DNA of 32,673 nt from an uncultured Muribaculaceae bacterium. GTDB lineage: Bacteria > Bacillota_I > Bacilli_A > RF39 > UBA660. How positions within the stretch are numbered: the first letter of the stretch is position 1; every line of letters starts with the position of its first letter. The notes beneath the pieces were generated by a model. That model worked only from the letters and a program-made list of their open reading frames with translations. It was not told the DNA's origin and ran no database searches. Positions 1 to 32,673 of the stretch are shown here, piece after piece. The DNA lies in NCBI GenBank assembly GCA_964423215.1, contig CAYRDW010000002.1, positions 1-32,673 on the forward strand. Direction: 5' to 3'. The translations under genes were made by a program, and so were the position numbers.

Positions 1-372
1 GTTACAGATTTTGGGGCAATGTTAGATGCAATTGCGGATAAAGTACTAGTTAATCCAATTTTAATTATTTTTGCAGCTGAAGGACTAATTCATCCGATAG
101 TACCGGTTATTGTGGTTGTTCGTGATATCGTTGTTAATGCAATTAAAATGGAAGCAGCAGCTAAAGGTAAAGTAGTTTCGGCTATCAATTCCGGAAAAAT
201 AAAAACAGCAGCGTTGATGATTGGTATGTCATTAGTATTCTTTGCTAATATGCCATTTGAGATGATTGGAATTAGGGTTGATTTATTCTTATTATATTTC
301 GCAACTATTATGTCATTAGTGTCAATGGTTCAGTATTTTGTAATTAATAAGGGAATTGTTTTTGGAAAATAA
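1..372 (+). CDS. pgsA: CDP-diacylglycerol--glycerol-3-phosphate 3-phosphatidyltransferase, 3' part (5' end outside the window)
   Basis: Frame 1 is open from nt 1 (VTDFGAMLDAIADK...). This is the C-terminal half of the CDP-alcohol phosphatidyltransferase motif (G-x3-D-x3-D-K), followed by hydrophobic TM segments. pgsA upstream of recA is a common Firmicute arrangement. Confidence 0.85.
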   Translation, partial: VTDFGAMLDAIADKVLVNPILIIFAAEGLIHPIVPVIVVVRDIVVNAIKMEAAAKGKVVSAINSGKIKTAALMIGMSLVFFANMPFEMIGIRVDLFLLYFATIMSLVSMVQYFVINKGIVFGK

Positions 373-391
373 AACAATATAAAGAATAAAA

Positions 392-424
392 AAGGGAATT
401 TTTAGTAATAGAATTCTCTTTTTG
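392..424 (+). terminator. Rho-independent terminator after pgsA
   Basis: Stem AGGGAATT (393-400) pairs with AATTCTCT (412-419), one G-U pair, then a T-run. Confidence 0.5.
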
Positions 425-475
425 TCTGCGTAAAATTGGTAGAAAATGTAATAAAACATTTGTTTGATAAAAGTG

Positions 476-504
476 TTGATTTTTTTAAAATTATAGGGTA
501 TGAT
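476..504 (+). promoter_or_regulatory. Candidate sigma-A promoter of recA (TTGATT-17-TATGAT)
   Basis: Hexamers at 476-481 and 499-504 with a 17-nt spacer, about 30 nt upstream of the recA RBS. Confidence 0.35.
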
Positions 505-533
505 TATATTGTTGATATAACATAGGAGGAATT

Positions 534-1547
534 ATGAGTAAAAATGATAGTAAGGATTTAGCCTTAGAAAAGGTACTTAATGATATTGAAAAACAATTTG
601 GAAAAGGTTCCATTATGAAACTTGGGGATAATAAACATCTTGAACTTGATGTTACACCTAGTGGTAGTTTATCTTTAGATATTGCTTTAGGTGTTGGTGG
701 ATATCCAAAGGGGAGAATTGTAGAAATATATGGGCCAGAATCAAGTGGTAAGACAACCTTTGCACTACATGCTATTGCGGAAGTACAAAAGAGTGGCGGA
801 AGAGCAGCTTTTATTGATGCTGAGCATGCCCTTGATCCAGCTTATGCTAAAAACTTAGGAGTTAATATTAATGAGTTATTACTTGCTCAACCTGATACTG
901 GAGAACAGGGATTAGAGATATGTGAAGCTTTAGTTCGTAGTGAAGCGGTTAATATCGTAGTAATCGATAGTGTGGCGGCTTTAGTACCACAAGCTGAAAT
1001 TGATGGCGATATGGGTGATTCACATATTGGATTACAAGCTAGATTAATGAGTCAGGCACTTCGTAAACTTTCTGGTACAATTAGTAAAACTAAAACAACT
1101 GCTATTTTCATTAATCAATTACGTGAAAAGGTGGGAATAATGTTTGGTAATCCTGAAACTACACCAGGAGGAAGAGCTTTGAAGTTTTACTCAACAATTC
1201 GCTTAGATGTGCGTCGTAATGAAGCTTTAAAAATGGGCGATGGTATTGTTGGAAATAAAACAACAGTAAAAGTGGTTAAGAATAAAGTGGCTCCACCATT
1301 TAAACTTGCGGTAGTTGATATTATGTATGGTGAGGGTGTAAGCCGTGAGGGAGAACTTATTGATTTGGCTAGTGAATGTGGGGTATTAGAAAAAAGTGGT
1401 TCTTGGTATGCCTATAATGGTGAAAAATTAGGTCAAGGTAAAGAAAATGTTAAATTATTCTTGAAAGATCATGTTGATATAGCAATAGAATTAGAGAAAA
1501 AAGTTCGTGATTATTATGGAATTAAAATCGATAAGAAAGACAAATAG
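534..1547 (+). CDS. recA: Recombinase RecA
   Basis: 337 aa with Walker [10 protein letters not shown], the FIDAEHALD motif and the L2 loop GNPETTPGG. Strong RBS AGGAGG 7 nt upstream of the ATG. Confidence 0.98.
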
Positions 1548-1559
1548 TCTTTCTTTTTT
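1533..1559 (+). terminator. Rho-independent terminator of recA
   Basis: Perfect 9-bp stem AAGAAAGAC/GTCTTTCTT with a 5-nt loop overlapping the stop codon, then a T-run. Confidence 0.7.
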
Positions 1560-1630
1560 GATTTACTTTATTTATAAAAAAGGTTAAACTTGTTATAGTA
1601 TAGTATATACTTATCTTGAGGAGTGATCTT

Positions 1631-2413
1631 GTGAATAATATTTTAGTATTGTCTGTCTTTAACTCGTTTAGTTTTGGTTCATTAATTATCTTTTTATTGG
1701 TAATCATATTTACTGAGTTTTGTGTTTTATGTTATTTTGTTTCTAATATTAAGGATTTATTTAGTGGGATAATAAAATTAAGAGAATTTAATGATACTGA
1801 TATTTCTTATGATAAGAAAGCAAATAAAACTAAAGTTAATTTGTCTTATAATTCTAAGAAGAATATTGATGATAATATTGAAGTAGATAATAATCAGATT
1901 TTACTAGATTTTGATCCTGATTTTAAACTTGATTTATTTTATCATCAAATTTATGATATATATACAAAGATAGCAGAACATTATTCTAATGATACTATTA
2001 GGGATGTTTCTTCATTAATGACAAATGATTTGTTTAAGAAGAATATTAGGCAATTAGATTCTTTTCGTAAAAGAAATCTTAGACATATTGTTAAAGTAGA
2101 TGACTATTTAAAGTGTAGTATTATGGATGTTAGAGTAGTTGATGAAGAAGTTTTTGTTAAAGTGGAATTAGAACTTAGTTGTTATGATTATATAATTCGT
2201 AATATTAATCAGAAAATTTATCAAGGTGTTAGTGATAAACCTCTTCACTGTATTTATCATTTGGTTTTGAAAAAGAAAGCTAAAAGTAATAGGGTAACTT
2301 CTAATCCATTAACTGATCAATTATTAGGACCAACATTTGATAGTCAAAAAGAAAACAATGAGAAATGGGTTTTGGTAGATAATAATATTGCTCATAGACG
2401 TAGTTATAAATAA
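1631..2413 (+). CDS. Membrane protein with a Tim44-like C-terminal domain (function unknown)
   Basis: The ORF-track start TTG 1616 lies inside the likely RBS GAGGAG (1618-1623); GTG 1631 is better placed. There is an N-terminal TM region (LVLSVFNSFSFGSLIIFLLVIIF). The C-terminal pattern FD..F......Y..I......D...L..LMT..LF......L, ending in W.L, resembles bacterial Tim44-like domain proteins. Confidence 0.55.
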   Translation: MNNILVLSVFNSFSFGSLIIFLLVIIFTEFCVLCYFVSNIKDLFSGIIKLREFNDTDISYDKKANKTKVNLSYNSKKNIDDNIEVDNNQILLDFDPDFKLDLFYHQIYDIYTKIAEHYSNDTIRDVSSLMTNDLFKKNIRQLDSFRKRNLRHIVKVDDYLKCSIMDVRVVDEEVFVKVELELSCYDYIIRNINQKIYQGVSDKPLHCIYHLVLKKKAKSNRVTSNPLTDQLLGPTFDSQKENNEKWVLVDNNIAHRRSYK

Positions 2414-2422
2414 TGGTTTATT

Positions 2423-2445
2423 AAGGCCCCTTTGGGGCTTTTTGA
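2423..2445 (+). terminator. Rho-independent terminator
   Basis: AAGGCCCC-TTT-GGGGCTTT hairpin followed by a T-run. Confidence 0.65.
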
Positions 2446-2457
2446 TTGATAAAAACC

Positions 2458-2486
2458 TTGACTTCTTTTAGGAATAAACTTACAAT
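2458..2486 (+). promoter_or_regulatory. Candidate sigma-A promoter of rny (TTGACT-17-TACAAT)
   Basis: Hexamers at 2458-2463 and 2481-2486 with an exact 17-nt spacer. Confidence 0.45.
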
Positions 2487-2541
2487 AGAATTAGATGTTA
2501 TGATTTAATGAATTGTACATATATGAAATGGAGGTGTGGAC

Positions 2542-4095
2542 ATGGATCCAATATTATTCTCCGTTTTACTAGTCGTAGTTGGATTGATTTTAGGATATAT
2601 TTTAAATATGATTGTTAATTCCTTTCGTCAAAAGAATGCTTCTAAAAAAGTGGAGGCGTTATTAGAAAAATCTAGAAAAGATGTTGAAAGAACTAAAAGA
2701 GAGTCGATTCTAGAAACTAAGGAAGAAATACATAAATTAAAATTAGAGTATGATAAAGAACTAAAAGAAAAGAAAATGGAACTGAAAGAGTCTGAAGATA
2801 GACTTATGCAACGAGAAAGAAACATGGATAAGCGTGATGAACTATATCAAAAAAGGGAAACTACGCTTGATGAGAGAGAAAATAAGTTATTTGAAAAACA
2901 GAAGGAAATCCAAGATGACCAAGTAAAGGTGGAAGAAATTAAACAACAACAGTTAGATTTATTACATGAAATATCAGGAATTAGTCGTGATAAAGCTGAA
3001 GATATGGTTATGTCTAAAGTAAAAGATGCTATGTCGAAAGAAATTTCTGCTTTCATCAAAGAAAGTGAAAATGAAGCTAAGTTAGAGGTTGATAAAAAGG
3101 CTAAGGAACTTATTGTTAGTTCAATGCAGAAGTTTGCAGCAGATATTGCTAACGAACAAACTGTAACGGTAGTTAACTTACCTAATGATGATTTAAAGGG
3201 ACGAATAATCGGCCGTGAAGGTAGAAATATTCGTACTATAGAAGCTATCACAGGGGTAGATTTAATTATCGATGATACTCCAGAAGCAGTAGTGTTATCT
3301 AGTTTTGATCCTCTACGTAGGGAAATAGCTAGAGTTACTCTAGAAACACTGTTAAAGGATGGTAGAATTCATCCAACACGTATCGAAGAGTTATATGATA
3401 AAGTTAGTAAAGATATGAAATCTAAGATTATGGAATATGGTAATAATGCTTTATTCGAACTAGGACTTACTAAAGTAGATCCAGAATTAGTTGAAATAAT
3501 AGGTAAGTTACATTTTAGAACTAGCTATGGTCAAAATGCTCTTCAACATTCAATGGAAGTAGCTCATTTGGCAGGAGTACTTGCGGGTGAGATTGGTGAG
3601 AATGTGATGTTAGCTAAACGAGCAGGACTTTTACATGATATTGGGAAAGCAATCGATCATGAAATTGAAGGAAGTCACGTTGAAATCGGAGTTGATTTAG
3701 CTAAAAGATATCATGAAAGTGATATAGTAATTAACTCAATAGGATCTCATCATGGTGATACGGAAGCTACAAGTGTTATTTCAGTATTAGTAGCAGTTGC
3801 GGATGCATTATCGGCATCAAGACCAGGAGCTAGAAATGATTCTTTAGAGAATTATATTAAGCGTCTTGAACAGTTAGAAGCTATTGGAAATGATATTGAT
3901 GGTGTTGATAAAACATTTGCAGTTCAGGCAGGTCGTGAACTTCGTGTTATTGTTAAACCAGAACAAGTTGATGATTTAACTTCTCATAAATTAGCACGTG
4001 ATATTAAAGAGAAAATAGAAAGTACAATGCAATATCCGGGTACAATTAAAGTAACGGTTATTCGTGAAATAAGAGCGCAAGAAGAGGCAAGATAA
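2542..4095 (+). CDS. rny: Ribonuclease Y
   Basis: N-terminal TM helix, long charged coiled coil, KH domain ([15 protein letters not shown]) and HD domain (LLHDIGKA...GSHH). RBS GGAGG at 2530-2534 favours ATG 2542 over the track's GTG 2536. Confidence 0.95.
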
Positions 4096-4112
4096 TTGCT
4101 TCTTTTTCTTTT
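4084..4112 (+). terminator. Rho-independent terminator of rny
   Basis: 7-bp stem (4084-4090 with 4096-4102, one G-U). The loop contains the stop codon. A T-rich tract follows. Confidence 0.5.
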
Positions 4113-4138
4113 ACATTTTTTTAGTTATATGGTATATT
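4110..4138 (+). promoter_or_regulatory. Candidate promoter, TTTACA-17-TATATT with an extended -10 TG
   Basis: -35 at 4110-4115. TGg plus TATATT at 4130-4138. About 28 nt upstream of the TTG start at 4166. Confidence 0.4.
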
Positions 4139-4165
4139 TATAATAGATTGTGGAGCGTGATTTAA

Positions 4166-5041
4166 TTGTATAGTGAAGAACAGGCTTTAAGAAAAGTTAT
4201 AAATCGTAGAAAAAAACATATCGTTATTTTAATTATGATTGTTTGTGTATTATTAATTATGGTACTAGGTGTATCTTTATATTTTTATATGGCAAATTTG
4301 CCATTAATAAATATTCCTATGGTAAGTCTTTCAACTGAAGACTGGACTAGGGAGAATATAGTACTATATGTTGATAGTGATCAGAATAAAATTAAAACTT
4401 ATTCTTTTGATGGAGGAAAAACTTGGCAAACTAATCGTTCAATAACAGTAACTGAAAACGGTGAATATACGATTCAAGTAATGGATATTAATGATAAACT
4501 TAGTAAGAGTACTTTTGTTTCGATTACTAATATTGATAGAGAACCGCCAGTATTAGTTTTTGAAAATTCTACTACGGTACAAATGGGATCTAATTTCTCA
4601 GTTCGTAATGGAGTACAAGCTACTGATAAAGAATCAGGTATTAGTAATAATTATACAGTTGTACCTGATAACATTGATATGAGTGTTGAAGGAGAGTATA
4701 ATTTAACTTATTCAGTTTTTGATAAAGCTGGTAACTTTGTTGAAAAAACGCGTACTATTATCGTTAAAGATATTAAGGGAAGAACTTATTATCGATCACG
4801 AAAGGTAACGACAAGTAATTATAAGTGTGAGCCATATTTATGTAATTGTGTAACTTCTAGTGCGATAGTAGAAGTAGGTAGTTGTCCGACTGGTTATACA
4901 CTTAATGATGAAAAACAATGTTGCCAAACATGTTATAAAACATGTCAGAGTAAAACTTATAGTGATTGGAGCGATTGGCAACAGAAAAAGATAGTAGCCA
5001 ATGCTAATACTGAAGTAGAAACAATTATAGTTGAGGATTAG
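4166..5041 (+). CDS. Signal-anchored surface protein: two Ig-like/DUF5011-like domains plus a Cys-rich C-terminal module (paralogue 1)
   Basis: TTG start with RBS TGGAG; the N-terminus MYSEEQ parallels MYTEED of the downstream paralogue. One TM helix. The motif SLSTEDWT..NIVL.V....YSFDGGKTW and the DUF5011-like segment VEGEYNLTYSVFDKAGNFVEKTRTIIVKD are present. There are 8 Cys in the last 73 aa. Confidence 0.75.
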   Translation: MYSEEQALRKVINRRKKHIVILIMIVCVLLIMVLGVSLYFYMANLPLINIPMVSLSTEDWTRENIVLYVDSDQNKIKTYSFDGGKTWQTNRSITVTENGEYTIQVMDINDKLSKSTFVSITNIDREPPVLVFENSTTVQMGSNFSVRNGVQATDKESGISNNYTVVPDNIDMSVEGEYNLTYSVFDKAGNFVEKTRTIIVKDIKGRTYYRSRKVTTSNYKCEPYLCNCVTSSAIVEVGSCPTGYTLNDEKQCCQTCYKTCQSKTYSDWSDWQQKKIVANANTEVETIIVED

Positions 5042-5051
5042 GGGGAATAGT

Positions 5052-6041
5052 ATGTATACAGAAGAAGATCAGTATGATGTTAAGTTTGATTCTCCTAAAC
5101 AGAAACAGGAGGATAAAAAACTAATTACGATGTTATTGATTGTTTTTGGTTTAATATTTATAGTAATTATTACGATTATTGTTTGTATTAATGTGTTTAG
5201 TAATAAAGTCTTTTTACCAGTAGTTTCTTTATCAACAAGTAATTGGACTAATAGTAATGTAGTTTTAACTGTTGATACTAATAATGATAAAAATATTAAT
5301 TTTTCATTTGATGGTGGTAAAACTTGGACTGATCAAAATAGTTTTACAGTAGAAGAAAATATGGATGTAGTTGTAATGGTTAAAAATAAAAAAGGAAAGA
5401 CAAGTAAAAAGGCGACAATTACAATTCAAAATATTGATAAAGAAGGACCAATTGTTAATTTTGTTGATCCACTATACATTCAAAGAGGTGAAGATTTTCA
5501 AAGTGATTTGAATAGTATAATGATCGATAGTGGTTCGGGAGTTAAGGATTATACAGTTGAACCACCAACTATTGATACTTCAGTTGATGGTGAATACCAA
5601 ATTGTATATAAAGTAAATGATCTAGTAGGGAATATAACAGAAAAAAATAGAACGGTTAGAGTAGGCGACTGGACAGGATTAACTTATTATTATCGTTCAC
5701 GTACGGTTGAATTAGAAAATTATCAGTGTGAACCATATGAATGTAGCTGTGTAAAATGTGATACTACTACGGCTGAAGCAGTAATTAGTTGTCCGACTGG
5801 CTATGAATTATCTGGTAATAAGTGTTTATTTGGTGATGATATTGCAGCGGTTCTTGTTTCATGTCCGAGTGGATATACTTTGTATTCTGGTACAACCTGT
5901 AAGGCAATTAAAAATACAGGACAGTGCTGTAAAACATGTTATAGAACTTGTCAAAGGGAGAAACATGGTGAATGGAATGACTGGACTACAACGGAATTAA
6001 AACCAGGTTCTAAGATACAAGTTGAATCTAAAGTAGAATAA
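5052..6041 (+). CDS. Signal-anchored surface protein, paralogue 2, with an expanded Cys-rich module
   Basis: ATG 5052 follows RBS AGGGGG; the track's TTG 5031 overlaps the upstream gene. Same architecture as 4166-5041 (SLSTSNWTNSNVVLTV...FSFDGGKTW; VDGEYQIVYKVNDLVGNITEKNRTVRV). There are 12 Cys in the tail, with a duplicated SCP[TS]GY unit. Confidence 0.75.
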   Translation: MYTEEDQYDVKFDSPKQKQEDKKLITMLLIVFGLIFIVIITIIVCINVFSNKVFLPVVSLSTSNWTNSNVVLTVDTNNDKNINFSFDGGKTWTDQNSFTVEENMDVVVMVKNKKGKTSKKATITIQNIDKEGPIVNFVDPLYIQRGEDFQSDLNSIMIDSGSGVKDYTVEPPTIDTSVDGEYQIVYKVNDLVGNITEKNRTVRVGDWTGLTYYYRSRTVELENYQCEPYECSCVKCDTTTAEAVISCPTGYELSGNKCLFGDDIAAVLVSCPSGYTLYSGTTCKAIKNTGQCCKTCYRTCQREKHGEWNDWTTTELKPGSKIQVESKVE

Positions 6042-6065
6042 AAAGAATGCAAATTGCATTCTTTT
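6041..6065. terminator. Bidirectional terminator shared by the convergent Cys-rich gene and rnj
   Basis: Perfect 11-bp stem AAAAGAATGCA/TGCATTCTTTT with a 3-nt loop. A-run and T-run arms give a U-tract in both orientations. Confidence 0.7.
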
Positions 6066-7746
6066 AGTTTTTCTTAATATCAATAATTACTGGCATAATA
6101 ATTGGTCTTCTTCCGGTTAGTTTCTCAATATGACCAATTAATTCACTGATAATTTTAGATTTAATTTCATTAATTGTATCTTTACTATTTTGTAAACGAT
6201 CATTTATAATATTTTCACTTATAGATTCAATTTGTCTTATTAATTGTTCGTTTTCATTTACTAAGATAAATCCTCTGGTAGTAATATTTGGTTTAATAAG
6301 TAGTTTTCTACTTTCTAAGTTAACATTAGCGATTACTACTAGTATTCCATCATTAGCCATCATCTTACGATCTTTTATAACAACACTTCCAACTTCACCA
6401 ATACGATTACCATCAACATATATATCATCACCTGATACGCTTTCAGTTGATTTAGTAATTATATGGTTTTCCATTGTAAGAATGTTACCGTTTTCTAAGA
6501 CAAAAGTATTTTCTTTAGGTAATCCACAATCAATAGCGATATTAGCATGCTTCTTTAACATACGATAATCACCATGAAAGGGCATAAGATACTTTGGTAA
6601 AAGCAAACGAATCATCAGTTTTAATTCTTCTTCGTTAGCATGACCTGAAGTATGTATTTCATTTAAAGAAGTATTAGTAAATACTTTTACTCCTTTAAGA
6701 TATAGTTTATTAATCGTTCTGGCGATACTTAGTGCATTACCTGGAATAGCTGATGATGAGAAGATAACGATATCTTCTGGTCTTAGAGAAATTTGTCTAT
6801 GAGTTCCCTCAGATATTCTTGATAGAGCTGCTAACGGTTCACCTTGTGAACCAGTACATAGAATAGCTACTTCACTAGGTTTTAAACGATTAGCTTCTTC
6901 AGCAGTGATTAGTAATTCTTTGTGATCTATGTAGCCACCTTTAATAGAAATTTGAATATTATTATCCATACTTCTACCGAAAACACAAATCTTACGATTA
7001 TGTTTATAACAGGTTTCTACGATATGTTTTAAACGATAAATATTAGATGCAAAGGTCGCAATAATAATACGATTATTTGCATATTTGTCAAAAATATTAG
7101 TTAAAGCATTATCTACTTTTGATTCACTAATTGACATACCATCATTTAAGGCATTAGTTGAATCACTAATTAGTAAGTCGACACCTTTTTTACCTAACTC
7201 TGCCATTTTATGAATGTCAGCCATTGGTCCAATTGGTGTTAAATCGAACTTGAAGTCACCAGTAGTGACAACCGTTCCATTAGGTGTTTTTAGGTAAATC
7301 CCATGGGAATCGGGAATCGAATGCGTAGTTCTAAAAAATTCTATTTCGAAATGTTTAAACTTCAAGATAGTTTGATCATTGTAGGCATACAAATTATCAT
7401 AACGAATATTTCTACCTTCTAATTTTAAAGCTATTAATTCTTTAGCTTGATTAGGAGCATAGATAGCTGGTATATTTACTGTTTGTAGTAAAAAAGGTAT
7501 ACCACCAATATGATCTTCATGACCATGCGTAATGATTAAAGCCTTAATCTTATCTTGATTTTCTTTTAAAAATGTATAGTCTGGAATGACATAATCAATT
7601 CCTAAAAGTTCTCCCTCTGGAAAACTAATCCCCGCATCAATAATAATAATTTCATTTTCATGCATTAAACAATACATGTTTTTCCCAACTTCACCTAAAC
7701 CACCTAAAACAATAACTTTTGTTTTACTTGGTTTATTAATTTTCAT
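6064..7746 (-). CDS. rnj: Ribonuclease J (metallo-beta-lactamase/beta-CASP)
   Basis: Motif ITHGHEDHIGG and the beta-CASP region (SGHA). The second ATG (7746) sits 7 nt after RBS AAAGGAG, so the track's start at 7761 is 5 codons too long. Confidence 0.95.
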   Translation of the reverse strand: MKINKPSKTKVIVLGGLGEVGKNMYCLMHENEIIIIDAGISFPEGELLGIDYVIPDYTFLKENQDKIKALIITHGHEDHIGGIPFLLQTVNIPAIYAPNQAKELIALKLEGRNIRYDNLYAYNDQTILKFKHFEIEFFRTTHSIPDSHGIYLKTPNGTVVTTGDFKFDLTPIGPMADIHKMAELGKKGVDLLISDSTNALNDGMSISESKVDNALTNIFDKYANNRIIIATFASNIYRLKHIVETCYKHNRKICVFGRSMDNNIQISIKGGYIDHKELLITAEEANRLKPSEVAILCTGSQGEPLAALSRISEGTHRQISLRPEDIVIFSSSAIPGNALSIARTINKLYLKGVKVFTNTSLNEIHTSGHANEEELKLMIRLLLPKYLMPFHGDYRMLKKHANIAIDCGLPKENTFVLENGNILTMENHIITKSTESVSGDDIYVDGNRIGEVGSVVIKDRKMMANDGILVVIANVNLESRKLLIKPNITTRGFILVNENEQLIRQIESISENIINDRLQNSKDTINEIKSKIISELIGHIEKLTGRRPIIMPVIIDIKKN

Positions 7747-7796
7747 TTTAACTCCTTTCATAAGTTAATTTTTGATATAAAGAACTAACCGATAAA

Positions 7797-7825
7797 ATTA
7801 TACTATTTTTTTAGTCTTTTGTCTA
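7797..7825 (-). promoter_or_regulatory. Candidate sigma-A promoter of rnj (TAGACA-17-TATAAT on the minus strand)
   Basis: The reverse complement of 7820-7825 is TAGACA and of 7797-7802 is TATAAT, with a 17-nt spacer. Confidence 0.4.
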
Positions 7826-7865
7826 TCCTTTAAGATGATTAGAAATAATTACTAAGTGATATGAC

Positions 7866-7890
7866 ATAAAAAAAGACCAGGTATGGTCTT
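7866..7890 (-). terminator. Rho-independent terminator of prsA
   Basis: Stem AAGACCA/TGGTCTT (7873-7879 with 7884-7890). The plus-strand A-run gives a U-tract on the minus-strand transcript. It lies immediately after the prsA stop. Confidence 0.6.
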
Positions 7891-8877
7891 CTAACTTTCA
7901 GTTGATGAAGCACTATTTTTAGCATTGGTTAAGTATGTTTCATATTGTGTTTTTAAATTCTTATCTTGGATATTTATTTTATAATCTTTTCTTAACTCTT
8001 CTAAAGCAGTAATCTGCACAGTAGAATCATCATTAACTTTCTTTTTAGCTATTTCTTCAATGATATCATCTTTTACTAGTTTTAATTCAGGTTTGTCTTT
8101 TTGACTAACTTTTAAAATAATATGATATCCATATGATGTTTTAACTGGTTCAGTTGTATATTTACCAGTTTCTAGATTCTTAGCTGCTTTTTCAAATTCT
8201 TCAGTCATTGATCCGTGTGTAAAGGGATCTAATAAACCGCCTTTAGAAGCATTTGATTCATCACCAGAATTTTCTTTAGCTAATGTTTCAAAGTTTTCAC
8301 CATTTTTAAGTTTAGTAATAATTTCTTTAGCTTTCTTTAAAGCTTCTTCTTCAGCAGCAGTCTTTTGACTATCAGTCATGTTAGTATTAGTATTTGGTTT
8401 GATTAAAATATGTCTAGCTGTAATGTCTCCAAAAATATCTTCTTCATATAGTTTTTCAATTTCTTTATCGGTAACACTAGCAGTAGCATAATCTTCAACA
8501 GCTTTATTTCTTTTATATTGAAGTGTTAAATACTCTTTTAAATCATTAATAGTATTAATTCCCCAAGCTGATGTAGTTTGTTCTAATAATTTAGCTTCAC
8601 TCCCAAATTGAGTAATCCAAGCTGATATTTGAGCATCTATTTCTTCTTTTTGCTCCTTTGTATCAGTATACTTTTTATTTAAGATTTGAGTATCAATCAT
8701 ATCAAGTAAAATACTTAAAGCATATTTGTCTTTCATCTCACTGTATAGAGAATCGATTGAAATATCGCCACCTTTTAAGGTAACAACAGCCTCTTCTCCA
8801 TTTTTTAAAGTTGGTATTTTACCACAACCTGTAACACATAGTAATACTATGATCATACTAATAAGTAATTTCTTCAT
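7891..8877 (-). CDS. prsA: PrsA-type foldase lipoprotein (parvulin peptidyl-prolyl isomerase)
   Basis: The true start is ATG 8877, preceded by RBS AAGGAGG. Signal peptide with lipobox MKKLLISMIIVLLCVTG-C. Parvulin core ARHILIK...GGLLDPF...YGYHII. The track's 35-codon upstream extension has no RBS. Confidence 0.9.
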   Translation of the reverse strand: MKKLLISMIIVLLCVTGCGKIPTLKNGEEAVVTLKGGDISIDSLYSEMKDKYALSILLDMIDTQILNKKYTDTKEQKEEIDAQISAWITQFGSEAKLLEQTTSAWGINTINDLKEYLTLQYKRNKAVEDYATASVTDKEIEKLYEEDIFGDITARHILIKPNTNTNMTDSQKTAAEEEALKKAKEIITKLKNGENFETLAKENSGDESNASKGGLLDPFTHGSMTEEFEKAAKNLETGKYTTEPVKTSYGYHIILKVSQKDKPELKLVKDDIIEEIAKKKVNDDSTVQITALEELRKDYKINIQDKNLKTQYETYLTNAKNSASSTES

Positions 8878-8961
8878 TTTATCCTCCTTGTAAACATTTA
8901 ATATCATACCAAATTCTAACTTAAAACACAATAATTTAGATAAAATTTGTAAATGTCTAGA

Positions 8962-8988
8962 ACCTTTTTTTAGTAAAACCATAAAATA
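8962..8988 (+). promoter_or_regulatory. SigK-like (mother-cell) promoter candidate, AC-N16-CATAAAATA
   Basis: AC at 8962-8963 and CATAAAATA at 8980-8988 match the AC-16/17-CATANNNTA consensus. They lie about 20 nt upstream of the RBS of the first tiny TM gene. Confidence 0.3.
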
Positions 8989-9021
8989 CTATGAGTAATC
9001 AAAAAAAGGAGGAATTTAATT

Positions 9022-9102
9022 ATGGGTAATTACGTATCAAGTTCCGCTATCGTATTAGTATTATTTATTTTATTAGTAATTATACTTGGTGCATGGATTT
9101 AA
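9022..9102 (+). CDS. Tiny transmembrane protein, YjcZ/TIGR01732-like (26 aa)
   Basis: MGNYVSSSAIVLVLFILLVIILGAWI, with strong RBS AAAGGAGG 8 nt upstream. Not in the ORF track because it is too short. The hydrophobic core IVLVLFILLVIILG resembles the tiny-TM sporulation peptide family. Confidence 0.6.
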   Translation: MGNYVSSSAIVLVLFILLVIILGAWI

Positions 9103-9119
9103 TGTAAGGAGGTGTATTT

Positions 9120-9245
9120 ATGTCTTGCCAACCAAACCAAACAGTAAGCTGTGAACCAGCAAGATCTAGTGGTAATGGCTTTATTATCGTAATCGTATTA
9201 TACATCTTATTAGCTATTATTCTAGGCTCATGGGTAGCTTGTTAA
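9120..9245 (+). CDS. Tiny transmembrane protein, YjcZ/TIGR01732-like paralogue (41 aa)
   Basis: MSCQPNQTVSCEPARSSGNGFIIVIVLYILLAIILGSWVAC, with RBS AAGGAGG 6 nt upstream. Same C-terminal TM motif as the preceding gene. Confidence 0.6.
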   Translation: MSCQPNQTVSCEPARSSGNGFIIVIVLYILLAIILGSWVAC

Positions 9246-9272
9246 GAGAAGAGTTTTATCTCTTCTTTTTTG
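9244..9272 (+). terminator. Rho-independent terminator of the tiny-TM gene pair
   Basis: GAGAAGAG-TTTTAT-CTCTTCTT hairpin followed by a T-run. Confidence 0.65.
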
Positions 9273-9431
9273 TGGGATATTATTTTAATATAAAAAGAGA
9301 AATGCCTTAAGCATTTCCTTTAGTGAACACAGCGAGTATTCATTATTATATTGGTTATTTCTAGTATTATTTATTCATATTATATTTTTAGTAGTGATTT
9401 AAAAAAACTACATTTTTTTCTTTGATGTTTG

Positions 9432-9440
9432 TGTTATAAT
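9432..9440 (+). promoter_or_regulatory. Extended -10 element (TGtTATAAT) upstream of the suf operon
   Basis: TGTTATAAT at 9432-9440, about 50 nt upstream of sufC. Confidence 0.35.
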
Positions 9441-9493
9441 AGTTTCACTTTAAAAAAGTGTTAAAAAATGATAAAATATAGTAGGTGATGAAG

Positions 9494-10258
9494 ATGAAAT
9501 TAATCATTAATAATATAGATGTTACTTCTAATGATGGTAAAAATATCTTAGAGAAATTTAATTTGGAAATTAACGAGGGAGAAATTCACGTTATAATGGG
9601 ACCTAATGGTACTGGTAAAAGTACTTTATCAAAGGTAATAATGGGAAGTAATGATTATGAAGTTACTAGTGGTGATATTACTGTTAATGATAAATCAATT
9701 TTAAATATGGAAGTTGATGAGCGAAGTCGACTAGGTATTTTCTTGTCTTTTCAGTCACCACTTAGTATTGAAGGTGTTACTAATAGTGAATTTTTAAGAA
9801 CGGCTTTAGGGAGTAAACAAGGTGAACCAGTAGGTATCTATCAATTTATGAAAATGATGGAAAAAGAGATGAAAGAGTTAAAGATGGATCAGGATATGAT
9901 GCACCGCTCTATTAATAAAGATTTTTCTGGTGGTGAACGTAAGAAAAATGAGATTTTACAGATGAAACTTTTAAAACCGGAACTGGTAATACTTGATGAA
10001 CTTGATTCTGGTTTAGATGTAGATAGTTTAAAAACAGTTTGTGATAATATAATAGATTATATGAAGGAAAACTCCAAAACATCGTTATTAATAATTACAC
10101 ATTATTCGCGTATATTAGATTATTTAAAACCAGACTTTGTTCATATTATGAAAAACGGATCAGTTATTAAAACCGGAGATTTTAATTTAGCTAAGCAAAT
10201 AGAAGAAACTGGTTTTGAATGTGTGAATGATATGAGTAAGGTTGAAAGTTATGAATAA
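9494..10258 (+). CDS. sufC: Fe-S cluster assembly ATPase SufC
   Basis: Walker A GPNGTGKST, ABC signature FSGGERKKNE, Walker B LVILDELDSGLD. The MKLIINN start (ATG 9494) fits SufC N-termini better than GTG 9485. Confidence 0.95.
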   Translation: MKLIINNIDVTSNDGKNILEKFNLEINEGEIHVIMGPNGTGKSTLSKVIMGSNDYEVTSGDITVNDKSILNMEVDERSRLGIFLSFQSPLSIEGVTNSEFLRTALGSKQGEPVGIYQFMKMMEKEMKELKMDQDMMHRSINKDFSGGERKKNEILQMKLLKPELVILDELDSGLDVDSLKTVCDNIIDYMKENSKTSLLIITHYSRILDYLKPDFVHIMKNGSVIKTGDFNLAKQIEETGFECVNDMSKVESYE

Positions 10259-10976
10259 AATATTAGTAAATAATGGTATAGAGTTTGAGGATATTTCTAA
10301 AAAAGAAGTTATCATTAATAGTGATAAAATAATCGAAGTTGAACTTGATAATTATAATAAAGATATTGATATAAGGATATTATCTGGAATTACTTGTGAA
10401 TTTATAATAACAGGAGAGGAATTTTCTTCAAATGTTAATATTATAATAGAAGAGGGTAGTTTTATTAATATTAAGTGTTTTATTATTAATGGTAATTGTT
10501 CAGTTAATGTTTATTTAAAGGGAAAAGAATCTACTGTAGATTTCTTTTATAGTGATTTATGTACTAAGGATGTTAAAAATGTATTTAATATCTATCATCA
10601 AGCATCAAAGAATAGTAGTAATTTAATTTGTCATGGTTTTAGTAAAGATAAAAGTAATATTATTTTTGATGTAAATGGATATGTGGAAAAGACTAGTGAA
10701 GATTGTTCTTGCTTACAAGATAGTAAAATTATTGATTTTAATGATAGTTTGTCGCAGATTAATCCTAATTTATTCATTGAAAACTATAATGTAGAGGCTA
10801 GTCATGCAGCTTATATTGGTTCTTTTTCAGAGAAAGATATATTTTATATAATGAGTAGAGGACTTACTAGAAGTCAAACCTATACTTTATTAATTAACTC
10901 ATTTTTAATTGGGAAAATGAATGTTAATGAGGAAATTAAATTAAAGTGGAAGAATATGATTAACCTACATATATAA
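10251..10976 (+). CDS. sufD: Fe-S cluster assembly protein SufD (short form)
   Basis: C-terminal SufB/D motif EASHAAYIGSFSEKDIFYIMSRGLTRSQ. ATG 10251 overlaps the sufC stop (ATGAATAA). Position follows the sufC-D-S-U-B order. Confidence 0.8.
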   Translation: MNKILVNNGIEFEDISKKEVIINSDKIIEVELDNYNKDIDIRILSGITCEFIITGEEFSSNVNIIIEEGSFINIKCFIINGNCSVNVYLKGKESTVDFFYSDLCTKDVKNVFNIYHQASKNSSNLICHGFSKDKSNIIFDVNGYVEKTSEDCSCLQDSKIIDFNDSLSQINPNLFIENYNVEASHAAYIGSFSEKDIFYIMSRGLTRSQTYTLLINSFLIGKMNVNEEIKLKWKNMINLHI

Positions 10977-10993
10977 TGTAAGGAGGTATTAAA

Positions 10994-12187
10994 ATGAATC
11001 GTGACGATTTTGAAATTTTTAAAACAGGAGTTATTTATTTTGATAATGGGGCTACAACTTTAAAACCTAAATGTATGGTAAATGCAATTACTGATTATTA
11101 TACAAACTATACAGCTAATGCACATCGAGGGGATTATGATAACAGTTTAAAAGTTGATCTTTTATATGAGGGAGTTAGGGATAAGACAAAAGATTTTATT
11201 AATGCTAATAGTAGTAAGGAAATAGTATTCACAAGTGGTTCTACTGATTCTTTAAATAGAGTTGTCTTTGGTTTTATGAAATATAATTTAAGTCCTGGGG
11301 ATGAAGTGTTAATTACTAAAGCCGAACATGCCTCAAATGTTTTACCTTGGTTAGAATTAGAAAAAGAATTAGGAATTGTAGTAAAATATATACCACTAGA
11401 GAATCATTTAGTAACTGCTACGAATGTAGTTAAGACAATTACTGATAAGACTAAAGTTATTTCTTTAGCTCATGTTACTAATGTTTTAGGTGATGAAAGA
11501 CCGATTAAGGAAATAGGAAAGATATGTAAAGAAAAAGGAATCTATTTGGTGATTGATGGGGCGCAAAGTGTTCCACATATGAAAGTGGATGTTCAGGAAC
11601 TTAATATTGATTTTTTAGTTTTTTCAGCTCATAAGATGCTTGGTCCAACGGGATTAGGAGTTTTATATGGAAAAGAAGCATTGTTAGAAAAATTAAAACC
11701 AACAATAGTTGGGGGTGGAATGAATTCTACATTTAGTAGTGATGGTACTATCAATTATAAAAGCTTGCCATCAAGATTAGAAGCAGGGACACCTCATATT
11801 GCGGGAGTAATTGGGTTTGGAGCAGTACTTGATTATTTACAGGAAATTGGACTAGATAAAATTAAAGCTCATGAATGTGAATTAAAAAGATATTGTCTAA
11901 AAGAATTAAAAAAGATTTCTAATATTGAAATATATAATGAAGATATTGAAGGAAGTAATATCGCTTTTAATATTAAAGAAATATTTAGTCAGGATACAGC
12001 AGTATACTTAAATCATTATCATATTTGTGTTAGAGCTGGTAATCACTGTGCTAAAATATTAAAGGAAGATTTAAATGTAAAGAATACATGTCGTATTAGT
12101 TTTTATTTATATAATACTAAAGAGGAAATTGATAAACTTATTGAAGTATTAAAAGATTCAGCGGATATTTTTAAAGTAGTATTATAG
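10994..12187 (+). CDS. sufS: Cysteine desulfurase SufS (class V aminotransferase)
   Basis: PLP-lysine motif FSAHKMLGPTG and active-site region RAGNHCA. RBS AAGGAGG. Confidence 0.95.
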   Translation: MNRDDFEIFKTGVIYFDNGATTLKPKCMVNAITDYYTNYTANAHRGDYDNSLKVDLLYEGVRDKTKDFINANSSKEIVFTSGSTDSLNRVVFGFMKYNLSPGDEVLITKAEHASNVLPWLELEKELGIVVKYIPLENHLVTATNVVKTITDKTKVISLAHVTNVLGDERPIKEIGKICKEKGIYLVIDGAQSVPHMKVDVQELNIDFLVFSAHKMLGPTGLGVLYGKEALLEKLKPTIVGGGMNSTFSSDGTINYKSLPSRLEAGTPHIAGVIGFGAVLDYLQEIGLDKIKAHECELKRYCLKELKKISNIEIYNEDIEGSNIAFNIKEIFSQDTAVYLNHYHICVRAGNHCAKILKEDLNVKNTCRISFYLYNTKEEIDKLIEVLKDSADIFKVVL

Positions 12188-12203
12188 TATAGGGGTGTTA
12201 ATA

Positions 12204-12632
12204 ATGGATCCAGTATTGAGAAGAGAAATTATTTTAGATAATTATCAGAATCCAAAGGGAAAAGGATTAGTAGAAGATAATAGTTATATTAAGATTAATA
12301 CTAATAATGAGAGTTGTATTGATGATTTAGATATTATGTATAAAATCGAAGATGATATTATTAAAGATGTTTGTTTTGATGGTGATGCTTGTGCGATTAG
12401 TACTAGTGCGACTAGTATTATGATTAGTTCTATAATTGGGAAGACAAGAACACAGGCATTAGAGATTTTGGATAACTATGAGAAAATGTTAAATGAAGAA
12501 GAATATAATCAAGAATTATTAGGGGAATTAAATGTTTATTATGAAATTTATAAACAGCCTAATCGTAAAAGATGTGCTTTATTACCATTTGAATCATTAA
12601 GAAAAGCGTTAAAGATAAGTAGTAGTGAATAG
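12204..12632 (+). CDS. sufU: Fe-S/sulfur-transfer scaffold SufU (IscU/NifU-N-like)
   Basis: Ligand positions are conserved: NESC-I-D, GDACAISTSATS, RKRCALLP. ATG 12204 follows RBS AGGGGTG. Confidence 0.9.
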   Translation: MDPVLRREIILDNYQNPKGKGLVEDNSYIKINTNNESCIDDLDIMYKIEDDIIKDVCFDGDACAISTSATSIMISSIIGKTRTQALEILDNYEKMLNEEEYNQELLGELNVYYEIYKQPNRKRCALLPFESLRKALKISSSE

Positions 12633-12643
12633 AGGTGATTAGG

Positions 12644-13954
12644 ATGAGATTACAGGGGTTAAACTTAAAAACAGTAAAAACGATCTCAAAGATAAAGAAA
12701 GAGGATGAATGGGTTTCTCTTTATAGAAATGATAGTTTTGAATATTTTAATAAGTTATCTCTTCCTGATTTTGGACCTAAGTTTGATATGTCTTTTGATG
12801 ATATTATTTATTATAAGAGTAGTCATGATGATGAGATTAAAGATAACTGGGATGATATTGATGGAAATGTTCGTGATGAGTTAGATGAATTAGGTGTTTT
12901 AGAAAGTGAACAACATTTAGATGGAATTGGAGTTCAATATGAAAGTGAAGTAATATATCATAATATGATAGGGGAACTTCGTAAGAAAAATATTATTTTT
13001 ACTTCAATCGAAGATGGTCTTAAGAACTATCCAGATTTAGCTAAGAAGTATTTTGGGAAGATTGTTAAGAACAGTGAAAATAAATTTGCGGCTTTAAATG
13101 GAGCTGTTTTTAGTGGAGGTAGTTTTATTTATATTCCACCACATACAAAACTTGATCGACCATTACAGAGTTATTTTCGAATTAATAGTCGTAATATGGG
13201 ACAATTTGAAAGAACTTTAATCATTGTTGATCATGATAGTGAACTTCATTATATAGAGGGGTGTACGGCTCCTAATTATAGTGAATCAAGTTTACATGCA
13301 GCAGTAGTTGAGATTTATGTTGGGGAAAGAAGTAAGTGCCGTTATAGTACAATTCAAAACTGGGCTCAGAATGTAAATAATTTAGTTACTAAAAGAGCTG
13401 TAGTTGATACAAAAGGATTAATGGAATGGATTGATGGTAATATTGGGAGTAATGTTACAATGAAATATCCTTGTTGTGTATTAAAAGGTAATGAATCAAC
13501 GGGGACATGTATTACGATTAGTGTTGCGACTAATAATCAACAACAGGATACTGGAGCGAGAATGATTCATTTAGGAAACAATACGAAGAGTAATATTATT
13601 TCTAAGAGTATAGCTAAAAATGGTGGTAATGCTACTTATCATGGTAAAGTTTTTATTTCTAAAGAGGCTTATAATAGTGAAGCAATAGTTAAATGTGATA
13701 CATTAATTTTGGATTCTATTTCTAAAAGTGATACGGTTCCTATCAATATTTGTAGTAATAGTAGCAGTAGAATTGAACATGAAGCGACAGTGTCTAAGAT
13801 AAGTGAAGAAAAGCTGTTTTATCTTATGAGTCGTGGTATTGATAAGGAAAGAGCTACGGAATTAATTATTCTAGGATTTTTAGAAAAGTTTAGGGAAGAG
13901 TTACCGATGGAGTATGCAGTTGAATTAAATCAATTATTAAGAAGAAACTTGTAA
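12644..13954 (+). CDS. sufB: Fe-S cluster assembly protein SufB
   Basis: Typical SufB core (HYIEGCTAP, STIQNWAQNV, HEATVSKISEEKLFYLMSRGI). ATG 12644 follows RBS AGAGG. Confidence 0.95.
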   Translation: MRLQGLNLKTVKTISKIKKEDEWVSLYRNDSFEYFNKLSLPDFGPKFDMSFDDIIYYKSSHDDEIKDNWDDIDGNVRDELDELGVLESEQHLDGIGVQYESEVIYHNMIGELRKKNIIFTSIEDGLKNYPDLAKKYFGKIVKNSENKFAALNGAVFSGGSFIYIPPHTKLDRPLQSYFRINSRNMGQFERTLIIVDHDSELHYIEGCTAPNYSESSLHAAVVEIYVGERSKCRYSTIQNWAQNVNNLVTKRAVVDTKGLMEWIDGNIGSNVTMKYPCCVLKGNESTGTCITISVATNNQQQDTGARMIHLGNNTKSNIISKSIAKNGGNATYHGKVFISKEAYNSEAIVKCDTLILDSISKSDTVPINICSNSSSRIEHEATVSKISEEKLFYLMSRGIDKERATELIILGFLEKFREELPMEYAVELNQLLRRNL

Positions 13955-13990
13955 AGTTAAGAATTGAGTATTTTTATATTTAAGAAAATA

Positions 13991-14018
13991 AGGAAAGCTA
14001 GTAGACTTTCTTTTTTTT
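13991..14018 (+). terminator. Weak candidate terminator after sufB
   Basis: GGAAAG...CTTTCT short stem followed by a run of 8 T. Confidence 0.4.
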
Positions 14019-14106
14019 ATGATTTTTTTTATGACTATTTTTCATTAACACTGATTTGTTTAATGGTTATTGATTTAGTATTGTATAGCACGAAAGGAGG
14101 ATTTTA

Positions 14107-14436
14107 ATGTTGAATCAAGTTGTTTTAGTGGGAAGACTAGTTCGTACACCAGAGTTAAGGGAAAGTGAAAATGGTAAGAAGTTATCGTTTATTACGTTAG
14201 CTGTTCCTCGTAGTTTTAAAAATATGAATGGTGAATATGATACTGATTTTATCGATTGTATTTTATGGGACAGTGTAGCTTCTTCTACAGTTGATTACTG
14301 TAAAAAGGGCGACATCATCGGTGTCAAAGGAAGAGCTCAAAGTCGTGTTATTGAAAAGGAAACAGGTAAGGTTTCTCAGTTAGAAATAGTAGCTGAAAAA
14401 GTTACTTTTTTGTCAACTAAGCCTAAAGGCGAATAG
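14107..14436 (+). CDS. ssb: Single-stranded DNA-binding protein, short SsbB-like form without the acidic C-terminal tail
   Basis: OB-fold start MLNQVVLVGRLVRTPELR and ...GVKGRAQSR. Only 109 aa and ends STKPKGE, with no D-D-D-I/L-P-F tip. RBS AAAGGAGG. Confidence 0.9.
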   Translation: MLNQVVLVGRLVRTPELRESENGKKLSFITLAVPRSFKNMNGEYDTDFIDCILWDSVASSTVDYCKKGDIIGVKGRAQSRVIEKETGKVSQLEIVAEKVTFLSTKPKGE

Positions 14437-14516
14437 TTTCTTTCTAGTTAACTTAAGCCAAAATGTGACAACTTTTATCTATAATGAGACCTATATTAGT
14501 GATGGGAGTGGTAATT

Positions 14517-14873
14517 GTGTTTTTATTCGGAAAAAGATTACGTGAAACAAGAAAATCAAATCACTTAACTCAAGAACAATTAGCTAAACGTATAGGAGTT
14601 ACTAAAACTAGTATTTCCTGTTATGAAAGTGGTTCAAGAACACCAACTTTAGAAACTTTAATTGATTTAGCGAATGAATTAAATGTTGAACTTACTTATT
14701 TCTTGGGTGTAGATGAGTATAGGGTAGCTAGTGATGATATTAGTTTTGGGATTAATTTGGCTAAGGATGAGATTGTTTTAATTAAGGAACTCAGAAATCA
14801 TATTTCGTTATATGAGAAATTACTTGATGATCCTAAACGAATGATTGAATTAATTGAAAAGAAACTTAGATAA
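14517..14873 (+). CDS. XRE-family helix-turn-helix transcriptional regulator
   Basis: FGKRLRETRKSNHLTQEQLAKRIGVTKTSISCYESG is a classic HTH_XRE. GTG 14517 follows RBS GGGAGTGG. A TATAAT at 14480-14485 overlaps the track's ATG 14484, which is therefore unlikely to be the start. Confidence 0.8.
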   Translation: MFLFGKRLRETRKSNHLTQEQLAKRIGVTKTSISCYESGSRTPTLETLIDLANELNVELTYFLGVDEYRVASDDISFGINLAKDEIVLIKELRNHISLYEKLLDDPKRMIELIEKKLR

Positions 14874-14897
14874 GTACATATTTTATGTACTTTTTTT
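14873..14897 (+). terminator. Rho-independent terminator
   Basis: Perfect 8-bp stem AGTACATA/TATGTACT, 3-nt loop, 7-T run. Confidence 0.7.
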
Positions 14898-14957
14898 AAT
14901 TAGTAAATAAAATTTTATAATTAGTTATTAAATGTTATACATATTAGTCGTAAAATT

Positions 14958-14966
14958 TGTTATAAT
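14958..14966 (+). promoter_or_regulatory. Extended -10 element (TGtTATAAT) for pdp
   Basis: TGTTATAAT at 14958-14966. The track's ATG 14969 is only 3 nt downstream and so cannot be translated from this promoter. Confidence 0.4.
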
Positions 14967-14992
14967 AGATGAAAGTAGAGGGTGATATTGTG

Positions 14993-16330
14993 ATGATAGT
15001 GGATATTATAAATAAAAAGAGATTAGGGAGTGTATTAACTAAAGAAGAATTAGCTAAAGCTTTTTTGGATTATTTTCATGGTAATGTGACCGATTATCAA
15101 ATGAGTTCTTTATTAATGGCTATTTGTATTAACGGAATGAACGATCAAGAAATACTTGATTTAACAGATATTTTTATTCAAAGTGGTGATGTCCTTGATT
15201 TGAGTAGTGTTAATGGTGTAACTGTTGATAAGCATTCGACTGGTGGAGTTGGAGATAAAACGACTTTAATAATTGGTTCAATTGTTGCTTCACTTGGTGT
15301 AAAAGTACCTAAGATGAGTGGTAGAGGTCTTGGTCATACTGGTGGAACCATTGATAAACTGGAAAGTATTCCAGGTTTTAGAACTGATTTAAGTGAAGAA
15401 GAGTTTGTTAATCAACTTAATAAGGTTGGATTTTCTATTATTAGTCAAACTGCTAATCTAGCACCTCTAGATAAAAAGGTTTATGCTTTAAGAGATGTAA
15501 CTGGTACAGTTGAATCTATTCCTTTGATTGCCTCTAGTATTATGAGTAAAAAGATAGCATCTGGTGCAGATAAGATAGTTATCGATGTTAAAGTTGGTGA
15601 CGGGGCATTATTAAAGAATAAGGAAGAAGCCTTAGAGATATCAAGAATTATGAAGATGATTGGTGAAAAATACAATAAAGAAGTAGAAACAATGATAACA
15701 TATATGGATATTCCACTTGGGACAAGTATAGGAAATGCGATTGAAATATTAGAAGTAATGAGAATATTATCTAATGAGGATAATAATTATTTAGTAGCTT
15801 TATCGAAAGCATTAGCTGCTAAAATGGTAGAAATAGGGCTTGGTGTAACGATAGGTGATGCAACGAGGATGGTTGATGATAATTTAAAAAATGGTAAAGC
15901 TTATGAAAAGTTTTTAGAAATGGTAGAAGCACAAGGGGGGAGAATTGGGGAACTCCGTGTAAGTACTCGTACCCAAGAGATTCATTCTACTAAGAGTGGT
16001 CATGTTATTAACATGGATGCTTATAAGTTTGGTAAACTATCTTTAAAATTAGGTGGTGGAAGAGTTACCAAGGAAGATAAATTAGATCCAAAAGTAGGTA
16101 TTATTTTAAGAAAAAAAATTGGGGATGACGTTCAAATAGGTGATGTTTTATGTACTCTATATTTGAGAGAAGAAGATGCTCTAATAACAGAAGATATTAC
16201 CGATTATTATACTTTTAGAGAAATAAAAAAGCCTAATCCTAAACCAGAACCACAACAAGTGGAAATTTCAGAACCACAGCCGGCACCACAACCAATAGAA
16301 AAAAAAGAAGAAGAAGCTGATGTTTTATAA
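14993..16330 (+). CDS. pdp: Pyrimidine-nucleoside (thymidine) phosphorylase with a Pro/Glu-rich C-terminal extension
   Basis: Motifs VDKHSTGGVGDKT and SGRGLGHTGGTIDKLE. Start is ATG 14993 (or GTG 14990) after RBS GAGGGTGA. Confidence 0.93.
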   Translation: MIVDIINKKRLGSVLTKEELAKAFLDYFHGNVTDYQMSSLLMAICINGMNDQEILDLTDIFIQSGDVLDLSSVNGVTVDKHSTGGVGDKTTLIIGSIVASLGVKVPKMSGRGLGHTGGTIDKLESIPGFRTDLSEEEFVNQLNKVGFSIISQTANLAPLDKKVYALRDVTGTVESIPLIASSIMSKKIASGADKIVIDVKVGDGALLKNKEEALEISRIMKMIGEKYNKEVETMITYMDIPLGTSIGNAIEILEVMRILSNEDNNYLVALSKALAAKMVEIGLGVTIGDATRMVDDNLKNGKAYEKFLEMVEAQGGRIGELRVSTRTQEIHSTKSGHVINMDAYKFGKLSLKLGGGRVTKEDKLDPKVGIILRKKIGDDVQIGDVLCTLYLREEDALITEDITDYYTFREIKKPNPKPEPQQVEISEPQPAPQPIEKKEEEADVL

Positions 16331-16350
16331 ACAAAGTTTCTTCTTTTTCT

Positions 16351-17154
16351 TTAATTATCTAGATATCTAGCATAGTATTCGTCAAAAGTTATATTTTGTT
16401 GTTTGATGATATTAGCTATTTCTTCCCCAACATAACGGTAATGCCATGATTCATATTGGTAACCTGTTATGTTTTCTTTACCTTCGGGATACCTTAAGAT
16501 GAAACCAAACTTATAAGCATTTTCTTTCATCCAATTAAATTCTTTAGTTGATTCGAAATTAGTAAAGGAAGTATTGATATTATCAACATCGACAACTAAT
16601 CCAGTTTGATGTTCGGAAAAGCCAGCTCGGGCTGAATAGGTATCAGCTTTTTCTATACCATCTTGATCGACATATTTATTATATAAAACTGATTGGTATT
16701 GATAAGAACGATAGGCAGAGATAGCCCTTATATTATAACCTTCACTTTTTGCTTGTTTAGCTAAGTTTTCAAAGGCTAATTTAGCTTCTTGGACTAATAG
16801 TCTAGTTCCATTTGCGAAACTAAAATCTATTTTTTCTAAGTTTTCTGGAGTGTAGTCTTTAGGCATATAAAGATATTTATTTGATAAGATATGGATCTTA
16901 TTTAAATACGGTGTTTCTTTTGTATTAGTATAAAAAGGATTATCCAAACCAATATTAACTCGCGTTATTATATCTTCATTTGATAGATCAGGATTAATCT
17001 TTTTATAACTAAGATATCTTTCTTCATAGTCCTTTTTAAAGTACTTTGGGTTATTATCATCAGAAACACTATCTTTATTATTTGATTTGCCGGTATTACT
17101 ACATCCTATAATTAGGATAGAGCTAATTAACAGAATAAATATTTTTTTAATCAT
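16351..17154 (-). CDS. VanY/M15B-type D-alanyl-D-alanine carboxypeptidase lipoprotein
   Basis: Start ATG 17154 (MIKKIFILLISSILIIG-C lipobox). Zinc-peptidase motifs SAYRSY, SEHQTGLVVDV and ESWHYRYVG. Confidence 0.88.
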   Translation of the reverse strand: MIKKIFILLISSILIIGCSNTGKSNNKDSVSDDNNPKYFKKDYEERYLSYKKINPDLSNEDIITRVNIGLDNPFYTNTKETPYLNKIHILSNKYLYMPKDYTPENLEKIDFSFANGTRLLVQEAKLAFENLAKQAKSEGYNIRAISAYRSYQYQSVLYNKYVDQDGIEKADTYSARAGFSEHQTGLVVDVDNINTSFTNFESTKEFNWMKENAYKFGFILRYPEGKENITGYQYESWHYRYVGEEIANIIKQQNITFDEYYARYLDN

Positions 17155-17250
17155 CTTACTCACCACTTTAATAATAGTTTTTTTATAGTTATTTATGCAT
17201 AATTTATAATATCTTATTTTCTGAAGCATATTTTTTAATGAGGTGTATAT

Positions 17251-18402
17251 ATGAAAAAGATATTATTGTTTCTTTGTATAGGATTATTATTTGTTCCTGG
17301 AATGGTTCGTGCAGAGGAAACACTAGCTACTGGTGCTAAGAGTGCTATTTTGGTAGAGGCCAATACAGGAACTGTTATTTTTGAAAAAAACATGAATGAA
17401 AGGGTAGCGGTTGCTTCTTTAACTAAGATGGTAGCTCAATTAATTATACTAGAAAATATAGAAAATGGAAGTCTAAAATGGGATGAACAGGTAAAAGCCA
17501 GTAGTAATGCCGCAGGTTATGGAGGAACTCAGATTTACTTACAACCGGGAGAATTGATGACAGTTAAGGATTTAATGAAAGGTGTAAGTATGGCTAGTGC
17601 TAATGATGCGACAGTTGCACTTGCGGAGAGAATTGCGGGAACTGAGGAAAATTTTGTTAAACTTATGATGGCTAAAGTCAAAGAATTAGGTTTAAAGGAT
17701 ACTAACTTTGTTAATCCAACAGGACTTGATGAAGATAATCATTATTCTACAGCTCATGACTTAAGTGTTATAGCTAGAGAATTAGTTAAACATGAACAGA
17801 TATTTGAATTTTCTTCTTTATATGAGGATTATTTAAGAGTTGATACTCCAAATAAGTTTTGGCTAGTTAATACTAATAAGCTAGTACGCTTCTATGAAGG
17901 CTCTGATGGCCTGAAAACAGGTTTTACAGATGCAGCTAAGTATTGCATGGCAGTAACTGCTAAACGTGATGGTATGAGGTTATTAGCAATAGTTTTAGGT
18001 GAAGATGTTAGTAAAGTTAGAAATGCTGAAACAACGGCTTTACTTGATTATGGATTTAATCTTTATAAAGTTAATGTTCTAAAACCAAAGGGAGCAGTTA
18101 TTGATAAAATAAAAGTAAGTAAAGGTAATGTCGGAGAAGTAGAAATAATTACGGCTGATGAAATAAGCGTTCTTAGTAAAAAGACGGATACTGATAAAAA
18201 ATATACAGAAAAAATAAAACTAGATGAAATTAAACTTCCTATTAAAAAGAATGCAGTAGTTGGTAAATTAACTGTTAGTGATGGTGCTAATGTAGTTGGT
18301 GAATATGATTTAATAGTTAATAATGATGTGAAAAAGAAAAATATAATTAATTTATATTTTGATAATCTTAAAGATATGATTATAGGACGTATTGACTTTT
18401 AA
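17251..18402 (+). CDS. dacF: Serine-type D-Ala-D-Ala carboxypeptidase (PBP5/DacF-like, peptidase S11)
   Basis: Signal peptide, SLTKM (SxxK), SANDA (SxN), KTGFT (KTG) and a PBP5 C-terminal domain. Its position upstream of the spoIIA locus mirrors B. subtilis dacF. The symbol rests on synteny only. Confidence 0.85.
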   Translation: MKKILLFLCIGLLFVPGMVRAEETLATGAKSAILVEANTGTVIFEKNMNERVAVASLTKMVAQLIILENIENGSLKWDEQVKASSNAAGYGGTQIYLQPGELMTVKDLMKGVSMASANDATVALAERIAGTEENFVKLMMAKVKELGLKDTNFVNPTGLDEDNHYSTAHDLSVIARELVKHEQIFEFSSLYEDYLRVDTPNKFWLVNTNKLVRFYEGSDGLKTGFTDAAKYCMAVTAKRDGMRLLAIVLGEDVSKVRNAETTALLDYGFNLYKVNVLKPKGAVIDKIKVSKGNVGEVEIITADEISVLSKKTDTDKKYTEKIKLDEIKLPIKKNAVVGKLTVSDGANVVGEYDLIVNNDVKKKNIINLYFDNLKDMIIGRIDF

Positions 18403-18461
18403 TTTAGATGAAAAAGAAAAGATAGTCCTATTAGCTTTAGAACTCGCACATAAGATTGAAG

Positions 18462-18490
18462 AACTTAACTAATTAATGGTTAAGTTTTTT
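18462..18490 (+). terminator. Rho-independent terminator
   Basis: 8-bp stem AACTTAAC/GTTAAGTT, 9-nt loop, T-run. Confidence 0.55.
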
Positions 18491-18611
18491 AATTGTTACT
18501 ATATAACTTAATTAATTCTAAGTTAGTAAATATATGTAAAATTTTATTTATCGAAACTTGTCTTTTTATGTATTTAATGTTATTTTAGTATTATAGGATA
18601 GGAGTAAATAT

Positions 18612-19049
18612 ATGGAGGTTGTTTTTAGAAAAGCACAAAGGGAAGACGTAAAGGGAATTATTGAATTATGTAATAATTGTTTTGATGAATCTACAAGTGT
18701 TAAATACGCTTTAGAAGTATTTGATAAAACAGCTAATGATCCTAATCAAATTTATCTAGTTGGTTTGGATAAAGACGAAATCATTGCTCATATGAAGATT
18801 ACTATAATTCAAACAATGTATAAACCAATGGCTACTTATGCAATACTTAATCACGTTTGTGTTAAACTAGAATATCGTAGACATAATATAGCTACTAAAA
18901 TGTTAGACGAGGGGACTATTATTTGTTCGGATATGGGATGTAATAAAATAGAATTATGGTCTAATAATTCAAGACAACCTGCTCATGCATGTTATAAGAA
19001 CTATGGTTTTGTAGTTAACGATGCTGGGTTCTTTTCAAAAGATATTTAA
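18612..19049 (+). CDS. GNAT-family N-acetyltransferase
   Basis: 145 aa. Acetyl-CoA-binding-like segment HVCVKLEYRRHNIATKML and C-terminal YKNYGF. Confidence 0.8.
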   Translation: MEVVFRKAQREDVKGIIELCNNCFDESTSVKYALEVFDKTANDPNQIYLVGLDKDEIIAHMKITIIQTMYKPMATYAILNHVCVKLEYRRHNIATKMLDEGTIICSDMGCNKIELWSNNSRQPAHACYKNYGFVVNDAGFFSKDI

Positions 19050-19064
19050 GGAAGGGGTATAGTT

Positions 19065-20246
19065 ATGAAGATTGAAAAGGTATCAGTTGGTGGTTGGTTT
19101 CAAAGAACTACTTTACATCTAAGTGAAATATATGATTTTTTAAGGGAAGGCGTTTCTAGATTAGATTTGGATAATAAAAAACTATTCAAATATCATAAAA
19201 AATTAGAACTTAAAGATGTTACTTATGAAATTGATGGTTTAGAATATTTAAATGTTACGACAAATGAAGATGTTTATATAAAAATTTTTGAAGATGGTTT
19301 AATTGTATTAAGTTATCATAACAGTGATGAAAATACGCTATTTGATGATATAGATCATATAGCTAAATATTATGAAGATAAGCTATCTCCAGCATTAAGT
19401 TATTTATTTAGCTTAGGGGCACCAGTTCCTAAAGAATTAGCGAATATTCAAACTGTTTATCCATACTTTATTGTTTTAGATAATGAAGCTAAAGATAAGA
19501 TCCATGAGTTATTAGCTAGAATAGAAAAAGAAAAGTACTTTGAATTTAATAATAATAGTTATGATGTTTTAAGAGGAGATAAATATTATTTTATTAATAA
19601 TAAGAATCAAACTCCACATGAAGTAGATAGATATATTGAAGAACAGATTTTTATTCGTGAATTTAAAGGACAATTACATAGATATTTGAATCTTCATCGT
19701 ATTATTTGGGAAAAGATAGATGCAGTTAAGGAAAATGTAAAAGTTAAAGGTAAAGATATTATTAATTTTACTTCTAAAATAGAGGGTTATGCTAAAACTG
19801 TTAACTTAATTGATGCTAGAATATTTCAAATGTCATCGTATTTAAAAACAAGAGAAAAAATAGCTAAGGCAGATGAGAAATTAAAGGAAGCTTTGGATTT
19901 AATTGGATATAGATATGAAAATTTATCTAATACGCTTTCTTATATACAACAGTTATGGAAGATGACTCAGAATTATGTTAAATCAGCACAAAACTTATTT
20001 AGTGGTCTACAAGCAGAAATTACTTCTAAATCAGTTAACAACTTAACGATTGTTACATCGATGGGAGTAGGTGCTTCACTAATTGGACTATTTACTGATT
20101 CTGCTCCGACGTTTACGGCTTTTGGAGTAACATATTTCTTTGCTTTAGCAGTAGTTGGTTATACTGTTAATAAACTAATGAAAATAATATCAGAGAATAG
20201 AAAATATCAAATATCTGATATTGAATATGATAAGAACATAAATTAA
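19065..20246 (+). CDS. Hypothetical protein: soluble N-terminal domain, coiled coil and a C-terminal two-helix membrane hairpin
   Basis: 393-aa ORF with RBS GGAAGGGG. Two predicted C-terminal TM helices (LTIVTSMGVGASLIGLF, FGVTYFFALAVVGYTV). Overall shape recalls DUF155/RMD1- or CorA-like proteins, but there is no GMN motif. Family not recognised with confidence. Confidence 0.65.
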   Translation: MKIEKVSVGGWFQRTTLHLSEIYDFLREGVSRLDLDNKKLFKYHKKLELKDVTYEIDGLEYLNVTTNEDVYIKIFEDGLIVLSYHNSDENTLFDDIDHIAKYYEDKLSPALSYLFSLGAPVPKELANIQTVYPYFIVLDNEAKDKIHELLARIEKEKYFEFNNNSYDVLRGDKYYFINNKNQTPHEVDRYIEEQIFIREFKGQLHRYLNLHRIIWEKIDAVKENVKVKGKDIINFTSKIEGYAKTVNLIDARIFQMSSYLKTREKIAKADEKLKEALDLIGYRYENLSNTLSYIQQLWKMTQNYVKSAQNLFSGLQAEITSKSVNNLTIVTSMGVGASLIGLFTDSAPTFTAFGVTYFFALAVVGYTVNKLMKIISENRKYQISDIEYDKNIN

Positions 20247-20260
20247 TAAATATTTATATT

Positions 20261-20288
20261 AAGAAAAGGATTTCCTTTTCTTTTTTTA
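20261..20288 (+). terminator. Rho-independent terminator
   Basis: 8-bp stem AGAAAAGG/CCTTTTCT, 4-nt loop, 7-T run. Confidence 0.65.
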
Positions 20289-20308
20289 TGGGAAGTTTTG
20301 ATATGTTT

Positions 20309-20315
20309 TGTCGAA
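20309..20315 (+). promoter_or_regulatory. Spo0A box (TGTCGAA) upstream of spoIIAA
   Basis: Exact match to the 0A-box consensus TGNCGAA, 60 nt upstream of the spoIIAA ATG. The B. subtilis spoIIA promoter is Spo0A-activated. Confidence 0.35.
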
Positions 20316-20374
20316 AGTGTATAAAGTATAAGAAAAATGGACTATATTTAATATACGAAAATAAGAGGTGAAAT

Positions 20375-20725
20375 ATGTTTCAAATTAATATGGAGTTTAT
20401 TAGAGGAATGTTGTTTGTTCGCTTAGAGGGAATTCTTAGTAAAAGAACTTCTAAAGAGCTTAATCTAGTATTAGATAAGATGATTCATGAACAAGGAGTA
20501 CGTTATTTTGTAATCAATTTAGAGAATTTGAAGTATATTGATGAGGTCGGAATACAAAGTATTATTAATCACTATTTTGATGTAGTGATGCATGAGGGTA
20601 AATTAGTGGTTTGTGGATATGATTCGCATATTAAAAAACAAGTTAAGAAAGATTTGGATATAGCTTTTCAGAATATTGAAAATAGTAGTAATGAATTAGG
20701 TGCTTTTAGGTTAATAAATATATAA
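20375..20725 (+). CDS. spoIIAA: Anti-sigma-F factor antagonist SpoIIAA (STAS domain) with Glu at the phospho-serine position
   Basis: 116 aa. Aligns without gaps to B. subtilis SpoIIAA through the core (VRLEGIL..., INLENLKYIDEVGIQSIINHY, GKLVVCG). Lies immediately upstream of sigF. Confidence 0.85.
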   Translation: MFQINMEFIRGMLFVRLEGILSKRTSKELNLVLDKMIHEQGVRYFVINLENLKYIDEVGIQSIINHYFDVVMHEGKLVVCGYDSHIKKQVKKDLDIAFQNIENSSNELGAFRLINI

Positions 20726-20736
20726 AGGGTGAAAAC

Positions 20737-21396
20737 ATGGCAGATGAAATCTTGAAGTATGAAAACTTGGTGTTATCTTATGCTAGTAAATTTCGTTATT
20801 ATTATGATATGGAAGATTTAAAACAAGTAGGAATGATAGGTTTAAAGAAAGCTTATGAAAAATATATTCCTAACAGTCAAACTACTTTTTCAACATATGC
20901 TTTTTTATGGATAAAGGGTGAGATACTTAAATATATTCAGGAAGATAAAACAATTAAAGTTAGTCGGGACTTAGTTAAACTTAGTCAATCGATAGAGGAA
21001 ATGCGTAATGTATTAAGACATAAGTTAATGAGGGAACCATCATTAGAAGAAATTGCTTTATTTTCGGAAATAGATATTTCTTTAATTGAAGAAGCAGAGT
21101 TATCTAAGGAATTTGTAAGAAGTTTAGATTATACTTTAAATGAAGATGATGAAGGTAAAGAACTTAATATGTATGATATGGTTTCTTACCAAGAAAAAGG
21201 ATACGATAGTGAAGTATTAGATTTAAGAGATGCTATTGAGAGATTAGATGAGAATGAACAGAAGATAGTTCAGTTTCGTTATTTTGATGATATGACTCAA
21301 AGTGAGACAGCTAGAAGACTAGGAGTTAATCAAGTTAAAATCTCTAGAGCGGAGCCCAAAATACTTCAAAAATTAAAAAAAGATTTAGTTGCTTAA
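20737..21396 (+). CDS. sigF: Sporulation sigma factor, SigF by synteny
   Basis: Sigma-70 regions 2 (DLKQVGMIGLKKAYEKY, FSTYAFLWIKGEI), 3 and 4 (QSETARRLGVNQVKISR). Sits between spoIIAA and spoVAC as in Bacilli and Clostridia. Confidence 0.85.
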   Translation: MADEILKYENLVLSYASKFRYYYDMEDLKQVGMIGLKKAYEKYIPNSQTTFSTYAFLWIKGEILKYIQEDKTIKVSRDLVKLSQSIEEMRNVLRHKLMREPSLEEIALFSEIDISLIEEAELSKEFVRSLDYTLNEDDEGKELNMYDMVSYQEKGYDSEVLDLRDAIERLDENEQKIVQFRYFDDMTQSETARRLGVNQVKISRAEPKILQKLKKDLVA

Positions 21397-21424
21397 AAAG
21401 ATATTATTGAAATATCTTTTTTTG
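21396..21424 (+). terminator. Rho-independent terminator after sigF
   Basis: Perfect 9-bp stem AAAGATATT/AATATCTTT, 5-nt loop, T-run. Confidence 0.7.
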
Positions 21425-21453
21425 TATTAAATTAGGAAGAAGTTTCCATAATA
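21424..21453 (+). promoter_or_regulatory. Forespore (SigG/SigF-type) promoter candidate, GTATT-N18-CATAATA
   Basis: Compared with the SigG consensus GHATR-18-CATXHTA, the -10 matches fully and the -35 matches 4 of 5. The leader to the spoVAC start would be very short, which lowers confidence. Confidence 0.25.
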
Positions 21454-21469
21454 GTAATGGGTGAAGAGG

Positions 21470-21910
21470 ATGGAAAAGAATAAATATAAAGAATTAGTAA
21501 ACAAACATAAGCCAGCTGAGACGAGAGCGCAGAATGCTTTTATAGCTTTTGTAACTGGTGGTTTAATAGGAGTAATTGGACAGCTGTTAACAGAGTTTTA
21601 TGCAAACTTTTTTGAGATTTCAAGTAAAGATGCATCTAGCTTTATGTTAGTAACACTTATTTTTTTAGCTAGTTTATTTACGGCTTTAGGCTTCTTTGAT
21701 AAGTGGGTTAACTTCTGTAAATGTGGTTTAATTATTCCTATTACAGGATTTGCTCATTCAATGACTAGTGCGGGAATTGAGTATCGAAGGGAAGGACCTA
21801 TCTTTGGTTTAGGAAGTAATATCTTTAAGTTAGCAGGATCAGTTATATTATATGGGATTGTATCAGCTTGGTTTTTTGGATTATTAAGACTGATAATTAT
21901 GGGAGGTTAA
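21470..21910 (+). CDS. spoVAC: Stage V sporulation protein AC
   Basis: The pattern ...NAFIAFVTGGLIGVIGQ... with four TM segments is typical of SpoVAC. ATG 21470 is preferred to GTG 21461. Confidence 0.9.
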   Translation: MEKNKYKELVNKHKPAETRAQNAFIAFVTGGLIGVIGQLLTEFYANFFEISSKDASSFMLVTLIFLASLFTALGFFDKWVNFCKCGLIIPITGFAHSMTSAGIEYRREGPIFGLGSNIFKLAGSVILYGIVSAWFFGLLRLIIMGG

Positions 21911-21913
21911 AAG

Positions 21914-22909
21914 ATGACATTTCGTTATAATAATGTGTTTGTAGAAGATGCATCTACGGTTGCGGGTCCATATGAAGCTAAAGGGCCTTTGAAAAAATAC
22001 TTTGATAAAACATTTGAAAATTTATATAATGGTGAGAAAACTTGGGAGACAGCAGAAGCTAAAAGTTTAGAAGAAAGTATCAAGATATTACTAGATAAAA
22101 CTAAAAAGAAAAAAGAAGATATTGACGTTATTATTTCTGGTGATTTACTTAATCAAATTACTTCTTCGTGTTATTCATCAGAAAAGTTTGGTTTTCCTTT
22201 CTTAGGTATTTATAGTGCTTGTGCAACTAGTGCTGAAGGTATTATTTTAGGTAGTACATTGATCGATTCAGGTAAAATTGATAATGCAATAGCAGCTACA
22301 TCATCACATAATATGAGTAGTGAAAAACAATTTCGTAATCCAACTGAGTATGGAGCATCGAAACCTAAAACAGCTACCTTTACAGCTACCGGTGGAGCTA
22401 GTATTTTATTAAGTAATAGAAATACTGGTATTAAAGTGGAAAGTTCAACGATTGGGAAAATTCTTGATTATGAACAAAATGATCCTTATCATATGGGAGC
22501 AGCAATGGCTCCGGCGGCGGCGGATACTATTCATAAACATCTAACGGATATGAATCGTAAACCTGATTATTATGATTTAATACTAACTGGTGATTTAGGT
22601 CTTTATGGAAAAGAAATCTTAATTGATTTTATGAAAACTGAATATGGAATAGATATAAGTAAGAATTATAATGACTGTGGTGTTATGTTATATGATTTAG
22701 AAAAACAAAAAGATGTTAATGCTGGTGGAAGTGGAACAGTATGTAGTGCTTTAGTTAGTTATAGTGTAATTTTAGATTTATTAAAAAAGAAGAAATTAAA
22801 AAAAGTATTATTAGTTGCGACAGGTGCTTTATTTTCTCCAACAATGGTATATCAACATGAAAATATTTTAAGTATCGCTCATGCTGTTAGTTTGGAGGTA
22901 ATAAAATGA
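21914..22909 (+). CDS. spoVAD: Stage V sporulation protein AD (thiolase-like fold)
   Basis: 331 aa; VAGPYEAKGPL and GIYSACATS are SpoVAD hallmarks. RBS GGGAGG. Confidence 0.92.
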   Translation: MTFRYNNVFVEDASTVAGPYEAKGPLKKYFDKTFENLYNGEKTWETAEAKSLEESIKILLDKTKKKKEDIDVIISGDLLNQITSSCYSSEKFGFPFLGIYSACATSAEGIILGSTLIDSGKIDNAIAATSSHNMSSEKQFRNPTEYGASKPKTATFTATGGASILLSNRNTGIKVESSTIGKILDYEQNDPYHMGAAMAPAAADTIHKHLTDMNRKPDYYDLILTGDLGLYGKEILIDFMKTEYGIDISKNYNDCGVMLYDLEKQKDVNAGGSGTVCSALVSYSVILDLLKKKKLKKVLLVATGALFSPTMVYQHENILSIAHAVSLEVIK

Positions 22910-23256
22910 TATATGTTAGTTCATTTCTATTTTGTGGATTTATTTGTTTATTAGGACAACTTATTTTAGATAATACAAAATTAACGCCAGGGCATGTAAC
23001 TAGTATTTTTGTAGTAGTTGGTGCTTTTCTAGATACATTTAGTATTTATGATCAGATTATCAACTATGTAGGAGCCGGTGCTTTAGTACCAATTACTAGT
23101 TTCGGACATTCACTTATTCATGGAGCTTTAACAAAGGCGGCTGATATGGGAATCATGGGTTTACTAATGGGAATGTTTGATTTGACAGCTTCTGGTATTA
23201 CAGCGGCTATAGTATTCACATTTATATTTTCTTTATTTTTTAAAGCAAAAGACTAG
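22906..23256 (+). CDS. spoVAE: Stage V sporulation protein AE (SpoVAEB-type)
   Basis: 116-aa membrane protein with ATGA overlap to spoVAD. Motif GAGALVPITSFGHSL is paralogous to the SpoVAC ITGFAHSM segment. Confidence 0.9.
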   Translation: MIYVSSFLFCGFICLLGQLILDNTKLTPGHVTSIFVVVGAFLDTFSIYDQIINYVGAGALVPITSFGHSLIHGALTKAADMGIMGLLMGMFDLTASGITAAIVFTFIFSLFFKAKD

Positions 23257-23279
23257 AATACAACTTCTAGTTTTTTTTT
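23253..23279 (+). terminator. Rho-independent terminator of the spoVA operon
   Basis: CTAGAA/TTCTAG stem followed by 9 T. Confidence 0.65.
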
Positions 23280-23292
23280 GTTTCTATAATAA

Positions 23293-23316
23293 TTTAGTTT
23301 AGTTTAGTTTAGTTAG
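23293..23316. repeat. Pentanucleotide tandem repeat (TTTAG)x4 plus TTAG
   Basis: Read directly from the sequence. It overlaps the last codons and the stop of the minus-strand RNHCP gene (ELTKLN*). Confidence 0.85.
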
Positions 23317-23601
23317 TTCAATAATAAGATCCATATTATCGTCTCTAGCGATAATGTTTTTATGATTTTGGTGGCATTTTTCACAGCGATAGATAATTTT
23401 GAAAGAATCTTTGAATTTTTCAATACCTATTGGTTTTAGTAAACCATGACAGTTATTATCTCTATCTCCAGGAAAAATATCAACATGCTTAGAATATAAA
23501 CAATGGGGACAGTGATCACGAGCGGTGTAATTTAATTTAAAAACGCTTTCATTACAATTTTCACAGATAAAATTTTCATCTTTCATAGTAAACTTTTTCA
23601 T
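23299..23601 (-). CDS. RNHCP-domain zinc-ribbon protein
   Basis: CENC...RDHCPHCLYSKHVD...CHGLL...CEKC matches the RNHCP-domain pattern (RNHCPxCLxSxHVD). RBS AAGGAAG. Confidence 0.8.
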   Translation of the reverse strand: MKKFTMKDENFICENCNESVFKLNYTARDHCPHCLYSKHVDIFPGDRDNNCHGLLKPIGIEKFKDSFKIIYRCEKCHQNHKNIIARDDNMDLIIELTKLN

Positions 23602-23713
23602 AATCTTCTTCCTTTTGAGTAATAATTTTCTATAACTGATTATATCATGGTCTTTATTTTATTAAAAGTCAGGTAACAGGTTTTGAAAAAACTATCCGTA
23701 AGAGCTGAAAATA

Positions 23714-23722
23714 TGTTATAAT
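23714..23722 (+). promoter_or_regulatory. Extended -10 element (TGtTATAAT) for scpAB
   Basis: TGTTATAAT at 23714-23722, about 24 nt upstream of the scpA ATG. Confidence 0.4.
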
Positions 23723-23745
23723 TAGTCTATAAAATGGAGGAGTAC

Positions 23746-24462
23746 ATGGAATACGAAGTTAAAATAGATATTTTTGAAGGACCACTTGATTTACTCCTTC
23801 ATCTGATAAAAGAGTCTAGGGTTGATATCTGGGATATTAAGATTGTAGATATTACTAGTCAATATCTTAATTATATTCAAGCTATGGAAACTCTTAACTT
23901 AAATGTCGCTAGTGAATATTTAGTAATGGCTAGTGAACTTATAGAAATGAAATCTAAGATGTTACTTCCTAGATATCAAGATGAGAATGAAACGGAAGAA
24001 GAAGATCCACGTGAAGTGTTAATTCAAAGACTAATAGAATATCAAAAATATAAAGATATGACTAAGGATTTTAAGGAATTGGAGTCGTTAAGACAGGAAT
24101 TTTATACAAAAGCACCTGAGAGTTTAAAAGAATATGTTGAGCCTGGGGCTATCATTAGCAATGATGTTTCTTTAGATGATTTGATGAAGGCTTTTCAAAA
24201 ATTTTTAGAGAGGAAAAAAGCTTCTGAACCTTTATCAACAACTGTGACTAAAAAGGAAATTACTGTTGAAGAAAGAAGAAAGAGTATTAGAAGTATACTA
24301 AAACAAAAGGGAAAAGTAGACTTTTTTGAATTATTTGAAGAAGTAACAAATGAATATATTGTGGTTACATTTTTAGCGATATTAGAAATGGCTCGTAAAA
24401 ATGAATTATCGATTTGTCAGGAACGTGATTTTGATAAAATAACAATTGAGGTGGTATCATGA
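23746..24462 (+). CDS. scpA: Segregation and condensation protein A (kleisin)
   Basis: FEGPLDLLLHLI, ITSQYL.YI and VVTFLAILEM motifs. ATG 23746 follows RBS GGAGGAG. Confidence 0.92.
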   Translation: MEYEVKIDIFEGPLDLLLHLIKESRVDIWDIKIVDITSQYLNYIQAMETLNLNVASEYLVMASELIEMKSKMLLPRYQDENETEEEDPREVLIQRLIEYQKYKDMTKDFKELESLRQEFYTKAPESLKEYVEPGAIISNDVSLDDLMKAFQKFLERKKASEPLSTTVTKKEITVEERRKSIRSILKQKGKVDFFELFEEVTNEYIVVTFLAILEMARKNELSICQERDFDKITIEVVS

Positions 24463-25049
24463 AATTAGAAGCAGTAGCCGAAGGGTTATTATTTGTGGTT
24501 GGTGAAGAAGGATTAACACTTAATCAATTAATGGATATTTTAGGTGTTAGTATGGAAGAAGTAAAGACTGTTTTAGGAAATTTAAAAGAGAAATATGAAT
24601 CTGAAGATAGTGGAATTCGTATTAATTTTCTAGGAAATACTTTTAAACTTACTACTAAGAAGGAACATAAGGAGTATTTTCAAAGATTACTTGAAAATCC
24701 TGAAAGCAATGTATTGACACAAGCAGCATTAGAAACATTAGCTATAATTGCTTATAATGAATCTATTACTAGAGTTGAAGTTGATGAAATACGTGGGGTT
24801 AGTAGTAGTCAAATGATTCGTAAATTAGTGGCTAAAGGGTTTGTAAAAGAAATTGGGAGAAGTGAGGCAGTTGGCAGACCTATTTTATATAAAGTAACTA
24901 GTGAGTTTTTAGATTATTTTGGACTTTCAACAATCGATGATCTGCCTAAATTTGAAGAATTTGTTGGTAATGATGAGGAAGACAAGGAAACAGATTTATA
25001 TCATTCTAAGTATGTAGAAGTGGCAGAAGAAGATATTGAAGAACTTTAA
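24459..25049 (+). CDS. scpB: Segregation and condensation protein B
   Basis: EGLLFVVGEEGL, LSQAALETLAIIAY-type and GRPILY motifs. ATGA overlap with scpA. Confidence 0.92.
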   Translation: MKLEAVAEGLLFVVGEEGLTLNQLMDILGVSMEEVKTVLGNLKEKYESEDSGIRINFLGNTFKLTTKKEHKEYFQRLLENPESNVLTQAALETLAIIAYNESITRVEVDEIRGVSSSQMIRKLVAKGFVKEIGRSEAVGRPILYKVTSEFLDYFGLSTIDDLPKFEEFVGNDEEDKETDLYHSKYVEVAEEDIEEL

Positions 25050-25103
25050 TTTACTTTTTTATAATAATGTGATATATTTTGATTAGAATAATAGGAGGTT
25101 ATT

Positions 25104-25616
25104 ATGAGAAAAAATAAAAAGAAACAGAAACCACTAGAAGTAAAAACAGTATATTACTTGGCAATGATTTTAGTTTATTTATATTTGTTTGGAGCATGTA
25201 TTTATAAATATGTTACTTCTCATCAATTATCATCTTGTATTTTGGAAATAGGCTTTATTTTAATTTTATCACTTGTAATTCAATATACTCATTGTACAGT
25301 GATAGATGATAATAAAAAAGGTAAGAAAGCCAATGTTAGGAGTAAGATTTATAAAGAGAAGAAAGTTAAAAATAGAATGAAATATTATATGAGGGAATCG
25401 ATAGTAGTAGCTTTAGCTTTTACAACATTACTTGTCTTGATGATATCACTGAATGAAATGTTTGTTGATTTTTATTCAATTATACCTGCAAGTTTGGTTT
25501 TATCCGTTATATTGGTTGTATTTTTAATCTTTACTGGTTTCTTTATTCTATCCTTTTTAACAGATTATTTCTTAAGTGAAAAGTTAATAAAGAAGGGTAA
25601 TAGTTTAGTAAAATAA
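25104..25616 (+). CDS. Hypothetical integral membrane protein (about 4 TM helices)
   Basis: Strong RBS AGGAGG. Lys-rich N-terminus and central loop between hydrophobic helices. No recognisable family. Confidence 0.6.
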   Translation: MRKNKKKQKPLEVKTVYYLAMILVYLYLFGACIYKYVTSHQLSSCILEIGFILILSLVIQYTHCTVIDDNKKGKKANVRSKIYKEKKVKNRMKYYMRESIVVALAFTTLLVLMISLNEMFVDFYSIIPASLVLSVILVVFLIFTGFFILSFLTDYFLSEKLIKKGNSLVK

Positions 25617-25638
25617 ACTTTACTTTCTTTTTTTTTCT

Positions 25639-25647
25639 TGCTATAAT
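25639..25647 (+). promoter_or_regulatory. Extended -10 element (TGcTATAAT) for tRNA-Leu
   Basis: TGCTATAAT ends 10 nt upstream of the tRNA 5' end. Confidence 0.45.
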
Positions 25648-25657
25648 TTATTTACTT

Positions 25658-25743
25658 GCCCGAGTGGTGGAATGGTAGACACGATGGACTCAAAATCCAT
25701 TGGTAGTAATACTGTGTCGGTTCAAGTCCGACCTCGGGCACCA
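25658..25743 (+). tRNA. tRNA-Leu (anticodon CAA), class II with a long variable arm and encoded CCA
   Basis: Acceptor GCCCGAG/CTCGGGC. Anticodon stem ATGGA/TCCAT with loop CT-CAA-AA. Long variable arm. T-arm GTCGG-TTCAAGT-CCGAC. 3' ACCA. Confidence 0.93.
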
Positions 25744-25754
25744 GATTGATAGAT

Positions 25755-25784
25755 ACTCGAACTTTTAAGTTTTGAGTTTTTTTA
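25755..25784 (+). terminator. Candidate terminator after tRNA-Leu
   Basis: ACTCGAA...TTTGAGT stem (one G-U pair) followed by 7 T. Confidence 0.45.
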
Positions 25785-25803
25785 TATAATTCAAAGTAAT
25801 CTA

Positions 25804-25832
25804 TTGACTACCAAAGGTGAAATTGATATATT
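25804..25832 (+). promoter_or_regulatory. Candidate sigma-A promoter (TTGACT-17-TATATT) of the XRE/BRO-N pair
   Basis: Hexamers at 25804-25809 and 25827-25832 with a 17-nt spacer. Confidence 0.5.
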
Positions 25833-25849
25833 TGATATAGGTGATGAAA

Positions 25850-26083
25850 ATGAAAAATGAACAAAGACAATTTGAACTTGAATATAATCTTATATGTGAT
25901 TTTATAAAACTTAGAAATGAACTAGGATTATCACAAAGAAAAATGGCAGATGAATCAGGCGTAATCAGAGAAATGATTGCTGTAATTGAAAATCAAAAGA
26001 AACATCCACAGATAAATACATTGATAAAAATATTAGAGCCATTAGGATATACATTATCAATAACTAAAATAAAGGAGGATTAG
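25850..26083 (+). CDS. Small XRE-family HTH protein
   Basis: LRNELGLSQRKMADESGVIREMIAVIENQKKHPQINTLIKILEPLG is an HTH_XRE fold. ATG 25850 follows RBS AGGTGA; 25844 is also possible. Confidence 0.8.
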   Translation: MKNEQRQFELEYNLICDFIKLRNELGLSQRKMADESGVIREMIAVIENQKKHPQINTLIKILEPLGYTLSITKIKED

Positions 26084-26085
26084 AT

Positions 26086-26922
26086 ATGGATAATAAATTA
26101 GCACTTTTTGAAGAAAAAGAAATAAGAAAGATTTGGAAAGAAAACAATTGGTATTTTAGTGTAGTTGATGTAATATTTGCATTAACTGATAGCAAAAATG
26201 CAAGAAGATACTGGAGTGATTTGAAAACTAAGTTAAAAAATGAAGGATATGATATTGAGCTGTACGAAATAATCGTACAACTGAAATTAGAATCATCTGA
26301 TGGTAAAAAATATAATACCGATTGTGCCGATACAGAAGGTATTTTAAGAATAATTCAATCTATTCCATCTCCTAAAGCAGAACCATTTAAAAGATGGCTT
26401 GCTAAAGTTGGAAGTGAAAGAATTGAGGAAATAAATAATCCAGAGCTTGCGATGGATAGAATGAAGCAGATTTATGAAAGAAAAGGTTATTCTAAATCTT
26501 GGATCGAGCAAAGGGAAAGAGGAATAACTGCAAGACATAATTTGACTGATGAGTGGAAAGAACGAGGAGCAAAAGTTGGAGTTGATTATGCAATCCTTAC
26601 AAATGAAATATATAAATCTGGTTTTGGATTTAGCGCAAAAGAATATAAAGATATTAAGGGGTTACACGATAGCCAAAATTTAAGGGATTCGATGAGCAAT
26701 ATAGAACTTGCACTTACAAATCTTGGAGAAGCAACAGCTGTAGAGCTTCATCAAAAAAATGATAGTCGTGGTATGAAACAGTTAAAAGACGATATGAAAG
26801 ATGCTGGACAAGTAATTAATACTGCAAAAAAAGAAATAGAGAATAAACTTGAAAGACCAATAGTTACTACAAATAATTATATTGAATTAACTAAAGATAA
26901 TGATTTAACTGAAATAAAATAA
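26086..26922 (+). CDS. BRO-N domain protein with a DinD-like C-terminal region (phage/mobile-element-associated family)
   Basis: The N-terminal FEEKEIRKIW.ENNWYFSVVDVIFALTDSKNARRYW is a Bro-N pattern. The KAEPFKRWLAKVG...GYSKSWIEQR...LTNEI...KGL segment resembles DNA-damage-inducible protein D-type proteins. It starts 3 nt after the XRE stop, with RBS AAAGGAGG. Confidence 0.7.
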   Translation: MDNKLALFEEKEIRKIWKENNWYFSVVDVIFALTDSKNARRYWSDLKTKLKNEGYDIELYEIIVQLKLESSDGKKYNTDCADTEGILRIIQSIPSPKAEPFKRWLAKVGSERIEEINNPELAMDRMKQIYERKGYSKSWIEQRERGITARHNLTDEWKERGAKVGVDYAILTNEIYKSGFGFSAKEYKDIKGLHDSQNLRDSMSNIELALTNLGEATAVELHQKNDSRGMKQLKDDMKDAGQVINTAKKEIENKLERPIVTTNNYIELTKDNDLTEIK

Positions 26923-27004
26923 AAAAATATGATATATTATTCATAGAAATTAATCTTTTAAAAATTTCCAAACGTCATTAACTGGTGCACCATTGACGAA
27001 TCTG

Positions 27005-27020
27005 TTCGAACTATTCGAAC
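27005..27020. repeat. Direct repeat TTCGAAC-TA-TTCGAAC (each copy contains the TTCGAA palindrome)
   Basis: Read directly from the sequence. It lies in the non-coding stretch between the BRO-N gene and an orphan terminator. Confidence 0.6.
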
Positions 27021-27032
27021 ATTTAGATAGAT

Positions 27033-27057
27033 ATCAATCAGAAATGATTGATTTTTT
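27033..27057 (+). terminator. Rho-independent terminator in the non-coding stretch
   Basis: Perfect 8-bp stem ATCAATCA/TGATTGAT, GAAA loop, 5-T run. About 110 nt downstream of the BRO-N gene stop. Confidence 0.6.
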
Positions 27058-27344
27058 CGTTTTATAAGAAAAAATCATAGAAAGGTTGGTGTCTATGATA
27101 AAAATAATTAAAGAATAAATTGAGATTGATGAATCATTAGTTTCTAGATTAAATGTTATAAGTGATTTTTGTAATACCATATCTATCATAGAAAATGGTA
27201 GTATTAGGAAGATAGAACATACTAATTTAACTTATATTGAACCACATAGAATTATTATTAATAATAAAATATATCTAGCATTTAATTATTCAAGAGAAAA
27301 TTAGAAAAGATGTTAAACAATTACTTGATTATAAAAGACAAAAG

Positions 27345-28076
27345 GTGTCGCTTGATGAAATTAGAAAAGAAAAAGCGAAGATGTTAGAGGCTAATTATAG
27401 TATTTTCTCTAAATTACTAGGTGAGCCACCTATGAAGTTTGATTTGGAGTATTATGATAAAGATAAAAAATATATTTCGATTGCTAATCTTACTCCACTT
27501 GACTTTGTGAATAAGTACTTATCAATTGATTTAGATGACTATGTTACTTTATACAATTTTCCTAAATATAATCGTGAACTATATAAAACTTATATTAGAA
27601 AATATGATGGTTGTATTTATGGTTCAACTAAAACTAAATATTTAGATTTGCCGATTGATGACTTAGTTATGGTTACTTTAAAACAATTAAAAGATGGATT
27701 TCCAGTTCCTTTTGTTTGTCCGACTTCTAAAATGTGGGATCGTAAGAATTGGATATTAGATACACGTATTTTTAATTATAAAGATGTCTTAGGTGTAGAG
27801 GCAATAGGTAAAGAGGATGAGATTAATTTTGAGGATATAAACTTCAACCATGTTATGAATATTGTTGGTGCACATGTTGTTGATGATAAAGTAGTAAGAT
27901 GGAGAGTTGAAAATAGCTGGGGTACTGAAGATAATAAACAACAGTATTTAGTCATGAATAATAATTTCTTTAAAGAGTGTATAATTGAGATATCTGTTTT
28001 AAAGAAATATCTAACACCAGAAATGATTGAAACATTAAAACAGGAACCAATAGAAATTGATGCTAAATCATGGTAG
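27345..28076 (+). pseudogene. pepC: Aminopeptidase C (PepC/bleomycin hydrolase, peptidase C1B)-like C-terminal fragment lacking the catalytic-Cys half
   Basis: LGEPPMKFDLEYYDKDKKY...LTPLDF...NHVMNIVG...WRVENSWG...YLVMNNNFFKECIIEISVLKKYL matches the C-terminal ~55% of PepC, with the His and Asn regions present. The N-terminal ~200 aa with the QxxSGRCW active site is absent. The frame is closed by TAG about 60 nt upstream. GTG start without an RBS. Confidence 0.55.
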
Positions 28077-28173
28077 GTTATTAATTATATTTCTGTAGAT
28101 TAGATGTAAAATTTATAATATTAATCTAGTTAAATTTAATAATTATAGTATAATGTAAATAGAGGTGGCTTTT

Positions 28174-29073
28174 ATGAAGAATGATTGTATCAAAAGAGAC
28201 GATAAGTATGTTTTGAAAGAGTTCTCTGATGGTAAAAAAGTAATGGTTAGGGATCTACAATTAGAGATTTTAACTGTTATGGATGAGATTCATCGTGTCT
28301 GTGAAAAGAATAAAGTACCATATTTTTTAATAGCTGGTAGTGCACTTGGTATCTGTAATTATAAAGGATTTATTCCTTGGGATGATGATATCGATATTGC
28401 AGTTCCTAGAAAGTATTGGATGAAATTCATTGAAGCTTTAGAAAAAGATTTATCTGATGACTTTTACTTTGATTGTTATGAAAGGGATAAGAGATATAAT
28501 GTTATTTCTGGCCCATCAATGAAAATACGTAAAAAAGGTACCTATGTTGAAGAAGTTAATTTTTTACTTAAAAATCGTTGTAAAAGAGGCGATGGAATCT
28601 TTGTAGATGTTATTATTTATGATACAGTGTCAGAAAATAAATTTATAGATCAGGTTAATCGTACAGTAATTAAATTAGTAATGCCATTTATTGTTTTACT
28701 TGATAATTTACATATTAATCCTATTCCTTTAAAGAGTTTTGTGGTATGGTTTTCTAACCGTTATTTTGATAAGAATAAAAATAGTAATATAGTATCACAA
28801 CCAATATCAGTTCCTTGGGAAAAATTTATGAAAGAACCAGTTTTTCATAAGGATGATGTTTATCCTGTTAAAAAGTATGAATTTGAAGGTAGACAGTATT
28901 ATTCTTATAATAATATCGAGGCTGTAATGACTAAATGGTATACGCCAAGGTGTTTAAAAAGATGGAATGGTAAAGAATGGGAAGAAACATGGCCAGTTGA
29001 AAAAAGGGCGCCTAAACATGTTAAAAACATTAATTTAGATGGTGATACTCCTTATAAACCAGAAGAGAAGTAG
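28174..29073 (+). CDS. licD: LicD-family phosphotransferase (phosphocholine/phospho-alcohol transfer to glycopolymers)
   Basis: LQLEILTVMDEIHRVCEKNKVPYFLIAGSALG...GFIPWDDDIDIAVPR is the LicD nucleotidyltransferase-fold signature. ATG 28174 follows RBS AGAGG. Confidence 0.88.
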   Translation: MKNDCIKRDDKYVLKEFSDGKKVMVRDLQLEILTVMDEIHRVCEKNKVPYFLIAGSALGICNYKGFIPWDDDIDIAVPRKYWMKFIEALEKDLSDDFYFDCYERDKRYNVISGPSMKIRKKGTYVEEVNFLLKNRCKRGDGIFVDVIIYDTVSENKFIDQVNRTVIKLVMPFIVLLDNLHINPIPLKSFVVWFSNRYFDKNKNSNIVSQPISVPWEKFMKEPVFHKDDVYPVKKYEFEGRQYYSYNNIEAVMTKWYTPRCLKRWNGKEWEETWPVEKRAPKHVKNINLDGDTPYKPEEK

Positions 29074-29172
29074 CCATCTTTTTTTCTGTCTAATTTTGTG
29101 ATTTTAGAAATATCCATTCTAAAAACAACTCATTTATGATAGAATGTATAGAAGAACATAAAGAGGTGTATT

Positions 29173-30480
29173 ATGGAAGATAATAAAGAAATAAAAAAGA
29201 AGAAAGTAAAAGAGTCGGTAGATAAAGAAGCTAAAGATGATATAAAACAAGAACCAAAAGAAATTATTAAGGAAGTAATTGTTGAGAAGAAAATTGGTTT
29301 TAATTACTTAGAAGTAATATTAATTATGATTATTACTTTAATAATCGGTGGTTTTTTAGGTAGTGTTATTAATCAATTTAAAGATAAAAGTAAACCTGAA
29401 GATAAACAGGTCGAAGTCTCATCTAAATTCCAGGAGTTTATTGATACTTATAATGATATTAAGTATAACTATTATGAAAATTTGGATGATCAAGAGTTAT
29501 TAGATGCTGGTATAAAAGGAATGTTAGATTTCTTAGGTGATAAGTATTCTTTATATATGAGTCCTAGTGAGAGTGAGGATTTTGATGTTCAAGTTGAAGG
29601 TAAGTATAGTGGTATAGGTACAGAGATTCAACAAACTAAAGACAAGGGAGTGGTTATTACACGTATTTTTGATAATAGTCCAGCGTCTAAGGCAGGATTG
29701 GAAGTTGGAGATATCTTTATTAAAATAGATGATAATGATGTGAATTCTAAAACATCAGCGGAAGTAGCGAGTATGATTAAGGATTCTGATAATAGTAAAG
29801 TAAAGGTTATAGTTCTTCGTGGTGAGGAAGAGAAGGAATTTACGATTGAAAAATCAGTAGTGGAAATTGAGTCGGTTTCTAGTGAAATTATAGAATATAA
29901 TGATAAGAAAATAGGTTATATTTATATTAATGTTTTTGCGGCTAATACATATAAACAGTTCTCTAGTGTACTTAATGATTTGGAACTTAGTGAAATTGAT
30001 CGTTTAGTAATTGATGTTCGTGGTAATTCAGGTGGATATTTGAATTCTGTTACTGATATTGTTTCGATGTTTTTAGACAAGGGAAAAGTTATTTATCAAC
30101 TTGATACTAAAGGAGTGGTTCAGAAGATATATGATACTACTAAAACTAATAGGAACTATCCAGTAGCCGTTCTTGTTAATAAAGGTAGTGCTTCTGCTTC
30201 AGAAATTCTAGCTGGTGCTTTAAAAGAGTCATATGGAGCTAGTATTATCGGAACTAATTCTTATGGTAAGGGAACAGTCCAAAGAGCTTATAAACTAGAT
30301 AGTGGAGCTACGGTTAAATATACTATTCAAAAATGGTTAACACCTGATGGTAATTGGTTAAATGAAGTAGGATTAGAACCAACTGATAGTGTTGAACTAA
30401 GTGAAGACTATTTTGTTAATCCTAGTAATGAAACAGACAATCAACTTCAGAAAGCTTTAGAAGTTATTAGTAATAAATAG
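29173..30480 (+). CDS. C-terminal processing peptidase (S41, CtpA/CtpB-like) with a PDZ domain
   Basis: N-terminal TM anchor. PDZ segment (GIGTEI...VVITRIFDNSPASKAGLEVGDIFIKID). Catalytic DVRGNSGGYL and GSASASEILAGALKE. Confidence 0.92.
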   Translation: MEDNKEIKKKKVKESVDKEAKDDIKQEPKEIIKEVIVEKKIGFNYLEVILIMIITLIIGGFLGSVINQFKDKSKPEDKQVEVSSKFQEFIDTYNDIKYNYYENLDDQELLDAGIKGMLDFLGDKYSLYMSPSESEDFDVQVEGKYSGIGTEIQQTKDKGVVITRIFDNSPASKAGLEVGDIFIKIDDNDVNSKTSAEVASMIKDSDNSKVKVIVLRGEEEKEFTIEKSVVEIESVSSEIIEYNDKKIGYIYINVFAANTYKQFSSVLNDLELSEIDRLVIDVRGNSGGYLNSVTDIVSMFLDKGKVIYQLDTKGVVQKIYDTTKTNRNYPVAVLVNKGSASASEILAGALKESYGASIIGTNSYGKGTVQRAYKLDSGATVKYTIQKWLTPDGNWLNEVGLEPTDSVELSEDYFVNPSNETDNQLQKALEVISNK

Positions 30481-30609
30481 GATTAAAACTTTTTTAGGAC
30501 AGTGTAGTGATAATTATACTGCCCTTTTTATGTGGAATTAAGTTTGTTAAAAAAATTTGAAACTTTTTAGGATAAACTAAACGCTTTATTAGTGAAAGGC
30601 GGTGGGTTA

Positions 30610-31146
30610 ATGGTCGACCAAAATACCACTAATCTTTTCAATAACATATATGATTCAACCAATAAGAAGGTCCTTGCTTATATTACAGCTAAATGTGGTA
30701 ACACTTCTGATATCAGTGATATTTTTCAGGAAACTTACATGGAACTATATGCGGTCCTTGTTAAAAAGGGAACTAATTATGTGAAAAATAGCGAAGCTTT
30801 TGTAATTAAAATAGCTAAACAGAAGATATTTCGCTATTATTCACTTAGCCAGCGCTTAAAATCCATGGTGCCAATGATTAATATTAATGAAGAGGGAGAA
30901 GAATTTAATATTGCTGATTTAGAAATTGATTCATTTTCAGTAGATAAAATTGTTTCGGAGAAAATGTTAATTGCGCAGGTTAATCAATTTCTTTCTACAA
31001 AGCCGGTAGATATTAGAAAGATATTTTATCTTTTCTATTATATGAATATGCCTATTTCGGAAATAGCTTTATTACTTTCAATGAGCGAATCTAATGTTAA
31101 AAACAAATTGTATCGTACCATTAAGGAGTTACGAAAAATTTATTAA
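30610..31146 (+). CDS. ECF-like sigma-70 family factor (regions 2 and 4 only)
   Basis: Region 2 DISDIFQETYMELY and region 4 HTH MPISEIALLLSMSESNVKNKLYRTIKELR. ATG 30610 follows GGCGGTGGG. Confidence 0.8.
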   Translation: MVDQNTTNLFNNIYDSTNKKVLAYITAKCGNTSDISDIFQETYMELYAVLVKKGTNYVKNSEAFVIKIAKQKIFRYYSLSQRLKSMVPMININEEGEEFNIADLEIDSFSVDKIVSEKMLIAQVNQFLSTKPVDIRKIFYLFYYMNMPISEIALLLSMSESNVKNKLYRTIKELRKIY

Positions 31147-31162
31147 TAAAAGGAGGTTTATT

Positions 31163-31906
31163 ATGAAAGAGAAGAAAATAATTTCAAAAGCAATCGATGT
31201 CAATATGCCAAATATTGAAGAAGTACGTAAAAATTGTATAACTCAAAATATTCAACCAAAAAAAATAAAATTTATTTGGATTAAACGGTTGGTTCCTATT
31301 GCGGCTTGTATTATTCTGGTTTTAACAATTGGGATAAATTGGGGACCCAAAAATATTTTTTCAGCTAATAAAGTAGAGAGTGGAAGAGACATAATAAAAA
31401 CAGAAGTATTTATCAATGAACTTTCTACAGGACTATCAGAAGATAGAGCTATTTATAATTTATCGTGGGATGATTTTGTTTCGATGGAAAAAGAGGAACT
31501 TATCAAGTTTTATGGAGTAAATATTTTTCCTACAGTTATTCCTAATGATATCTTTGAAGTTCCTGAGGAAGTAAAACCTGGAGTTTTTAAAAGAGACAAA
31601 GGTAAAGGGGAAGTATATCATAGTCAAAATCTTGTAAATTATTATTCTAATGATTTTACAAGAAGTATCAATATTGAAGTAGCTAAGGGAGAGATACCAT
31701 TTACATGTGTTTCCTTTAATGTAGATAACAATGATGTAAAGGAATCAATTATTAATAATAATCCAGTAACTATTGGTCATTATATAGCTAACGCTGACAG
31801 TTATTATTATGCACTTTTTATTTATAAAGATGTTGGTTTTATAGTTAGTGCAACCAATTTAACCCAAACAGAATTCATTGATATGTTAAGTTCTATTTTA
31901 AAATAA
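31163..31906 (+). CDS. Putative cognate anti-sigma factor/membrane sensor (single TM, extracytoplasmic DUF4367-like domain)
   Basis: ATG 31163 follows RBS AAGGAGG. The track's upstream extension overlaps the sigma gene. Short cytoplasmic N-terminus, TM LVPIAACIILVLTIGI and a ~185-aa external domain. The anti-sigma role is inferred from position only. Confidence 0.55.
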   Translation: MKEKKIISKAIDVNMPNIEEVRKNCITQNIQPKKIKFIWIKRLVPIAACIILVLTIGINWGPKNIFSANKVESGRDIIKTEVFINELSTGLSEDRAIYNLSWDDFVSMEKEELIKFYGVNIFPTVIPNDIFEVPEEVKPGVFKRDKGKGEVYHSQNLVNYYSNDFTRSINIEVAKGEIPFTCVSFNVDNNDVKESIINNNPVTIGHYIANADSYYYALFIYKDVGFIVSATNLTQTEFIDMLSSILK

Positions 31907-31919
31907 ATAGTTTATGCTT

Positions 31920-31956
31920 AAGTAGTTTATCATTCTTAGTGGTAAACTACTTTTTG
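31920..31956 (+). terminator. Rho-independent terminator
   Basis: 10-bp stem AAGTAGTTTA/TAAACTACTT, 13-nt loop, T-run. Confidence 0.6.
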
Positions 31957-31998
31957 TATGAAGTAATGATAAATTTTTATTAAAAATAGCACTCTATA

Positions 31999-32026
31999 TT
32001 GACAAGTGCCAAAAGTTGAGTATAAT
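31999..32026 (+). promoter_or_regulatory. Strong sigma-A promoter of clpB (TTGACA-16-TATAAT)
   Basis: Both hexamers are perfect consensus (31999-32004 and 32021-32026). RBS GAGGTGA follows. Confidence 0.6.
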
Positions 32027-32046
32027 ATATTATATGAGGTGATAAT

Positions 32047-32673
32047 ATGTATCCAAATATGGAACAAGATAATGTAAATGTTCTAGAGAAGTATGGTCGT
32101 AATATCATAGATGATGTAAAAAAGGGAAAAATAGATCCGGTTATAGGTCGTGATGAAGAAATACGTGGTATTACGAGAGTTTTATCTAGAAAAACAAAAA
32201 ATAATCCCGTTTTAATTGGGGAACCCGGAGTAGGTAAAACAGCTATCGTTGAGGGTTTAGCTCTCAGAATAGTCAAGGGTGATGTTCCTAGTAGTTTAAA
32301 AAACAAAGCAATATGGGAACTTGATATGGCTAGTTTGATAGCTGGTGCTAAATTTCGTGGTGAATTTGAAGAGCGTTTAAAAAATGTTCTTAATGAGGTA
32401 AAGAAGAGTGAAGGGGAAATCATCATGTTTATTGATGAAATTCATACAATAGTTGGAACTGGAAATACTGAAGGAGCTATGGATGTTTCTAATATTTTAA
32501 AGCCAATGCTTGCTAGAGGAGAAATTCATGTTATTGGTGCTACTACTTTAAATGAGTATCGTAAATATATTGAAAAAGATGGAGCTTTAGAAAGAAGATT
32601 TCAAAAGATTAAAGTAAAAGAACCAACTGTAGAAGATACTATAACAATACTACGTGGATTAAAAGAAAGATTT
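32047..32673 (+). CDS. clpB: ClpB disaggregase, 5' part (continues past the window end); no N-terminal domain is encoded
   Basis: Missing from the ORF track because it has no stop in the window. The frame is open for 209 codons to nt 32673. [28 protein letters not shown], Walker [30 protein letters not shown], Walker [17 protein letters not shown]. An in-frame TGA at 32035-32037 excludes a longer N-terminus. Confidence 0.93.

Follow-up and report, generated by a model that had tools for sequence, protein, structure and literature searches.

After weighing the sequence, structural and comparative data, we tend toward the view that the window (the whole 32,673-nucleotide stretch of DNA analyzed here) carries a genuine spoIIA locus without spoIIAB, that the partner switch has been lost across the order, and that the remaining role of the STAS protein is independent of phosphorylation. 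The SpoIIAA-SpoIIAB-SpoIIE system is the textbook switch that activates the first compartment-specific sigma factor of endospore formation. Here, a large gut lineage of Bacilli appears to have kept sigF, spoVA and a Spo0A-controlled promoter, while the kinase was discarded and the kinase-binding face of SpoIIAA was dismantled. The locus is laid out as follows (window coordinates).

17251-18402, + strand: dacF-like D-Ala-D-Ala carboxypeptidase gene (Peptidase_S11 and PBP5_C; Pfam 248 bits)
18612-20246: GNAT gene and 393-aa gene, between the carboxypeptidase and STAS genes
20261-20282, + strand: hairpin resembling a terminator, closing off the 393-aa gene upstream (1 site versus 0.1 expected in shuffles)
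20309-20315, + strand: Spo0A box TGTCGAA, at -66 relative to the STAS start codon
20319-20325, + strand: conserved GTATAAA, downstream of the Spo0A box
20342-20348, + strand: conserved CTATATT, downstream of the Spo0A box
20375-20725, + strand: STAS gene (predicted SpoIIAA orthologue), 116 aa, stop codon TAA at 20723-20725; without a phosphorylatable Ser and without the SpoIIAB-docking residues
20540-20542, + strand: Asp56 codon, GAT
20543-20545, + strand: Glu57 codon, GAG, aligned with Ser58 of B. subtilis SpoIIAA, at the N-terminal end of helix alpha-2
20726-20736, + strand: STAS-sigma spacer, 11 nt, carrying the ribosome-binding site AGGGTGA
20737-21396, + strand: SigF-type sporulation sigma gene, 219 aa, N-terminus shortened
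21397-21423, + strand: A+T-rich hairpin (AAAGATAT...ATATCTTT) with a T-run behind it, past the stop codon of the sigma gene (read from the sequence)
21461-21910, + strand: spoVAC
21914-22909, + strand: spoVAD (434 bits against NF006160 and 419 bits against TIGR02845, both above the cut-offs)
22906-23256, + strand: spoVAE

Judged by its sequence and its modeled fold, the STAS protein is a true orthologue of SpoIIAA. It scores 36.6 bits against the Pfam STAS model and 50.4 bits against TIGR02886 (spore_II_AA), the latter being below the equivalog cut-off of 114.75. When a profile of its family was compared with PDB sequences, the SpoIIAA entries 1TH8, 1TID and 1AUZ were matched at E values of 1e-17 to 1e-19, and the families that came next scored 1e-6. 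The AlphaFold model (pLDDT 85.4, pTM 0.79) has Geobacillus SpoIIAA chains as its top five PDB matches (TM 0.86-0.87), and the gene occupies the place of spoIIAA, first in the sigma-F operon and beside spoVA and, in relatives, dacF. Pfam regions r2, r3 and r4 were all found in the product of the second gene. Its score against TIGR02885 (SigF) is 153 bits, below the 321-bit equivalog cut-off, and its scores against the SigG models (95-106 bits) are lower than those against the SigB/F/G and SigF models. By profile comparison it classifies as a SigF-type factor, closest to SigF among the sporulation sigmas. With the Spo0A box in front and spoVAC, spoVAD and spoVAE downstream, this pair bears out the proposal of the first-pass annotation that the locus is the genuine spoIIA locus.

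The first-pass annotation had also pointed to a dacF-like gene upstream. The gene is indeed present, but it is not adjacent to the STAS gene, as the GNAT and 393-aa genes intervene. At least 25 related loci have carboxypeptidase homologues upstream of the STAS gene, and in relatives the carboxypeptidase gene is its direct neighbor. The GNAT and 393-aa genes have homologues in no related locus (the 393-aa gene is unique to the window's contig), and on this gene-order evidence they are an insertion that separates the dacF-like gene from the spoIIA locus here. We rejected the 393-aa gene as a replacement regulator on the same ground. We weighed an RNHCP zinc-ribbon ORF as a possible Gin- or Fin-like anti-sigma factor and set it aside, with nothing beyond conserved synteny in its favor.

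Since the upstream 393-aa gene is ended by its own hairpin, the STAS-sigma pair should have its own promoter. An exact Spo0A box precedes the ATG of the STAS gene by 51-69 nt in 60 of the 65 related loci, against a background of 2.6% of 200-nt windows, and a second box is often present 26 nt further upstream. With a 0A box at this fixed upstream position, the STAS-sigma operon is predicted, from the DNA sequence, to be a Spo0A-activated early sporulation operon. A scan for sigma-70 promoters returned sites no more numerous than in shuffled sequence. At the other end, the hairpin after the sigma stop codon, which falls below the G+C criterion of the terminator scanner, is probably the terminator of a two-gene STAS-sigma operon.

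As originally described, no spoIIAB lies between the STAS and sigma genes: the 11-nt gap leaves no room for it, and no ORF fits there. Neither a SpoIIAB-like ORF nor a SpoIIE PP2C phosphatase was found elsewhere in the window. The arrangement recurs in other assemblies, where 87 of the 98 distinct related sigma loci have the STAS gene directly in front of the sigma gene; among relatives, spacers mostly measure 8-14 nt, and in some the genes overlap by 1-38 nt. None of these 98 loci has SpoIIAB: tblastn, blastp and an HMM search run without filtering found it at no related locus retrieved, with nothing below E = 0.7. In control loci carrying spoIIAA (Lachnospiraceae and Clostridium), SpoIIAB was found in 8 of 8, at E values from 1e-36 to 1e-80. 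A deletion at the spoIIAA-sigF junction arising from the assembly or binning of one contig had been named as a condition that would overturn the interpretation, and it now seems hardly credible: the contig does come from a metagenome assembly, and nothing else speaks for an artefact, but the same STAS-sigma junction is seen in 87 independent assemblies from varied studies and hosts. The suggestion that the canonical partner switch has been lost thus appears to hold lineage-wide, reflecting neither a local deletion nor a misassembly.

The lineage, of about a hundred related species, is most likely the GTDB order RF39, judged from its nearest named relatives. The same STAS-sigma junction, with a 10-nt gap, is present in the NCBI entry Mycoplasma sp. 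CAG:877 (locus L135), which we take to be the GTDB genus CAG-877 because of the shared CAG number. GTDB genus CAG-877 is Candidatus Faecimonas, in the RF39 family CAG-611 (Gilroy 2021). The name 'Candidatus Scybalousia' is ambiguous, as it denotes a Bacteroidales genus at NCBI and the Bacilli genus is now 'Alloscybalousia'; therefore, the RF39 anchor was taken from CAG:877/Faecimonas.

Loss of spoIIAB was partly anticipated in the literature. A KEGG-based survey of RF39 genomes, as far as its main text goes, describes spoIIAB and spoIIE as reduced in occurrence or entirely missing and predicts spore formation with 'markedly different regulation' (Microb Genom 2024, PMC10868615). Our own search for SpoIIAB covers the window's 32.7-kb contig and the related loci, and genome-wide absence is taken from that survey's main text; a KEGG-orthology survey could miss very divergent homologues, and some RF39 genomes may carry a spoIIAB or spoIIE hit. 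The lineage's SpoIIAA and SigF themselves score far below NCBIfam cut-offs.

The protein sequences bear on whether a kinase could still act. The first-pass annotation had placed Glu57 at the position of Ser58, the phosphorylation site of B. subtilis SpoIIAA, and this placement stands. No gap interrupts the alignment with B. subtilis SpoIIAA along the loop (D56-E57-V58-G59 on D57-S58-S59-G60), the family profile gives the same register against the solved structures 1TH8, 1TID and 1AUZ (E about 1e-19), and helix alpha-2 of the AlphaFold model starts at residue 57. A structure-aware alignment that put a Ser or Thr at the site would have contradicted it; Glu57 is the residue there, and the window's STAS protein has neither Ser nor Thr among the four residues on either side of it.

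The weight that had been given to Glu57 as a phosphomimic did not survive the lineage-wide alignment. Across 65 distinct related STAS sequences, site 58 is occupied by Glu (29), Asn (8), Lys (8), Gln (6), Asp (4), Thr (3), Ser (2), Tyr (2), Cys (1), Ala (1) and His (1), so that Ser or Thr occurs in only 5 of 65. An acidic residue at Ser58 of B. subtilis SpoIIAA mimics the phosphorylated state, and SpoIIAA might accordingly be locked in a 'phosphorylated' form with a role of its own, comparable to STAS proteins whose phosphorylated form binds a second partner. The Glu in 20 of the 21 distinct sequences of the window's clade (the other being Cys) and the Glu or Asp found at the site in most database relatives are consistent with such a functional mimic. 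However, Glu is fixed only in that clade, and the presence of Asn, Lys, Gln, Tyr, Cys, Ala, His, Thr and Ser across the order indicates that an acidic residue is not required; the neighboring positions S59, G60, G62 and G66 are likewise unconstrained, a pattern of a freed site and not of a selected mimic. We regard a functional phosphomimic as quite improbable. Site 58 looks to have been released from constraint after loss of the kinase, and Glu57 would be a clade-level filling of the freed site with no required phosphomimicry.

The remainder of the SpoIIAB-docking surface has followed the same course. Residues E21, D23, F55, M56, D57, S58, G60, G62 and G66 (B. subtilis numbering) are conserved 9/9 in kinase-bearing controls and degenerate in the 65 related STAS proteins; in the window's protein, position 21 is Ile, position 23 is Ser and position 55 is Tyr. 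The acidic pair and the Phe of STAS proteins have roles in anti-sigma binding (PMC10120452). By alignment, the related STAS proteins appear to have lost the phospho-Ser and every kinase-docking residue. Near-invariant in the same 65 proteins are R17, G20, G76, C81 and E106; of these, R17, G20, C81 and E106 are new traits of the lineage.

Changes are also seen in the sigma factor. All 8 control sigmas have Glu at the position of SigF E149, as do SigF and SigG of B. subtilis; in the related sigmas the position holds Glu (32), Ser (14), Lys (8) or other residues, and it is Ser in the window. The equivalent SigG change, E156K, renders SigG refractory to SpoIIAB (PMC3174212). The SpoIIAB-contact Glu of sigma F is thus no longer conserved in the lineage. 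Additionally, the window's sigma and all 69 aligned relatives start at about residue 33-36 of B. subtilis SigF; the related sigmas are all 203-231 aa long and are without the N-terminal ~30 residues.

A kinase encoded at a distant locus had been put forward as an alternative to loss. The degenerate docking residues and the unconserved sigma F Glu, taken with the main text of the published RF39 survey, make such a kinase unlikely. A different anti-sigma F might be encoded elsewhere, either a divergent, kinase-dead SpoIIAB-like protein or an unrelated one, and the STAS protein would then be its antagonist under a non-phosphorylation signal, as in RsfA-UsfX-SigF. Purifying selection on the STAS gene and the new near-invariant residues on its partner-binding face would suit such an arrangement, as would the match of the STAS model to the UsfX-RsfB complex 8IH8 (TM about 0.8); moreover, the search covered only this contig of the genome, and the lineage's proteins are divergent enough to fall under curated model cut-offs. 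Notwithstanding, neither the residues with which a canonical STAS protein docks to GHKL anti-sigma factors nor the sigma F Glu important for SpoIIAB binding is conserved, none of about 100 loci has a candidate gene linked to the operon, the survey's main text has spoIIAB reduced or absent (PMC10868615), and some species have lost the STAS gene altogether. We consider an anti-sigma F encoded elsewhere unlikely.

It might also be argued that sporulation is decaying in a host-associated lineage and that the STAS-sigma pair is a relic. According to the literature, the group's genomes are reduced and many sporulation genes have been lost. Furthermore, the STAS gene is gone from about eight species that retain sigF-spoVA, and in one or two a 67-aa STAS remnant is left. 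However, dN/dS for unsaturated pairs is low (STAS 0.00-0.07, sigma 0.03-0.11, SpoVAD 0.01-0.04), which on codon-level evidence places the STAS gene under strong purifying selection similar to that on sigma and SpoVAD. The STAS gene is retained in about 90% of species, with intact ORFs in 87; the Spo0A-box promoter architecture is conserved, and SpoVAD proteins are 60-86% identical across related species of the order. Decay therefore strikes us as very improbable. The loss of the STAS gene in about eight species does indicate that its role is not strictly essential.

We propose a putative explanation in which spoIIAB was lost from a working spoIIA operon and the STAS protein was kept in a phosphorylation-independent role. 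In the lineage, spoIIAB would have been deleted from the operon; spoIIE is also absent according to the main text of the published gene-content data. One deletion may have taken out spoIIAB along with the initial ~30 codons of sigF, and a single event of this kind would account for both the missing kinase gene and the uniformly short sigma F. The SpoIIAA-SpoIIAB-SpoIIE phosphorylation partner switch would then be out of operation, and, with the kinase missing and its STAS partner non-phosphorylatable, control of sigma F must be exerted otherwise. The operon would still be turned on by Spo0A through the conserved 0A boxes, and a single transcript, with the two genes tightly coupled, would yield both STAS and sigma F. 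Most likely, the STAS protein would serve as a phosphorylation-independent accessory modulator acting directly on sigma F, with timing set mainly by Spo0A-dependent transcription. The distance-matrix co-evolution signal, as a SpoVA-controlled partial correlation, is 0.35 for STAS-sigma, in effect no higher than the 0.34 of the STAS-SpoVAC control. As members of the lineage are uncultured, their sporulation is only predicted.

A changed role can also be imagined, in which the SpoIIAA orthologue binds sigma F or RNA polymerase as a kinase-free holder or releaser of sigma F. We hold this to be a speculative and rather doubtful possibility. If true, the pair would form a two-protein minimal cell-fate switch, with forespore activation achieved without phosphorylation, for example, via STAS turnover. 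Whatever its exact role, the lineage offers a natural experiment on the minimum needed for sigma F activation and on what else a SpoIIAA-type STAS protein can do. It also calls for caution, as marker-based sporulation predictions for uncultured gut bacteria assume a regulatory model that appears to fail in this lineage.

Among known systems, RsfA of M. tuberculosis is a STAS antagonist in SigF control that is not regulated by phosphorylation. The RsfA/RsfB-UsfX-SigF system resembles the present locus in coupling a SigF-type sigma with a STAS protein, a likeness extended by the structural match to 8IH8. However, M. tuberculosis keeps the anti-sigma UsfX, and none was found at the window's locus or at the loci of its relatives. 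SypA of Vibrio fischeri is a single-domain STAS protein thought to act as a downstream effector via a non-kinase partner (PMC10120452). Unlike the window's STAS protein, SypA retains the phospho-Ser and the kinase/phosphatase SypE and has no linkage to a sigma gene. The RF39 survey gives gene counts only, and neither 'spoIIAA' nor 'sigF' appears in its main text (PMC10868615); relative to that text, the retained SpoIIAA, the apparent loss of its phospho-site and docking surface, the short sigma F and the 0A-box promoter are new. Compared with B. subtilis, the window is without SpoIIAB and without the phospho-Ser, and SpoIIE is absent by the literature; in the lineage, conservation is lost at E21, D23 and F55 and on the glycine face of helix alpha-2, and the sigma is without ~30 N-terminal residues of SigF and without the conserved E149. 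In its remaining plan, the locus is like B. subtilis spoIIA, with a dacF-like gene upstream, spoVA downstream, a Spo0A-box promoter, a predicted SpoIIAA orthologue and a SigF-type sigma.

Reading of the ORFs placed two plus-strand genes at the spoIIA-type locus of the window:

20375-20725, plus strand: STAS ORF, 116 aa
20737-21396, plus strand: sigma factor ORF, 219 aa

The 11-nt spacer between them contains a ribosome-binding site, and the first-pass annotation, which reported spoIIAB missing from this junction, stands as written. The STAS ORF matched the Pfam STAS profile (36.6 bits) and TIGR02886 spore_II_AA (50.4 bits, far below the cut-off of 114.75). The other ORF belongs to the sigma-70 family and scored highest on the SigB/F/G and SigF models (153 bits, cut-off 321), with lower scores on the SigG models. 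Profile matches also bore out the spoIIA context claimed earlier as far as spoVAC, spoVAD and spoVAE are concerned, which lie directly 3′ of the sigma gene; the dacF-like gene (17251-18402), however, is present but not adjacent. Between it and the STAS gene lie two genes (18612-20246), one for a GNAT acetyltransferase and one of 393 aa that has a hydrophobic C-terminus and no family match. No related locus has a homologue of either, so the pair is a recent insertion into a conserved dacF-spoIIA neighbourhood.

Several other features of the contig were recorded. The gene directly after spoVAE, on the opposite strand (23299-23601, minus), encodes a zinc-ribbon protein of 100 aa that carries an RNHCP domain (PF12647, 94 bits); 64 related loci keep it in this place, at 69-83% identity. 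A small XRE-type HTH gene precedes the gene of a 278-aa protein weakly similar to DNA-damage-inducible protein D (25841-26922), and the two could belong to a mobile or defence element. The peptidase C1-like ORF at 27345-28076 aligns to no more than positions 195-433 of a Pfam profile of 438 positions; as it lacks the N-terminal half, the gene is truncated or has suffered a frameshift. An ECF-type sigma gene (30592-31146) overlaps an ORF of 270 aa without family match (31094-31906), which may encode its anti-sigma.

Contigs representing one genome per species were scanned four times, with the sigma factor, the STAS family and SpoVAD (twice) as queries, which yielded about 190 loci; the window contig, from an NCBI assembly, lies outside the species-representative set scanned. 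Among lineage loci with enough upstream sequence, the STAS gene sits directly 5′ of sigma in 87 of 98 distinct SigF-type loci, mostly with a gap of 8-14 nt and in some with an overlap of 1-38 nt. No SpoIIAB-like ORF was found in any lineage locus by tblastn, blastp or unfiltered HMM search (nothing below E = 0.7). Identical searches recovered SpoIIAB at E values of 1e-36 to 1e-80 in all eight spoIIAA-carrying Lachnospiraceae and Clostridium controls, which came from the very scan that gave the relatives and have the canonical order spoIIAA-spoIIAB-sigF. The spoIIAB-less junction is neither an artefact nor peculiar to the window contig, and throughout the lineage the operon lacks the kinase gene. 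One sub-clade has an additional gene inserted between sigF and spoVAC, whose product of 246-250 aa bears a membrane anchor at its N-terminus and matches nothing in Pfam (L034:6064-6804; also in related loci L032, L033, L035-L038, L042, L046-L048 and L054).

The first-pass placement of Glu57 (GAG, 20543-20545) on B. subtilis Ser58 was upheld by three approaches. Pairwise alignment showed no gap across the loop, the family profile gave an identical register against solved SpoIIAA structures (E about 1e-19), and in the AlphaFold model (pLDDT 85.4, pTM 0.79) helix alpha-2 begins at residue 57. The five top PDB matches of this model were Geobacillus SpoIIAA chains (TM 0.86-0.87).

In SpoIIAA and RsbV, anti-sigma binding is mediated by an acidic pair and a Phe (PMC10120452). 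Nine docking positions, which include these residues and in B. subtilis numbering are E21, D23, F55, M56, D57, S58, G60, G62 and G66, do not vary among nine kinase-bearing controls but are degenerate in 65 distinct lineage STAS proteins.

Residues at four docking positions in 65 related STAS proteins
E21: V16, I15, E15 and others
D23: N26, S13, D13, T12 and one other
F55: I11, S10, K10, N8 and others
S58: E29, N8, K8, Q6, D4, T3, S2, Y2, C1, A1, H1

R17, G20, C81 and E106 are near-invariant in the lineage but mostly not in the controls, with Cys at the C81 position in 62 of 65 lineage proteins; G76 is conserved in both groups. In these alignments the old SpoIIAB interface and the phospho-site are gone, and position 58 looks like a site freed from constraint. 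Ser stands there in 9/9 controls and in 2/65 lineage proteins, and Glu in 29/65. Fixation of Glu is limited to the clade to which the window belongs (20 of 21 sequences, the other having Cys), so the phosphomimic reading of Glu57 is not needed. Related loci L037 and L038 (STAS 5001-5345) carry Cys at this position (IDCEGI).

The sigma factor is altered as well. The relatives' sigmas are all 203-231 aa long and start around B. subtilis SigF residue 33-36, a point preceded by about 20 residues in Lachnospiraceae SigF and about 35 in B. subtilis. One ancestral deletion that took spoIIAB together with the start of sigF would explain the missing kinase gene as well as the shortened sigma. All eight control sigmas, like SigF and SigG of B. 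subtilis, have Glu at the SigF E149 position; the lineage has E32, S14, K8, D4 and others there, with Ser in the window. The equivalent substitution in SigG, E156K, renders SigG refractory to SpoIIAB (PMC3174212). Both SpoIIAB partners are thus free of SpoIIAB-specific constraints, and this relaxation argues that the anti-sigma is truly gone rather than moved. The main rival explanation, less probable but still viable with one contig of the genome at hand, is an unrecognised anti-sigma elsewhere in the genome that is still antagonised by the STAS protein. Co-evolution of STAS and sigma, judged by distance matrices, was no stronger than the control.

The STAS gene is not decaying and is retained under selection, because its dN/dS, for pairs with unsaturated synonymous sites, is 0.00-0.07, near the values for sigma (0.03-0.11) and SpoVAD (0.01-0.04). 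About eight related species (loci L069, L071, L138, L147, L148, L157, L177 and L190) have sigF-spoVA without an upstream STAS gene, and one or two retain a truncated 67-aa STAS ORF (L106:2642-2845, L179:3142-3345). The gene has thus been lost more than once, after spoIIAB, and its role is dispensable in places.

An exact TGTCGAA lies 66 nt 5′ of the STAS start codon in the window and 51-69 nt upstream in 60/65 related loci, compared with 2.6% of background 200-nt windows, which suggests Spo0A binding. A second box often lies 26 nt farther upstream, and GTATAAA and CTATATT are conserved downstream. The promoter layout of the window (20283-20374) is conserved at the corresponding places in 61 related loci, with up to three direct TGTCGAA boxes (10 and 26 nt spacing), a TTTGACA-like element directly 5′ of the proximal box, and about 16 nt between GTATAAA and CTATATT, 3′ of the boxes. 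The latter pair does not seem to fit the sigma-A or the sigma-H consensus. Given the 0A boxes, a terminator-like hairpin at the end of the gene upstream of STAS, and an A+T-rich hairpin with a T-run 3′ of the sigma stop codon, the pair looks like a self-contained two-gene operon, predicted to be Spo0A-dependent.

Overall, the STAS gene is tightly coupled to sigF and under selection, and the 0A boxes are conserved. We propose that a phosphorylation partner switch no longer governs the holding and release of sigma F, that its timing may be set mainly by Spo0A-driven transcription, and that the STAS protein would serve as a phosphorylation-independent accessory, most simply acting on sigma F itself.

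The relatives are MAGs that carry the labels uncultured Bacilli, Tenericutes or Mycoplasma; those with names are Clostridium sp. CAG:710, Clostridium sp. CAG:417, Candidatus Faecimonas intestinavium and Mycoplasma sp. CAG:877. No organism of the lineage is cultured. The genome of Mycoplasma sp. CAG:877, which we take from the shared number to be GTDB genus CAG-877, has the identical STAS-sigma junction (gap 10 nt). Gilroy et al. (2021) place genus CAG-877 (Faecimonas) in family CAG-611 of order RF39. Because of this assignment and the shared junction, we infer that the lineage is RF39, through its nearest named relatives rather than marker-gene placement.

One order-level sentence of a KEGG survey, a method that could miss very divergent homologues, describes spoIIAB and spoIIE as reduced or absent in RF39 (PMC10868615). 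Genome-wide absence of both genes rests on that survey, our data covering one contig of the window's genome. The gene-level loss is therefore already on record, partly anticipated as gene counts. The survey's main text contains neither spoIIAA nor sigF as a term and hence does not discuss what has become of the two genes. What is new is a remodelled, non-phosphorylatable SpoIIAA beside a shortened sigma F under a conserved predicted Spo0A promoter, a variant of the sigma-F system of moderate-to-good interest for researchers of sporulation and STAS proteins.
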